A stretch of 64,000 nucleotides of DNA from an uncultured Flavobacterium sp. (lineage in GTDB: Bacteria > Bacteroidota > Bacteroidia > Flavobacteriales > Flavobacteriaceae), in assembly GCA_947632215.1 (NCBI GenBank), contig CANROJ010000001.1, positions 4,406 through 68,405 on the forward strand, written 5' to 3'. A program made the translations under genes and the position numbers. Of the stretch, positions 1 through 64,000 are shown in pieces. Position 1 is the stretch's first letter. Each line of letters starts with the position of its first letter. A model generated the notes under the pieces. That model did not search any database. It was not told the origin of the DNA and saw only the letters and a program-made list of their open reading frames with translations.

Positions 1-1368
1 CTGGAAACCTTAGGAGAAATAAAAAGCATCAAGAATAGCACTCCTATTATCATGATAACAAAAAGTGAAGAAGAAGCTATTATGGAAGAGGCTATTGGGG
101 CTAAAATCTCCGATTACCTTATAAAGCCAGTTAATCCAAATCAAATTCTCTTGTCATTGAAAAAGAACTTAGATGACTCTCGATTGATTTCAGAAAAATC
201 TACCGTTAGCTACCAAAGAGAATTCAGAAATATAACTTTGGACTTAATGGATGCAAGAACCTACCAAGATTGGATTTCGATTTATAAAAAGCTTTTATTT
301 TGGGAACAAAAATTAGAGAATATAGAAGATCATAATTTAATTGATATTTTAGAAGGTCAGCGCCTCGAGGCTAACTCTTTGTTTTGTAAGTTTGTAGAGA
401 AAAACTATCAGCAATGGATTAATGAAAATGACCAAGGACCTGTCTTATCTCATCAGATTTTTAAAAAATGGGTAGTTCCAGAGTTAAAAATTCAAGATTC
501 GAAAGTTTTATTCATCGTTATTGACAACCTTAGGTATGACCAGTGGTTAGCCTTTGAGCCCATTGTAAACAATCACTATAAAGTAGAAACACAGCATAGT
601 TTCTTTTCCATCTTACCATCAGCCACTCAGTATGCTAGAAATGCAATATTCTCTGGTCTGACTCCTTTACAAATGAGTGAGCAGCTTCCACAATACTGGA
701 AGAATGATGTAGATGAAGGAGGTAAAAACCTTTTTGAAGAAGAATTTCTACAAGAACAATTAAAACGACTAAGATTAGACATTAAAAACCAATACTACAA
801 AATTACCAATCACAAAGATGGCAAAAAGCTGGCCGATAATCTAAAAAGCTTAAAAGACAATAAGCTCATTAGCATTGTATATAACTTTGTAGATATGTTG
901 TCTCATGCCAAAACAGAGATGGAAGTTATAAAAGAATTAGCTAGCAACGACAAGGCATACCGCTCTTTAACATACAGTTGGTTTAAGAACTCCCCCTTAT
1001 TTGAGATAATCCAACAAGCCCAACAAGTGGGTTACAAACTAATTATAACCACCGACCATGGTACCATTAATTGTAAAAACCCATCCAAGGTAATTGGAGA
1101 TAAGAATACTAGTTTAAACCTTCGTTATAAGACTGGGCGCTCGTTATCTTATGAAAGCAAAGATGTATATGCGGTAAAAAATCCTAAAAACATACAATTA
1201 CCTAGCATTAATATAAGCAGTTCTTTTATTTTTGCAAAAAACGATTACTTTTTAGCATACCAAAATAATTACAATTATTATGCTTCCTATTATAAGAATA
1301 CCTACCAGCATGGAGGTATCTCATTAGAAGAACTAATCGTTCCCTTTATTATTTTAAATCCTAAGTAG
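1..1368 (+). CDS. porX: PorX-type response regulator with PglZ/alkaline-phosphatase-like domain (5' end outside the window)
   Basis: Frame is open from base 1 (LETLGEIKSIKNSTPIIMITKSEEE, receiver-domain end); PglZ motifs IVIDNLRYDQW, LPSATQYARNAIFSG, TTDHG, YQHGG; followed by tsaE. Confidence 0.9.
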   Translation: METLGEIKSIKNSTPIIMITKSEEEAIMEEAIGAKISDYLIKPVNPNQILLSLKKNLDDSRLISEKSTVSYQREFRNITLDLMDARTYQDWISIYKKLLFWEQKLENIEDHNLIDILEGQRLEANSLFCKFVEKNYQQWINENDQGPVLSHQIFKKWVVPELKIQDSKVLFIVIDNLRYDQWLAFEPIVNNHYKVETQHSFFSILPSATQYARNAIFSGLTPLQMSEQLPQYWKNDVDEGGKNLFEEEFLQEQLKRLRLDIKNQYYKITNHKDGKKLADNLKSLKDNKLISIVYNFVDMLSHAKTEMEVIKELASNDKAYRSLTYSWFKNSPLFEIIQQAQQVGYKLIITTDHGTINCKNPSKVIGDKNTSLNLRYKTGRSLSYESKDVYAVKNPKNIQLPSINISSSFIFAKNDYFLAYQNNYNYYASYYKNTYQHGGISLEELIVPFIILNPK

Positions 1369-1369
1369 A

Positions 1370-1786
1370 ATGGAAATTATATTTTCTTTAGATCAGATTG
1401 ACCAAGTAGCACAGAGTATCTTAAAAAACTTAAAACATAAGATTGTTTTATTTGATGCTCCAATGGGTGCAGGAAAAACAACAATGATTAAAGCTTTATG
1501 TCAAGAACTTGGCATCCAAGAATCAACCAGTAGTCCAACCTTTTCTATTGTTAATCAATACCAAAGTACCAAGCAAAACCAAACCATCTTTCACTTTGAT
1601 TTATATCGCTTAAACAATGAGGAAGAAGCTTACGATATGGGTATGGAAGAATATTTAGACTCAGGAGCCTATTGTTTTATTGAATGGCCAGAAAAGACAC
1701 CTACTATTATTCCAGATAACCACTCTATTGTTCAAATTAGTACTTTAAGTGATGGTTCTAGAAAATTAGTTTTACAAAACCTTTAA
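1370..1786 (+). CDS. tsaE: tRNA threonylcarbamoyladenosine biosynthesis ATPase TsaE
   Basis: Walker A GAGKTT, SSPTFSIVN, HFDLYRL, IEWPE motifs. Confidence 0.95.
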   Translation: MEIIFSLDQIDQVAQSILKNLKHKIVLFDAPMGAGKTTMIKALCQELGIQESTSSPTFSIVNQYQSTKQNQTIFHFDLYRLNNEEEAYDMGMEEYLDSGAYCFIEWPEKTPTIIPDNHSIVQISTLSDGSRKLVLQNL

Positions 1787-1799
1787 ATTCAAAGCTACC

Positions 1800-2996
1800 A
1801 TGGCAATTACTACTCCATTTTCCAAACTTGATTTAATGCCCTTAGAAGAGAAACTTTTGGTAGAGCAAAACCAAAGTAGTTTACTTATAGGTATTCCAAA
1901 AGAGCCCATTAATACAGATAGAAGAGTCAGTATTACCCCAGAGGCCGTACAAACTCTTTGCAATCACGGTCACCGGGTAGTAATAGAGTCACAAGCTGGT
2001 ATAGGAGCGAGTTATTCTGATTTAGAATACAGTAAAGCAGGAGCCAAAATAAGCAATGACATTAAAGAAATTCTTTCTTGCCCGATAATAGTAAAAGTAA
2101 GCCCTCCTACCTTGGAGCAAATAAAACTTATTAATCCAAATACAACTATTTGGTCCTCTATTCAACTAAAAACCTTAGATACCGACTATTTTAAAGCATT
2201 GGCAGCAAAGAAAATATCTGCAATTGCAATAGATTTTATTCAAGACAAAGCAGGATCCTACGTAGCCTCCTCTTCTTTGAGTGAAATTGCCGGGGTGTCT
2301 TCTGTACTTATTGCATCGGAATTAATGACTACTACCCAACAAGGAAAAGGTTTACTCTTTGGAAATATTACCGGAGTACACCCCACTGAGGTAGTAATCT
2401 TAGGAGCTGGTAGCGTTGCGCAATTTGCAGCAAGAACTGCCCTAGGCCTAGGAGCCAACATAAAAGTGTTTGACAACTCTTTACACAAACTAAGACGATT
2501 ACAAAACAATCTACCGAGTTTAATAAGTACTTCAACTCTACAGGATAAAATACTTTTAAAAGCTCTTATGCGATGTGATGTTGCAATTGGAGCAATTAGA
2601 GGAACAAATCGCTCACCAGTTGTTGTAACTAAGACAATGGTGGAGAATATGAAACCGGGCTCGGTAATAATTGACGTCTCTATAGACAATGGAGGTTGTT
2701 TTGAAACCTCGGAGCTAACCACTCATGAAAAGCCTACTATTGTTAAAAATGGGGTAATTCACTATGGGGTTCCTAATATTACTTCCAGATATAGTAAAAC
2801 CGCTTCTCAAGCTCTAAGTAATATACTTACCCCTTTACTTATTGACTTTGCTCAAAATGGCGAACTAAAAGGCGCCTTACAACCCAATAACCCTATACAA
2901 TCAGGCATTTATTGTTACAGGGGCTTAATTACCAATAAGAGTGTGGCTAAGTGGTTTGACTTAGATTACAAAGACTTACTATTGTTCGCATTTTAA
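1800..2996 (+). CDS. ald: Alanine dehydrogenase family protein (AlaDh/PNT fold) with divergent active site
   Basis: IGIPKE, RRVSITP, SEIAG, DVSIDNGGCFETS, VPN motifs; His of the usual LHL motif appears as Gln. Confidence 0.8.
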   Translation: MAITTPFSKLDLMPLEEKLLVEQNQSSLLIGIPKEPINTDRRVSITPEAVQTLCNHGHRVVIESQAGIGASYSDLEYSKAGAKISNDIKEILSCPIIVKVSPPTLEQIKLINPNTTIWSSIQLKTLDTDYFKALAAKKISAIAIDFIQDKAGSYVASSSLSEIAGVSSVLIASELMTTTQQGKGLLFGNITGVHPTEVVILGAGSVAQFAARTALGLGANIKVFDNSLHKLRRLQNNLPSLISTSTLQDKILLKALMRCDVAIGAIRGTNRSPVVVTKTMVENMKPGSVIIDVSIDNGGCFETSELTTHEKPTIVKNGVIHYGVPNITSRYSKTASQALSNILTPLLIDFAQNGELKGALQPNNPIQSGIYCYRGLITNKSVAKWFDLDYKDLLLFAF

Positions 2997-3034
2997 AATT
3001 TTGATAAATGATTAGTTTTCCATATTTCATTTAG

Positions 3035-3042
3035 TACTTTTG
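3035..3042 (+). promoter_or_regulatory. Bacteroidetes -7 promoter element (TACTTTTG)
   Basis: Matches TAnnTTTG, 17 nt before the ATG at 3060. Confidence 0.6.
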
Positions 3043-3059
3043 CCTAAAATACATTTAAA

Positions 3060-3446
3060 ATGAAATTTACCCAACGTTTAGCCTACTACCTTTTTGGAAT
3101 CCTTATAGGTTGTATGTTTTTATTCTTCTTCTTTGGACAGAAGAAAACAGAGTTTTGTTACTTCCCTAATTGTCGAGTACTAAAAGACATTAGAAACAAA
3201 CCTATTACTTATTCTGAACAAGCAGAACAAGTCTTAGCTCAAGGGTGGATTAATCAAGAGGATATTCGTCGTACATTAACTTACGGAAAAGTAGACTTCT
3301 CCAACAGCAAACATAAATTTGACAATGGTGTAGTATACCTAATTAAGGGAAAAAACACCAAGGATGAGCCTTTAATCCTTGAATTGGTAAACTACCAAGA
3401 CAAGGCACTTTTAAAAAACATAACTAAGGTAGATGCTTCAAAATAA
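3060..3446 (+). CDS. DUF4258-like small membrane-anchored protein
   Basis: N-terminal TM helix then CYFPNCRVLKDIR and G.VDFS motifs typical of this Flavobacteriaceae family. Confidence 0.65.
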   Translation: MKFTQRLAYYLFGILIGCMFLFFFFGQKKTEFCYFPNCRVLKDIRNKPITYSEQAEQVLAQGWINQEDIRRTLTYGKVDFSNSKHKFDNGVVYLIKGKNTKDEPLILELVNYQDKALLKNITKVDASK

Positions 3447-3467
3447 AGCTTAGTCAAAACCTACTTT

Positions 3468-3497
3468 AAGCTCTTGTTTTTACAAGAGCTTTTTTTA
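3468..3497 (+). terminator. Rho-independent terminator
   Basis: aagctcttgt-tttt-acaagagctt followed by a T run. Confidence 0.85.
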
Positions 3498-3675
3498 TTT
3501 GTAAAATTGCTACAAATTATATCCACTGACTTTACATCTTACATGCACCCGAGATATCAATAAGTTAACCTTAAAAGCCAAGCTAAGAAATAAAACAATT
3601 AGAACTTGTGCAAAAACACGCTTTTCTAATTATAACAGAAAATAGTATCTTAGTGCTGCCATATACATTAATAAC

Positions 3676-5778
3676 ATGCACAATAATCCATTAGATACCC
3701 CAATAGAATACCTCAAAGGAGTTGGTCCGGCTCGGGCTGATTTATTGAAGAAAGAATTGGGAATTTTCACCTATAGCGACCTATTGAGTCTATATCCAAA
3801 TCGATACATTGATCGATCCAGATTTTATAGCATTAATGAACTCTCTCAAGTTAATGCAGAGGTGCAAATTGTAGGAAAGATAACACACATTAAAGTAGTT
3901 GAGCAAAACAAAAGAAAACGCTTAGTGGCTACATTTAAAGATGATACTGGTCAAATTGAGCTTATTTGGTTTCAGGGCTTCAAATGGATACAGGAATCTT
4001 TGGAGTTAAATGTTCCCTACGTGGCTTATGGCAAAATAACAAATTACAATTTTAGTTACTCCATGGCCCACCCGGACTTAGAACTTTTATCTGATTTCCA
4101 GAAATCTAGCGCCACTGGAATGATAGGGGTCTACCCTTCTACTGAGAAATTAGCAGCTAGAATTTCAAACAAAGCGGTTATTAAAATGATGGAACATCTT
4201 TTAAATAAAACCCATACCTATTTCAAAGACACCCTACCCTTTGAGCTTAGTAGAAAATTAGGACTTATGCCCATGGAGCAAGCCTTAATTAACATTCACT
4301 TCCCAAAGGACATGGAGGCTATGTATAAGGCACAGTTCCGCTTAAAATTCGAGGAACTGTTTTATATACAAATGCAATTATTAATAAAAAACATAGCGCG
4401 AAAAGGTAAAATAAAAGGCTACCCTTTCTCCAATGTTGGAGATAAGTTTTTGGATTTCTTTCATCACCACCTTCCCTTTGGTTTAACTGGTGCTCAAAAA
4501 CGAGTTATCAAAGAGATTCGTCATGATATGGGCCAAGAGGTACAAATGAACCGACTTTTACAAGGAGATGTTGGATCGGGTAAAACTATTGTAGCTTTTA
4601 TGAGTTGTTTACTAGCCATAGATAATGGCTTTCAAGCTTGCATTGTTGCGCCAACAGAAATTTTAGCCACGCAACACTTTGAAGGCATTAGTGAACTAGC
4701 CAAACCCTTAGGGCTAAATGTACAGCTTTTAACAGGCTCCACAAAAGCCTCTGTGCGCAAAGTGCTACACCAAGAATTACACGATGGCCAAATAAACATC
4801 CTTATAGGTACCCATGCCCTATTTGAAGACAAAGTTATTTTTAAAAATTTAGGACTAGCCATCATTGATGAGCAACACCGCTTTGGAGTGGAGCAGCGAT
4901 CAAAACTTTGGCTGAAAAACACTCTACCACCACATATTTTGGTAATGACTGCCACCCCAATACCCCGTACTTTAGCAATGACATTATATGGGGATTTGGA
5001 TGTATCTGTAATAGATGAACTACCCCCGGGAAGAAAACCTATTCAGACTAGCCATTACTTTGAAAATAAACGATTGGCATTATGGGCATTTATAAAGCAG
5101 GAAATCGCCAAAGGTAGACAAGTATACATTGTCTACCCTTTAATTGAGGAGAGCGAATCGATGGATTACAAAAACTTAATGCAAGGCTATGAAGGCATAT
5201 CAAGAGACTTTCCCTTACCCCAGTACAATGTAAGTATTGTACACGGACAAATGACACCAGGGGAAAAAGACATAGAAATGCAGCGTTTTGCCCAAGGAAA
5301 AACCAATATCATGGTAGCCACTACAGTTATTGAAGTAGGTGTTAATGTACCCAATGCATCCCTTATGGTAATTGAAAGCGCCGAGAGATTCGGCCTATCC
5401 CAATTACATCAGCTAAGAGGAAGAGTTGGTCGAGGCGCAGAACAAAGCTACTGTATATTAATGACAGGAGATAAATTGAGTAATGATTCTAAAATACGCA
5501 TGCAAACCATGTGTCAGAGCAACGATGGATTCGTTATCTCAGAGGTAGATTTAAAGCTAAGAGGACCAGGAAACTTAATGGGTAAACAGCAAAGCGGAAC
5601 AATTCCCTTGCGTATAGCCGACTTAGTTAAAGACCAGGATATTCTACAATATGCCAGAGAACAAGCCATCGCTATATTAACCCTAGATCCTAGCTTAGCC
5701 TTAGTAGAACATCAAAAAATAAAAGAAAAGCTACAACGATTAGACAATAAAACAACCCTTTGGAATTATATTAGTTAA
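3676..5778 (+). CDS. recG: ATP-dependent DNA helicase RecG
   Basis: LKGVGP N-terminus, QGDVGSGKT, DEQH, MTATPIPRTL, QLHQLRGRVGRG, TRG-type DLKLRGPG. Confidence 0.97.
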   Translation: MHNNPLDTPIEYLKGVGPARADLLKKELGIFTYSDLLSLYPNRYIDRSRFYSINELSQVNAEVQIVGKITHIKVVEQNKRKRLVATFKDDTGQIELIWFQGFKWIQESLELNVPYVAYGKITNYNFSYSMAHPDLELLSDFQKSSATGMIGVYPSTEKLAARISNKAVIKMMEHLLNKTHTYFKDTLPFELSRKLGLMPMEQALINIHFPKDMEAMYKAQFRLKFEELFYIQMQLLIKNIARKGKIKGYPFSNVGDKFLDFFHHHLPFGLTGAQKRVIKEIRHDMGQEVQMNRLLQGDVGSGKTIVAFMSCLLAIDNGFQACIVAPTEILATQHFEGISELAKPLGLNVQLLTGSTKASVRKVLHQELHDGQINILIGTHALFEDKVIFKNLGLAIIDEQHRFGVEQRSKLWLKNTLPPHILVMTATPIPRTLAMTLYGDLDVSVIDELPPGRKPIQTSHYFENKRLALWAFIKQEIAKGRQVYIVYPLIEESESMDYKNLMQGYEGISRDFPLPQYNVSIVHGQMTPGEKDIEMQRFAQGKTNIMVATTVIEVGVNVPNASLMVIESAERFGLSQLHQLRGRVGRGAEQSYCILMTGDKLSNDSKIRMQTMCQSNDGFVISEVDLKLRGPGNLMGKQQSGTIPLRIADLVKDQDILQYAREQAIAILTLDPSLALVEHQKIKEKLQRLDNKTTLWNYIS

Positions 5779-5783
5779 AACCC

Positions 5784-6365
5784 ATGAAAAAAATTGTATT
5801 TGCCTCGAATAACCAAAACAAAATAAAGGAAATAAACAAACTACTTCCCGAAGATATACAAATCCTATCTCTACAAGACATCGGTTGCGTGGTAGACATA
5901 CCAGAGACTGCCCCTACCATAGAAGGCAATGCTTTATTAAAAGCAGATTTTGTGAAAAGGCACTACGGATATGACTGTTTTGCAGATGACTCAGGTTTAG
6001 AAATTGATTTTTTAAATAAAGAGCCTGGTGTTTACTCGGCCAGATACGCAGGCCAGGATAAGGATGATCAAAAGAACATAGAAAAGGTCTTACATAAAAT
6101 GGTAGAGGCCAAAGATCGTAAAGCAAACTTTAAAACTGTTATTACTCTACATTATAAAGGACAAACCCATCATTTCACAGGTCTAGTACATGGAGAAATC
6201 ACAACACAGCAAATTGGCCACCAAGGTTTTGGCTATGACCCTATCTTTAAACCACAGGGCTACGAGCAAACCTTCGCACAGATGTCTTTAGACCAGAAAA
6301 ACCTCATTTCACACCGCGCCATTGCCGTTAAGCAATTAGTGGAGTTCCTTGAGAATTGCCAATAA
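5784..6365 (+). CDS. rdgB: Non-canonical purine NTP pyrophosphatase (RdgB/HAM1)
   Basis: FASNNQNK, ADDSGL, PGVYSARYAG, GFGYDPIF, SHR motifs. Confidence 0.93.
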   Translation: MKKIVFASNNQNKIKEINKLLPEDIQILSLQDIGCVVDIPETAPTIEGNALLKADFVKRHYGYDCFADDSGLEIDFLNKEPGVYSARYAGQDKDDQKNIEKVLHKMVEAKDRKANFKTVITLHYKGQTHHFTGLVHGEITTQQIGHQGFGYDPIFKPQGYEQTFAQMSLDQKNLISHRAIAVKQLVEFLENCQ

Positions 6366-6431
6366 AATCATAAATTTTAGCATTTCCAAATGTTTTCCTT
6401 GCTAAAGTTATACTCTTCTCTATAATAGTTG

Positions 6432-6439
6432 TATATTTG
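6432..6439 (+). promoter_or_regulatory. -7 promoter element (TATATTTG)
   Basis: Matches TAnnTTTG; supports the ATG at 6459 as the true start. Confidence 0.6.
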
Positions 6440-6458
6440 TCCCTATTTTAAAATTTAT

Positions 6459-8324
6459 ATGAACAATTTCGAACAATTAGGATTAAACGAATCACTTTTA
6501 TCAGCGATTAATGATTTAGGGTTTACAAGTCCATCAGAAATCCAGGAAAAGGCGATTCCTTTACTATTAGAAAAAAACACCGATATTGTTGCGTTAGCCC
6601 AAACGGGGACTGGGAAAACTGCAGCTTTTGGTTTTCCTTTGATCCAAAAGATAGACATGGGTAAAAAACATACGCAAGGTCTTATCTTATCGCCAACTAG
6701 AGAGTTATGTTTGCAAATCGCAAACGAAATGAAACAGTACTCAAAGTACGTAAAAGGCCTACATACTGTTGCTGTGTACGGAGGTGCTAGCATCTCAGAA
6801 CAAGCAAGAGAAATAAAACGCGGAGCTCATATCATTGTTGCTACACCTGGTAGAATGCAGGATATGATCAACAGAGGTATGGTTGATATCAAACATATCG
6901 AATTCTGTATTTTAGATGAGGCAGATGAAATGCTTAACATGGGCTTCTATGACGATATCAGAAACATTTTATCTGATACACCAGAAGAAAAAAACACATG
7001 GTTATTCTCAGCAACAATGCCTGCGGAAGTAGCAAGTATTGCAAGAGAATTCATGAATCAACCACAAGAAATTACAGTAGGACACAAGAATCAAGGGTCT
7101 ACTACTATTACGCACGAGTATTATTTAGTTGGTGGAAGAGACCGCTACTTAGCTCTTAAGCGTTTAGCAGATGTGAACCCAAATATATTCTCTGTTGTTT
7201 TTTGTAGAACAAAAAGAGACACACAAGCAATAGCTGAAAAACTAATCGAAGATGGTTACAACGCAGCTGCTTTACACGGAGACTTATCCCAAGCTCAACG
7301 TGATGGTGTGATGAAATCATTTAGAAACAAACAAATTCAAATGCTTGTTGCTACTGACGTGGCAGCACGTGGAATTGACGTAGATGATATTACTCACGTA
7401 ATTAACTACCAATTACCAGATGAAGTTGAAACTTACACACACCGTAGCGGACGTACAGGACGTGCTGGTAAAAAAGGAGTTTCATTAGTTATCGCTACTA
7501 AAAGTGAGCAAAGAAAAATTCAACAAATTGAGCGTATTATCAAACAAAAGTTTGAGCTTAAAACAGTTCCAACAGGAATTGAAATTTGTGAAATTCAATT
7601 ATATCACTTAGCTAACAAGATCAAAGAAGCGGAAGTAAATCCTGAAATTGAGCAGTATGTTCCTGCAATTATGGAGCAACTTTCAGAATTTGACAAAGAA
7701 GAAATCATTAAAAAAGTAATCTCTGTTGAATTTAACCAATTCTTAGAATACTACCAAAAACCTTCTAATAATTTAGCAGCTGTTTCTGCAGGTCGTACAA
7801 CATCGACTAGCGAATTACCTTCTAATGGTGCAGTTCGTTTCTTTATTAACTTAGGAGCAAAAGATAACCTAGATTGGATGACTCTTAAAGATTACTTAAG
7901 AGAAACATTAGACTTAGGACGTGATGACTTATTCAAAGTAGATGTGAAAGACGGATTCTCTTTCTTTAACATTGAAGCAGAACATGCAGAAAAAGTAGTA
8001 AACATCTTAAACAATGAAACCTACGAAGGAAGAAGAGTAAATGTTGAAATCTCTAACAATGACGGAGGAAGAAGCAATTCTCGTCGTGACCATAACAACC
8101 GTGGTGGAAACAGAGGTGGATTCTCAAGAAGTAATGATCGCTCTGATAGAAGATCAGGCGGAAGTTCTTCTTTTGGCGGAGAAAGAAAACGCTTTGACAG
8201 AGATAGAAGCAGCTCTGATCGTGGTAGATCATTTGATAACAGAGACAGAGCTCCTCGCGATGAGAGAAGTTCAGAAAGAAGAAGTAGCGAATCAGGACCA
8301 TCTAGAAGACCTAGAAGAAACTAA
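6459..8324 (+). CDS. DEAD-box RNA helicase with DbpA-type RNA-binding domain and R/G/S/D-rich tail
   Basis: Q motif, AQTGTGKT, PTREL, DEAD, SAT, ARGID, HRSGRTGRAG; start moved from 6429 to ATG 6459. Confidence 0.95.
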   Translation: MNNFEQLGLNESLLSAINDLGFTSPSEIQEKAIPLLLEKNTDIVALAQTGTGKTAAFGFPLIQKIDMGKKHTQGLILSPTRELCLQIANEMKQYSKYVKGLHTVAVYGGASISEQAREIKRGAHIIVATPGRMQDMINRGMVDIKHIEFCILDEADEMLNMGFYDDIRNILSDTPEEKNTWLFSATMPAEVASIAREFMNQPQEITVGHKNQGSTTITHEYYLVGGRDRYLALKRLADVNPNIFSVVFCRTKRDTQAIAEKLIEDGYNAAALHGDLSQAQRDGVMKSFRNKQIQMLVATDVAARGIDVDDITHVINYQLPDEVETYTHRSGRTGRAGKKGVSLVIATKSEQRKIQQIERIIKQKFELKTVPTGIEICEIQLYHLANKIKEAEVNPEIEQYVPAIMEQLSEFDKEEIIKKVISVEFNQFLEYYQKPSNNLAAVSAGRTTSTSELPSNGAVRFFINLGAKDNLDWMTLKDYLRETLDLGRDDLFKVDVKDGFSFFNIEAEHAEKVVNILNNETYEGRRVNVEISNNDGGRSNSRRDHNNRGGNRGGFSRSNDRSDRRSGGSSSFGGERKRFDRDRSSSDRGRSFDNRDRAPRDERSSERRSSESGPSRRPRRN

Positions 8325-8393
8325 TTTGTTAATTTTTTTGAAATAATAGCAAAAACTGTAAAATATCCTTTATTTTTAGGCAATCTTAAAAGT

Positions 8394-9149
8394 ATGAGGA
8401 ATTTTACAGTTTTTTTGTTTTTAGTTTTTGCTTGTTCTCACCTACAAGCTCAAAAAATTAATACAGTGCAAGGAACAGTTGTCAATGACAACTCCTTCCT
8501 GCCAGTAGATGATGTTAATATTATAAACATCACTAAAGTAAAGGGTACAATAAGTAAAAGGGATGGAACCTTTGCTGTAGAGGCCGATTTAAATGATTCC
8601 ATACACGTGTCCTATCCTGGCTATATTCCCATTAAGCTAAAAGTGACTAACGACTGGTTAAATCAAGAAGGTTTAAAAGTATACCTAACAGAACAAACCA
8701 CACAGTTAGAAGAGATCTATATCCAAAAATACGATCTAACAGGATACTTAGAAGTAGACACCAAACTAATTTCCTTAAATGATAAAATGGAATTCAATTT
8801 CTACAAAAGAAATCAAACTCCATATTATGGTACCGCAATTGGTACGTTCTTCTCACCGGTAGATGCCGTGTACAATCTTTTTAAATCTAAAGCATCTAAG
8901 CTTAAAAAAATAGATTCTATAAAAGAAGATACCAATATGGTAACTTTGATGCAATCTAGATACGATAGAGAAATAGTATGTGGACTCTTAGAGATTACCA
9001 GAGAAGATATTGTCTCTACCCTACAGAATTGCAACTACACCGATAAATTTATTTATACGGCTTCCGACTTCCAAATCTATCAGGCTTTAAATGATTGCTT
9101 TAGCAATTCACAAATAATAGTTGATAATAAAAAGAGTACATCCAATTAA
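8394..9149 (+). CDS. Secreted protein with carboxypeptidase-regulatory-like (CarbopepD_reg_2) N-terminal domain
   Basis: Signal peptide, then QGTVVND...VNIIN...GTIS..DGTF...GY pattern. Confidence 0.65.
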   Translation: MRNFTVFLFLVFACSHLQAQKINTVQGTVVNDNSFLPVDDVNIINITKVKGTISKRDGTFAVEADLNDSIHVSYPGYIPIKLKVTNDWLNQEGLKVYLTEQTTQLEEIYIQKYDLTGYLEVDTKLISLNDKMEFNFYKRNQTPYYGTAIGTFFSPVDAVYNLFKSKASKLKKIDSIKEDTNMVTLMQSRYDREIVCGLLEITREDIVSTLQNCNYTDKFIYTASDFQIYQALNDCFSNSQIIVDNKKSTSN

Positions 9150-9257
9150 CGGGATGTATTTTTTTTGCATAATAGTAGACAAAGGCTTTTTAATATTTTA
9201 AATTAAAAGTACTTTTGTATAGTATAACAACACAACGTAAAAAATTATTGCACACCA

Positions 9258-10508
9258 ATGAATATTCTATTAAAGTCAGCAAAAGTGGTAGATCCACAAA
9301 GCCCGTTTAACAAACAAATAATAGATATACGCATTCAAGATGGTATATTGACACATATCGCCCCTAAGCTGCCCCCTACTTCTGATGACAAAGTAATTGA
9401 ATTGGATAATTTACATATCTCACAAGGTTGGTTTGATTCCTCGGTATGTTTTGCAGAACCGGGATATGAAGAAAGAGAAACTTTAGAAAACGGATTAAAA
9501 GTAGCAGCCAAAAGTGGTTTTACTCAAGTTGCCTTAGAACCTAACAACAATCCTATAACACAGGATAAAGCCAGCATTAGTTTTCTAAAAAATAAGGCTT
9601 TAAACAGTCCATGTCAGGCTTTGCCCATCGGAGCCTTAACTGTGAATAGTCAAGGTCAAGAATTAGCAGAACTATACGATATGCAAAATGCAGGAGCTAT
9701 CGGCTTTGGAGATTACAAAAAAGCTATTTCTAATGCAAATGTTTTAAAAATTGCCCTACAATACACCCAAGATTTTAACGCTTTAGTAATTGCTTTCTCT
9801 CAAGATAGCAGTATTGCCGGAAAAGGAGTTGCAAACGAAGGAGTTCAAGGAACTCGTTTAGGCTTAAAACCTATTGCAGCACTCGCAGAAGAACTTCATG
9901 TAGCCCGTAATTTATTCCTTTTAGAATATACCAATGCAAGATTACACATTCCTACTATTTCCACAATAGGTTCTTTGGAATTAATTAGACAAGCTAAGAA
10001 AAAAGGATTACATGTAACTTGTAGCGTATCGGTACACCATTTAGCACTAAATGATCAAGCTCTAGAAGAGTTTGATACTAGATATAAGGTTTTACCTCCT
10101 TTAAGAGATAAAAAGACCCAAGAGGCTTTAATTCAAGGTGTACTAGACAATACGATCGATTGTATCACAAGTGATCACAATCCTTTGGATATCGAACATA
10201 AAAAATTAGAATTTGATGCTGCTTCTTTTGGAACAATAGGACTAGAATCGGCCTATGGCGCTTTATCTACCTTATTGCCAATGGAGGTAATAGTAGAAAA
10301 ATTAACCAAGGCTAGGGATATCTTTAAAATTACAAACTCACCAATAGCTATTGGCAACAAAGCTAATTTAACTTTATTTAATCCTCAGGGGAATTGGACT
10401 TTTACTAAAGCAGATATACTCTCTAAGAGTAAGAATGCCATCTTTTTAAATGCACCAATGCAAGGAAAAGTCTATGGAGTTGTAAATGGTACAAACAACA
10501 ACCTTTAG
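9258..10508 (+). CDS. Dihydroorotase-family amidohydrolase homologue, probably non-catalytic (PyrC'-like)
   Basis: EPG..RETL, SDHNP, GTIGLES motifs; the metal-binding HxH reads DSSVC; promoter TACTTTTG at 9210-9217. Confidence 0.8.
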   Translation: MNILLKSAKVVDPQSPFNKQIIDIRIQDGILTHIAPKLPPTSDDKVIELDNLHISQGWFDSSVCFAEPGYEERETLENGLKVAAKSGFTQVALEPNNNPITQDKASISFLKNKALNSPCQALPIGALTVNSQGQELAELYDMQNAGAIGFGDYKKAISNANVLKIALQYTQDFNALVIAFSQDSSIAGKGVANEGVQGTRLGLKPIAALAEELHVARNLFLLEYTNARLHIPTISTIGSLELIRQAKKKGLHVTCSVSVHHLALNDQALEEFDTRYKVLPPLRDKKTQEALIQGVLDNTIDCITSDHNPLDIEHKKLEFDAASFGTIGLESAYGALSTLLPMEVIVEKLTKARDIFKITNSPIAIGNKANLTLFNPQGNWTFTKADILSKSKNAIFLNAPMQGKVYGVVNGTNNNL

Positions 10509-10536
10509 TTTAAAAAAATTATTTAATCTATATAAA

Positions 10537-10881
10537 ATGCTTAAAACCTTTAGTCACAAGGAAATTGAATCTGGTAGAACTACAGCCATTGTAGCTCATT
10601 TAACAATTATTGGATGTATTATTGCTATATTTATGAACCTGGACCCTAAAAACAAATATTCTGGATTTTATATCAAGCAAGCTTTCGGTCTACACCTTGT
10701 CTTCTTTTTATTTTCCTATACTATTGGAAATGTAAATTCTTGGATGGTGACTATACCGTTTTGGCTTTGCTTTTTTATTATGTGGGTATATAGTTTTATT
10801 GGAGCAATCAGTGGAGAAATTAATGTAGTACCTAAAATAGGTCTATACTTTCAAAAATGGTTTGATAAATTATCTGCTTAA
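10537..10881 (+). CDS. DUF4870-like three-TM membrane protein
   Basis: AHLTIIGCIIAIFMN, KQAFGL, VPKIG pattern; start moved to ATG 10537. Confidence 0.6.
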   Translation: MLKTFSHKEIESGRTTAIVAHLTIIGCIIAIFMNLDPKNKYSGFYIKQAFGLHLVFFLFSYTIGNVNSWMVTIPFWLCFFIMWVYSFIGAISGEINVVPKIGLYFQKWFDKLSA

Positions 10882-10890
10882 ATTTTTATT

Positions 10891-11547
10891 ATGGAAACAT
10901 CTTTATGCCTTCCTTACTTACTACAAGAACCAGAGGTAATCAAGGATCAGAATCCTTTGATAATACTCTTACATGGATACGGTAGTAACGAACAGGATTT
11001 ATTTTCTTTTGCAAGTGAATTGCCAAAAGACTATTTTATTGTATCAGCACGTGCACCTCACGAGTTAGAACCCTATGGTCATGCTTGGTATGCAATTCAT
11101 TTTGATCAAGACGCCAATAAATTCTCTGATGACAAACAAGCAATTGAATCAAGAATTTTAATTGCCAAATTTATCGATGAGCTTTGTATCAAGTATCCTA
11201 TTGACCCCACTAAAGTAAACTTAGTTGGTTTTAGTCAGGGAGCTATTTTATCCTATGCTGTGGGTTTAACTTATCCTAAAAAAGTACATAATATAGTTGC
11301 TTTAAGCGGTTATTTCAACCCTAATTTACTTCCACAGGGATATGAAAATAATGATTTTTCTAAACTAAGAGTCTTTGCTTCTCATGGTAGCGTAGATCAG
11401 GTTATTCCCGTAGAATGGGCTCAAAAAACTCCTGTTATTTTGAAAAAGCTCAATATTTTCCATCAATATAAAGAATACCCTGTAGGCCATGGAGTACACC
11501 CTTTAAACTTTCACGATTTTAAAGAGTTTTTAATTCAAAATAAATAA
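10891..11547 (+). CDS. Phospholipase/carboxylesterase (alpha/beta hydrolase)
   Basis: LHGYGSNE, GFSQG nucleophile, HGSVDQVI, GHGV. Confidence 0.88.
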   Translation: METSLCLPYLLQEPEVIKDQNPLIILLHGYGSNEQDLFSFASELPKDYFIVSARAPHELEPYGHAWYAIHFDQDANKFSDDKQAIESRILIAKFIDELCIKYPIDPTKVNLVGFSQGAILSYAVGLTYPKKVHNIVALSGYFNPNLLPQGYENNDFSKLRVFASHGSVDQVIPVEWAQKTPVILKKLNIFHQYKEYPVGHGVHPLNFHDFKEFLIQNK

Positions 11548-11689
11548 TTCTATTACTTTAAAGACAATAGAAGAACAATTAAAACAAACATAGAAGAATT
11601 GTAATTACTTATTACATTTTTCAAGCTAAACTGATCTACGTAAAACGCACTCTAAGTAGAGTATTGTTTGTTTTTAGAAAGTATTAAAT

Positions 11690-11732
11690 AAAAAAATCAC
11701 AACACATTAAAATAATATGTTGTGATTTTTTT
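11690..11732. terminator. Bidirectional intrinsic terminator
   Basis: aaaaaaatcacaaca...tgttgtgattttttt between convergent genes. Confidence 0.75.
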
Positions 11733-11790
11733 TTATTTTACTATTGTTATTATTTCTCCTTAAAAAAAGATAATCAAATAATCTTAGAAC

Positions 11791-12297
11791 TTATTCTTGT
11801 TCCGATTCTGATACATATATTGGTAGTTCCACTGTTCTTGCAGCTGTAAAAACAGCAGCCCCATCATGGAATAAGACCATGGTGGGCTCTTTTTCAAAAC
11901 TCCACTTATCCCAACTATACTTATTTAAATGATCCTGATTTAAAACTATCCCTTGTCTTTTATTAGGTAAGAAAATCTCCACTTTGCTTTTATCCTGACT
12001 AAAGACAACAAAGCAGCTAATGCCATTAAGTTCAATATCATTTTCTTCCCAAAGCTGTTCTTGGGTATTATCTGCAACAGGATTTAAACGAAATCCTACT
12101 TCAAAAGGACGAATACAATTTTGATAAAGTTCGCTATAAACATATCCCGGTTCACCAAAACAATCCTTAGGATCTCCCATAGGGTCCATATTTTGATTAT
12201 CCGAAGTTTGTCTGGAACTATCGTCTTCTTTTAAAATTAAATTACACGAAAATAGACTTAAAGCAATAAGGGGTAAAAAACATATTATTTTTCTCAT
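11791..12297 (-). CDS. Hypothetical lipoprotein
   Basis: MRKIICFLPLIALSLFSC lipoprotein signal; C....GY.YS.L...CIRPFE motif; start taken at the second Met. Confidence 0.6.
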   Translation of the reverse strand: MRKIICFLPLIALSLFSCNLILKEDDSSRQTSDNQNMDPMGDPKDCFGEPGYVYSELYQNCIRPFEVGFRLNPVADNTQEQLWEENDIELNGISCFVVFSQDKSKVEIFLPNKRQGIVLNQDHLNKYSWDKWSFEKEPTMVLFHDGAAVFTAARTVELPIYVSESEQE

Positions 12298-12326
12298 ATA
12301 ATATCGCATTTAAAAAAAAGCAACCT

Positions 12327-12821
12327 CTACTTCTGGGTATACAATACGCTTTGGATTGTGTTAAACTCAGTGGGTTTTCCCTTTTGGAAATAATACTGGA
12401 TTAAAACTTCACCTTTTTGATTACCTGCATAAAAATCGGCAATAATCCAACGATGGTTTAAAAAGTGCACCTTATTAATAATGCATTTATTTCCATCAAT
12501 CTTATCATAAGGCACTAGAGCATTACCCTGTTCTTTATGGTTTAAAGCTAAAACCTCTTGTTCGACTTGATCTAAATCTTGGTCAATTGTCTTATAATTA
12601 AAATCCTCTTGGGCCTGGGCATTATTACTCAAGGCAAAGTAATTAACTAAACTTAACTCTTCTTGGACCAAATGCAATGAATCTCTAATTATTTCTATTC
12701 GCTTTTGCGCGATATCAATCCTTTTATCTGCACTTTCTCTCATATTATTATTGCTAGCAAATAGCAACACTACAATTAAGATGGAGAACATAAAAAGATA
12801 AAAAAACACCTTACTTTTCAT
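12327..12821 (-). CDS. Conserved hypothetical membrane-anchored protein
   Basis: N-terminal TM helix, coiled coil, INKVHFLNHRWIIADF motif. Confidence 0.6.
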   Translation of the reverse strand: MKSKVFFYLFMFSILIVVLLFASNNNMRESADKRIDIAQKRIEIIRDSLHLVQEELSLVNYFALSNNAQAQEDFNYKTIDQDLDQVEQEVLALNHKEQGNALVPYDKIDGNKCIINKVHFLNHRWIIADFYAGNQKGEVLIQYYFQKGKPTEFNTIQSVLYTQK

Positions 12822-12828
12822 AGTTAAC

Positions 12829-13593
12829 TTATAGGTTTATTTTTAAATTATCATAGGCCAAATATACATCTTTCGGTAGACTTTCTTGCACTTTGTCATG
12901 AAAACCTAAATCTTGTGAAATATGAGTAAGATAAGCCTGTTGTGGATTCACTTTTTGTATAAAATCAAGGGCTTGATCTAAAGTGAAATGGGTAGGATGC
13001 TCTTTGATTCGCAAAGCACTAACCACTAACACCTTACATCCTTTAATTTTATCTATGCATTTTTGATCTACATATTTAGCATCGGTTATATAGACTAAAT
13101 CTTGTAAAATAAATCCCAGAATATCTAAATCACCATGTAAAATAGGAACAGCTGTAATGCTTTTGTCTCCAACTTTAAATTCCTGATAATCTTCCAAGGC
13201 ATAACACTCCACCTGTGGAGCCCCAGGATATCTATTGTGTTTTGTAAAGATATACTCGTAGCGTTTCTCTAATGCTTGCAATACCCTTGGATAGCCGTAC
13301 AATGGCATTGGTCCATGCAAATAACACAAGGTGCGAATCTCATCTAACCCAGCAACGTGATCTGCATGCTCATGGGTAAATAAAATTGCATCTATTTTAC
13401 TACAATTAGCTTGTAGTATTTGTTGACGAAAATCAGGCCCACAATCAATCAAAATAGTTGTGTCTTCCCAGTGAATTAACACAGAACTACGAAGACGCTT
13501 ATCCTTTTGATTATCGCTTTGCCCCACTGGGTGATCTATTCCAATAACAGGTATTCCAGTAGAGGTACCTGTTCCTAAAAAATGTACTTCCAA
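12829..13593 (-). CDS. MBL-fold metallo-hydrolase (PhnP/YycJ-like)
   Basis: FLGTGTSTGIP, IDCGPDFRQQ, THEHADH, THISQ, LAYDNL. Confidence 0.9.
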   Translation of the reverse strand: MEVHFLGTGTSTGIPVIGIDHPVGQSDNQKDKRLRSSVLIHWEDTTILIDCGPDFRQQILQANCSKIDAILFTHEHADHVAGLDEIRTLCYLHGPMPLYGYPRVLQALEKRYEYIFTKHNRYPGAPQVECYALEDYQEFKVGDKSITAVPILHGDLDILGFILQDLVYITDAKYVDQKCIDKIKGCKVLVVSALRIKEHPTHFTLDQALDFIQKVNPQQAYLTHISQDLGFHDKVQESLPKDVYLAYDNLKINL

Positions 13594-13674
13594 TTACTTT
13601 ATTTTTTACAAAAATAAGCTTTATCTTTTTTTGTTGTACTATATTTACCTAGGTTTGTTTAAAAAGCTTACAGT

Positions 13675-15132
13675 ATGGAAATATTCAAAGAAGATTTAGT
13701 ATTACAAGGGGACAGAAATATAGAGCACCAACCTGCCATTCAGGACAAAGCCTTAAGGGTTAATTTAAATAGCAATATTTATGGGACTTTTGCTGAAATT
13801 GGTGCAGGTCAAGAAACCGTTAGACATTTTTTCCGTGCCGGTGGTTCATCTAAAACAGTAGCAAAAGCTATAAGCGCTTATGATAAGGTATTTAGCGATG
13901 CTATTTATTCGGTAGAGGAAGATGGCCGTTATGTTACCGAGAGCCGCTTGGAAAAGATGCTTAGCTATGAAAGTGATAAACTAGAAAAAAGATTGGTAAG
14001 ACAAAGTAATCCAAACAAAGCTTTTTTTTCTTATGCCAATACAGTGGCCACCATTGACTATGCTAAAAAGCACAAAGGACATGGTTGGGTTGGAATTATG
14101 TTTCAAAGCAGTGCCAATGAACCTTATAGCAAAATTACCTTACATATTCAGTTCAAAGAAACTGATTCTAAGTTGCAGCAAGAAACTCTAGGTATACTAG
14201 GGGTTAATTTAATCTATGGTGCATTTTACCAACATCATGATCCAAAAAAATTAATCCATAGTTTATATGACCACCTAGATAAAGATCAAATCGAGATAGA
14301 TAGTATTAACTTTTGCGGTCCTTTATTTGCAAAGGTTGACAACCGATTAATGAGTTTATTTCTGGTGAAAAACGGAATGACAGACGCAGTTATGTTCGGC
14401 CCTGATGGGGTTAGTCAATTACCTGCAAATGTATTGTTTAGAAAAAACATCTTAGCTCTTAGAGGAAGCTTTCGCCCGGTAACAATTGTCAATATGCATA
14501 TGTATACTAGTGCATTAGACAAATTTAAAAAGCAAAACAATCTGCAAGACCACCAGACTGCTGTTATATTTGAGATCACACTTTCCAATTTACTTATGCA
14601 AGGAGATATTGATGAAACAGACTTCTTACACCGAGCTGACTTACTTTGCTCTTTGGGCCAAACAGTGATGATATCTAACTTTCAAGAGTATTATAAATTA
14701 ACCCAATACTTTGGACAATACACCGATCAGAGAATAGCTTTATCGATGGGAGTCAGTGGTATTTTAAATATTTTTGATCAAAAATACTACACTAACTTAA
14801 GTGGTAATCTTTTAGAGGCGCTGGGAAAATTATTTAGAAATGAAATGAAAATTTACCTTTACCCTACCTTGGATCAAGATGGACAGATAATAGACTCCAC
14901 TAATCTAAAGGTAGATATACGTGTAAAAGAGTTATATAAATATTTCAAAAAGAATCAGCAAATTATTGATATCCAAAATTATGACTTAGACACTTTAGAT
15001 GTTAACGCCAGAGATATCTTAAAACAGCTACAAGAAAACAAAGATGGATGGGAATCAAAACTACCCATCGGTATTGCACAAATGATAAAAGAAAATGGCC
15101 TTTTTGACTACAAGGGACAATCTTTAGAATAA
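13675..15132 (+). CDS. Conserved Bacteroidetes cytoplasmic protein with a nucleotidyltransferase-like C-terminal half; function unknown
   Basis: No signal peptide or beta-barrel; RGSFRPVT resembles a degenerate HIGH-superfamily start; EIGAGQE and AYD in the N-terminal half. Confidence 0.55.
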   Translation: MEIFKEDLVLQGDRNIEHQPAIQDKALRVNLNSNIYGTFAEIGAGQETVRHFFRAGGSSKTVAKAISAYDKVFSDAIYSVEEDGRYVTESRLEKMLSYESDKLEKRLVRQSNPNKAFFSYANTVATIDYAKKHKGHGWVGIMFQSSANEPYSKITLHIQFKETDSKLQQETLGILGVNLIYGAFYQHHDPKKLIHSLYDHLDKDQIEIDSINFCGPLFAKVDNRLMSLFLVKNGMTDAVMFGPDGVSQLPANVLFRKNILALRGSFRPVTIVNMHMYTSALDKFKKQNNLQDHQTAVIFEITLSNLLMQGDIDETDFLHRADLLCSLGQTVMISNFQEYYKLTQYFGQYTDQRIALSMGVSGILNIFDQKYYTNLSGNLLEALGKLFRNEMKIYLYPTLDQDGQIIDSTNLKVDIRVKELYKYFKKNQQIIDIQNYDLDTLDVNARDILKQLQENKDGWESKLPIGIAQMIKENGLFDYKGQSLE

Positions 15133-15137
15133 ATTAT

Positions 15138-15173
15138 AAAACCGCTATATGTAATTTCTATAGCGGTTTTTTT
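15138..15173 (+). terminator. Rho-independent terminator
   Basis: aaaaccgctata-loop-tatagcggtttt plus T run. Confidence 0.85.
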
Positions 15174-15307
15174 ATCTTAATTATCTTGAATCCTTGTAAT
15201 TTTAAAAGTATAACCTACTTTAGGACTACTTGCTTTTAAAGGCATTAAATACTTCCTATATTTGCTTAAATAGTAGTACTTTTGCACTTATTTTCCCTTT
15301 TTATCCA

Positions 15308-17479
15308 ATGGCAACTATAAATATAAAAACATTACAAGACTTAGAATTTGAAACCGTACTACAGAGCGTTTCCAACTTTTGTACAACAGAACAAGGAAAA
15401 GAGCAGGCTTTGCTTATTGGTCCATTTTCAAGTGAACAAGAAACCTTAATATCCTTAAGACAGACCTCCGAATACGTATCTTCTTTTACAAACAACAATA
15501 TTATTCCCAATCATTATTTTGACAATATTGATTATGAACTTAAATTTCTAAAAATTGAAGATAGTTTTTTAGAGGCTAGTAGTTTTAAAAAAATATATTC
15601 TTTATGCGAGACCTGCATTGCTTTGTTGGAATACCTAAAGAAATTTGAGTCCTACTACCCAAATATATACCACGATGCCAAACAAATCACTTTAGAGAAA
15701 CAACTTTTAAAGTCCATTGATCAAATTATCGATAAATATGGAGAAATAAAAGACAATGCTTCAGTAGATCTTTTATCCATTAGAAGAAACATAAATATTG
15801 TTAGAGGTAAAATCAATCAAAGTTTTGGTTTTGCACTCACCCAATATAACAATGCTGGATACTTAGACGATATTAGAGAAACCGTTGTGGAAAACAGACG
15901 TGTCTTAGCTGTGAGTGCTATGCACAGAAGAAAAGTAAAAGGAAGTGTTTTAGGACAAAGTAAAACCGGAAGCATCATCTATATAGAACCTGAAGTAACC
16001 CTTCAGTTCTCTAGAGAACTCAATAATTTAGAATACGAGCAAAGAGAAGAAATTGTGCGTATTTTAAAAAATCTTACCAATATAATACGCAACTATACTC
16101 CAGTTTTAAAACAGTATAGAGATTTTCTAGTACATATTGATATTACCAGTGGTAAGGCTAAGTATGCTAATAAAATCAATGCTCTTCTACCCAATATTAC
16201 CAAGGAAAGAGAGCTGTATTTCAAAGAAGCCTTCCACCCTATTTTATTGTTAAATAACAAAGCCAAAAGAAAACCAACCTTTGCTCAAACTATTAAACTA
16301 GATGAACAAGGTAGAATTATTGTTATCTCTGGTCCCAATGCTGGTGGAAAGAGTATTACTTTAAAAACTATTGGTCTATTACAATTAATGCTACAATGTG
16401 GATTACTTATTCCGGTAGATCAAAGAAGCTCTACCTTTTTATTTGATCGTATCTTAACGGATATTGGAGATAATCAAAGTATAGAAAACCATCTAAGTAC
16501 CTATAGTTATCGATTAAAAAACATGCAATACTTTTTAAAAAAATGTAATGAAAATACATTATTTTTAATCGATGAATTTGGAACAGGTTCAGATCCGGAA
16601 TTAGGAGGAGCATTAGCCGAGGTGTTTTTAGAGGAATTTTACCAAAGAAAAGCTTTTGGTATTATTACCACTCACTACACTAATCTTAAAATTCTAGCCG
16701 ACGAACTTCCCAATGCCACTAATGCCAATATGCTTTTTGATGAAAAAACATTGGAACCATTATATAAGTTAAATGTTGGTCAAGCAGGTAGTTCGTTCAC
16801 CTTTGAAGTAGCCCAGAAAAACGGCATACCTTTTAGCTTAATTAACAGAGCTAAGAAAAAAGTAGAATCGGACAAAGTACGCTTTGATAAAACTATTGCC
16901 AACTTGCAAAAAGAACGCCACAAACTAGAAAGAACTTCTAACAATTTAAAAGAAGAGGAATCTAAAGCTAGAGAGGAAAGTCTTAAAATGCAAGACATTA
17001 ACGCTAAAATACAAGATAAACTCTATCGTTATCAAGAACTCTTTGACTCTAATCAAAAGTTAGTTTATTTAGGTCAAAAACTAGAGGATTTATCTGTTAA
17101 ATACTTTAATAATAAAAGTAAGAAAACTCTTTTTGGAGAAGTTTTAAAGGTTGTAGAAATCGAAAATTCTAAGCGAAAACAGCAGACCGTAAAACAACAA
17201 AAAGCTAAAGAGGTAGAACAAAAAGTAATCCTAGCTGAGGTAGAGAAAAAAATAGAAAAAATCAGAGAAGATAAAAAGCAAGAAAAAATAAAGAAGAATC
17301 AACAAGATCAAAACAAACCTAAGATACCTCTAAAGGTTGGAGACAGAGTTCGAATGATAGAAGGAAGAGCTGTTGGTAGTATTGATAGTATTGAAAAGAA
17401 TAAAGCTACGGTGAACTATGGAATGTTTACCTCTAAGGTATCCTTGGATCAACTAGAACTAGTACAGAGAATGAAATAG
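15308..17479 (+). CDS. mutS2: MutS2-family ATPase ending in a KOW/SH3-like domain, with no Smr domain
   Basis: TLQDLEF N-terminus, GPNAGGKS, IGDNQSIENHLSTYS, LIDEFGTGSDP, coiled coil, KVGDRVR; promoter TACTTTTG at 15277-15284 supports ATG 15308. Confidence 0.88.
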   Translation: MATINIKTLQDLEFETVLQSVSNFCTTEQGKEQALLIGPFSSEQETLISLRQTSEYVSSFTNNNIIPNHYFDNIDYELKFLKIEDSFLEASSFKKIYSLCETCIALLEYLKKFESYYPNIYHDAKQITLEKQLLKSIDQIIDKYGEIKDNASVDLLSIRRNINIVRGKINQSFGFALTQYNNAGYLDDIRETVVENRRVLAVSAMHRRKVKGSVLGQSKTGSIIYIEPEVTLQFSRELNNLEYEQREEIVRILKNLTNIIRNYTPVLKQYRDFLVHIDITSGKAKYANKINALLPNITKERELYFKEAFHPILLLNNKAKRKPTFAQTIKLDEQGRIIVISGPNAGGKSITLKTIGLLQLMLQCGLLIPVDQRSSTFLFDRILTDIGDNQSIENHLSTYSYRLKNMQYFLKKCNENTLFLIDEFGTGSDPELGGALAEVFLEEFYQRKAFGIITTHYTNLKILADELPNATNANMLFDEKTLEPLYKLNVGQAGSSFTFEVAQKNGIPFSLINRAKKKVESDKVRFDKTIANLQKERHKLERTSNNLKEEESKAREESLKMQDINAKIQDKLYRYQELFDSNQKLVYLGQKLEDLSVKYFNNKSKKTLFGEVLKVVEIENSKRKQQTVKQQKAKEVEQKVILAEVEKKIEKIREDKKQEKIKKNQQDQNKPKIPLKVGDRVRMIEGRAVGSIDSIEKNKATVNYGMFTSKVSLDQLELVQRMK

Positions 17480-17481
17480 AT

Positions 17482-17892
17482 ATGGAATTACCAAAAGACA
17501 AAAAAATAATTCTCTTCGATGGTGTATGTAACCTATGTGATACTGTGGTACAGCGCATCATAAAGGCCGATAAAAATGATCAATTTCGATTTATGTGGCT
17601 TGGGGCTGATAATGCAAAACACTTATTAGACCTTGTTGGGATAGATCCTTTAAAAACCGACAGTATTGTTTTATTTGAACCTGGTAAAAAACATTATATA
17701 GAATCCCAGGCAGTCCTTAGAATTGCTTATCACTTAAGTGGCCCCTACAAATTACTAGGAGTTTTTAAAATCCTACCTAAATCTATAGCCGATAGACTAT
17801 ACCGATTTATTGCAAGGAACCGCTATGGTGTTTTTGGCAAAAAACAAGCTTGCTTATTACCCGAGAAAAATATACTAAACAAATTCCTGTAA
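17482..17892 (+). CDS. DCC1-like thiol-disulfide oxidoreductase
   Basis: FDGVCNLC (DxxCxxC) and ARNRY..FG...C motifs. Confidence 0.9.
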   Translation: MELPKDKKIILFDGVCNLCDTVVQRIIKADKNDQFRFMWLGADNAKHLLDLVGIDPLKTDSIVLFEPGKKHYIESQAVLRIAYHLSGPYKLLGVFKILPKSIADRLYRFIARNRYGVFGKKQACLLPEKNILNKFL

Positions 17893-17964
17893 GTTTTTAA
17901 CCTATAAGAAGATAAATTACATATAAATAATCGCTTTTTATTTCCCTTAAACTATCGCAATGCT

Positions 17965-17972
17965 TATATTTG
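17965..17972 (+). promoter_or_regulatory. -7 promoter element of pheT (TATATTTG)
   Basis: Matches TAnnTTTG, 22 nt before the ATG. Confidence 0.6.
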
Positions 17973-17994
17973 CGTACTCAAAAAAATTATTCGA

Positions 17995-20430
17995 ATGCAT
18001 ATTTCATACAATTGGTTAAAACAATTCATTAAATTAGACATCACACCAGAAGAAACTTCAGAAATACTAACAGACTTAGGTCTTGAAGTTGAAGGAATTA
18101 CTCATTACGAGAGCTTAAAAGGTGGTTTAAGAGGAGTTGTTGTAGGACACGTATTGTCATGTACTAAACACCCTAACGCTGATAAATTAAATGTTACTAA
18201 AGTTGATTTAGGTACAGGCGAGCCAGTACAAATAGTTTGTGGTGCTCCAAATGTTGCTCAAGGACAAAAAGTACCTGTTGCAACCATTGGTACAGAACTA
18301 TTTGATCAAGATGGTAACGCATTTCAAATTAAGAAAGGTAAAATACGCTCAGAAGAAAGCTTTGGAATGATTTGCTCTGAAGTAGAACTTGGAATTGGAA
18401 CAGATGGTTCGGGTATTTTGGTTTTAGACCAAGACTTAGCTCCTGGTACTCCAATGGCTGAAGTATTTAATATTGTAACAGATCAAGTATTCGAAATTGG
18501 GCTAACACCAAATAGATCTGACGCAATGAGCCACTGGGGAGTTGCTCGTGATTTACGTGCTGGTCTTTTACAAAACTCCAATAACGAAATACAACATAAA
18601 GAATTAATTACTCCTTCGGTAAGTAAATTCAAAGTAGAACAACGTACCTTAAAAATTGATGTAAGTGTACAGGACTATAAAATGGCTCCTCGTTACTGTG
18701 GGGTTACTATCTCTGGAATTGAAGTAAAACCTTCTCCGGATTGGTTACAAAATAGATTAAAAGCAATAGGAATAACTCCTAAAAACAATATTGTTGACGT
18801 TACAAATTATGTTCTTCATGATTTAGGTCAACCTTTACACGCTTTCGATGCAGCAAAAATAAAAGGTGGAAAAATCCAAGTTAAAACGGTAGAACAAGCT
18901 ACAAAATTTATCACTTTAGATGGTGTAGAACGCACACTAGATCAAAATGACTTAATGATTTGTGATGAAAACGGACCGATGTGTATGGCTGGAGTCTTTG
19001 GAGGACTAAAATCTGCTGTATCTGAAAACACTACCTCAATTTTCTTAGAAAGTGCTTATTTTGATCCAGTAGTTGTTAGAAAAACTGCTAAAAGACATGG
19101 ATTAAATACAGATTCATCTTTCCGTTTTGAAAGAGGAATTGATCCTTCTATCACAGAATACGCTCTAAAACACGCTGCATTACTTATTCAAAGAGTAGCA
19201 GGTGGAGAAATAACTTCAGATATCATTGATCTTTACCCTAAAAAGATTGAAGACCATTCTGTGTTTTTAAATTTTGATAATATAAATAGAATCTTAGGAG
19301 AAGAAATCCCTAAAGAAACTATTAAGAAAATATTAGTTACTCTAGATATTAAAGTTCACTCTATGAGCGATGTAGGATTAGGTATCACAGTACCTGCTTA
19401 TAGAACTGATGTAACTAGAGAAATTGATGTTATTGAAGAAATACTTCGCGTATATGGATTCAATAACATTAAAATATCTTCTAAGTTAAATGCTACTATT
19501 TCTAATAGCTCTAGAACAGAAGATCACAAAGTACAAAATATTGTTTCAAATTTACTTGTAGCTCAAGGATTCCATGAAATCATGAATAATTCATTGACTA
19601 CCCCTACTTACAGCGAACTAAGCGAATCAATAAACTCTTCTTTTCAAGTAGATATTCTAAATCCGCTAAGTTCAGATTTAAGTGTAATGAGACAGACCCT
19701 TCTTTTTGGAGGTTTAGAATCTATTTCTTACAATATCAACCGCAAAAGATCAGATCTTAAGTTATTCGAATTTGGTAAGACCTACCAAAAGAAATTAACT
19801 TCTTACGAAGAGCATAAAAAATTCTCTTTGTTTGCCACAGGTAACAATGTTAAGCCTTCATGGAATACTAAGGTTAAAGCGGTAGATTTCTTTGACTTTA
19901 AAGGACACATTAACGCTTTATTAGCACGCCTAGGACTAAATAAAGTTCAAACAGCTCCAGTACAAAACGATATCTTCTCAGAAGGAATTAGTTATGTTTT
20001 AGGAAAAGATACCCTTGTTGAATTCGGTATCTTGAAAAAGAGCATTACAAAGGCTTTTGATATTAAGCAAGACGTTTTCTATGCTGATTTTGAATGGGAA
20101 AATATTATGAAAGTACTTAGCAATAAGATTAAGTTCACAGATATTACCAAATACCCTTCAGTTAAGAGAGATTACGCTCTTTTGATAGACGAAGTAGTTA
20201 CTTTTGAACAAATCCACACTCTAGTAAAACAAGTAGATAAAAACATCATTAAAGACGTTACACTATTTGACTTTTACCAAGGAGACAAAATTGAACAAGG
20301 TAAAAAATCTTACGCTATTTCAATTCTAATGCAGGATGCATTAAAGACACTTACAGATAGCCAAGTAGAAAAAATAATGGGTAAAATTAAACACCAATTA
20401 GAAAACAATCTTGGTGCTCAATTAAGATAA
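17995..20430 (+). CDS. pheT: Phenylalanine-tRNA ligase beta subunit
   Basis: HPNADKL, VCGAPNV, TPNRSD, RFERGID, EEILRVYG, C-terminal anticodon-binding domain. Confidence 0.97.
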   Translation: MHISYNWLKQFIKLDITPEETSEILTDLGLEVEGITHYESLKGGLRGVVVGHVLSCTKHPNADKLNVTKVDLGTGEPVQIVCGAPNVAQGQKVPVATIGTELFDQDGNAFQIKKGKIRSEESFGMICSEVELGIGTDGSGILVLDQDLAPGTPMAEVFNIVTDQVFEIGLTPNRSDAMSHWGVARDLRAGLLQNSNNEIQHKELITPSVSKFKVEQRTLKIDVSVQDYKMAPRYCGVTISGIEVKPSPDWLQNRLKAIGITPKNNIVDVTNYVLHDLGQPLHAFDAAKIKGGKIQVKTVEQATKFITLDGVERTLDQNDLMICDENGPMCMAGVFGGLKSAVSENTTSIFLESAYFDPVVVRKTAKRHGLNTDSSFRFERGIDPSITEYALKHAALLIQRVAGGEITSDIIDLYPKKIEDHSVFLNFDNINRILGEEIPKETIKKILVTLDIKVHSMSDVGLGITVPAYRTDVTREIDVIEEILRVYGFNNIKISSKLNATISNSSRTEDHKVQNIVSNLLVAQGFHEIMNNSLTTPTYSELSESINSSFQVDILNPLSSDLSVMRQTLLFGGLESISYNINRKRSDLKLFEFGKTYQKKLTSYEEHKKFSLFATGNNVKPSWNTKVKAVDFFDFKGHINALLARLGLNKVQTAPVQNDIFSEGISYVLGKDTLVEFGILKKSITKAFDIKQDVFYADFEWENIMKVLSNKIKFTDITKYPSVKRDYALLIDEVVTFEQIHTLVKQVDKNIIKDVTLFDFYQGDKIEQGKKSYAISILMQDALKTLTDSQVEKIMGKIKHQLENNLGAQLR

Positions 20431-20435
20431 CAATA

Positions 20436-20467
20436 AAAAGGGAGATTCATTTTTGAATCTCCCTTTT
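20436..20467. terminator. Bidirectional intrinsic terminator after pheT
   Basis: aaaagggagattca-tttt-tgaatctccctttt perfect 14-bp stem. Confidence 0.88.
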
Positions 20468-20531
20468 ACTTTTTAAGTAGTGTGATATTTTCACGCCTGA
20501 TATCTTAGGTTATTTTCATCATTGGAAGTAG

Positions 20532-21113
20532 TTAATATAACTCGATAGCATTTTTATCTTTACCCCTCTTTTTATTCATACCATAATTATTAAGCTACTC
20601 TACATTAGCATCCATAAGTACTGCTTTATCTAAAATACCTGGCTCCACTAGAAGTTGATTCATACTATTACTAGAAATAGAACTTTTTAGCTGTATCCAC
20701 TGCTTTTTGGTGATTTGCTCCTCTTTCCTTGTATAATCAGCAATTCAATAATTGCCTTTTACATTTGCTTGATCTACTAATTCAAAATTAAAGAAACCAA
20801 CGCTATCTCTCGTTTTGACAACAAAACCTGGTGAATTCTTAAAATTTATCCGGATCATCTAACGCAGAAATCTCCTGGGTAAATCAAAACTTCCATATTC
20901 TACCACATAACACACCTTTAGCCTTTTGAATATTAAAGACATTAAAAACATCTCCTTCTTTGGTTAATTCCCATTCTACTAAATCAAGATCTTCTAATAC
21001 TTGGTAATTGCCAAGTTCAATCTTTTGAAATGTATGTAATCATTTGGTCTAAATCACACAGAAACAAAAACTAACAGAATAATGGACCTTTGAAAGAAAT
21101 TATATATTTTCAT
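20532..21113 (-). pseudogene. GLPGLI-family protein pseudogene
   Basis: Manual translation: signal peptide MKIYNFFQRSIILLVFVSV*, then EWELTKE..QKAKGVLCGRIWKF*FTQEISALDDPDKF, frameshifted (L)PGFVVKTRDS..FNFELV, C-terminus KNAIELY*; several stops, frameshifts and an internal deletion. Confidence 0.75.
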
Positions 21114-21136
21114 AACAAAATTATTTATAGTAATAT

Positions 21137-21826
21137 CAATAGCGCCCTAAATAAATTTAGAGCATAAGATATCCTCCCACTTTAGTAGGATACACGCTGG
21201 ATTTCGCTAAATATTAAAATATAACCTCTGCTGGATTTTTGGCGGGTTTTTCTACTTCATTTAGTGGATTGTATAGCTATTTTTGTAATGCAATCTTCAC
21301 AAACAGGTTTAGTCGTATAAAAGCAACTAAATTCGATAAATGCCAACCAAATTTGGACTGTGCACGTAGCGCTTTTAGTATTAAAATAGTGATAGGTGCT
21401 GTGCTAAACATTGCAGAAAAGTAAAATAATACTCTTTGAAAAGCTCATGAGTTCTGTTTTAATTTTGATAACTAACCCAGGTTTTAGAACAAGGTTTAGA
21501 AATACCTAGATGGTTTAATCTTGCTGTAGCACAGCGAAAGACCGTTGCTAATATCTCTAACTGAATTACTGCGCGAAAAATGGCACAATAGTATAGATAC
21601 TAAATAACACCAGCTATCAAAACCTTTCTTTAATGTATTTATCGGTCTGCTTCTCTTTTAGAGTTCTCTTGAATTTTGAGCGATCAAGTTTTGCTATTAT
21701 TTTGAGAAAATAATGTTATAATTGTCACTAAGAGAGTGATTTTTGGTACGCAACTTAAAAGTTAATTTGACAACCTTAATCTACTCTCTTTTTTGTGTTA
21801 TTATTTAAACGTTTAGGACGTTATTG
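21137..21826 (-). mobile_element. IS4-family (DUF4372-type) element, internally deleted, non-autonomous (copy 1)
   Basis: TIRs caatagcgccctaaa / tttaggacgttattg; keeps only the 5' and 3' parts of the transposase; homologous to 28956-30259. Confidence 0.88.
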
Positions 21827-22103
21827 ATTAATAATCTGGTAATAATTGGCTAGTTATTGTATGTCCTGCTCTTTATACTTTCAACCTATGATGATAGCTT
21901 TAGGGATTTTTTTAATGGAACATGTAATCACAGCGTCGTTTTCAAATATATCGATAAATACTAAATCTTGTATTTGTTGATCAGTCTCAAGGAAATTATT
22001 ATAGATACCACGAATTAAAATATTCTCACGTTCATTTTGACCTAAAAAATGCTCACTCTTTTAAAAAATATAAGACATTTTTTTATTCTATAATTTTCCT
22101 CAT
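21827..22103 (-). pseudogene. Decayed 5' gene fragment (possibly a GNAT acetyltransferase N-terminus) cut off by the IS end
   Basis: MRKIIE*KNVLYFLKE, then frameshift to HFLGQNERENILIRGIYNNFLE..LVFIDIFENDAVITCSIK..AIIIG*..LANYYQIIN, ending at the TIR; family call is from memory only. Confidence 0.35.
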
Positions 22104-22181
22104 TTACTTAAAGTTTTATTGTGTTCACACAGGTAACATCTAAATCTTAACAATTAACATCTACTATTGTTCACAGTAAAT

Positions 22182-22218
22182 AAAAAAGGTTGCCTTAAAA
22201 TATAAGACAACCTCTTTT
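22182..22218 (-). terminator. Terminator of the susC-susD-phosphoesterase operon
   Basis: Minus strand aaaagaggttgtctta...aaggcaacctttttt; stem with G-U pair and U run. Confidence 0.75.
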
Positions 22219-22251
22219 GGTTCTAAAGGATATACACTGAACTAAAATCCT

Positions 22252-23754
22252 TTAGGATCTATTAAACGTTTGGGTAAATACTTGACCGAAACGATCTACA
22301 ACTTCTACTTTAATTTCTTTAGCATCCTCACTTGGGTTAAACACAAACATGTGATCTGTTAAAGAAGGTTCTACCCATTTTCTACGCACAGGTAATTGCG
22401 GTCCACTATGTAATTCAACACTTAGAGGGTCTAAGGCTCTCACTTTAGTTAATGCGCCCATTTTGAGTCCGTCTTGGTAATAATGTGCTTTCCACTCAGG
22501 ATCCCAATTCCAGATATTAACTGCCCAATTCCCCATAAGGTTTTCTGCCTGAGAAGGCTCATAAACACGAAACTGAAAATCTTTATCTTGATCTGTTGCT
22601 TTATAATACCAGCTTAGTTCATTTCCTTTTACTTGGTATACTCCATAACCACTAGGAGTTCCATCCACGCAAATAGGCCCACTCCACCAAGCTCCACATA
22701 CCGTTCCATGACAATGTTCGAATATGTTTGGTTTTATTTGAATGTTCTCATTAAAGTGTGTATGTCCACTTAATATATGAGCATCATAATCGGCTAGAAT
22801 CTCATATAAATGCTCTCTATTGCTAACCATAGCGCCTAAAGAATTACTTTCAGGATTTCTTAAAAAATGTCCCGTATAAGAAGGAATATGCATCGCTAGG
22901 ATAACTAAACTTCCTGGTTTAACATATTGTAAATCTTGTACTAACCACTCTAATTGGTCTTCCGATAAATATCCAATATACTCTTTGCCCTTTCCTATAA
23001 AAAACACATCATCCATTACCACATAATGCGCCTTACCTTTATTAAAAGAATAATACGTTGGTCCGTACATATCCTCAAAGGTATTGGTAGAAGTCTCATC
23101 TGAACGCTTACCTAAATCCGCATCGTGGTTACCAAAAACCTGAAAAAATGGTATTTGGGTTTCTTGTATCCCTTTGTTATAAGAGGCAAATAAATCATGA
23201 CGATCCCAAACTAAATCTCCACATCCAATACCAAATATTTGGGGATCCAATTCTTTTGTAGTTTTTATTACATCAGGAATTGTTTGATCTAAAAACATTT
23301 GAGCTTCATCCGGCTTTTGAATCTGAGGGTCAGCTAGAACCACAAAACTATGATTATCATCCTTTTGCTTACTAGGGGTAAGTTCAAAGTTATAACTGCG
23401 ATTTGTCTTGGTTTTATCTAAAGTTAAAAACAAATTTGCACTACCATTATCTAACTGTGGAATTTGATAACCGCTAGGTAAACTAATAAATACAAATTCA
23501 CTTTTAGGATTTGCTTCAAAACTAAATTCTCCTTTCGCATTGGTTTGTATCACACTATACCCATCAGAAACACTTACTTGGTTTAATGGTTTACCTTTAC
23601 TAGTTACTTTTCCTTTCACTAAAATAGTACCAGAGTTTGATCCACCTTGTTGAGAATCTTCCATTGGAAAGCCTGTTGCACCTTGCACACCACTAACCGT
23701 TAGAGCTCCTACTCCAAGAGCCATATTCTTTATAAAATTACGTCTATTGTTCAT
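22252..23754 (-). CDS. Tat-exported calcineurin-like metallophosphoesterase with N- and C-terminal accessory domains
   Basis: Twin-arginine RRNFIK signal; ADPQ, GDLVWD, GNHD, MHIP, GHTH metal motifs; CGAWW, DGTPSGY. Confidence 0.9.
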   Translation of the reverse strand: MNNRRNFIKNMALGVGALTVSGVQGATGFPMEDSQQGGSNSGTILVKGKVTSKGKPLNQVSVSDGYSVIQTNAKGEFSFEANPKSEFVFISLPSGYQIPQLDNGSANLFLTLDKTKTNRSYNFELTPSKQKDDNHSFVVLADPQIQKPDEAQMFLDQTIPDVIKTTKELDPQIFGIGCGDLVWDRHDLFASYNKGIQETQIPFFQVFGNHDADLGKRSDETSTNTFEDMYGPTYYSFNKGKAHYVVMDDVFFIGKGKEYIGYLSEDQLEWLVQDLQYVKPGSLVILAMHIPSYTGHFLRNPESNSLGAMVSNREHLYEILADYDAHILSGHTHFNENIQIKPNIFEHCHGTVCGAWWSGPICVDGTPSGYGVYQVKGNELSWYYKATDQDKDFQFRVYEPSQAENLMGNWAVNIWNWDPEWKAHYYQDGLKMGALTKVRALDPLSVELHSGPQLPVRRKWVEPSLTDHMFVFNPSEDAKEIKVEVVDRFGQVFTQTFNRS

Positions 23755-23772
23755 TTTCGCTTTCTTTTTTAG

Positions 23773-25224
23773 TTAATTCTGCCACCAAGATTTATAATTG
23801 ATATTATCAGATCCCATCTTTTGAATTACTTTCTCGTAGTTAGTTTTGTTCTTTGTACGAACATCTAAAGGATATGGGAATCTACTTGGTAAATTTTGTC
23901 CATTACCCATTGCTTTTGTAACAGGTAGTTTAGGTAAACCTGTTCTTTTATATTCTAACCATTGTTGGTAATCGTTCATATACAGAGCGTAATATTTTTG
24001 CAGCATTATTTGCTCTAAAGTTCCATCATATTTCACAAGTGGGTTATTGAAATAATCTGCATCTATCTCTAAATCATAATAATCCATAGAAGCGTTAATT
24101 GCTTTATTGTAATATTCTTCTGCTCCTTGTAAGTATCCTTTTTGAGCTAACTCCACATGGATAAATAAAACTTCACTATAGGTTAATATTGCAGTCTTAG
24201 TACTTGGTTCAGCAATGATTCTATTTAAGTTAGATGCTTCATAATCGAATTGAGAATCTGGTCCATCATAAGCACTTGGAATACCTTTATATCCAATATC
24301 CACTCTTTCTCCATCAATTATCTTACTAGCTGTACCACTAAAGAAAGCTCTTCTTGGGTCGTTCATATCATTTAGATTATCTATAAAGAAAGCACCCATT
24401 TTCCTCCCATTATAGAAATCCTGTACCCTTGACCAAGGAGACACATTAGGTGAAATTCCTGTCATAAATAAAGTAGCCTCTTCTGCTATAGAATTAATGA
24501 TTGGGTATTTTTCTGGATTGGAAATCATACTAACCATTTTCTGGTAATTCTCAGGCATCTTATTAGTGGTACGAAGCAGTAAACGTAAATGTAAACTGTT
24601 GGTAAACTTCTGCCATTTCTTAGAGTCGTTTTCAAATAAAATATCAGGGTAGTAAACATTTGCTCTTGTATGATCATATAAACTGTTAGCTTGTTCTAAT
24701 AAAGCTAACAAGTCCATATAAACATCTTTTTGGTCATCAAAAACAGGATATAAAATCCCTTGATCTCCTTTGGAAGCTTCAAAGTAAGGTATATCTCCAA
24801 AAATATCCACTAAACTAGCACTCATCCAAACTTTTAAAGTAATTGCAATGGCTTGGTAGTTCACTTCATTAACTTCAATAGCAGATTGTTCCATTAACTG
24901 AGCGTTTTTTAAATACTTGTAATAAGTATTCCACGCTGCAGAACCTATATTGTCACTTAAATGGTAATGTTGAATACTGGTGGCTGTCGGGTTAGCTGGG
25001 AAATTAATAGTGTTTTGCATTAAAAGACTAGTATGTTGCCAACTGCGATACATATTATTGCTAGCTACCGTGTAAATCATCGGGTTTAATAAAGTAGCTG
25101 GGCTTATTTCCTGTAAACGGTTTGGGTCATGATTAGTAGATTCAAAATCATTGGTGCAACTAGTACTAAATACTCCTGCCAGCAAAGCTAAACTTGCTAC
25201 TAATGTGCTTGTTATTCTTTTCAT
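23773..25224 (-). CDS. SusD/RagB-family nutrient-binding outer-membrane lipoprotein
   Basis: Lipobox FSTSC, FGDIPYFEA, WQKFTNSLHLRLL, QWLEYKRTG, PSRFPYP. Confidence 0.92.
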   Translation of the reverse strand: MKRITSTLVASLALLAGVFSTSCTNDFESTNHDPNRLQEISPATLLNPMIYTVASNNMYRSWQHTSLLMQNTINFPANPTATSIQHYHLSDNIGSAAWNTYYKYLKNAQLMEQSAIEVNEVNYQAIAITLKVWMSASLVDIFGDIPYFEASKGDQGILYPVFDDQKDVYMDLLALLEQANSLYDHTRANVYYPDILFENDSKKWQKFTNSLHLRLLLRTTNKMPENYQKMVSMISNPEKYPIINSIAEEATLFMTGISPNVSPWSRVQDFYNGRKMGAFFIDNLNDMNDPRRAFFSGTASKIIDGERVDIGYKGIPSAYDGPDSQFDYEASNLNRIIAEPSTKTAILTYSEVLFIHVELAQKGYLQGAEEYYNKAINASMDYYDLEIDADYFNNPLVKYDGTLEQIMLQKYYALYMNDYQQWLEYKRTGLPKLPVTKAMGNGQNLPSRFPYPLDVRTKNKTNYEKVIQKMGSDNINYKSWWQN

Positions 25225-25229
25225 CTGTA

Positions 25230-28200
25230 TTAAAATTCTAATTTTATATTAAATCCATAGGTTGCTGGAGAAGGCATTTGCCCCATCTCTACTCCAGGCA
25301 TCATTGAACTCCCATTTAAAGCAGCGGTTTCAGGGTCAAAAATAGGGAAGCTACTAAGGGTTAATAGATTACGTCCATACACAGAAACTAGTAAGCGCTC
25401 TAATCCCATTTTATTAATTATTTTCTTTGGAAAACTATATTCTACACTGATATCACGTAGTTTGATGTAGGAAGCGTCAAAACTGTTAGATTCAAGATTT
25501 GCTCTTCTGTAGTAGGATTTATAATAATCGGCCGGAGCTACCTTTGTAGTATTTGGACTATACGTTCCATCTGTATTAGCCACCACACCATCTCCGATAA
25601 TATAACCTTGTTCACGTCCATATAAAGTGTGACCTAACTTTCCTTGCTCGGACATTTTGTGGTGCGTTTGAGAGTATACAATTCCACCATAAGAACCATC
25701 AATAGTCATACGAAGAGTTAAGTTTTTATATTTAAAAGTATTCACCCATCCTGCAGTCCAATCTGCATAAGCACTACCGATGTACTCAATATCGGTTGAG
25801 GCTACTGGAAGTCCGTTTTCTTCATAAATAACCTCTCCTAATTCATTTCGCTTAAACTTAGCTCCATAAATATCTCCGGTTGTCCCTCCAACTTTACCAA
25901 TAATTTGGGCATTCCCACTAGTGGCAAGTACTTGTTGATCTCCTCCTTCAAATTCCTTAGCTAAGGATAAAATTTGATTTTTATTGGTAGCCCAGTTTAA
26001 AATCATATCCCAAGAGAAGTCTTGTGTTTTAACTGGGGTTACGTTAAGCACTAGCTCAATACCTTTGTTTTCAACCTTTCCTGCATTCATAATAGAGTTT
26101 GCAAAACCTGTAGCGTAATTAAGAGGCACTACAATAATTTGGTCCTTAGAAAGTGTTTTATATAAAGAAACCTCTAGTCCTAATCTATTTTTAAACATTT
26201 TATGTTCATATCCTACTTCGTAACTAGTAGTTGTCTCTGGTTTTAGGTTCTTTGCTGGAAGTCTAGTAGGAGCTGTAGCACTACTACCAAATTCACTATT
26301 GTTATAATATAAAGCTGTTTGATAAGGATCTGTACCATTACCTACTCTAGCAAAAGAAAACCTCAACTTAGAATAATCAATAACACTCCCCATATTTAGC
26401 ATATCGCTTAATATTAAACTGGTATTTACCGAAGGATACATAAATGACCAATTGTCTTTCTCTAAAGTACTAGACCAGTCGTTACGTAATGTTGCATCAA
26501 CGAATACCATATTTTTATATCCAAAAGATGCCATTCCATATACAGAATTAACCTTCTTGTTTCTATCTTCAACCACCGTATAAGGCTTATCTATTCCATT
26601 GGCAAGCATATATACTCCAGGGGTAACTAACCCAGTTACAGAAGCTCTTACACTATGCCATCTACTATCTAACATGTTGGCACCTACAGAGGCACTATAG
26701 CTGAAATTCTCTTTGGTATCTTCGTTAAAGGTTAATAGGAAATCAGTGTTGATTTCTTGGAAGTTAATTTGTGTAGTAGAAAAAGACCCTCTACCAAACT
26801 TAGATGTATTGTAAGGTCTTCTTTCTTCGCGTTTATCATTACGACTATTTAAAGTCCCCCTAAGCATTAAGGTTAATTTAGGTGCGATTTCTATATCCGT
26901 AGAAAGTGCTCCATTTATAGTATTTGCATCCACCGAATTCGTGGTCTCGTATGCAATTAAATAAGGATTTTCTATATAAGAACTAAAAGGGTGAATTTGT
27001 TGAGTTTGATTATACCCTTGTTTCCAAATTGGTCGGTACCAATCTAAATCCACGTTAGGATTTTGGAAGATCATAAAGTAACCAATAGTATGGTTTCCAT
27101 ATCCTGTTCCAGGTAAGTTATCACTACTTCTATTAGAATAACTAATACTAGTATTAACTACTACTCCTTTAGAAATCTCATAATTCCCTTTGGTAGACAC
27201 AGTGGTGCGGTCAAAACCAGTATTAGGCATTATCCAATCATTCTTACTCTTAGAGATAGTTGCTCTAACACTTCCTTTTTCATTACCTCCTGAAAGTCCT
27301 ACTGTATTTGTAGTAGTTACCCCAGTTCTCCAGAAATCTTTAATATTATTTTTATAAGGTTTCCATAATGTTGGAGCGCTTCCTTGAGCTTCGGTTACTG
27401 GATCGTACTGGTAAAACTCTTGTCCTTCAAATTTAGGTCCAAAAGCACTACTGGTACTTCCTGTATTTCCTCCATGCTCGGAAATACCATACGAGTAGTA
27501 TGGATTTCCGTCTTTATCAAAACTTTTTCCTGCACCTTGACCATATTCATACTGGTAATCTGGCCATTTTTGAATTACATCGAAACTAACATTCGAGCTA
27601 AAACTAATTCCAAGACCGTTGCTGTTTCTCTTTCCTGATTTGGTGGTAATCATCAAAACCCCGTTACTTGCTCTAGATCCGTATAAAGCAGCTGCACCAG
27701 CTCCCTTTAAAACAGATATACTTTCAATATCGTCTGGATTTAAATCCGCAATTCCGTTTCCATAATCTACCGGGGCATCTACTCCGATATAAGAATTATC
27801 TGATCCGTTACCCCATAAATCTCCTCCAACGATAATGCCGTCCACAACAACAAGTGCACCATTGGCGCTTAAATTAATCGAACGATCTCCTCGTAGTTTT
27901 AAAATTGAAGAGTTCATTGGTCCAGAATTGGAAGAAATAACAGTAAGACCTGCAACTTTACCTTTTAATTCGTCCGACCAGTTATTAGATCTTGCATTGT
28001 CATACTCGTCAGCTGTAATAGTTTGTTGAGAGAAACCTAATTGCTTCTGCTCTCGCTTTATTCCTAAAGCTGTTACTACTACCTCTTCTAACAGGCTATG
28101 CTCAAGCTCCATCTGTACTTTTATTTCTTTACCTAAAGTAGCTTGTACTTGCTGGGGTTTTAATCCCATAAAAGAAACATTTAATGTATATTGATCAGCA

Positions 28201-28472
28201 ACAGTTTTTGTTCTAATCTCAAAATAACCTTGCATATCGGTTAAGGCTGTAATGGGTTCTGATTGTAACTCCACTAAAGCACCAGGTAGGCCTTCTCCAA
28301 ACTCATCTAACACGATTCCTTTTAGAATAGTGGTTTGGTCCTGTGTAACGCCTAAAACATTCTTCGATGCATCGTTTTGGTTTTCACTGCTATTACCAGC
28401 CTTGGCAGAGGCACCTGCTAAGATAAAACTTAAACATACTAAAGAAATGTAACTCGGTTTGATTGGTTTCAT
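25230..28472 (-). CDS. SusC/RagA-family TonB-dependent transporter
   Basis: EVVVTALGIKRE, DIESISVLKGAGAAALYGSRASNGVLMITTKSG plug signature, RNDWSSTL, C-terminal GFNIKLEF. Confidence 0.96.
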   Translation of the reverse strand: MKPIKPSYISLVCLSFILAGASAKAGNSSENQNDASKNVLGVTQDQTTILKGIVLDEFGEGLPGALVELQSEPITALTDMQGYFEIRTKTVADQYTLNVSFMGLKPQQVQATLGKEIKVQMELEHSLLEEVVVTALGIKREQKQLGFSQQTITADEYDNARSNNWSDELKGKVAGLTVISSNSGPMNSSILKLRGDRSINLSANGALVVVDGIIVGGDLWGNGSDNSYIGVDAPVDYGNGIADLNPDDIESISVLKGAGAAALYGSRASNGVLMITTKSGKRNSNGLGISFSSNVSFDVIQKWPDYQYEYGQGAGKSFDKDGNPYYSYGISEHGGNTGSTSSAFGPKFEGQEFYQYDPVTEAQGSAPTLWKPYKNNIKDFWRTGVTTTNTVGLSGGNEKGSVRATISKSKNDWIMPNTGFDRTTVSTKGNYEISKGVVVNTSISYSNRSSDNLPGTGYGNHTIGYFMIFQNPNVDLDWYRPIWKQGYNQTQQIHPFSSYIENPYLIAYETTNSVDANTINGALSTDIEIAPKLTLMLRGTLNSRNDKREERRPYNTSKFGRGSFSTTQINFQEINTDFLLTFNEDTKENFSYSASVGANMLDSRWHSVRASVTGLVTPGVYMLANGIDKPYTVVEDRNKKVNSVYGMASFGYKNMVFVDATLRNDWSSTLEKDNWSFMYPSVNTSLILSDMLNMGSVIDYSKLRFSFARVGNGTDPYQTALYYNNSEFGSSATAPTRLPAKNLKPETTTSYEVGYEHKMFKNRLGLEVSLYKTLSKDQIIVVPLNYATGFANSIMNAGKVENKGIELVLNVTPVKTQDFSWDMILNWATNKNQILSLAKEFEGGDQQVLATSGNAQIIGKVGGTTGDIYGAKFKRNELGEVIYEENGLPVASTDIEYIGSAYADWTAGWVNTFKYKNLTLRMTIDGSYGGIVYSQTHHKMSEQGKLGHTLYGREQGYIIGDGVVANTDGTYSPNTTKVAPADYYKSYYRRANLESNSFDASYIKLRDISVEYSFPKKIINKMGLERLLVSVYGRNLLTLSSFPIFDPETAALNGSSMMPGVEMGQMPSPATYGFNIKLEF

Positions 28473-28802
28473 AATTACTCTAAGGGTTAATACTATTTGT
28501 ATTTATTATTTATGCAAATCAAGAAAAAATAAATGCAAACAATACTCTTTGAAAATTACCTTTACAATAAGTAAATAACACCAGAATATTAACGCAACCC
28601 CCGTATTTAAAAGGTTTTCACTAGATAAAACACTTAACCCAACCACTAATTTACCTTCAAAAACAGCTGTTTTATTATAAAGTATTTTGAAGAATATCTA
28701 TCAAAATATAAACGAGTAAAAGACACTACATAAACTATTTAGGTAAATCTATTAACCAAGAAACTGTTATTTTAAAAGTAGAAGCAAGAACTTATAAAAT
28801 GC

Positions 28803-28833
28803 AGCAAAGGGCATCTATAGGATGCCCTTTGCT
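28803..28833. terminator. Orphan strong hairpin, probably the terminator of a truncated gene
   Basis: agcaaagggcatc-tatag-gatgccctttgct perfect 13-bp stem. Confidence 0.7.
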
Positions 28834-28849
28834 TAGTATTAACAATACG

Positions 28850-28954
28850 TTAACTTAATACAAGTTGTACTCCTATGTAAAGTATACGTTGTGAAAATGA
28901 ATCGGCAATAACATCGTTTATGGCATTACTGTTAACAGTAGTGATTATTTTTAT
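28850..28954 (-). pseudogene. 3' end of a gene truncated by the IS (possible outer-membrane beta-barrel C-terminus)
   Basis: 34 sense codons IKIITTVNSNAINDVIADSFSQRILYIGVQLVLS* run from the TIR to a stop just before the 28803 hairpin. Confidence 0.3.
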
Positions 28955-28955
28955 C

Positions 28956-30259
28956 CAATAGCGTCCTAAATAAATTTAGGCCATAAGATATCCTCCCACT
29001 CTAGTAGGATACAAGCTGTATTTCGTTAAATATTAAAATAGAATCCCCTGTTGGGGTTTTGGTGGTGGTTTTTCTACTTTATTTAGTGGATTATTTAGCC
29101 ATTTTTATAATTCAATCTTCACAAACAGGTTTATTTGTATAAAAGCACCTAAATTCGATAGATGTCAACCAAATTTGGACTGTGCTCGTACCCCTTATAG
29201 TATTAAAATAGTGATAAGTGCTGTCCATATTTGGATTATCCTAGCATTATGTGAAGTCCCAACAAAGGATTTTATGTGTAGAAGTTCTTTAAGATCTTTA
29301 AAGAATATCTACACCATTGATCTACTTTTATACAGCTCACTAATTGTATTAGTAGTCCAAGTAAATTGGTTGGTAATTAATTCAATGACTTACTGGTTCT
29401 TAGGGTCCCACACAGCTACTGATCTATTAAAACGTGATAATGCCTGTTTTTCGGTAATTCTAACTCGTTAATCGTTTCAAATTTCAAGTTGCCTTTACCT
29501 CTAATTACAAAGCGTACTTGTTTACTCTCCTAAAGGTTTAACAAGCTAAAATCATTGTAAAAACGATCAGCAACAATAACGCTACCTTTTAGTAAAGGTA
29601 TATCGCAAGGGCCTTTATTATTAGCTGTTATACCATCTGTTATGTGGATATAAGCTGGTAGAAGCCCATCAAAATCAAGTAAAACACCCATTTTAACAGC
29701 TCCTTTGTTAGTCTTGCATTTACCCCAATCAAAGATACTTAACCATAGAGATATTGTGGTGGAGTCATGAAGTAAAATTTTGGATTTGATACGAAGCTTT
29801 ATCTGCTTAAATTTTTTTTTTGGGGAGGGAGGGCTGTCCTAAAGATTGAAGTTAAGTAAAATAATACTCTTTGAAAAGCTCATGAGTTCTGTTTTAATTT
29901 TGATAACTAACCCAGGTTTTAGAACAAGGTTTAGAAATACCTAGATGGTTTAATCTTGCTGTAGCACAGCGAAAGACCGTTGCTAATATCTCTAACTGAA
30001 TTACTGCGCGCCAAATGGCACAATAGCATAGATACTAAATGACTTGTAGCTATCAAAACCTTTATTGTGTTTATCGGTCTGCTTCTCTTTTTAGAATCCT
30101 CTTGAATTTTGAGCGATCAATTTTTGCAATTATTTTGAGAAAACAATGTTATAATTGTCATTAAGAGACTGATTTTTGGTACGCAACTTAAAAGATAATT
30201 TGAAATCCTTAATCTACTCTCTTTTTTTGTGTCTTTTTTAAACGTTTAGGACCCTATTG
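28956..30259 (-). mobile_element. IS4-family (DUF4372-type) element, near full length but decayed (copy 2)
   Basis: TIRs caatagcgtcctaaa / tttaggaccctattg; contains a transposase pseudogene. Confidence 0.92.
29033..30161 (-). pseudogene. IS4-family DDE transposase pseudogene
   Basis: Manual translation: MTIITLFSQ..HLVSMLLCHLA.SNSVRDISNG..DSTTISL..FDW..KGAVK..VADRFYNDF..ELITN..ELYKSR..IFFKDLK..IKSFVGTS.NA..IQIWTALI; many stops and frameshifts. Confidence 0.92.
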
Positions 30260-30444
30260 ATTAAAGATCACTTAAAGCCTCAAATAGATATATTATATAA
30301 TAAATTACTACCGCCATAGCCCTGCCCAATCTAGATCAATAAACTTAAATCATTAGAGCTACTTTATTACAAACTTTTAGTAATTCATTAGCAATATCCA
30401 ACACACTAAAGACATACTGTATAAATTACTTCTTTATCTTAAAC

Positions 30445-30479
30445 AAAAAAACCGTCCCTATTAAAGGAACGGTTCTTTT
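30445..30479 (-). terminator. Terminator after sucD
   Basis: aaaaaaaccgtccc-tattaaa-ggaacggttctttt imperfect stem with U run on the minus strand. Confidence 0.7.
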
Positions 30480-30501
30480 GTTATGTAAAAACAAGTTAGG
30501 A

Positions 30502-31374
30502 CTAACCTAAAACTTCTTTAACTTTCTTACCTATTTCAGCTGGTGAGTCTACAACGTGGATACCACATTCTCTCATGATGCGTTTTTTAGCAGCAGCAGT
30601 ATCATCTGTACCACCTACAATAGCACCTGCGTGACCCATTGTTCTACCTACTGGAGCAGTTTCTCCTGCGATGAATCCAATTACAGGTTTTCTGTTTCCG
30701 TCTTCTTTAATCCAACGAGCAGCATCTGCTTCTAATTGTCCTCCAATTTCACCAATCATAATGATTGCCTCAGTCTCAGGATCATTCATTAATAATTGAA
30801 CCGCTTCTTTAGTAGAAGTTCCAATAATTGGATCTCCACCAATTCCAATAGCAGTTGTAACTCCTAATCCTTCTTTAACTACTTGGTCAGCTGCCTCATA
30901 AGTTAAAGTTCCAGATTTAGAAACAATTCCTACAGTTCCTTTTTTAAATACAAAACCTGGCATAATACCAACCTTAGCTTCCCCTGGTGTAATTACACCT
31001 GGACAGTTAGGACCAACTAAACGACAATCTCTATCTTGGATGTAAGCATAAGCTTTGATCATATCAGCCACAGGAATTCCCTCTGTAATACAGATAATAA
31101 CTTTAATTCCCGCATCAGCAGCTTCCATAATTGCATCAGCAGCAAACGCTGGCGGTACGAAAATAATAGAAGTATCTGCCCCTGCTTTCTCAACAGCATC
31201 TGCCACTGTATTAAACACTGGACGATCTAAATGAGTGTTTCCTCCTTTACCTGGAGTAACTCCACCAACAACATTTGTCCCGTATTCAATCATTTGAGAA
31301 GCATGGAAAGTACCTTCACTTCCAGTAAACCCTTGAACGATTACTTTTGAATTTTTATTTACTAAAACACTCAT
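30502..31374 (-). CDS. sucD: Succinate-CoA ligase alpha subunit
   Basis: [35 protein letters not shown] (phospho-His). Confidence 0.97.
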
Positions 31375-31532
31375 GATTTTGTTTTTTATTATTTATAACA
31401 TAGTTAGACAAAAATAAACAATTCTAGAGAAGAATAAAATTTTTTCTTGGTTAACTACATCAGGTTCGATTAATACTCATTTTACTTGCTAATAAGCTAC
31501 TGCTAAAACATCCTAAGACGCAAAAGGTTCTC

Positions 31533-32468
31533 TTAAATAGACTTTACTTTTTCTAAAATTGTAGGAATTTTCTTTATGTTAGCTAACTGCTTTAACATAT
31601 CGCGAGATTCCTGAGCTGGGTAACCAAAGTAAACTTTACCACCAGCTAAAGATTTAGAAATACCAGATTGAGCTAAAACAACTGCTTTGCTTCCAATGGT
31701 AATGCCACTAGCACTACCTACTTGTCCCCAAAGAGTAACTTCATCTTCAATAATTACACAACCCGCAATACCACATTGAGCAGCAATTAAACAACGCTTA
31801 CCAACCGAGGTATCATGACCGATGTGAACTTGGTTATCAATCTTAGTACCTTCTTGAATTAGAGTATCTCCTGTAACTCCACGGTCAATAGTACACAAGG
31901 CACCAATTCCAACGTTATCTTGAATAACAACTCTACCACAAGAAATTAAAGGATCGAAACCTTCTGGTCTTTTTTTATAATAAAATGCATCTGCACCCAA
32001 GATACTACCTGCAGCAATAGTAACGTTATCACCAATAATGGTACCGTCATTAATAACTACATTGGGATGTATAACACAGTTTTTACCTATAACTACATTA
32101 TAACCAATAAAAACATTTGGTTGAATAATAGTTCCCTGACCTATAACTGCATCTTCTGACATAGCCACTTTTGCAGGTTTGAAAGGGTTAAAAAATGTGG
32201 ATAACTTATTGAAATCTCTCCATGGATCCTCTGAGATAAGCAAAGCTTTTCCCTGTGGACATGGAACATCTTTATTAATTAGGATAATACTAGCATTAGA
32301 ATTTAATGCCTTATCGTAATACTTAGGATGATCAACAAATACGATTTCACCAGGTTGTACCACATGAATTTCATTCATACCATATACCGGAAAATCAACA
32401 TCGCCTACAAAATCGCACCCAATAATTTGTGCGATAGTCTGTAAATCTTGAACTTTTGCAAAACGCAT
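31533..32468 (-). CDS. Second LpxD-like hexapeptide-repeat N-acyltransferase
   Basis: LpxD N-terminal domain, left-handed beta-helix, IDRG, KIDNQVHIGH (catalytic His retained). Confidence 0.85.
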   Translation of the reverse strand: MRFAKVQDLQTIAQIIGCDFVGDVDFPVYGMNEIHVVQPGEIVFVDHPKYYDKALNSNASIILINKDVPCPQGKALLISEDPWRDFNKLSTFFNPFKPAKVAMSEDAVIGQGTIIQPNVFIGYNVVIGKNCVIHPNVVINDGTIIGDNVTIAAGSILGADAFYYKKRPEGFDPLISCGRVVIQDNVGIGALCTIDRGVTGDTLIQEGTKIDNQVHIGHDTSVGKRCLIAAQCGIAGCVIIEDEVTLWGQVGSASGITIGSKAVVLAQSGISKSLAGGKVYFGYPAQESRDMLKQLANIKKIPTILEKVKSI

Positions 32469-32490
32469 AGTCTACTCTAATAAAAGTTAT

Positions 32491-33057
32491 TTATTCTTTA
32501 ATACGCTCCATGTAATTTCCAGAAGCAGTATCTATCTTAATTTTGTCTCCTTCGTTAATAAATAAAGGAACGTTTACTGAAGCACCAGTTTCTACTGTTG
32601 CAGGTTTAGTCGCATTCGTTGCAGTATTACCTTTAACACCAGGTTCTGTGTAAGTAACTTCTAAGATAACTGAAGCTGGCATATCCACAGATAAAGGAAG
32701 TTCAGTATCAGTATTGATTTGAACCATTACCATTTCTCCCTCTTTTAATAAATCTGGAGCATCTAAGATATCTCTTAATAAAGTAATTTGCTCGTAATTC
32801 TCCACATTCATAAAGTGAAACTGATCTCCTTCTGGATATAAATATTGAAACTTATGTGTCTCCACACGAACCTCATCAATTTTGTGCCCTGCAGAAAAAG
32901 TGTTATCTAATACCTTTCCGTTTGTTAAACTTCTCATTTTTGTTCTAACAAAAGCAGGTCCCTTTCCAGGTTTAACGTGTAAAAACTCAACGATTTTATA
33001 AATATCATTATTAAATTTAATACATAAACCGTTTCTAATATCAGCTGTAGTTGCCAT
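32491..33057 (-). CDS. efp: Elongation factor P
   Basis: HVKPGKGPAFVR, PGVKGNTA, KPATVETG, VPLFI. Confidence 0.97.
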   Translation of the reverse strand: MATTADIRNGLCIKFNNDIYKIVEFLHVKPGKGPAFVRTKMRSLTNGKVLDNTFSAGHKIDEVRVETHKFQYLYPEGDQFHFMNVENYEQITLLRDILDAPDLLKEGEMVMVQINTDTELPLSVDMPASVILEVTYTEPGVKGNTATNATKPATVETGASVNVPLFINEGDKIKIDTASGNYMERIKE

Positions 33058-33078
33058 TTTATAATTGTTTTTTATTTA

Positions 33079-33864
33079 TTAATATATTCCTGAATATCCT
33101 CTCATAATCCCTCGCGAAGAATTACGGATAAACATGATTATTTCATCTCTTTCTGGAGTAGCCTCCATTTCAGTTTCGATGATCTCTAAAGCTTGTGCTG
33201 TATTGTATTTCATTTGGAATAAAATACGGTAAATAGCTTGAATTTCACTGATTTTCTCAGGATTGAATCCTCTACGACGTAAACCAACAGAGTTGATTCC
33301 AGCATAAGAAATTGGCTCTCTAGCCGCCTTAATAAAAGGTGGAACATCTTTACGAACTAATGTACCTCCAGTAATAAAAGAATGAGATCCGATGGTGCAA
33401 AATTGATGAACTGCTACTAATCCAGCTAAAATAACATAGTCCCCAACAGTTACGTGTCCGGCTAAAGTACTGGAATTAGAAAAAATACAGTTATCCCCAA
33501 CGATACAATCGTGAGCAATATGACTATAAGCTTGAATTAAACAATTTTTCCCTACTACAGTTTTATATCTATCTCTGGTTCCTCTATTGATTGTTACGCA
33601 CTCTCGAATAGTGGTATTATCTCCGATTTCTACTGTCGTGATTTCTCCTTCAAATTTTAAATCTTGCGGATCAGCAGAAATTACACTTCCTGGAAAAATT
33701 TTACAGTTTTTTCCAATTCTTGCACCTTCCATGATTGTTACGTTTGATCCAATCCAAGTGCCTTCGCCAATTTCAACATTATTATGAATTGTTGTAAATG
33801 GCTCGATAACAACATTACGTGCTATCTTTGCTCCCGGATGAACATATGCTAAAGGCTGATTCAT
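33079..33864 (-). CDS. lpxA: Acyl-ACP--UDP-N-acetylglucosamine O-acyltransferase
   Basis: PQDLKF, IRECVTINRGT, SHIAHDC, VHQFC, GINSVGLRRRGF. Confidence 0.96.
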   Translation of the reverse strand: MNQPLAYVHPGAKIARNVVIEPFTTIHNNVEIGEGTWIGSNVTIMEGARIGKNCKIFPGSVISADPQDLKFEGEITTVEIGDNTTIRECVTINRGTRDRYKTVVGKNCLIQAYSHIAHDCIVGDNCIFSNSSTLAGHVTVGDYVILAGLVAVHQFCTIGSHSFITGGTLVRKDVPPFIKAAREPISYAGINSVGLRRRGFNPEKISEIQAIYRILFQMKYNTAQALEIIETEMEATPERDEIIMFIRNSSRGIMRGYSGIY

Positions 33865-33866
33865 AC

Positions 33867-35264
33867 TTATTCTATATTTGGTTTTTTTGAAATTTGAGCC
33901 ATTAATTCTGCCTCTGCTACTATTTTACCATTGGCATAAGCATACGCTTGCATATGACAAATTCCGCGACGAATAGGTGTAATTAATTCTAATTTAAAAA
34001 TTAATGTGTCCCCTGGTATAACTTTATTTTTAAATTTAACGTTGTCCATTTTCATGAAGTACGTTAAGTAATTTTGTGGATCTGGAACAGTACTCAATAT
34101 AAGAATACCACCCGATTGTGCCATTGCCTCACAAATCAAAACCCCTGGCATAACAGGTGTTCCTGGAAAATGACCTACAAAGAACTCTTCGTTCATAGTA
34201 ACGTTCTTTACTCCTACTACGTGGGTTGGAGACATTTCCAAAATTTTGTCTACCAATAAAAATGGTGGACGGTGAGGTAAAAGCTGCATGATTTTCACAA
34301 CATCCATTAAAGGCTCTGCATGCAAATCATAGCTTGGTACTTGATTGCGTTTTTCATCGCGAATTATCTTAGACATCTTCTTAGCAAAGGCTGTATTTAC
34401 AGCATGCCCTGGTTTATTAGCAATAATCTTACCGCGAATACGAGTTCCAATTAAAGCTAAATCCCCTATTACATCTAATAATTTATGTCTTGCAGCTTCA
34501 TTAGGAAAATGCAATGTTAAGTTATCTAAAACTCCATTAGGTTTAACAGTGATCTCTTCCTTATCAAAAGCCTTTTTCAAATGCCCCATTGTCTCTTCTG
34601 ATATCTCCTTATCAACGTAAACAATAGCGTTATTTAAATCTCCACCTTTAATCAATCCATTAGCTAACAAAGTTTCTAACTCATGTAAAAAACTAAAAGT
34701 CCTAGCCTGAGAAATTTCCTCCTTAAAATCGTGTAAACTTTTTAAAGTAGCATTTTGTGTTCCCAATACTTTTGTACCGAAATCTACCATAGTAGTTACT
34801 TGATAACTATCACTTGGCATTACAATAATTTCACTACCTGTTACCTCATCTACATAAGAAATAACTTCCTTAACAATGTACTCTTCTCTATCTGCATCTT
34901 GTTCTACTACACCAGCTTTCTCAACTGCTTGAACAAAATACTTTGATGAACCATCCATAATTGGAGGCTCAGAGGCATTTAACTCTATAATTACATTGTC
35001 TAAATCACATCCAACAAAAGCAGCTAAAACATGCTCTGTTGTCTGTACGCGAACACCTTTTTTCTCAAGGTTTGTACCGCGTTGCGTGTTTACTACATAA
35101 TTAGCATCCGCTTCAATTATAGGATGACCCTCTAAATCCACTCTAACAAAAGTGAAACCATTATTAACAGGAGCTGGCTTAAGTGTCATCGTTACTTCTT
35201 GACCTGTATGAAGACCTACTCCTTTTAACGTTACTTCGTTTTGGATGGTTTTTTGTTTAACCAT
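33867..35264 (-). CDS. lpxC: Bifunctional LpxC-FabZ fusion
   Basis: GVGLHTG, TEHVLAA, HKLLDVIGDL (LpxC) fused to LPHRPPFLLVD, GHFPG.PVMPGVL..EAMAQ (FabZ). Confidence 0.96.
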   Translation of the reverse strand: MVKQKTIQNEVTLKGVGLHTGQEVTMTLKPAPVNNGFTFVRVDLEGHPIIEADANYVVNTQRGTNLEKKGVRVQTTEHVLAAFVGCDLDNVIIELNASEPPIMDGSSKYFVQAVEKAGVVEQDADREEYIVKEVISYVDEVTGSEIIVMPSDSYQVTTMVDFGTKVLGTQNATLKSLHDFKEEISQARTFSFLHELETLLANGLIKGGDLNNAIVYVDKEISEETMGHLKKAFDKEEITVKPNGVLDNLTLHFPNEAARHKLLDVIGDLALIGTRIRGKIIANKPGHAVNTAFAKKMSKIIRDEKRNQVPSYDLHAEPLMDVVKIMQLLPHRPPFLLVDKILEMSPTHVVGVKNVTMNEEFFVGHFPGTPVMPGVLICEAMAQSGGILILSTVPDPQNYLTYFMKMDNVKFKNKVIPGDTLIFKLELITPIRRGICHMQAYAYANGKIVAEAELMAQISKKPNIE

Positions 35265-35312
35265 AATTAATGTCTTTAACTATTTATAATAGAATATATA
35301 TGATAGATTAAT

Positions 35313-36329
35313 TTAAATTTTCTTTTTTAATTCTTTTACTTCATCTACAATCTTAGGTAGATTTTTAAAATGAATAAAAGAGCGCATAAATTCATTACTA
35401 GGCATAGCAGGGGTTCCCTGAACTACTCCATTATCAGGTATACTTCTGGTTACTCCAGTTTGTGCTTGTATCTTAACATTATCCCCGATAATAATATGTC
35501 CTACAATCCCGACTTGTCCACCAAACATACAGTTTTCACCAACTTTAGTTGATCCTGCAATACCTGTTTGAGAAGCAATTACTGTATTTTGGCCAATTTC
35601 AACATTGTGAGCAATTTGAATTTGATTATCCAATTTAACCCCTTTTCTGATAATTGTAGATCCTAATGTAGCACGGTCTATAGTGGTAGATGCGCCAATT
35701 TCTACATCATCTTCAATTACAACGTTACCTGTTTGTGGTACTTTGGTATAAGAACCATCTTCATTAGGTGCAAATCCAAATCCATCGGAACCCAACACAC
35801 TACCTGAATGAATAATACAGTTATTACCTATTTGCGTTTCTGAATAAATTCGTACTCCTGCAAATAAAATAACATTATTACCAATAACTACGTTGTCTCC
35901 AATAAAACAGTTAGGATATATCTTTACATTATCTCCAATCTTTGTATTCTCACCAACATAAGCAAAACTTCCTAAGTATAGATCCTCTCCATAGCTAACT
36001 CCTTTAGAGATAACGCTAGGTTGTTCTATTCCTGTTTTGTTTAGTTTAACTTGATTATAGTAATGTAATAATTTAGAGAATGACTTATAAGCATCTTCTA
36101 CCTTAATCAAGGTTGCTTTCACTGGATGCTCTGGTTGGAATGTTTTATTTACAATAACCACAGAAGCTTCTGTGGTATAGATGTATTGAATATATTTAGG
36201 GTTAGCTAAGAAACTTAACGAACCTTCTTTTCCTTCTTCAATTTTAGATAAGGAACTAACTTCAATAGTAGGGTCCCCTACTATTTCTCCTTCTAAAACC
36301 GATGCGATTTGTTCTGCTGCTATTTTCAT
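35313..36329 (-). CDS. lpxD: UDP-3-O-acylglucosamine N-acyltransferase LpxD
   Basis: SFLANPKY, GSDGFGF, IDRAT, KLDNQIQIAHNV. Confidence 0.95.
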   Translation of the reverse strand: MKIAAEQIASVLEGEIVGDPTIEVSSLSKIEEGKEGSLSFLANPKYIQYIYTTEASVVIVNKTFQPEHPVKATLIKVEDAYKSFSKLLHYYNQVKLNKTGIEQPSVISKGVSYGEDLYLGSFAYVGENTKIGDNVKIYPNCFIGDNVVIGNNVILFAGVRIYSETQIGNNCIIHSGSVLGSDGFGFAPNEDGSYTKVPQTGNVVIEDDVEIGASTTIDRATLGSTIIRKGVKLDNQIQIAHNVEIGQNTVIASQTGIAGSTKVGENCMFGGQVGIVGHIIIGDNVKIQAQTGVTRSIPDNGVVQGTPAMPSNEFMRSFIHFKNLPKIVDEVKELKKKI

Positions 36330-36334
36330 TACGG

Positions 36335-36342
36335 CAAAAATA
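36335..36342 (-). promoter_or_regulatory. -7 promoter element only 5 nt before the lpxD ATG
   Basis: Minus strand TATTTTTG-ccgta-ATG. Confidence 0.55.
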
Positions 36343-36359
36343 TAAAATATAATTGAAAT

Positions 36360-37598
36360 TTAAGGCTCTAAAGTGCTTTTTGGGTAACAAAGCAAATACT
36401 TTGTTACAGGTTTGCTGAGTGCCTTGAGGTTTAATTGATCCGAAAGACTAAGTATATCTGTTAAGTTTCCATTTTTCTTTAAAATCATAATTGGCTCTTG
36501 TTCTCGACTATAGGCACTATTTTTAACCTTTCCTTTGAACACAAAATAATTAATTGCCTCTTTGCTAAGATTAAATTTTTCAGCAACTTTTGTTTTCTTT
36601 TTTGCCAGTTTTTCTGTTAACTCTTGTTTATCACTAATAAGCTCAACTTGTAATAAATCACGATTTATAATCATATTGCTCAATTTAGACAGGATAAAAT
36701 CATCATGAAACTGCCAAGACTTCAAAGCACCTAAAATATCAGAATCATCTAAAAGGGCAAATTTATCTAAGGCTATGGTATCAAAATCTTGGGCATCTAC
36801 CTGATTTTCTAAAAAAAACAACAGCGATTCACTAGCCCATAAAGACACTTTCTTTTGAACTAGCTCCTTGGCTCTTTGCAAAACCCGAACCAGAATCATC
36901 TCAGCACAGACGCTAGTCTTATGCAGGTATGCTTGCCAATACATTAAACGTCTTGCCACTAAGAACATTTCAACAGAATAAATCCCCTTTTGCTCCACTA
37001 CTAAGGCATCCTCTACCACATTTAACATCTGGATTAAACGCTCTGAATTGATATTTCCCTCGGCTACTCCGGAGTAAAAACTATCTCTTTTAAGATAATC
37101 CATTCTATCCATATCTAACTGACTAGAAATAAGTTGAAGCATAAATTTTCTATGATACTCCCCTTTAAAAATCTTAATAGCCAGATCGAGCTGTCCATTA
37201 AACTCTTTATTGAGTCTATGCATAAAGAACAAAGAGATATCCTCGTGCACTACCCCTTCCACGATACTGTGTTCCATGGCATGAGAAAAAGGTCCATGGC
37301 CTATATCGTGCAATAAAATAGCAACATATAAAGCAGTTTCTTCTTCACAGGAAATCTCTACACTTTTAAAGCGCAATACCTGTACAGCTTTCTGCATAAG
37401 ATGCATACAACCAATAGCATGATGGAAACGAGTGTGATGAGCTCCAGGATAGACTAAATAGGAAACCCCCATTTGAGAAATCCTTCTTAAGCGCTGAAAA
37501 TAAGGATGCTCTATTAAATCATATACCAAAGAATTAGGTATAGAAATAAATCCATAAATTGGATCATTTAAAATCTTTAATTTATTTACTAGTGCCAA
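36360..37598 (-). CDS. HD-domain phosphohydrolase (COG1078-like)
   Basis: DPIYG, FQRLRRISQ, HTRFHH, LLHDIGHGPFSH, DMDRMDY; promoter caaatata at 37625-37632. Confidence 0.92.
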   Translation of the reverse strand: MALVNKLKILNDPIYGFISIPNSLVYDLIEHPYFQRLRRISQMGVSYLVYPGAHHTRFHHAIGCMHLMQKAVQVLRFKSVEISCEEETALYVAILLHDIGHGPFSHAMEHSIVEGVVHEDISLFFMHRLNKEFNGQLDLAIKIFKGEYHRKFMLQLISSQLDMDRMDYLKRDSFYSGVAEGNINSERLIQMLNVVEDALVVEQKGIYSVEMFLVARRLMYWQAYLHKTSVCAEMILVRVLQRAKELVQKKVSLWASESLLFFLENQVDAQDFDTIALDKFALLDDSDILGALKSWQFHDDFILSKLSNMIINRDLLQVELISDKQELTEKLAKKKTKVAEKFNLSKEAINYFVFKGKVKNSAYSREQEPIMILKKNGNLTDILSLSDQLNLKALSKPVTKYLLCYPKSTLEP

Positions 37599-37644
37599 AT
37601 GTATGATTTTTAATCAATTGAATACAAATATAGAAAAATATACA

Positions 37645-37680
37645 AAAATCGCGCCCTATTTTACTAATAAAGCGCGATTT
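37645..37680 (-). terminator. Terminator after hutH
   Basis: Minus strand aaatcgcgctttatt-agtaa-aatagggcgcgattttt. Confidence 0.8.
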
Positions 37681-37692
37681 ATATTGTTAATG

Positions 37693-39192
37693 CTAATCTT
37701 CTAAATCAATCTGAAAAGAATCTAAAAAAGCAATTGTCTTTTCAATATCATAGTGTAAAACACGATCTTTTTCTACAAAACTTACCTCTTGCCTATAAGC
37801 ATTTAAGAATGCCTCTATAAATTCACTAGAGCGAAGTGGGCGTCTAAAGTCAATTGCTTGAGCTGCATTTAAAAGCTCGATGGCTAAAATTCTCTCTAGG
37901 TTTTTTACAACTTTTAAAGCTTTAGTAGCAGCATTAGCTCCCATACTAACATGATCTTCTTGTCCATTGCTAGATACGATACTATCCACGCTACTCGGGG
38001 TAGCTAACTGCTTATTTTGACTAACAATACTCGCTGCGGTATACTGAGGAATCATCAAGCCAGAATTCAGTCCTGGATTAGAAACCAGAAAAGCAGGCAG
38101 CCCCCTTAAGCCTGATATCAATTGATAGGTACGTCTCTCGGATATACTTCCCAATTCTGCTAAGGCGATACTCAAGAAATCTAATGAAATAGCCAATGGC
38201 TGTCCATGAAAGTTTCCTCCTGAAACAATGACATCTTCTTTGTAGAAAATATTTGGATTATCGGTCACTGAGTTAATTTCAGTTTTAAATACACGATCTA
38301 CATAATCGATTGCATCTTTTGATGCGCCATGTACTTGTGGGATACAACGAAAAGAATAAGGATCTTGAACATGTTGTTTTTCTTGAGAAATTAACTCTGA
38401 TCCTTGTAAAATATCATTAAAAAACTGCGCTGTTACTATTTGTCCTTTATGAGGGCGAACAAAGTGAATAAGCTCATTGAAAGGCTCTATCCTACCATCA
38501 AAGCCCTCTAAAGAAATAGCTCCAATTAAGTCAGCTAAATAAGAAAGTTTCTTAGTCTTCATTAAGATATAACAGCCATAAGCACTCATAAACTGAGTTC
38601 CGTTTAACAAAGCTAACCCCTCTTTACTTTTAAGCCTTATAGGTTCCCAACCAAATTTCTGCAACACCTTACTAGCTGGCTGGCGAAAGCCTTCAAAGTA
38701 AACTTCACCTTCTCCTATTAGTGGAAGAGTTAAATGGGCAAGAGGAGACAAATCTCCCGAAGCCCCTAGAGAACCTTGCTCATAAACCACGGGTAGAATA
38801 TCGTTATTGAAAAAATCCACTAATCGCTCTACAGTCTGTAATTGGACTCCGGAGTTGCCATAGCTCAATGACTTTATCTTTAAAATAAGCATCAAACGAA
38901 CAATCTGTTCTGGTACAATATCTCCAGTGCCACAGGCATGTGATTTCATTAAATTCTGCTGTAAATCAGATAATTGATCCGAGGGTATTTTCACATCACA
39001 CAAAGACCCAAAGCCAGTATTAATACCATATATCGGGTTTTGTTCTTGTTGCATTTTATTATCTAAATAGTCTCTACAATTTACAATATTTGCTCTAGCC
39101 TCTTCGGATAATCCAATCTTTGCACAATCTAAAATTTCTTGTAGCGTGCGGATTGTCAAAATATTTGAACTTATATAATGTATATCTTCCAT
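37693..39192 (-). CDS. hutH: Histidine ammonia-lyase
   Basis: YGINTGFG, GSLGASGDL (MIO-forming ASG), NGTQ, QDPYSFRCIPQVHG, GGNFHG, QEDHVSMG. Confidence 0.96.
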   Translation of the reverse strand: MEDIHYISSNILTIRTLQEILDCAKIGLSEEARANIVNCRDYLDNKMQQEQNPIYGINTGFGSLCDVKIPSDQLSDLQQNLMKSHACGTGDIVPEQIVRLMLILKIKSLSYGNSGVQLQTVERLVDFFNNDILPVVYEQGSLGASGDLSPLAHLTLPLIGEGEVYFEGFRQPASKVLQKFGWEPIRLKSKEGLALLNGTQFMSAYGCYILMKTKKLSYLADLIGAISLEGFDGRIEPFNELIHFVRPHKGQIVTAQFFNDILQGSELISQEKQHVQDPYSFRCIPQVHGASKDAIDYVDRVFKTEINSVTDNPNIFYKEDVIVSGGNFHGQPLAISLDFLSIALAELGSISERRTYQLISGLRGLPAFLVSNPGLNSGLMIPQYTAASIVSQNKQLATPSSVDSIVSSNGQEDHVSMGANAATKALKVVKNLERILAIELLNAAQAIDFRRPLRSSEFIEAFLNAYRQEVSFVEKDRVLHYDIEKTIAFLDSFQIDLED

Positions 39193-39261
39193 AATTGTTT
39201 TTGGTTGTTGTTTTGGTTGTTGTTCTTATTGGCTGTAATAATTGGTGAGTTTCAAGGCAAA

Positions 39262-40029
39262 TTATCTGGTAAAAATCAAAGTATCTTTTTGACTTAATTC
39301 TTGGCTGAATCTATAATTATCCAAATCAAATCCTTTTAACTCCTCTATGGTTTGTACATTTTGCTCAAGGATATATCTAACCATCAAGCCTCTGGCTTTT
39401 TTGGCAAAAAAACTAATAGTTTTCAACTTGCCATCTCTTAACTCCTTAAATTCAGGAGTAACTAAATGTCCGTGTAGAGTTTTTTTATCAATTGCCTTGA
39501 AGTATTCATTACTAGCTAGATTAACGATGAGCTCCTGGGCAATTGTTTGCTTATTTAAAGCCTGAGCTAAAATAGGCCTCCACAATGCATATAAATCCTT
39601 ATAAGGACCAATGGCTAATTTAGTGCCCATCTCTAAGCGGTAAGGCTCAATACTATCCAAGGGCTTTAAAAGACCGTATAGCCCAGATAAAATACGAAGC
39701 TTATCTTGCAAAAGATCCCATTTATCCTCTGATAAACTATATGGATCTAAACCTGTGTAAACATCCCCATTAAAGGCGAAAACAGCTTGGCGAAATTCTT
39801 GTGTATTACTCTTTATTTGATCAAAAGTTCTATCTTGATTTCTTTGCCAATTCAATTGAGCTAAGGCAGGTGAAATTTTCATTAATTCCTGTAATTCTGC
39901 AACAGATAACTGCTTTAAAACACTCTGGATTTCTTTGGCCTTATTTAAAAACTCAATACTTGAACTTTGCTGGGTTGGTACAGCAGTGGTATAATCTAAG
40001 CTCTTTGCCGGAGAAATTAAAATCTTCAT
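39262..40029 (-). CDS. yaaA: Peroxide stress protein YaaA
   Basis: ISPAKSL, GDVY.GL, LSGLYGLL.P.D.IEPYRLEMG, NLASNEY, AKKARG. Confidence 0.94.
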   Translation of the reverse strand: MKILISPAKSLDYTTAVPTQQSSSIEFLNKAKEIQSVLKQLSVAELQELMKISPALAQLNWQRNQDRTFDQIKSNTQEFRQAVFAFNGDVYTGLDPYSLSEDKWDLLQDKLRILSGLYGLLKPLDSIEPYRLEMGTKLAIGPYKDLYALWRPILAQALNKQTIAQELIVNLASNEYFKAIDKKTLHGHLVTPEFKELRDGKLKTISFFAKKARGLMVRYILEQNVQTIEELKGFDLDNYRFSQELSQKDTLIFTR

Positions 40030-40091
40030 ATAATTGTATTTTTATTGCTATTCAAATATAGGATAAGTATTTAAAATAGCCTAGTGAAAAA

Positions 40092-41096
40092 CTACCTCCC
40101 CTTGATCCTAGCCCATAATTTTTTAAGCATTTTAACGCCATCTCTATTATCTTTAGCTACCTCAGTAATTTGCAAATCCCCTTGCTTAGAAGCCACTATA
40201 GCATAACTAAAACCAAATTTAGGATCTTGTATATCATTTTTCAACAAACCAAATCGCAAATCATGGAAGTACAACGTATCCTTTTTTTGCTCGATTATAT
40301 AATCTGCTTCACTTAAAGCAACTAATCTTTTAAAATCAGGGTGATTCTCTATTGAACTAGCTAAATTATGGTTCTTCTTATAGAAAGTAAATATAGGCTT
40401 ACTTTTGTCTAAAAAGGAATAATCTGAGACATAGAAACCAGTTTCACTTTCAATAATGGCATTCCAAAGAATAATATTCATTGCCGATGGCTTTACTGTT
40501 ATCTTTTGCCATTGTAGCTCATTTTGTTGCAACTGATCTTTAAACTTGTAATACACCACAGCTTTTAATCCAAGTGCAAGCAAAAGATAAGCGCTACTAA
40601 TTACGATACCCAAAGTGTTGTAATACCTTCTTTTAGGCCAATTATCTTTACAAAGTGCCGAACGAATCAAAAAATATAAAAAAACAATAGTATACAAAGG
40701 ATCTATTACAAAGATGCTCTTCAGGGCAAAAGAATATGGCAAAGGCCAAAATAGTTGTGTACCCCAAGTTGTAAAGACATCTAGTAAGGAATGGGTAAGT
40801 AATCCCAAAAACATAAGCCAATAGGCCTTAGAATAGCTCAAAGCGTTTTTTCTCTCTATCCGATATACAACATAGCCTAATAGAAAAGAGGCCACTGCAG
40901 CAAAAAGCACAGAATGAGTGATGGTACGATGAAACTCCACCGCACTTAAATGATCTGTAAAGCCAAGAGCTAATACATCTAAATCAGGTATACAACCAGC
41001 AATTGCACCATAAAGCAAAGCTCTGTTTTTTAACTGCTTACCAGCCACTGCATTACCAACAGCTGCACCTAATACAATTTGAGAAATGGAATCCAT
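40092..41096 (-). CDS. YdjM-like inner-membrane metal-dependent hydrolase
   Basis: MDSISQ, IPDLDV, HRTITHS, THSLLDVFTTWGT, IFVIDP. Confidence 0.85.
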   Translation of the reverse strand: MDSISQIVLGAAVGNAVAGKQLKNRALLYGAIAGCIPDLDVLALGFTDHLSAVEFHRTITHSVLFAAVASFLLGYVVYRIERKNALSYSKAYWLMFLGLLTHSLLDVFTTWGTQLFWPLPYSFALKSIFVIDPLYTIVFLYFLIRSALCKDNWPKRRYYNTLGIVISSAYLLLALGLKAVVYYKFKDQLQQNELQWQKITVKPSAMNIILWNAIIESETGFYVSDYSFLDKSKPIFTFYKKNHNLASSIENHPDFKRLVALSEADYIIEQKKDTLYFHDLRFGLLKNDIQDPKFGFSYAIVASKQGDLQITEVAKDNRDGVKMLKKLWARIKGR

Positions 41097-41117
41097 AAAT
41101 AACTAATTTATTGGCAT

Positions 41118-41144
41118 AAAAAAAACTGCCCGAGAGCAGTTTTA
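41118..41144 (-). terminator. Terminator after the Lrp/AsnC gene
   Basis: Minus strand aaaactgctctcgggcagtttttttt. Confidence 0.75.
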
Positions 41145-41168
41145 GTATTTTGTTGTTTTAAAACACGC

Positions 41169-41648
41169 CTATAATTCTTTGAAAATAGTGTGCATTAAGC
41201 GTTTTTTATCGTTGATACTTTCTTCTAGAGAAATCATTGATTCGGTTCTATAAACTCCTTCAATATCATCAATCATGTAAATAACCTCTTTAGCATGACG
41301 AGTATTTTTTGCTCTAATTTTACAAAAAACATTAAACTTACCAGTAGTTACGTGAGCCACCGTTACAAAAGGAATTTCATTAATTCTCTCTAATACAAAT
41401 TTTGTCTGAGAGGTATTGTGTAAGAAAATTCCGATGTACGCGATAAAAGCGTATCCTAACTTTTCATAATCTAATGTCAAAGAGGACCCTTGTATAATTC
41501 CTGCATCTTCCATTTTCTTAACACGTACGTGCACTGTACCGGCAGAAATCAAAAGTTTTTTTGCAATATCTGTAAAAGGAACTCTCGTATTATCAATCAA
41601 CATATCTAAGATTTGGTGATCGATTTCATCTAAACGAAATTTACTCAT
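41169..41648 (-). CDS. Lrp/AsnC-family transcriptional regulator
   Basis: LDEIDHQIL, HTH, RVKKMEDAGII, TGKFNVF C-terminal RAM domain. Confidence 0.93.
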   Translation of the reverse strand: MSKFRLDEIDHQILDMLIDNTRVPFTDIAKKLLISAGTVHVRVKKMEDAGIIQGSSLTLDYEKLGYAFIAYIGIFLHNTSQTKFVLERINEIPFVTVAHVTTGKFNVFCKIRAKNTRHAKEVIYMIDDIEGVYRTESMISLEESINDKKRLMHTIFKEL

Positions 41649-41738
41649 AAATCAATTTTTTTATCTAATTCTAAATCTATAATTCTGTACAATAATACTA
41701 AATTAAAATTTCATTTGTTTAAAAAATCACAAATTTTA

Positions 41739-42890
41739 TTATTTTTTTAGTAAAATTTTAACCTCTTCCCGTGAAATACTTATTACTTCTTCAAGGTTTT
41801 TATTTAAACACTCTTCTTTATCTATATTTTCACCTCTAAAAACATATAAAGATTTCAAAGATAGGTGGGCAAATTTAGTTTGTTTTTTGCAAATATCCAC
41901 AACAATAGGATAAAATTTAAGATTTTTATCTACTAACACCTCTTTATATTGAACATTTACAATATAATGCTCTTGGGTGCCTAGGTCTACTACATTTTCA
42001 AAAGTGATATCCGTGAAATTCTTTTGATTCTCAGCTATGGCGTGGTACCCATCTAAGGCTTGGGTTAAATGACTACCATTATATAAAGCATCCAAGGCAA
42101 TCAAAAGACTTTCAAAAACAATACCACGGGACTTCTCTCTTTGGTAATCTTTGGGGTAATGTCCGGCTTCAAACAACAAAGTAGCAATACCTTTACTTTG
42201 ACAGTAATCCCCTATGCAATTTATATTAAAGCTATCGTCAAAGCGCCCCACATATCCAGGCACACTACCGCATAGCTCTGTAGAGATCTTAGCTATAAGC
42301 TGCATGGCTAAAGCCCGATTAGCATTAACCTGCCTAGTTATATCGTAAGAAGGAGCCAAAAATGAAATAGCAGCAACTCGCCCACTTTGCCCCACACCAA
42401 AAATACTGCGCTGATCGTGTAAGTTAAAAGCATAATGAGGTTTAAAATCTTCTAAGAATGTTCTAAGTATTTGACTCTCGATTTGACTAAGGTCAACACT
42501 ATCTCTGTTTAAGTCAACATCCAGAGCATTGTTCCTTGTGTAGTGATAAGCTCCATCTGGATTTAAAATAACTATAATTTCGATAGTAAAGAAACTCTCC
42601 CATTTTTCTCTTAGCAAACAAGTAGAATTATTTAAAAAATACAACAAGTCTAAAACTGCCTTTGTTGTGGTAGATTCATTACCGTGCATTTGAGACCACA
42701 TAGCCAACTTTAAATCACCATGTCCAAAACTTACCTTTTTAATTGGTCGGTTCTCTGGACTTATTCCTATCTGCTCTACCTTAAAGTAATACTTTAACTC
42801 CTTAAGACTATCTTCAATACACTGCTGAGTAACCCAGCGGCCTTGTACTCGGGGATCCCTATAGGTGTCTTTAATTTTTTGGTAATCCAT
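41739..42890 (-). CDS. M14-family zinc carboxypeptidase-like protein
   Basis: HGNE zinc motif, LNPDG, DLNRD, NLHDQ, FEAGH; start moved to ATG 42890, supported by promoter caaaagta at 42916-42923. Confidence 0.87.
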   Translation of the reverse strand: MDYQKIKDTYRDPRVQGRWVTQQCIEDSLKELKYYFKVEQIGISPENRPIKKVSFGHGDLKLAMWSQMHGNESTTTKAVLDLLYFLNNSTCLLREKWESFFTIEIIVILNPDGAYHYTRNNALDVDLNRDSVDLSQIESQILRTFLEDFKPHYAFNLHDQRSIFGVGQSGRVAAISFLAPSYDITRQVNANRALAMQLIAKISTELCGSVPGYVGRFDDSFNINCIGDYCQSKGIATLLFEAGHYPKDYQREKSRGIVFESLLIALDALYNGSHLTQALDGYHAIAENQKNFTDITFENVVDLGTQEHYIVNVQYKEVLVDKNLKFYPIVVDICKKQTKFAHLSLKSLYVFRGENIDKEECLNKNLEEVISISREEVKILLKK

Positions 42891-42963
42891 ACAATGGAAT
42901 TTTAAGTTGATATTACAAAAGTAAAAACATTTTTTTTCACTTTTGTAAACTAAAAGATATTTA

Positions 42964-42999
42964 ATTTGTTTACAAATGTAATTACATTTGTAAACAAAT
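42964..42999. promoter_or_regulatory. Perfect 36-bp palindrome containing back-to-back TACATTTG elements
   Basis: atttgtttacaaatgtaa|ttacatttgtaaacaaat. Confidence 0.7.
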
Positions 43000-43202
43000 A
43001 TTAGAATCAATACTACAATAGGCTTAATAAGCTTAAAATTAATTATAACTTATTGTTTTCCATTAATATAAATAACACTACTTAAAGATAAACTTTAAAG
43101 TATATTAAATATTTATCGATTTCTAGCATCTACATAGAGTATATTTTATTACATTTGTAAACCACCTTTTAAAAAAAAACAAGGATTTTAAAAATTTTAG
43201 CC

Positions 43203-43682
43203 ATGGATAACTTTATAGAAAGATTAGAGTTTTTATTAGACAATTTTGAATACTCTGCCTCTAGTTTTGCAGACAAAATTGGAGTACAGCGCTCTAGTTT
43301 ATCCCATTTATTATCTGGTAGAAATAAGCCTAGCTTAGATTTTATCTTAAAAATAGATCAAGCTTTTCCAGAGCTTAGTCTTACTTGGCTTTTAAAAGGT
43401 GATGGGTATTTTTTACAAAACAGTGAGTCCCCTATTTCTAAGATCACACCTAATAGCTGTGAAAATTCTCTGCAAGAAAACAAGGCTAATGAGGTAGAAA
43501 TATCACAGGTTAAAAAACAAAAAAAGACCAAAAATAAATCCGATGATCCAATAGAAAACGCATCAAAAAAACACGACTCTTCTAATAGTATAGCATTGAA
43601 AAATTTTCCTCTAACTGACAATATTCAACAAATAGTTGTCTTTTACACCGATGGAAGTTTTAAAAGTTTTGAGCCTAGATAA
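43203..43682 (+). CDS. XRE-family helix-turn-helix regulator
   Basis: SASSFADKIGVQRSSLSHLLSGRNKPSLDF, WLL.G.G, C-terminal QIVVFYTDGSF; promoter TACATTTG at 43150-43157. Confidence 0.9.
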   Translation: MDNFIERLEFLLDNFEYSASSFADKIGVQRSSLSHLLSGRNKPSLDFILKIDQAFPELSLTWLLKGDGYFLQNSESPISKITPNSCENSLQENKANEVEISQVKKQKKTKNKSDDPIENASKKHDSSNSIALKNFPLTDNIQQIVVFYTDGSFKSFEPR

Positions 43683-43766
43683 TTTGTCACAGGCTATTTT
43701 TATTTGTCTAAATACATCTTATGCCCTAGAAAGGCATTATCTTTGATTTTAGCAAAAAGATCTGTT

Positions 43767-44435
43767 ATGTTTAAAAAAATCATTAGCTACTTTACCCCCG
43801 TTATAGATAAAAAACTCTCTTCGAAAATAAACAATCAACTACAACTGACTTGGAAAAAAGGTAAACTTACCTTAGATTCCAAAAACACCAATTATTCCTA
43901 CGGAGAACTTCAAAATATTTTAAGAGAAACTTTAAACTATATCGGATACCATAAGATTAGAAGCTTTGAAAGAGTACTTGTATTAGGGCTAGGGGCTGGA
44001 GGTATTATCCAGACTTTGCGCCACGATGCACTTTATAACAATACTATCGATAGCGTTGAACTGGATCCACAGATTATTTCGATTGCCAAAAAATACTTCC
44101 AACTAAATGACTTTGGTGAAAATCACCATATCCATTGCATGGATGCATTTGAATATGTACTTAGATCCAACAATAAATATGGCCTTGTGGTAATTGATAT
44201 CTTCATTGATTACACTATGCCTGATTTTCTATTTGAACAATATTTTATCAAACACTTATTAGACATAGTTGACATTAATGGTTTTATAGTATTTAACACC
44301 ATTGTTATTAATAAGCAGCAAGCCCTGCGAAATAAGGACTTTACAAAGTTATTTGACCCCAAAAAATACTCCCTAAGGCTCTACCCTGGCTCTAAAACAG
44401 CAAATGAAGTCTTCCTGATTAAAAAGCTACACTAA
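43767..44435 (+). CDS. Spermidine-synthase-like SAM-dependent methyltransferase
   Basis: NYSYG, VLVLGLGAGG, VELDP, DAFEY, VIDIF; promoter TATCTTTG at 43738-43745 supports ATG 43767. Confidence 0.75.
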   Translation: MFKKIISYFTPVIDKKLSSKINNQLQLTWKKGKLTLDSKNTNYSYGELQNILRETLNYIGYHKIRSFERVLVLGLGAGGIIQTLRHDALYNNTIDSVELDPQIISIAKKYFQLNDFGENHHIHCMDAFEYVLRSNNKYGLVVIDIFIDYTMPDFLFEQYFIKHLLDIVDINGFIVFNTIVINKQQALRNKDFTKLFDPKKYSLRLYPGSKTANEVFLIKKLH

Positions 44436-44498
44436 AAATCCACAAGAGTTGTATCAGATAACTTATATTTGCATAAAGCACACCCTTTACAAGACATT

Positions 44499-45617
44499 AT
44501 GATAGAATTAAAGAAAGTAAGTACAGATAAAGAAATGAAGGAATTTGTAAAATTTCCTTTTCAACTATATAAAGACAACCCATACTGGGTTCCTCCTATT
44601 ATTAAAGATGAGATAAAGAGTTTTGATGCAAAAAACGATATATTTAAATCTGTTGAAGTAGAATTCTACTTAGCCTATAAACAGGCTAAAGTAGTAGGAA
44701 GAGTAGCTTGCTGTATTAATTGGACCGAAGTTAATGAGCTTCACAAACCAAAAGTTAGATTTGGCTGGTTAGAAATGATAGATGATGTAAATGTAACCAA
44801 GGCTTTATTAGATAAAGTAGAAGAGTTTGCTCAAAAACACAAAATGCAGTATATAGAGGGACCAATGGGATTCTCTAATATGGACAAAGCAGGAATGCTA
44901 ACTTTGGGTTTTGATCAAATCGCAACAATGATTGGACTCTACAACCATCCCTACTACCCACAACACCTTGCTTCTTTAGGATTTAAACCAGAGGCTGAAT
45001 GGATTGAATACAAAATAGACATGGGAGCTTACAATGAAGAAAAGATAGAGCGCATGTCTGGTATTGTTCAAGATAGATACCAGGTAAAGGTACTGGAATT
45101 TAAAACCATTAATGAGCTTCTTCCTTATGTGGATGAAATGTTTGCTCTTTTAAATAAAACCTACGCCGACTTACAGAGCTTTGTACCTATAGAAGACTTC
45201 CAAATCGAGCATTACAAGAATAAATACCTACAATTTATTCATCCAGATTTTATTTGTTGTATAATGGATAAGGACAATAAAATGATCGCCTTTGCCATTA
45301 CCATGCCTTCTTTCTCTCGAGGGTTTCAAAAGGCTAAGGGAAAATTATTTCCTTTTGGTTTTCTACACCTTCTACAAGCCATGCGTAAGAACAACCATGC
45401 AGAGTATTATTTAATTGGAGTAGATCCTGAGTACAGAAGCAAAGGAGTTACCGCCATTATTTTTAAAGAGATCTATAAGAGCTTTACCAAGCACAAGATC
45501 CAAATCGTAGAAACAAATCCTTTATTGAAGGAAAATAATAAAATTCAACAACTTTGGAAAAGTTTGAATCCCGAGATACACAAGGAGAGAAAAACCTACC
45601 GAAAAGATATTGTTTAA
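44499..45617 (+). CDS. Tandem-GNAT-fold protein (YghO-like)
   Basis: FVKFP..LY..NPYWVPP, GRVAC, RFGW, GPMGF, YNHPYY, IGVDPEYRSKG; promoter TATATTTG at 44464-44471. Confidence 0.72.
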   Translation: MIELKKVSTDKEMKEFVKFPFQLYKDNPYWVPPIIKDEIKSFDAKNDIFKSVEVEFYLAYKQAKVVGRVACCINWTEVNELHKPKVRFGWLEMIDDVNVTKALLDKVEEFAQKHKMQYIEGPMGFSNMDKAGMLTLGFDQIATMIGLYNHPYYPQHLASLGFKPEAEWIEYKIDMGAYNEEKIERMSGIVQDRYQVKVLEFKTINELLPYVDEMFALLNKTYADLQSFVPIEDFQIEHYKNKYLQFIHPDFICCIMDKDNKMIAFAITMPSFSRGFQKAKGKLFPFGFLHLLQAMRKNNHAEYYLIGVDPEYRSKGVTAIIFKEIYKSFTKHKIQIVETNPLLKENNKIQQLWKSLNPEIHKERKTYRKDIV

Positions 45618-45634
45618 AAAATATTATTCCACTT

Positions 45635-45673
45635 TGCCCTAGTAAAATAATTATTTACTAGGGCATCTTTTTT
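45635..45673 (+). terminator. Rho-independent terminator
   Basis: tgccctagtaaa-ataatta-tttactagggca then T run. Confidence 0.82.
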
Positions 45674-45825
45674 AAGCACAAAGAGATAACTTTAAAAAAC
45701 ACTACCCCAATATTCCAAGGGCATAAAACAGAGCTTAAAGACCTTTAAAAAGATCTAGTAAAGTAATCTATTATGCTTTATTGTAGTACTATATTTGCTA
45801 CATTTGTAAAAACACACCCATTTAT

Positions 45826-46701
45826 ATGAAAGGAATTATTTTAGCAGGAGGAGCAGGTACAAGACTTCACCCTTTGACTTTAGCCATCTCTAAGCAACTT
45901 TTACCTGTTTATGACAAACCGATGATCTACTACCCTTTATCGGTATTAATGCTTGCAGGGATAAGAGAAATCTTGGTTATCTCCACTGTAAGAGACCTTC
46001 CTTTATTTGAGCAACTCTTAGGAGATGGCTCCTTATATGGTATTTCTTTATCTTATGCTGTTCAAGAAAAACCTCAAGGTATTGCCCAGGCTTTTTTAAT
46101 AGCAGAAGATTTTATTAAAGACAGCGAGGTATGTCTTATATTAGGAGATAATATATTTTATGGCAATGGTTTACAGAAAAAATTACAACAATCTGTAATC
46201 GATACTATAGAAAATCAACAAGCCACCGTTTACGGCTACACGGTAAAGGATCCAGAACGATACGGAGTTGTTAGCTTCAATGCAGAAGGAAAGGTTATTG
46301 ATATTCAAGAAAAACCAAAAAAACCTAGTTCTAATTTTGCAGTGGTTGGTATTTATTTCTACCCAAAAGATGTAGTTGCAAAAGCCAAGACCCTGACTGC
46401 TTCTTTAAGAGGTGAATTAGAAATTACCGACTTAAACAATCTATACCTTCAACAAGACAACCTAATGGTCCAAACCTTAGGAAGAGGCTTTGCTTGGCTT
46501 GATACGGGTACACATGAATCTTTAGTGGAGGCTACCGAATTTGTAAAGGCCGTAGAGAATAGAACCGGACTTAAAATTGCTTGTCTACAGGAAATTGGTT
46601 TGCAAAACAATTGGCTAAGCAAACAAGACCTAGCCAAACAAATCCAAAACAACACCTCAGAGTACTATAAGTATATTAAAGATATTGTAGAGGCAAAATA
46701 A
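45826..46701 (+). CDS. rfbA: Glucose-1-phosphate thymidylyltransferase
   Basis: [53 protein letters not shown]. Confidence 0.96.
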
Positions 46702-46768
46702 TTTCTTTAATCAATCCTACTGGCATAATTAAAAATCGCATCTCAAGAAAAGATAAAATAAAACACTT

Positions 46769-47818
46769 TTACCCCTGGTATTGCTCCTGGTAATACTTTT
46801 GATATTCTAAGGAAGTAACTTGGTTTAACCAATCTTTATTTTCAAGATACCAATGTATGGTTTGGGCCAAACCAGTCTGGAAATTTACCGTGGGATTCCA
46901 ATCCAACTCTTTTTGCAATTTACTGGCATCAATGGCATAACGACGATCATGACCGGCTCGATCTTTAACCATTTCTAACAAAGATAGACTATGGCCAGGC
47001 TCATTGCCCAAAAGCTGGTCTACTTGTTTAATAATTTGCTTTACCAAGTCTATATTACTCCACTGATTAAGCCCACCTACGTTATAAGTCTGGCCCAGTG
47101 TTGCTTTGTGAAAAATACAATCTATAGCTAAAACATGATCATGGACATAGAGCCAATCTCTAATATTTAATCCATCTCCATAGATTGGTATTTTTTTTCC
47201 TTGTAAAATATTGTTAATACACAAAGGAATAAGTTTTTCAGGAAATTGATAAGGACCATAATTATTAGAGCAATTACTAAGAACTACAGGAAGACCATAA
47301 GTCTGGGCATAAGCACGCACGAAATGATCACTACTTGCCTTAGAGGCCGAATAAGGAGAATTTGGATCATAGCTAGTATGCTCGGTAAATAATCCCTTTT
47401 CACCTAAAGTACCATAGACCTCATCGGTGGAAATGTGATAAAATAACTTATTGGAAAAATCACCTTTCCAGTTTTCTTTGGCTGCCTGCAATAAGTTAAC
47501 TGTACCCATTACATTTGTAGTTACAAAGCTAAAAGGATCAGAAATAGAGCGGTCCACATGACTTTCTGCAGCAAGGTGAATCACCCCTTGAAATCCGTAA
47601 GTAGAAAACAATTCTTGGATAAGGGAAAAATCTCTTATATCTGCTTTTATAAAAGTATAATTCGGCGAAAGTTCGATGTCTTTTAAATTAGCTAAGTTAC
47701 CAGCATAAGTAAGGGCATCTAAATTATAGATATGATAATCTTTATAAGTAGTTACAAAATGACGTACCACATGAGAACCAATAAAACCAGCCCCACCAGT
47801 AATTAAAATATTTTTCAT
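46769..47818 (-). CDS. rfbB: dTDP-glucose 4,6-dehydratase
   Basis: TGGAGFIGS, LTYAGN, AAESHVDRSI, STDEVYG, YSASK, DRAGHDRRYA. Confidence 0.96.
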   Translation of the reverse strand: MKNILITGGAGFIGSHVVRHFVTTYKDYHIYNLDALTYAGNLANLKDIELSPNYTFIKADIRDFSLIQELFSTYGFQGVIHLAAESHVDRSISDPFSFVTTNVMGTVNLLQAAKENWKGDFSNKLFYHISTDEVYGTLGEKGLFTEHTSYDPNSPYSASKASSDHFVRAYAQTYGLPVVLSNCSNNYGPYQFPEKLIPLCINNILQGKKIPIYGDGLNIRDWLYVHDHVLAIDCIFHKATLGQTYNVGGLNQWSNIDLVKQIIKQVDQLLGNEPGHSLSLLEMVKDRAGHDRRYAIDASKLQKELDWNPTVNFQTGLAQTIHWYLENKDWLNQVTSLEYQKYYQEQYQG

Positions 47819-47909
47819 AAATCCATTATATCACCTTATTTTAAAAAAATAAACAAGGTATTTAAATTAACTCTTCTTCAAATTCAAAGTCCTACTCAAA
47901 TATAACACA

Positions 47910-47944
47910 AAAAAAAGACCTCCTATCTCTAGTGGTCTTTTTTA
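47910..47944 (-). terminator. Terminator after dnaN
   Basis: aaaaaaagacc...ggtctttttt inverted repeat. Confidence 0.65.
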
Positions 47945-47964
47945 AATATTTTTTTAAGGCTTTA

Positions 47965-49083
47965 TTAGCTATTAAGCATAACAGGCATCACTAACATAGT
48001 TACAAACTCTCCTTCTTCTAAACCATCTACTGGAGTTAAAATACCAGCGCGATTAGGAAGTGACATCTCCAATAAAATCTCATCACTTTGTAAGTTGTTT
48101 AACATCTCTAATAAGAAACGAGCATTAAAGCCTATTTGCATATCATCTCCTTGATAATCACAAGTTAGACGCTCATCTGCTTTATTCGAGTAATCTAAAT
48201 CTTCAGCAGAAATATTAAGCTCTGTTCCAGCTACTTTTAAGCGAATTTGATGAGTAGTCTTATTTGCATAAATGGCAATACGTCTTACGCTATTTAAAAA
48301 CTGCACTCTATTGATTAATAACTTATTTGGATTCTCTTTGGGAATAACCGCTTCATAATTTGGATATTTCCCATCGATTAAACGACAAGTTAAAGTATAA
48401 TTATCAAAATTAAACTGAGCATTGCTCTCATTGAATTCTATAACCACATCCGAACCAGAACTCATCAATATATTCTTTAGAATATTCAATGGTTTTTTAG
48501 GCATAATAAAGCTAGCCTCACTATGGCAAGTAATATCCGTTCTAGAGTATCTTACTAATTTATGGGCATCTGTAGCCACAAAAATCAGACCATTAGGAGA
48601 GAAGTGAAAAAACACTCCTGACATTACAGGACGTAAATCATCGTTTCCTGCTGCAAAAATAGCCTTGCTAATAGCAGTTGCTAATACCCCAGCTGGAACT
48701 TCTGTCTTAGCAGGATCTTCTAACGACTCCGCTTTAGGAAACTCATCCCCTTGGGCATAGGCCAATACATATTTACCTACATCTGAACTAATTTCTATGG
48801 TATTGTTTTCCTTTACCGAGAAAGTCAGAGGTTGTTCAGGAAACGTTTTTAAAGTTTCCAACAACAATTTAGCAGGAACCGCAATACTTCCTTGACTAGT
48901 TGATTCTATCTCCAAAGTAGCAGACATGGTTGTCTCTAAATCAGAAGCAGATACTCTTAAGATATTATTATCTAATTCAAATAAAAAATTATCTAAAATG
49001 TGTAAGGTATTACTGCTATTGATTACACTACCTAAAACTTGCAATTGTTTTAACAAGTAGGAACTCGATACTATAAACTTCAT
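47965..49083 (-). CDS. dnaN: DNA polymerase III beta sliding clamp
   Basis: ASDLETT, RPVMSGV, VATDAHKL, RLIDGKYPNY, IGFNARFL, LVMPV; promoter caaatata at 49123-49130. Confidence 0.97.
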   Translation of the reverse strand: MKFIVSSSYLLKQLQVLGSVINSSNTLHILDNFLFELDNNILRVSASDLETTMSATLEIESTSQGSIAVPAKLLLETLKTFPEQPLTFSVKENNTIEISSDVGKYVLAYAQGDEFPKAESLEDPAKTEVPAGVLATAISKAIFAAGNDDLRPVMSGVFFHFSPNGLIFVATDAHKLVRYSRTDITCHSEASFIMPKKPLNILKNILMSSGSDVVIEFNESNAQFNFDNYTLTCRLIDGKYPNYEAVIPKENPNKLLINRVQFLNSVRRIAIYANKTTHQIRLKVAGTELNISAEDLDYSNKADERLTCDYQGDDMQIGFNARFLLEMLNNLQSDEILLEMSLPNRAGILTPVDGLEEGEFVTMLVMPVMLNS

Positions 49084-49164
49084 ATTACAATTATTTAATA
49101 CGTAAAACTGCTTGTACAGCTACAAATATATTGGATTAATATTAATAATAAAAGCAATTATACA

Positions 49165-50853
49165 CTACTTTTTAACTAATTTACTTTTTCGAAGCACAAA
49201 AAACACTATTCCAAAAAGTATAACTATCACAATTGGAATTGTTAATGCTAGAATCTGAATATACGAATAATTTTCATAAATTTTCATTTTATCTAACATA
49301 GGCATTCTAACTTCTTTTGTTCGCACCGATAAAAGGTTATTATCTTGGAGTAAATAGTCTACGCTATTGCTTAAAAACTCTTTATTTCCATAATAATTAT
49401 TAGTCCATTTATCATAGCCTAGTTCTAAAGGAATTCCCTTAGAATCAAACTGATTTCGAATCATATCTCCATCGGATAAGACTATCATCTTATTAAATGG
49501 GCTTTTTTGCTTTACATTTTCCATGGAAAAAGGAAAAACTCTATTGGCATATACCGAGGTGAATTCTCCTTCTAACAATACTGCTAAAATATACTTCCCT
49601 TTTCCTTGATACATCTCTGGGGTGGTCTTTTCTTGAAGTACATCTAGGGAGATCTCCACAGGAGTACCTACCGTTGTGGAATATATACTACTTTGAAGCA
49701 AAACAGTTTTTTTAATATCATTTTTCAAAGTATCCATTGGACTGGTAAAGTCTAATTTTACTCCTTCTAAATTCTTTACAATTGGATGCTGTGACCCCGG
49801 ATATACAAAGGGAGAAAATTTCCATACAAAATCATTGTATATAGTTTGACTTCCTACAGATCCACTAGCTATTTTAATAGATGTTCCCATTTCATCTTTA
49901 ACTAGTACTGGATTAAGTCTGACCCCGTATTTAAACATCATCTCCCCTAAAGACTGCTTATTAGCAAAAGCCAACGTACTACCATTTTTTCTGATACTAT
50001 CCATATGGGCTTGCACCGGATCTAAAAGCCAAAGACTCTTTCCTCCATTAATTATAAACTGATCTAAAACTGCAATTTGCTCGTTAGAGAAGTCTTGGGT
50101 AGGTTTTGCAACAATAATTAAATCAAAGGGATCCAGGCCTTGTAAGGCTTGTACTGGGCTTTGATTCTCTAAGTCAATGGTATAGGAGGCAATATTATAT
50201 TTCTGACTCATATCCATTAAAAAATCTGCCATTTCCATATCGGGTAATTCTCCATTACCTTTGATTACGGCTATATTTTTAAACTCCGGACTCGTTACTT
50301 GATTAATTGCTCGTATTAGGGAATATTCTAAAGTCTGAACCGACTCAATAACACTTTGCTCACTTGTGGCTCCCATGCTATTCTTTAATAACTGCACCTT
50401 AGCGGCCTTATCTCCACTAGAGACTATGGCCCAAGGCAATACAATACTCTGGGTTTGACTTCCCTTGTCATTTACCATTAAAGACAAAGGCTTAATTCCA
50501 TAGGAATAAAGCTCCTCTAGGGTTTGGTTTTGGTCCTGTCCTGGTTCATTTAAAGGATCTAAAAACTGGAATTTTATATGACTATTATGCAAGGCAAACT
50601 CCTCTAACATTTGTCTGGTTTCCCTTTGTAAACGGCTGAATTCATGAGGTAAATCACCTTGTAAAAACACATCGACCACTACACTACTTTGCACCTTTTG
50701 TAAAACTTGTAAAGTAGATGATGAAAGAGTATATCTTTTATCGTTTGTTAAATCCCACCTATGGTAGAGTACTCCACCAAGTAGATTCCCAAGGACCAAT
50801 ACTACAATAATCAATAGTAATGAGCGTAGATTATTTTTGGTATACTTATTCAT
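49165..50853 (-). CDS. gldG: Gliding motility ABC transporter auxiliary component GldG
   Basis: RWDLTNDKRYTLS, LQGDLP.EF.RL, LEYSL, DQFIINGGK, PLELGYD, N terminal and C-terminal TM; downstream of gldF. Confidence 0.92.
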   Translation of the reverse strand: MNKYTKNNLRSLLLIIVVLVLGNLLGGVLYHRWDLTNDKRYTLSSSTLQVLQKVQSSVVVDVFLQGDLPHEFSRLQRETRQMLEEFALHNSHIKFQFLDPLNEPGQDQNQTLEELYSYGIKPLSLMVNDKGSQTQSIVLPWAIVSSGDKAAKVQLLKNSMGATSEQSVIESVQTLEYSLIRAINQVTSPEFKNIAVIKGNGELPDMEMADFLMDMSQKYNIASYTIDLENQSPVQALQGLDPFDLIIVAKPTQDFSNEQIAVLDQFIINGGKSLWLLDPVQAHMDSIRKNGSTLAFANKQSLGEMMFKYGVRLNPVLVKDEMGTSIKIASGSVGSQTIYNDFVWKFSPFVYPGSQHPIVKNLEGVKLDFTSPMDTLKNDIKKTVLLQSSIYSTTVGTPVEISLDVLQEKTTPEMYQGKGKYILAVLLEGEFTSVYANRVFPFSMENVKQKSPFNKMIVLSDGDMIRNQFDSKGIPLELGYDKWTNNYYGNKEFLSNSVDYLLQDNNLLSVRTKEVRMPMLDKMKIYENYSYIQILALTIPIVIVILFGIVFFVLRKSKLVKK

Positions 50854-51572
50854 TATTTGCGCAACATTTTTACTTTAAATACACTAAGGGCTAAAAACAA
50901 AATGGTTATAGAAGTGAAATACACCAGATCTCGAGAATCAATAACTCCTTTACAAATACTTTTAAAGTGATACTCGACTCCGAATTTCTCTATTTCTAAA
51001 GACCCCGTTAAAACAGCTATTTGCTGTATTCCAACATATAAAAAACCGCATAAGACAGCTCCTAAAAGTAAACAAACAATAGCGTTATTACTCAAAGTAG
51101 AACAAAATATTCCTATGGCGCAGTAACTAGAGGCCAAAAATAATAATCCCAAATAAGACCCAACTAAACTAGCCACATCCATCACTTGATCTTGTTGGAT
51201 GTAATCTTGTAAAATCCAAATGTAGATAAGGGTTGGAATAATTGCCAAGACAACTAAAAAAAGAGCTCCAAAGAACTTACCTAAAACTATTTGCCATACA
51301 CTAAGAGGCTTGGTAAGTAAAAGCTCTATGGTACCTTGCTTTATTTCATTGCAGAAGCTTCCCATGGTAATACTGGGAATAAGGAAGATAAACACTAGGG
51401 GTGCTAAAAAGAATAAATTAGATAAATCAGCAAAACCATTATCTAAAATATTGTAATTTCCAGGTAAGAACCAAAGTAGTATACCACATAAGACTAAAAA
51501 TACCACTAAGACTAAATAGGCAGTAACGCTACTTAAAAAGGAACGTATTTCCTGTAAACAAATTGCTTTCAT
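50853..51572 (-). CDS. gldF: Gliding motility ABC transporter permease GldF
   Basis: MKAIC.QEIRSF, GFADL, LIPSITM..F..E.KQGT.ELLLTKP, GVIDSRDL; start moved to ATG 51572. Confidence 0.92.
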   Translation of the reverse strand: MKAICLQEIRSFLSSVTAYLVLVVFLVLCGILLWFLPGNYNILDNGFADLSNLFFLAPLVFIFLIPSITMGSFCNEIKQGTIELLLTKPLSVWQIVLGKFFGALFLVVLAIIPTLIYIWILQDYIQQDQVMDVASLVGSYLGLLFLASSYCAIGIFCSTLSNNAIVCLLLGAVLCGFLYVGIQQIAVLTGSLEIEKFGVEYHFKSICKGVIDSRDLVYFTSITILFLALSVFKVKMLRK

Positions 51573-51577
51573 CTTCT

Positions 51578-51874
51578 TTAATCTAAAGTTACTTTTTTGT
51601 CTACACTCCAAGCCTGGGCTTTTTCTTTAAACATTTGCTTAACAAAAGGCCATACTTGCTTAAATGTCTGGGAATATCGGTAATCCTCTAAGGCCTTTTC
51701 ATCCTGCCAATAACTGTAGGTAAAAAATATACTAGGATCTTTTTTATCTTGGTATAATTCTAAAAAACTACAACCAGGCTGATTTCTTACCACTTGTTTT
51801 ATTTGATCGAAATAAGCAATGAATTGATCAACCTTTTCTACTTGTATACTTAATTTTACGATTCTAACAAACAT
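51578..51874 (-). CDS. Antibiotic-biosynthesis-monooxygenase (ABM) domain protein
   Basis: MFVRIVK, PGC..LELYQD, FFTYSYW, L..YR.S. Confidence 0.82.
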   Translation of the reverse strand: MFVRIVKLSIQVEKVDQFIAYFDQIKQVVRNQPGCSFLELYQDKKDPSIFFTYSYWQDEKALEDYRYSQTFKQVWPFVKQMFKEKAQAWSVDKKVTLD

Positions 51875-51876
51875 CT

Positions 51877-52728
51877 TTATTTTATTTTTTGAGTCGCATC
51901 TTCTGCTTTAGTAAATGCGATACAGATATTATCGTGAATTTGAATATTCATTAAGGTTCTTGGAGAGCCTCCAGGGGTATTTGGTCGAGAATAAAAGATA
52001 CCTATGGTCAATAAATCCAGATCATTAAATACGGCGATGAATTCGCCTGCTCTTTCTTTTAAAGCATGGGTATCACTTGTATTAAAATCAGAGAAGTAAC
52101 GATTAATACGTCTAATGCGATAATCCTTTACAATGATCTCAAAATCTCTACCCTTAGAGATTCTATCAAAATCCGCTTTAGAAATATTACTTACTAAGTT
52201 TCCAAAAGAATCTTCATATACCATTTTACCAGTAATGATATCCTTTGAAAGCTCCAAGGAGTCACCTAAGCGATTTAACATAGTTAATTCCTTAGTAAGC
52301 TCTCCTATTTGGTCTAATTCTTTATTTTCAAATAATTGATATGCACAGTATACAAACAAATCATTACTGCCCATATGGGCATTAAAGGGAATAAAAGCCG
52401 CTGTGTATGTGGCTTGTTTTTTTAAGAGTTGCGTAAGTATACCATTGTCAGCCGTAATAAAATAGTGTCCCTGATACAAAAGACACACCGCTTTGGTATA
52501 TTGATTAATAACAGCATCCACAGCAATGATATGTACGGTTCCCTTTGGAAAATTACCAAAGGCTGCCGCAATTACAAAACCTGCCTCTTCTAGGTTATAA
52601 TGGGATATCTGATGAGATATATCCACTATAGTACAACTTGGTATATTGGAGTATATTTTTCCTTTTAAAGCCCCTACATAGTAGTCCTTGTATCCAAAAT
52701 CTGTAGTAAGAGTAATTATCCTTTGCAT
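51877..52728 (-). CDS. SAM hydroxide adenosyltransferase / halogenase (DUF62) family homologue
   Basis: ITLTTDFG.KD.YV, DISH, FPKGTVH, ADNG, D.FGNL; lacks PGVG..R and TFHGRD. Confidence 0.85.
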   Translation of the reverse strand: MQRIITLTTDFGYKDYYVGALKGKIYSNIPSCTIVDISHQISHYNLEEAGFVIAAAFGNFPKGTVHIIAVDAVINQYTKAVCLLYQGHYFITADNGILTQLLKKQATYTAAFIPFNAHMGSNDLFVYCAYQLFENKELDQIGELTKELTMLNRLGDSLELSKDIITGKMVYEDSFGNLVSNISKADFDRISKGRDFEIIVKDYRIRRINRYFSDFNTSDTHALKERAGEFIAVFNDLDLLTIGIFYSRPNTPGGSPRTLMNIQIHDNICIAFTKAEDATQKIK

Positions 52729-52824
52729 TTTAATTTTTCAATATATTTTTTAGAAGAATGGATTATTTATAGTAGATTTGATTTACAAAATTAGATTATT
52801 TTTTTTAATTAACTCTCATTAGTA

Positions 52825-53811
52825 TTGAACGAAAGAACAATTGAACTAGCTAATTTCAGCCCAAAGGACTTTTGGGGCCCTCAAGACATTCATTTAAACC
52901 TACTTAAGAAACTATATCCTAAATTAAAAATAGTTTCTAGAGACAATTTTATAAAAGTTTTTGGCGATCCTGAAATTTTGGACCAATTTGAAATTCGCTT
53001 TGAGCGATTAGTAAAATATTTTGTCCGTTATAACATAATTGACCAGAACGCCATCGAGCGTATCGTTTTGGATGACAATCCTGAATTTATGCATCCAAAA
53101 GACGATATACTAGTACATGGAGTCTCAGGTAAACTTATCAAGGCTTTAACTCCAAACCAGCACAAGTTAGTGAAAATTGTGGAAAAAAACGATATGGTTT
53201 TTGCCATCGGGCCCGCTGGAACTGGAAAAACCTACACAGGAGTAGCCCTTGCGGTGAGAGCTTTGAAAAACAAGGAGGTTAAAAAAATCATTTTAACTCG
53301 TCCAGCAGTGGAAGCCGGAGAGAATTTAGGTTTTTTACCCGGGGATATGAAAGAAAAACTAGATCCTTATATGCAACCTTTATACGACGCATTAAGAGAT
53401 ATGATCCCTCCCCAAACCTTAGAAGATTACCTTTTAAAGGGAATCATACAAATCGCTCCACTAGCCTTTATGAGAGGAAGAACCTTAGATAATGCTTTTG
53501 TAATCTTAGATGAGGCCCAAAACACCACTCATTCCCAAATGAAGATGTTTTTAACTCGTATGGGGAAAAATGCAAAATTTATAATCACAGGTGACCCCCA
53601 ACAAATTGACTTACCTAAAAAGGTATCCTCTGGATTAAAAGAGGCTTTATTTATTTTAAAGGATGTAGAGGGAATTGGCATGCTGTTTTTAGATGATAAA
53701 GATATTGTAAGACATAAATTAGTCAAACGCATAGTAGCAGCTTATAAAAAGCTAGATAATCGTCCAGATACAATGACCATTGACCAAATAAAAGAAGTGG
53801 AGACCAAATAA
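52825..53811 (+). CDS. phoH: PhoH-family ATPase
   Basis: GPAGTGKT, LTRPAVEAGE.LGFLPGD, APLAFMRGRTL, LDEAQN, TGDP.QIDLP, VRH.LV. Confidence 0.93.
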   Translation: MNERTIELANFSPKDFWGPQDIHLNLLKKLYPKLKIVSRDNFIKVFGDPEILDQFEIRFERLVKYFVRYNIIDQNAIERIVLDDNPEFMHPKDDILVHGVSGKLIKALTPNQHKLVKIVEKNDMVFAIGPAGTGKTYTGVALAVRALKNKEVKKIILTRPAVEAGENLGFLPGDMKEKLDPYMQPLYDALRDMIPPQTLEDYLLKGIIQIAPLAFMRGRTLDNAFVILDEAQNTTHSQMKMFLTRMGKNAKFIITGDPQQIDLPKKVSSGLKEALFILKDVEGIGMLFLDDKDIVRHKLVKRIVAAYKKLDNRPDTMTIDQIKEVETK

Positions 53812-53855
53812 TGGACTCCACTTCAAAACAAATATAAAAACTTTTAAACTAAATA

Positions 53856-54632
53856 TTATACGTTGTAAATATCTCTTATAAAGGTAAGCTTAAGTACATC
53901 TTGCTCGTACAAATAAAGGATGTCTTCTTGTATAACATAGCGATCACAAGTATCCAAGACAGCTAATAACTCTTTCTCTTTTCTATAAGTATCCGTTACA
54001 TATTCTGGAGATAATATAATTTTAAATGCCACAGAATCTCCTTGGCATCGAATATCTCCATAGATCATATGATTACCTCCACTACCAGAGAAACTACGAG
54101 TATTTATATCAATGCAAATCAAAGGGATTTGATCAATACCTAACTCCTCAATACGCTTATCTTCATAGGCTTGAAAAACCCAGTTACCAGACAAAGTCTC
54201 ATCATATAGGTAATGTCCGTAACAAGCAAAATCACTTGTATTTTGTATATTACCCTTAGAGATACTCACCGCTACTGAATGGTCAAAACGACCATCTAAA
54301 TAACTTTGAGCCGTCTCGTCTTCGTATATTACTATGTCAATAGAATCCGTCTTATTCGATGTACTATATACTCTACTCTCACCATCAATCAAGGGCTCTA
54401 CATAAGGAAAAACTATTTTTTGATTAGGTTTAGAACTAGAGTAAACTATTCCCTTTTTTCCAATAGAAATACTTTGCAGAGTTTCTTGATCCATTGCTTT
54501 GAAAAAAGTTCCTGCTAAGTCATTCTTATTTAATAAATCGATATGCTTGGTGGTGGTGTCCTTGCTCTTATTTTTATTTTCTTGTTCAGTCCCACAAGAC
54601 GGGAACAAAGAAACAGTTAATGCCAATATCAT
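53856..54632 (-). CDS. Lipoprotein with C-terminal META/HslJ domain
   Basis: Lipobox FPSC; C-terminal LSGNW, FSGSGG.N...G, E..LL..L...RY.I....L.L. Confidence 0.7.
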   Translation of the reverse strand: MILALTVSLFPSCGTEQENKNKSKDTTTKHIDLLNKNDLAGTFFKAMDQETLQSISIGKKGIVYSSSKPNQKIVFPYVEPLIDGESRVYSTSNKTDSIDIVIYEDETAQSYLDGRFDHSVAVSISKGNIQNTSDFACYGHYLYDETLSGNWVFQAYEDKRIEELGIDQIPLICIDINTRSFSGSGGNHMIYGDIRCQGDSVAFKIILSPEYVTDTYRKEKELLAVLDTCDRYVIQEDILYLYEQDVLKLTFIRDIYNV

Positions 54633-55182
54633 ATATTTAATTGTTTTATTTACTTTCCCTTAAAAAACTCATTGAAGCATTTTTTTGGGAAAACCACATT
54701 TAAATTTCTTAACTACTGTGTTATTTTACTCTTTGCAAAGATAATCTTAATCACCTTATTTCAATACACATTATATAAAAATTAAGATTATAAACGTTAT
54801 AGTTTTACTAAAATCGCAAAAAATCACGCAAGCAACATTTAAGATACATAAGTCTAAAAAATCTGTTTTACGTCCCTATATTAGAATCTCAATTAACATA
54901 AACACTCTAAATCAGAAGTAAAACTCAAAAAAAAAGAAAATAAGTTTACACTAATTATTTAACAATAATAAAATAAAAAAAATAAACTATATATAACTTA
55001 AATAAACTTACTCTAATAAAGTAAAGTTAAACTAAAAATATATCGATATATCTTCAAAATCCAAAATTTAACAATTACACGGTTCTTGATCCCTTTACTT
55101 TAACAGGATTCAGGTACTACGGACCATATTGTGTAACTATACAAAAAGCATGCAAAACTACAGGTCAATAAAATATAATCCA

Positions 55183-56676
55183 TTAGTAGAGTTTTTTACT
55201 AGCCCAGTTAAGCACATCTATATATAGAATACTTCTTCGGTAATACCTATTGTTAAACAATGCTTTTGCAGTAATAACATAATTCTCTAAGACCTGTTTT
55301 TGTTTATCGGGATAAGAAGTAATCAAACCGGCAAATAAATCCATTAATACATCGTGTATAGGAGTTCTATTTTTCATTTTAGCCACCAAGAGTCTATTTT
55401 GAGTCAAGTACAGTTCATAATTGTGATCCAAACCTGATTCAAATTGAGCCATCAAGGATAATATTCTACTATGAAACAGCAGATCCTCTTGTACAGCATA
55501 GGTAGTATTATTTAAAATCTTATTGGTAAAGTTCAAAGATTCTTCGTAATTCTGATAACCAAAATGCACTGCGGCTACTTTAAAGTACAGCACCAAAAAG
55601 TGATGCTCATCAATCACATTACTATACTCCTTTACTCCTCTTTGTAGATGTTTAAGAAACAGCAAGTTTCCCTTGTAGGAATCTGCTATAATTTCCCTGT
55701 TTAACTTATTATTAAATTGTAGTAAAAATACAATAGAATCAATATTGACACTTTGTGGAAAATCACCACTATTTAATACCCCTTGAAGTTTTTTATCCCA
55801 AGAGTCAAAGCGATTAGGACTCTTAAAGAGAAGAATTAGTTTAAATAAATAGGAATTGCCCTTTAAAAACCAAATAGGGTTATTTACAATCATATCCGGA
55901 TGATCATAAAACAACTCTACCCATAGACGCACAAACTTATAAGCGCTATAATAATCCTGTAGCAAAAAACAGCGCCATACATGAGTTTTATAATACCATA
56001 ACCTTTCTCGAAAATTTAATTGCTCAGGGTCAACTTGAATCATTTGGCTCTGGAATAAATCGACTATCTTTTGTTTTTCCTGCTCATTTTTGGCATATCC
56101 TGAGGTCAGTAATTCACTATAGAGCTTTAGGGATAAATTAGATAGTTTAGTGGAATAGAAATTCTGTAAACTCAACTCTTGACTCTGCTGTATTAGCTCG
56201 TCTGCTCTACCGGAAATACTTCTTGTAATATACTGAGATTCAATAACTTTCTCAAGTTCTATAATTTCTAACGCTACTGCTTTCTCTTGTTTTTCAATAG
56301 CTAAAGCCTTGGCTTTATCCAGAATCTTTAAACCCTGTTTATGCAAGCCTTTTTGATATAATATAGTAGCAAAATCCAATTGCTCTCTAATTTGAATGCG
56401 AATATTCTTTTTACTTGGATTCATACGCAAACTAACTAGAATATTGCGGTACAAATTTGCTTTTAAATTAGATAGTTGTGCCTTTGAAGTAATATTCTTT
56501 TGCAAAATCACCTTTTCACAATAAGTATCCATCTTATCTAAAAGGTTAAAAAGAGACAAGAATTTAGACTCGCTATTGTTTTGAATACGGTTTACATACA
56601 CGGTAAATTGCCTTTTCTCGGATCTAGACAAGGACTTAATTAACACAAACAAAGAATCTTTACTATAATTTGACAT
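55183..56676 (-). CDS. Conserved Bacteroidetes cytoplasmic all-helical (TPR-like) protein, function unknown
   Basis: LFVLIKSLSRSEKRQF N-terminus, repeated amphipathic helices, no signal peptide; start moved to ATG 56676. Confidence 0.7.
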   Translation of the reverse strand: MSNYSKDSLFVLIKSLSRSEKRQFTVYVNRIQNNSESKFLSLFNLLDKMDTYCEKVILQKNITSKAQLSNLKANLYRNILVSLRMNPSKKNIRIQIREQLDFATILYQKGLHKQGLKILDKAKALAIEKQEKAVALEIIELEKVIESQYITRSISGRADELIQQSQELSLQNFYSTKLSNLSLKLYSELLTSGYAKNEQEKQKIVDLFQSQMIQVDPEQLNFRERLWYYKTHVWRCFLLQDYYSAYKFVRLWVELFYDHPDMIVNNPIWFLKGNSYLFKLILLFKSPNRFDSWDKKLQGVLNSGDFPQSVNIDSIVFLLQFNNKLNREIIADSYKGNLLFLKHLQRGVKEYSNVIDEHHFLVLYFKVAAVHFGYQNYEESLNFTNKILNNTTYAVQEDLLFHSRILSLMAQFESGLDHNYELYLTQNRLLVAKMKNRTPIHDVLMDLFAGLITSYPDKQKQVLENYVITAKALFNNRYYRRSILYIDVLNWASKKLY

Positions 56677-56716
56677 TGTAATATTTTTTAACATAACTAA
56701 CTGTATATAAGTAAAA

Positions 56717-56767
56717 TACAATGCTTTAGTAATTCTATTGGCATTGTAATAACTTATTAAAAGCATT
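56717..56767. promoter_or_regulatory. Candidate operator between the helical-protein gene and leuA
   Basis: tacaatgc-N16-gcattgta inverted repeat (56717-56748) plus a third aagcatt half-site near 56761. Confidence 0.35.
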
Positions 56768-56822
56768 CTCCAGATTCAAACAATTCTTCACTTTTGTTGT
56801 AAAGCAATTTAAATCCAAGATT

Positions 56823-58001
56823 ATGCAGACCAAAAAGATTGAAATTTTTGATACGACCTTACGCGATGGAGAACAAGTACCAGGTTGCAAGTTAGATAGA
56901 CAACAAAAATTAAAAATCGCACAAAAACTCGATGAACTCGGAGTGGATGTGATTGAGGCTGGTTTTCCTGTTTCTAGTCCTGGTGATTTCGATTCTGTAG
57001 TAGCCATATCAAAAATAGTAAAAAATGCTAGTATTTGCGCTTTAACTCGTGCAAATAAAAAAGATATCGAAGTTGCAGCTAGATCTTTACAATTTGCTAA
57101 AAAACCTAGAATACACACCGGTATTGGTACTTCTGAATCACATATTAAGTATAAATTCAATTCTACGCCTGAGCAAATTATTGAAAAAGCAGTTCAAGCG
57201 GTTACTTATGCAAAAAACTTTGCAGATGATGTGGAATTTTATGCCGAAGATGCCGGTAGAACCGATAATGCATTTTTGGCCACCATATGCCAAGAGGTTA
57301 TTAAAGCGGGAGCTACCGTTTTAAATATTCCAGATACCACCGGATATTGCTTACCTGAACAATATGGTAAGAAAATAAAATACTTGACACAAAATGTAAA
57401 AGGAATAGAAAATGTGATTCTTTCCTGTCACTGTCATAACGATTTAGGTATGGCTACGGCCAATACAATTCAAGGAGTAATTAATGGAGCCAGACAAGTT
57501 GAATGTACAATAAATGGCATTGGAGAAAGAGCAGGTAATACAGCCTTAGAGGAAATCGTAATGATCTTTAAACAACACCACGAGCTTGGATTTCATACCC
57601 ATATCAATACTAAGATGCTAAATGAATTAAGTAAGCTTACCTCCCATGTTATGGGAATGGTAGTTCAGCCCAATAAGGCTATTGTAGGTAGTAATGCCTT
57701 TGCACATAGCTCGGGAATTCATCAAGATGGAGTAATTAAAAGAAGGGATACCTATGAAATTATTGATCCAAAAGAGGTAGGTATAGACCAATCCTCGATT
57801 ATTCTAACGGCCAGAAGCGGAAGAAGCGCTCTAGCATACCGATTCAAAAATATTGGATATGATGTAACTAAAAATGAGCTTGACGTACTTTATGATCACT
57901 TTCTGCAAATAGCAGATACTAAAAAAGAAGTCAATGAACAGGATCTAAAATACATTTTACATCAATTTAATTATCAAGGAATTAATTACAGCTCCCTTTA
58001 G
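56823..58001 (+). CDS. leuA: 2-isopropylmalate synthase, short form without the C-terminal regulatory domain
   Basis: [43 protein letters not shown]; ends at 392 aa. Confidence 0.93.
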
Positions 58002-58006
58002 GAATT

Positions 58007-59410
58007 ATGAACAAACAACCAAGAACATTATTTGATAAAGTGTGGGACTCCCATGTAGTTGACACCATTGAAAATGGTCCACAAATTCTATATATTGACA
58101 AACATCTAATCCATGAGGTAACCTCTCCTCAAGCCTTTGATGAGTTAAGAAGCAGAGAGATTCCCATTTTTAGACCAAAGCAAATCCTAGCTACAGTGGA
58201 TCACAATGTACCCACTACTAATCAAGATAAACCCATAGTGGATCCCAATAGTAAATTACAAGTAGATCAACTTTTGTTAAACTGTCAAAAAAACAATATT
58301 ACCCTATACCAACTAGGACATCCCTACCAGGGAATAGTACATATTATTGCCCCTGAATTAGGCCTGACCCTACCGGGAACAACAATGGTATGTGGAGATA
58401 GCCATACCTCCACTCATGGAGCCTTTGGTAGTATTGCCTTTGGAATCGGAACCAGTCAAGTGGCTCAAGTATTTGCTAGTCAATGTGTTTTGATGAACAA
58501 ACCTAAATCCATGCGTATTACTGTAAATGGCAAATTAAATCCCAATGTACAAGCCAAAGATGTTATCCTTTACATTATATCTGAACTTGGTACAGATGTG
58601 GGAACGGGATATTTTTGTGAATATGCCGGTGAGGTATTCCAAAACATGTCCATGGAAGCAAGAATGACTGTTTGTAATATGAGTATTGAAATGGGAGCCA
58701 GAGGAGGAATGATTGCTCCAGACCAGGTCACTTATGACTATTTAAAAGATAAAACATTTTCGCCTAAAGCACAGCAATGGGATAACAAATTGGCATACTG
58801 GAAAACATTACCCACGGATAAAGATGCCATCTTTGACAAAGAATATTTCTTTGATGCAACAAAAATTCACCCCATGATAACCTATGGAACTAATCCAAGT
58901 ATGGCAATTAATATACATCAAAAAGTGCCAATGCCATTAGACACTACTCAAGCAAAAGCTTTAGACTATATGGGACTTAAGGGAGGAGAATCTTTAGATA
59001 GTATTGGAGTTAACTATGTTTTTATTGGGAGTTGCACCAATGCTAGAATAGAAGATTTTAGAACAGTAGCCTCCTATATAAAAGGAAAGCAAATAGCCTC
59101 TAATATCAAGGCTTTAATTGTACCTGGGTCTCAACAAGTTGTTAAACAAATTCAACAAGAGGGACTAGAGGAAATTTTTCATCAAGCAGGTTTTAAAATA
59201 AGACAACCTGGTTGTTCGGCATGTCTGGCCATGAATGATGATAAAATTCCCTCTGGGGAGTATTGTGTTAGTACATCGAACCGAAATTTTGAAGGACGAC
59301 AAGGCCAAGGAGCCAGAACACTTTTAGCTAGTCCCTTAACAGCAGCTATTGTAGCGGTAGAGGGTAAAATTTCTTATCATAATTTACAACAACATGCAAG
59401 CACTAACTAA
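58007..59410 (+). CDS. leuC: 3-isopropylmalate dehydratase large subunit
   Basis: [50 protein letters not shown]. Confidence 0.97.
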
Positions 59411-59981
59411 TATAAAATCTAGGGCTGTACCCTTAAATTTACAAAACATAGATACCGATCAAATTATACCAGCCAGATTTCTAAAGGCAATTAGCCGTGA
59501 GGGCTTTGGACAAAATCTTTTCAGAGATTGGAGATTTGATGGCCAAAACCAACTTAAAAAAGACTTTGTGCTTAATGATTCTAACTATAGCGGACAGATC
59601 CTAATTGCAGGTAATAATTTCGGTTGTGGAAGTAGTAGAGAACACGCGGCATGGGCCCTTAGTGATTATGGATTTAAAGTAGTAATTAGCAGTTATTTTG
59701 CAGATATTTTCAAAACAAACGCACTCAACAATGGACTTGTACCAATTATGGTTACACCAGAGGTCTTAAACTATATTTTTAATTATATAGACCTAAATCC
59801 ACAAGCTGAATTAACTATCGACATCAAAGACCAGAGCTTAGAGCTGGGTCAAAAAAAAGTGTTTTTCGAACTTGACCCTTATAAAAAGATATGCCTTTTA
59901 AATGGTTATGATGACATTGATTACTTGGTGAGCAAAAAACATTTAATACAAGACTTTGAAGCCAAAAGAAAAGACCAATAA
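59394..59981 (+). CDS. leuD: 3-isopropylmalate dehydratase small subunit
   Basis: [30 protein letters not shown]. Confidence 0.97.
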
Positions 59982-59999
59982 CACCATAAAACAAAAACT

Positions 60000-61118
60000 A
60001 TGAAAAAATATAATATAGCAGTGCTTCCCGGAGATGGAATAGGTCCCGAGGTTATTCAAGAAACTACTAAGGTGTTAGATATCATAGCTACTCATTACAA
60101 TTTTGAACTACATTACCAATATGCCGCTATTGGCGCTATTGCTATTGAACAAACAAATGAGGCCTTACCTGAGAAAACTCTACTGGCTTGTAAAAATGCT
60201 GATGCTATTTTATTTGGCGCTATTGGAGATCCAAAATATGATAATAATCCAAAAGCTACCATTCGTCCAGAACAAGGTTTACTAGCCCTAAGAAAAGCTC
60301 TTAATATATCTACTAATATTCGTCCAGTTAAAGCCTATAAGGCTCTGTTAAATAAGAGTCCTTTAAAAAAGGAAATTATAGATAAAACCGATATGGTAAT
60401 ATACAGAGAACTAGTCAGCGGTATCTATTTTGGAGATAAACTTACTAGTTCAGATGGATTAAGTGCTAGTGATGTGTGTAGTTATAGTTTTAGCGATATT
60501 GAACCCATCACTCATTTAGCTTTTCAAGCTGCAATGAAAAGAAATAAAAAACTAACCTTAGTTGACAAAGCTAATGTTCTAGAAACCTCTAGGTTATGGA
60601 GAAAAACTGTACAGCTAATTCACAAGCAATATCCAGAGGTTGCTTTAGATTTTGTTTATGTAGATAATGCTGCAATGCAATTAATCTTAAACCCTAAAGC
60701 TTTTGATGTGATATTAACCGAGAATATGTTTGGAGATATTCTTTCGGATCAAGCTAGTGTAATTGGCGGATCTATTGGTTTATTACCCTCTGCATCTATT
60801 GGAGATAAAAATGCTTTGTTTGAACCCGTTCATGGATCCTATCCTCAGGCCAAAGGTAAAGGGATCGCTAATCCCATTGCCTGTATTTTATCTGGAGCGA
60901 TGTTATTGGATTACTTAGGTCAAAATAAAGCAGCAAAAGATATTCAAGAAGCAGTAAATCAATGTATTAAAAATAAAATACTTACTCCTGACTTAGAGCC
61001 AAATAAAAACCATTCAACCATAGAAGTAGGACAATTCATTAGGAATTACATTCAATGTAAAAATAATAAAAATAAATATTTAGAAAATATTACCCTGGGC
61101 TCTTCAACCATTATATAA
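60000..61118 (+). CDS. leuB: 3-isopropylmalate dehydrogenase
   Basis: LPGDGIGPEV, RPEQGLL, NMFGDILSD, LFEPVHGSYP, ANP. Confidence 0.97.
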   Translation: MKKYNIAVLPGDGIGPEVIQETTKVLDIIATHYNFELHYQYAAIGAIAIEQTNEALPEKTLLACKNADAILFGAIGDPKYDNNPKATIRPEQGLLALRKALNISTNIRPVKAYKALLNKSPLKKEIIDKTDMVIYRELVSGIYFGDKLTSSDGLSASDVCSYSFSDIEPITHLAFQAAMKRNKKLTLVDKANVLETSRLWRKTVQLIHKQYPEVALDFVYVDNAAMQLILNPKAFDVILTENMFGDILSDQASVIGGSIGLLPSASIGDKNALFEPVHGSYPQAKGKGIANPIACILSGAMLLDYLGQNKAAKDIQEAVNQCIKNKILTPDLEPNKNHSTIEVGQFIRNYIQCKNNKNKYLENITLGSSTII

Positions 61119-61184
61119 CGCGTTAATAGCCCCTTTTTTGATCCCCATCAAAAGTATGTAATTTAGTTTTTTTGTAGTAGTGTA

Positions 61185-61219
61185 GAAAAGGCCTGTTTTG
61201 TTAATAAAACAGGCCTTTC
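61185..61219. terminator. Bidirectional terminator between leuB and the OsmC gene
   Basis: aaaggcctgtttt-gttaat-aaaacaggccttt. Confidence 0.8.
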
Positions 61220-61237
61220 TCATACTTTTATTTTTAT

Positions 61238-61696
61238 TTAAATACCTTCTATAGGATGAATATATATAGGGAAATTACAAGAGTTGGCAATAAAACACAA
61301 TTTATGTGCCTTTTGATGTAAATCCATTATCTGCCAAGTACTAAGGGGATTCTCAAAAACAACTTGTGGATATAGATCCACTTGCTCTATCTTACCACTA
61401 CCATCGGATTGCAATTTCAAAGTAGCCGTGCTATTATCCCAATATTGTAAAACTTTATAGTCCAATTTTTGGCAACAATATAAAAAGCTCATCATATGGC
61501 AAGAGGTTAAACTACTTAGTAGTAAATCTTCTGGATTATATAAAAAAGGGTCTCCCTTAAAAGCTTTTGCAGCAGATACCTCTAACACAGGTTTATCCAA
61601 AGGAATCACCTTGTGATTTTTAAAGCTTTTAGGAGCTGTATTTTCCAATGCACTCCAGTGTAAAGAAGCCTTAAAACAATGCCTATTATCCTTCAT
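61238..61696 (-). CDS. OsmC/Ohr-family protein
   Basis: SAAKAFKGD, NPEDLLLSSL.SCHM, AH..CFIANS two-Cys pattern. Confidence 0.88.
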   Translation of the reverse strand: MKDNRHCFKASLHWSALENTAPKSFKNHKVIPLDKPVLEVSAAKAFKGDPFLYNPEDLLLSSLTSCHMMSFLYCCQKLDYKVLQYWDNSTATLKLQSDGSGKIEQVDLYPQVVFENPLSTWQIMDLHQKAHKLCFIANSCNFPIYIHPIEGI

Positions 61697-61708
61697 AATA
61701 GACCTTGT

Positions 61709-62836
61709 TTATTTATTAGCTATTGCCTTGCGATATAAATCCTCATATAATGGTAAAACATTATCAATTTTAAATCTCACAGCTATTTCTTTAGCTCCTT
61801 TTTTAAACTCTTGCAACACTTTGGGGTCTTTTAGTATTTTCAAAGAATTACTTACCATATCCTCAACATCGCCCACTTGACTTAAATAACCCGAAACCCC
61901 AGGTACGTTCACCTCTGGTAATCCTCCTGTATTACTAGAAATAACAGGTACTCCCATAGCCATGGCTTCTAAAGCAGCTAAGCCAAAGCTTTCCGTCTGT
62001 GAGGGAAGAAGGAATAAATCGGAGTGAGCCAAAATGCGATCGATCTCATTGCTGTTACCAAAGAAAATAATCTTGTCATAAATACCTAATTCTAAAGCTA
62101 AACGCTCAGCTTTTTCCTTATCTGGTCCATCTCCCACTAACATTAACTTAGAGGGAATTTGTTTTTGAATACCATCAAATATCCTGACCACATCCTCTAC
62201 TCTTTTTACCTTTCTAAAGTTACTGATATGAGTGATAATTAATTCATTTGGCAAAGCCATGGCGCCTCTTTTGCACTCAATATTTTTCTGATCCACTTCT
62301 CTAACTTCGATAAAGTTTGGAATAACGTGTATTTTCTTATTTATATCAAATAAATCGTAAGTACTTTGCTTTAAGCTTTCAGAGACTGAGGTAACCATAT
62401 CGGAATGGTTTATACTAAAGCTTACAGCCGTTTTATAATTAGGATGATTTCCCACTAAGGTAATATCTGTACCATGCAGAGTTGTAATCATTGGTAATTC
62501 TATACCTTGTTCTTTAAGCATTTGCTTGGCCATATAACCAGCATAAGCATGCGGAATAGCATAATGCACATGTAGAACATCAATTTTAAACAACTTTACC
62601 ATATCTACTAACTTACTCGATAAAGCTAGCTCATAAGGCTGATAATGAAACAAAGGGTATTCTGGAACATTTACCTCATGGTAATAAATATTTGGATTTA
62701 ACAATGCCAATCTTACCGGCTGACTATATGTAATGAAATGAACCTCGTGGTTTCTCTTAGCTAATTCTAAACCTAGTTCAGTGGCAACAACACCACTTCC
62801 TCCAAAGGTAGGATAGCAAACAATGGCGATCTTCAT
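61709..62836 (-). CDS. bshA: N-acetyl-alpha-D-glucosaminyl L-malate synthase (bacillithiol biosynthesis, GT4)
   Basis: CYPTFGGSGVVATELG, HVHYAIPHA, TTLHGTDITLVG, HISNFR.VKR, ESFGLAALEAM. Confidence 0.95.
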   Translation of the reverse strand: MKIAIVCYPTFGGSGVVATELGLELAKRNHEVHFITYSQPVRLALLNPNIYYHEVNVPEYPLFHYQPYELALSSKLVDMVKLFKIDVLHVHYAIPHAYAGYMAKQMLKEQGIELPMITTLHGTDITLVGNHPNYKTAVSFSINHSDMVTSVSESLKQSTYDLFDINKKIHVIPNFIEVREVDQKNIECKRGAMALPNELIITHISNFRKVKRVEDVVRIFDGIQKQIPSKLMLVGDGPDKEKAERLALELGIYDKIIFFGNSNEIDRILAHSDLFLLPSQTESFGLAALEAMAMGVPVISSNTGGLPEVNVPGVSGYLSQVGDVEDMVSNSLKILKDPKVLQEFKKGAKEIAVRFKIDNVLPLYEDLYRKAIANK

Positions 62837-63017
62837 ATGTATAAAACTAATTTATGTGTTTAAATATAATCTTAATATTGCTAAATTGTGTCTTAGAAGA
62901 ATATTAAAAAAATACTATAACCTTTATTTAACAATGGCAATGGAGTAATTAGGCAGGTTTGAAGATAACTTATAAATAATTTTACCTTACTTAATATCTA
63001 TCTCCTCTTTGTATACT

Positions 63018-64000
63018 TTACTGTAAAATACTATCGTAAATTACCTCTTGAATATTTTCTCTAATATTGTTCTTAGACAATAAATTCACAGAAGAGTCTG
63101 GATAGGTTCTATTTGATAAAAACACATACACAAGATTCTGCTCTGGGTCAGCCCAAGCCATTGTCCCGGTAAAACCTGTATGCCCAAAACTACTAGAAGA
63201 AGCCTTTGGACTAACTGGTCCAGGATCACCTGGAAGTTGAGGTTTATCAAAACCGATTCCTCTACGACTACCCTTATTACAGTTTACACAAGTATTAAAG
63301 ACATCGAATGTTTCGCTAGAGAAATACTCTTTCCCTCCATAAGTTCCCTTATCAAGATACATCTGCATTACTTTGGCAACATCAGTCGCATTTCCAAATA
63401 AGCCTGCATGTCCGGAGACTCCCCCTTGCATTGCAGCAGCCATATCATGCACATAGCCTTGAATGGTGGTATATCTGTAATAGCTATCTTTTTCAGTTGG
63501 CGGAATTTGACTCACATCAAACTTTCTAAGAGGTAAATAAGTAAGCTCACTAGCTCCTAATGACTCATATAATTCGTGCTCTACCACTAAATCTAGACTC
63601 TTACCATAGGTTCGCTCTATATATTCTTTTAACAAAATAAAACCTAAATCACTGTATTTATAAGCTTTTCTGGGAGATAGATTACTATTTGCAATACGAT
63701 CTAGCATCTCTTTACTATAATCCTTTCTTATAAATAAATTCTCAGAAACCTGATCTTCAAATCCTTTCGTTGCAAAATTCTTATAATAAGAAGGGTCTGG
63801 CTTTTGATTTTCGTCTAAGGTCTGTTTATAAAAAGGAATCCAAGGAGCAAGACCTGATTGATGGGTTAGAAGTTCACCAAGAGTGATATTTCGTTTATCG
63901 GTGTAATTAAACTCTGGTAAAAGAGTCGATAAAGGGGTCTGTAAATTTATTATTCCTTTATCATATAATTGCATTATCACAGGTAAAGTAGCTAAAATTT
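63018..64000 (-). CDS. C-terminal serine-hydrolase (beta-lactamase-like) domain of a longer protein, probably a GH3/AmiE-type fusion; 5' part outside the window
   Basis: LLTHQSGL, YKYSDLGF, GYVHD, GHAGLF, FGHTGFTGT, LSNR; frame open to the window edge; the GH3 part is inferred, not seen. Confidence 0.8.
   Translation of the reverse strand, partial: ILATLPVIMQLYDKGIINLQTPLSTLLPEFNYTDKRNITLGELLTHQSGLAPWIPFYKQTLDENQKPDPSYYKNFATKGFEDQVSENLFIRKDYSKEMLDRIANSNLSPRKAYKYSDLGFILLKEYIERTYGKSLDLVVEHELYESLGASELTYLPLRKFDVSQIPPTEKDSYYRYTTIQGYVHDMAAAMQGGVSGHAGLFGNATDVAKVMQMYLDKGTYGGKEYFSSETFDVFNTCVNCNKGSRRGIGFDKPQLPGDPGPVSPKASSSSFGHTGFTGTMAWADPEQNLVYVFLSNRTYPDSSVNLLSKNNIRENIQEVIYDSILQ

Follow-up and report, generated by a model that had tools for sequence, protein, structure and literature searches.

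A probable lineage-specific accessory islet between pheT and sucD of a Myroides species, carrying a SusC/SusD-phosphoesterase operon and two decayed IS4-family relics

The compound transposons Tn10 and Tn5 carry arms (IS10 and IS50, respectively) that belong to the IS4 family. In Flavobacterium johnsoniae, the PusCD systems Pus1 and Pus2 are induced by phosphate depletion and import glycerophosphoinositol and inositol phosphate for periplasmic hydrolysis (Lidbury et al., ISME J 2020, PMC8115612; Connolly et al., bioRxiv 10.64898/2026.09.03.749221). The window analyzed here, a stretch of 64,000 nucleotides, combines elements reminiscent of both: an operon for a SusC/SusD pair and a phosphoesterase lies between two copies of an IS4-family element, in the spacer where two convergent housekeeping genes of a Myroides species, pheT and sucD, meet. 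The explanation that we favor as a whole, with modest confidence, is that of a lineage-specific accessory islet of ~10 kb (~20475-30445). Its features are as follows:

17995..20430, plus strand: pheT (phenylalanine-tRNA ligase beta subunit; TIGR00472, 833 bits), left conserved border
20436..20467, plus strand: pheT terminator hairpin (14-pair stem, then T-run)
20535..21112, minus strand: GLPGLI-family pseudogene outside the IS pair (tblastn and HMMER; TIGR01200)
21137..21826 (690 bp), minus strand: IS-A, IS4-family relic with both terminal repeats and a ~610 bp internal deletion
21827..22181, no strand assigned: inner flank R2, AT-rich, with a stop-interrupted minus-strand frame
22182..22218, minus strand: operon terminator (16-pair stem, then T-run)
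22252..23754, minus strand: Tat-exported, purple-acid-phosphatase-like metallophosphoesterase (MetallophosN, Metallophos and MetallophosC; PF16371, PF00149, PF16370)
23773..25224, minus strand: SusD-like_2 surface lipoprotein (PF12771, 383 bits; lipobox Cys at residue 22)
25230..28472, minus strand: SusC/RagA-type TonB-dependent transporter (TIGR04056, 572 bits vs. 368; TIGR04057 signature; signal peptide)
28473..28690, minus strand: susC 5' region and promoter, part of the cargo module (kept in the nearest cassette relative)
28803..28833, minus strand: strong orphan terminator adjoining the inner end of IS-B (13-pair stem, 7 GC pairs)
28956..30259 (1304 bp), minus strand: IS-B, IS4-family relic, almost full-length, disrupted by multiple frameshifts and stops
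30260..30448, no strand assigned: outer flank R4, non-coding spacer reaching the sucD terminator
30502..31374, minus strand: sucD (succinate-CoA ligase alpha subunit; NF004230, 432 bits), right conserved border

The borders of the islet were placed by comparison of the pheT-sucD interval with relatives, a check proposed in the first-pass annotation of this DNA, and the outcome was positive. Myroides sp. WP-1 and DW712 have pheT and sucD as a convergent pair spaced by ~200 bp (vs. ~10 kb in the window), and in both species this spacer consists of the two terminators only, with no operon, solo IS or scar; the lpxD-efp-lpxA order downstream is common to the window and both relatives. Because their spacer has neither IS nor operon, the pattern that had been named as speaking for two insertions around a native operon (the same operon at this locus, free of IS elements, in sister species) is not what these two sister Myroides present. 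The pheT product is 82-85% identical (amino acids) to those of Myroides, and sharing with empty-site relatives on the left side ends at the pheT terminator hairpin, an equivalent of which lies directly 3' of pheT at loci L017 and L019. At those two loci sucD adjoins pheT, and its product is 94% identical to that of the window, where the sucD terminator lies at ~30450-30480. Ten contigs from 10 sample accessions share the architecture of the window at 99.7-99.99% identity, so the earlier view that the island is fixed holds for this species.

The cargo was likewise found as first described: the two IS copies enclose 7129 bp (21827-28955; ~7.1 kb in the first-pass annotation), within which three intact minus-strand genes, separated by gaps of 5 bp and 18 bp, are followed by their own terminator. 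The predicted Tat signal of the metallophosphoesterase was recovered as MNNRRNFIK, with R4, R5 and F7 invariant in 32 homologues. The ligand motifs of a dimetal site (GD, GNHD, H and GHTH) are conserved, a profile match to purple acid phosphatase was obtained (E = 6e-7), and fold matches were also to purple acid phosphatases. Neighbors of homologous enzymes elsewhere include SusD-like_2 (20), PhoD (5), GDPD (4), NPP (1) and Porin_O_P, a phosphate porin. No CAZyme was found within the cargo. Taken with the Tat-exported dimetal phosphoesterase, the PhoD, GDPD and phosphate porin genes near homologues and the Pus-like design, this favors the original proposal of a phosphate or phosphoester module over a glycan locus, and the cargo is plausibly an organophosphate-scavenging module. 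Its substrate class and regulation we infer. By analogy with Flavobacterium PusCD, the SusD-like lipoprotein would capture organophosphate at the cell surface and the SusC-like TonB-dependent barrel would import it; the phosphoesterase would reach the periplasm through Tat, after folding around its two metals in the cytoplasm, and may release phosphate there.

Versions of this cassette occur at other loci. The nearest relative (SusC 81%, SusD 80% and metallophosphoesterase 71% amino acid identity) is sited between Redoxin and a Na/H exchanger, and it has only the promoter and three genes in common with the window; the region upstream of susC retains 76% mean column identity with locus L011, including the conserved blocks ATTTACTTATTG and CTTG(A/T)TTTG. 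Versions of ~60% identity were located in one Myroides MAG and in two further contigs, downstream of rpoC-DUF3467 in each case. In GC3 (0.24-0.26) and codon usage the cargo lies inside the range of the core genes of the window and cannot be told apart from them, so its composition gives no indication of a foreign origin. An operon ancestral at this locus and lost in sister species, with the two IS as independent later insertions around it, would agree with this composition. It would also agree with the 3' side of pheT being a synteny breakpoint within Myroides already (M. odoratimimus and M. marinus carry other genes there), and with the nearest cassette relative, in which a polymorphic simple insertion from this IS lineage lies upstream of susC, at a distance of 1.9 kb. 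We nevertheless consider such a history very improbable, given the clean spacers of WP-1 and DW712, the absence of any named Myroides among the best 120 metallophosphoesterase matches, the presence in another Myroides MAG of a version that is just 60% identical and occupies another locus, and the lack of a strict target duplication of its own around either IS.

IS-A and IS-B are homologous and in direct orientation, and a 15-nt motif lies at all four of their ends (CAATAGCGCCCTAAA, CAATAACGTCCTAAA, CAATAGCGTCCTAAA and CAATAGGGTCCTAAA; four matches vs. 0.7 expected by chance, with four reached in 2 of 100 shuffles), in agreement with the same-orientation pair of IS4 elements with 15-bp terminal inverted repeats first described. 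The stitched minus-strand frame of IS-B matches NCBIfam NF033592, "IS4 family transposase" (160.5 bits; cut-off 115), as well as Pfam DUF4372 and DDE_Tnp_1. Both transposases are dead, as had been stated: IS-B has many frameshifts and stops, and in IS-A a deletion flanked by a GGACAGC microhomology repeat has additionally removed ~610 bp of the DDE core. The Myroides IS4-family element (DUF4372 + DDE_Tnp_1 transposase of 385-389 aa, above the NF033592 cut-off; CP102754.1 loci L096-L099 and locus L100) has the same terminal repeats, CAATA(A/G)CGTCCTAAA, and a similar length (~1.3 kb), and is 81-85% identical to the window copies at the DNA level; unlike its intact copies, those of the window are pseudogenized and have no 9-bp target duplications. 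Known intact copies do not exceed 85% DNA identity to the window IS. In the window strain, the IS-A tract 21445-21565 has been overwritten from IS-B: the same tract of IS-A shows 23 differences in other strains, where the stop and the frameshift common to IS-A and IS-B of the window are missing, and the direction of gene conversion was therefore IS-B to IS-A. In the unconverted segment, the two copies are 81% identical, a value close to that between either copy and an intact relative. The IS copies are thus old, and strain-specific conversion raises their apparent similarity.

That both elements once moved the operon as a composite transposon was the central proposal of the first-pass annotation, and it stands in part: the empty site supports a lineage-specific insertion, whereas the IS pair was probably not the delivery vehicle. 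Intact relatives of the IS (n = 5; 1331-1346 bp) have perfect 9-bp target duplications in five of five cases. In the window, none was found for either IS alone or for the pair (3/9, 3/9 and 4/9 vs. a null mean of 2.7), and the outer pair (4/9) is at chance level, as the earlier remark that no target duplication is visible implied; given ~81% retention, absence of an outer duplication has P ~0.02. The added DNA also overshoots the IS pair, by ~660 bp past IS-A and ~190 bp past IS-B. The former holds the GLPGLI pseudogene, which has a start codon and signal peptide of its own, begins 25 bp outside IS-A and carries an ~85-codon internal deletion, frameshifts and stops. An exhaustive HMMER search gave 42 matches of ~270 aa each (TIGR01200 GLPGLI), residues ~106-276 of these align to 21048-20535 by tblastn, and the empty-site relatives lack the gene. 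It is the sole identifiable broken gene and it abuts IS-A on the outer side; the broken genes initially reported for both inner IS ends could not be shown, as the inner flanks (21827-22181 and 28700-28955, in which a 34-codon ORF tail at 28860-28955 precedes the orphan terminator) have no detectable homologue.

A true compound transposon would require that an IS4 pair captured the operon in a donor, with short gene remnants inside, and that the 9.1-kb unit entered the pheT-sucD spacer beside a resident GLPGLI gene before its transposases decayed. One IS lineage in direct orientation, with recognizable terminal repeats at both outer ends, an empty site in sister species and a cassette at differing loci in related genomes are in keeping with this. 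So are R2 and the distal part of R3 (orphan terminator), which show no relationship to either the target or the sequences flanking other cassettes, a pattern that donor remnants would produce, and a depth of IS-B-like sequence in metagenomes of 2.5-25x cargo depth, such that other copies able to act in trans may exist. However, the chance-level outer ends, the non-native DNA outside IS-A, the divergence of ~19% between unconverted copies, the 85% ceiling on known intact copies, and the finding of one locus only for the IS-A-to-IS-B unit (in all 10 contigs, with an empty metagenome scan for the inner junction) make it unlikely, if still credible.

The same flanks also argue against two simple insertions, and they lend positive support to no simple model. 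With a 2-nt offset, IS-A alone reaches 7/9 (P ~0.05), which points weakly to a simple insertion. The 10 nt outside the transposase-start end are identical at 8 of 10 positions between IS-A and IS-B (P ~0.002), which hints at duplication other than by transposition and could be explained by homologous recombination, with no unit transposition, between an IS resident between pheT and sucD and incoming circular or linear DNA carrying the operon and one IS, followed by IS-mediated deletions that reshaped the flanks. Recombination between the two copies is documented by the conversion tract, and IS ends that each lack the expected duplication partner are typical of IS-IS reshuffling or adjacent deletion. 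Yet had the DNA simply integrated into a resident IS, the two outer flanks should carry a matching duplication, which the 4/9 does not provide; several undocumented steps are needed, and no strain or relative was found with a solo IS at this site. We therefore rate this route as rather improbable.

The favored explanation, an acquired accessory islet, implies an order of events that we infer as follows. The functional core is a single operon, equipped with a promoter region and terminator of its own, that would have been acquired within a larger block that may also have held a GLPGLI gene and other genes, unrecognizable today. The two Myroides IS4-family relics would be old, decayed scars in and around this block, homogenized in part at a later time by gene conversion. 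It is also worth noting that the architecture (two copies of one IS in direct orientation, each with terminal repeats that are usable at both ends, outer ones included) counts against a reading as scars, and that the GLPGLI gene was possibly resident before a composite landed beside it.

Compared with described systems, the islet resembles Tn10 and Tn5 in having two copies of one IS4-family element around a cargo operon, with terminal inverted repeats at four ends. It differs from them in its direct rather than inverted arms, which are 8-19% diverged, its dead transposases, its lack of a flanking target duplication, the inserted DNA beyond the arms and the single site at which it was seen. With polysaccharide utilization loci (PULs) of Bacteroidota it shares a SusC/SusD pair as operon core and a hydrolytic enzyme downstream; in contrast to PULs, this enzyme is a phosphoesterase, and there is no glycoside hydrolase, lyase or esterase and no hybrid two-component or ECF regulator. 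Unlike Pus, the operon has no PI-PLC and no ECF sigma/anti-sigma pair, its SusD is of the SusD-like_2 type (PF12771/PF12741, vs. PF07980 and PF14322 in PusD1), and its enzyme has additional MetallophosN and MetallophosC domains and a Tat signal, whereas Pus1 enzymes use Sec. Nonetheless, both combine a SusC-like transporter, a SusD-like lipoprotein and a phosphoesterase (in Pus including calcineurin-like PF00149) without CAZymes, and the islet is an ordinary accessory islet, fixed and lineage-specific, that belongs to known kinds.

The genome that carries the window is Myroides-like (G+C 34%); compared with M. injenensis, M. odoratimimus, M. marinus and two unnamed Myroides, its pheT product shows 82-85% identity. 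Metagenomes in which the species occurs come from rabbit and pig gut, soil, food production, compost, insects and bovine sources. In the window, ~10 kb of extra DNA separates pheT from sucD, measured from the end of the pheT terminator at 20467 to the start of the sucD terminator near 30450; coding density is high throughout except at 20431-22251 and 28473-30501. Two relatives, Myroides sp. WP-1 and DW712, share the gene order sucD-lpxD-efp-lpxA with the window and provide the empty site: the convergent sucD lies ~200 bp after pheT, and the spacer holds only two terminators. The first-pass annotation had read the region as an island now fixed in place. Both points held, as none of the relatives compared carried the susCD-phosphoesterase operon between pheT and sucD without IS copies, and one architecture was recovered in 10 contigs from 10 sample accessions (99.7-99.99% identity). 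It is improbable that the operon was ancestral at this locus and was lost in the relatives. M. odoratimimus and M. marinus carry other genes 3′ of pheT, the first being a methylmalonyl-CoA-mutase fusion. By pheT identity the closest named relative is M. injenensis, and its contig (NZ_BAEX01000021.1, 12433-12438) breaks off 5 bp past the pheT stop codon, which points to a repeat, perhaps an IS, at the corresponding position. Strains that are otherwise near-identical show dense clusters of SNPs (3-6%) at 19893-20406 (pheT 3′ end; contig L001 and public sequencing runs X5, X8 and X9) and at 32055-32187 (lpxD; contig L002), which look like short imported recombination tracts; the tract in pheT stops at the border of the islet.

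A repeat search returned a single pair of long repeats in direct orientation (21137-21836 and 28956-30269), split into blocks by indels. Five intact relatives of these elements, four from Myroides CP102754.1 and one from a Myroides MAG, were examined together with their flanking DNA; they were 1331-1346 bp long, with identical terminal repeats and a perfect 9-bp duplication around each. From these, the borders of both window copies could be fixed. The two copies and the three genes between them are as follows.

21137-21826, 690 bp: IS-A, decayed IS4-family copy (borders set by intact relatives)
between the copies, minus strand, 1080 aa: SusC/RagA transporter (TIGR04056, 572 bits vs 368; TIGR04057, 59 vs 46; PF07715 Plug, PF13715)
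between the copies, minus strand, 483 aa: SusD-like_2 lipoprotein (PF12771, 383 bits; N-terminus ...LLAGVFSTSC), 5-bp gap after susC
between the copies, minus strand, 500 aa: metallophosphoesterase, MPE (PF16370, 160 bits; PF16371, 83 bits; PF00149, 35 bits)
28956-30259, 1304 bp: IS-B, decayed IS4-family copy (borders set by intact relatives)

The repeat search, the end motif and a transposase profile all bore out the earlier call of two homologous IS4 elements in direct orientation with terminal repeats. In an alignment of 682 nt the copies are 92.5% identical. All four IS ends have the motif CAATAG(C/G)G(T/C)CCTAAA, exactly or with one mismatch (4 matches vs 0.7 expected); the outer terminal inverted repeats are recognizable (CAATAGCGCCCTAAA at 21137 and CAATAGGGTCCTAAA at 30259), each 1 nt off the ends of intact copies. 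When the minus-strand frames of IS-B were stitched, they gave a pseudo-protein of ~388 aa matching NF033592 “IS4 family transposase” (160.5 bits vs a cut-off of 115), PF01609 (DDE_Tnp_1, 54.8 bits) and PF14294 (DUF4372, 46.4 bits), and the nearest intact proteins were IS4 transposases of 385-389 aa, many of them from Myroides (~70-73% identity). Both transposase genes are dead, as had been annotated: IS-B has many frameshifts and stops, and ~610 bp of the DDE core of IS-A has been deleted between two copies of the microhomology GGACAGC. Comparison of IS-B with plasmid records gave a single weak match (20%). IS-B-like sequence (28982-30283) was 2.5 to 25 times deeper than the adjacent cargo in four metagenome runs, indicating further copies of the IS lineage in those communities, possibly in the same genome.

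The similarity of the two copies is itself partly the product of exchange between them. Compared with the window, three contigs that represent this species in other samples (L001, L005 and L006) showed 23 differences, all within 21445-21565 of IS-A, a tract that in the window strain is identical to 29880-30000 of IS-B. Since the tract differs from IS-B in the three other strains, gene conversion from IS-B to IS-A has taken place in the window strain. Neither the TAA stop nor the 1-nt insertion common to IS-A and IS-B of the window occurs in the unconverted tract, which is 81% identical to IS-B, approximately the same distance as either has from an intact relative. The unconverted divergence of IS-A and IS-B is therefore ~19%, the two are not recent twins, and the overall identity of 92.5% is a mosaic. 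An origin of both copies from an already dead progenitor, based on a shared stop and shared frameshifts, was largely withdrawn, with two of the three shared lesions lying within the converted tract. The case illustrates how decayed IS copies that undergo gene conversion can give a false impression of “shared lesions” and of recent common ancestry, which matters where composite transposons are called from sequence alone.

With two copies of one IS in direct orientation and usable outer ends, the region has the shape of a composite transposon. A true composite would mean that an IS4 compound transposon, mobilized in trans, moved a SusCD-type organic-phosphorus import operon between Flavobacteriaceae chromosomes, and that its target duplication and one border were later erased by IS-mediated rearrangement. 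The flanks speak against this. As the first-pass annotation had noted, no target duplication is visible for either copy or for the pair: 9-bp flanks matched at 3/9 positions for IS-A, 3/9 for IS-B and 4/9 for the outer pair (inner pair 5/9; null mean 2.7). For the outer flanks of the whole IS-bounded unit, this compares with 9/9 in 5/5 intact relatives, and 4/9 or fewer would be unlikely even with ~19% decay as in the IS copies (P about 0.02). A match of 7/9 is reached by IS-A alone, on condition that a 2-nt offset is allowed (P about 0.05). The 10 nt outside the transposase-start ends (21827-21836 and 30260-30269) are 8/10 identical (ATTAATAATC vs ATTAAAGATC; null P about 0.002); the first stretch lies inside the IS pair and the second outside it.

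Nor does the inserted DNA begin and end at the outer IS ends, as would be expected of a composite. Compared with the empty site, the extra DNA exceeds the IS-bounded unit by ~660 bp outside IS-A and by ~190 bp outside IS-B. The stretch outside IS-A is a GLPGLI pseudogene not present in WP-1 or DW712. A word-indexed homology search with its stitched protein returned no match, and the family emerged only when the minus strand of 20598-21039, read with frames stitched, was used in an exhaustive HMMER search (42 proteins of ~270 aa, GLPGLI family, TIGR01200). In tblastn, residues about 106-276 of these proteins align to 21048-20535, through the natural C-terminus of the family; a start codon and signal peptide belonging to the pseudogene itself lie at 21112, 25 bp from IS-A on its outer side. 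The possibility that IS-A split one gene into this pseudogene and the inner flank (21827-22181) was rejected because the pseudogene has that start and signal peptide and the inner flank is unlike the N-terminus of the family; GLPGLI homologues align to the pseudogene only. In run X8, a 262-bp deletion (20476-20739) indicates that the GLPGLI remnant is still decaying. When the two inner and two outer flanks were compared by tblastx with every fetched locus and with the remaining window sequence, nothing matched, and none of their minus-strand frames had a Pfam match. The inner flank at 21827-22181 and the distal part of the other (28700-28955), which holds a strong orphan terminator (28833-28803), are thus unrelated to anything else, a point in favor of a composite. 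In silico removal of IS-B (28860-28955 joined to 30260) yields a 35-codon ORF with its ATG across the junction that ends just before this terminator; the ORF is probably due to chance.

The distribution of the cassette (the three cargo genes) bears on its mobility in both directions. Its presence at different loci in related genomes would suit a composite: in the nearest relative (SusC 81%, SusD 80%, MPE 71%) it lies between Redoxin and Na/H exchanger genes, and a version at about 60% is located downstream of rpoC-DUF3467 in a Myroides MAG and in two further contigs. A search of the window for the genes that surround the nearest cassettes (L011, L015) matched nothing beyond the three cargo genes. 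One strain of the nearest relative has an IS of the same lineage 1.9 kb upstream of susC, at TATAAAAAC, a site empty in the other strain (L012 1-29 vs L011 about 3360), in the orientation relative to susC of IS-B. This polymorphism indicates an active IS lineage that reaches the neighborhood of the cassette, though by simple insertion. Further against a composite, no IS4-like transposase was found within 10 kb of 80 homologous MPE loci (0/80), an exact-match search for the IS-B inner junction in JGI metagenome contigs gave 0 matches, the unit occupies one locus only in 10/10 contigs, and its IS copies are dead and ~19% diverged outside the converted tract. No deletion or solo-IS alleles were seen in contigs of four runs, only the extra IS depth and the 262-bp deletion outside IS-A; assembly of the islet by IS-IS recombination is improbable. 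The earlier description of a composite-transposon-like island thus fits the shape, but as a mechanism it is not supported (no 9-bp duplication, extra DNA beyond the IS copies, a single locus). Mobility of the unit by its IS pair is unproven, and we consider a true composite unlikely, although if real it would be a documented insertion-sequence-borne “Pus/PUL-like” module. We somewhat favor an acquired ~10-kb block that later gained and lost IS-associated DNA.

Within this block, the 7129 bp between the IS copies hold three intact genes with gaps of 5 and 18 bp and a 16-pair terminator after the last. Approximately 200 bp upstream of susC is conserved with the cassette of the nearest relative, and the module therefore consists of a promoter, three genes and a terminator. 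A compositional test for foreign origin of the cargo was negative (GC3 0.24-0.26 vs 0.27 ± 0.045; codon usage inside the core range), and a search for RNA-seq runs with the cargo sequence found none. The MPE comprises MetallophosN, Metallophos and MetallophosC domains. Across 32 homologues, there is no variation in R4, R5 and F7 of its N-terminus (MNNRRNFIK) or in the dimetal ligand motifs GD, GNHD, H and GHTH (D142, D180, N209-H210-D211, H289, H331 and H333); in place of the His of motif I stands Gln144, also invariant. The family profile weakly matched purple acid phosphatase (E = 6e-7), and the single sequence had no match among PDB sequences; for an AlphaFold model (pLDDT 82), the nearest solved folds were purple acid phosphatases and other dimetal phosphatases, none of them close.

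Neighbors of MPE homologues at 37 metagenome loci (two genes upstream and one downstream) included SusD-like_2 (20 proteins), DUF5689 (14), PhoD (5), GDPD (4) and type I phosphodiesterase (NPP; 1). PhoD, GDPD and DUF5689 recur beside MPE homologues (loci L104-L183), many of which have no SusCD partner. A phosphate-selective porin (Porin_O_P; L101 10480-11571) adjoins one close cassette. In Flavobacterium johnsoniae, SusCD-like “PusCD” complexes are induced by phosphate depletion and co-localize with periplasmic phosphodiesterases, one PF00149 enzyme among them (PMC8115612); PusCD1/2 are needed for growth on phosphatidylinositol and glycerophosphoinositol, which are hydrolyzed in the periplasm (bioRxiv 10.64898/2026.09.03.749221). 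By analogy with these systems, we infer the substrate and regulation of the window operon. The proposal of a phosphoester-scavenging module rather than a glycan locus withstood the comparison: whereas a PUL combines SusCD with carbohydrate-active enzymes and a dedicated regulator, the DNA between the IS copies encodes only SusC, SusD and a dimetal phosphoesterase, with no CAZyme or regulator, a design shared with the Pus systems. The two nevertheless differ in domain content, the window SusD being PF12771/PF12741 and PusD1 PF07980 plus PF14322 (PMC8115612, Table 1). On this domain content, orthology of the window SusD to the characterized PusD1/PusD2 is not supported. They also differ in export (Tat for the window MPE, Sec for Pus), in the extra enzyme domains of the MPE and in the ECF regulators, which are absent from the window operon. 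The SusD-like_2/MetallophosN-C variant is without earlier biochemical characterization. In function, the operon fits a published system and opens no new question; what it adds is a clear case, backed by an empty-site control, in which a “Pus-like” operon (SusCD plus phosphoesterase) behaves as accessory DNA in a host- and soil-associated Myroides.
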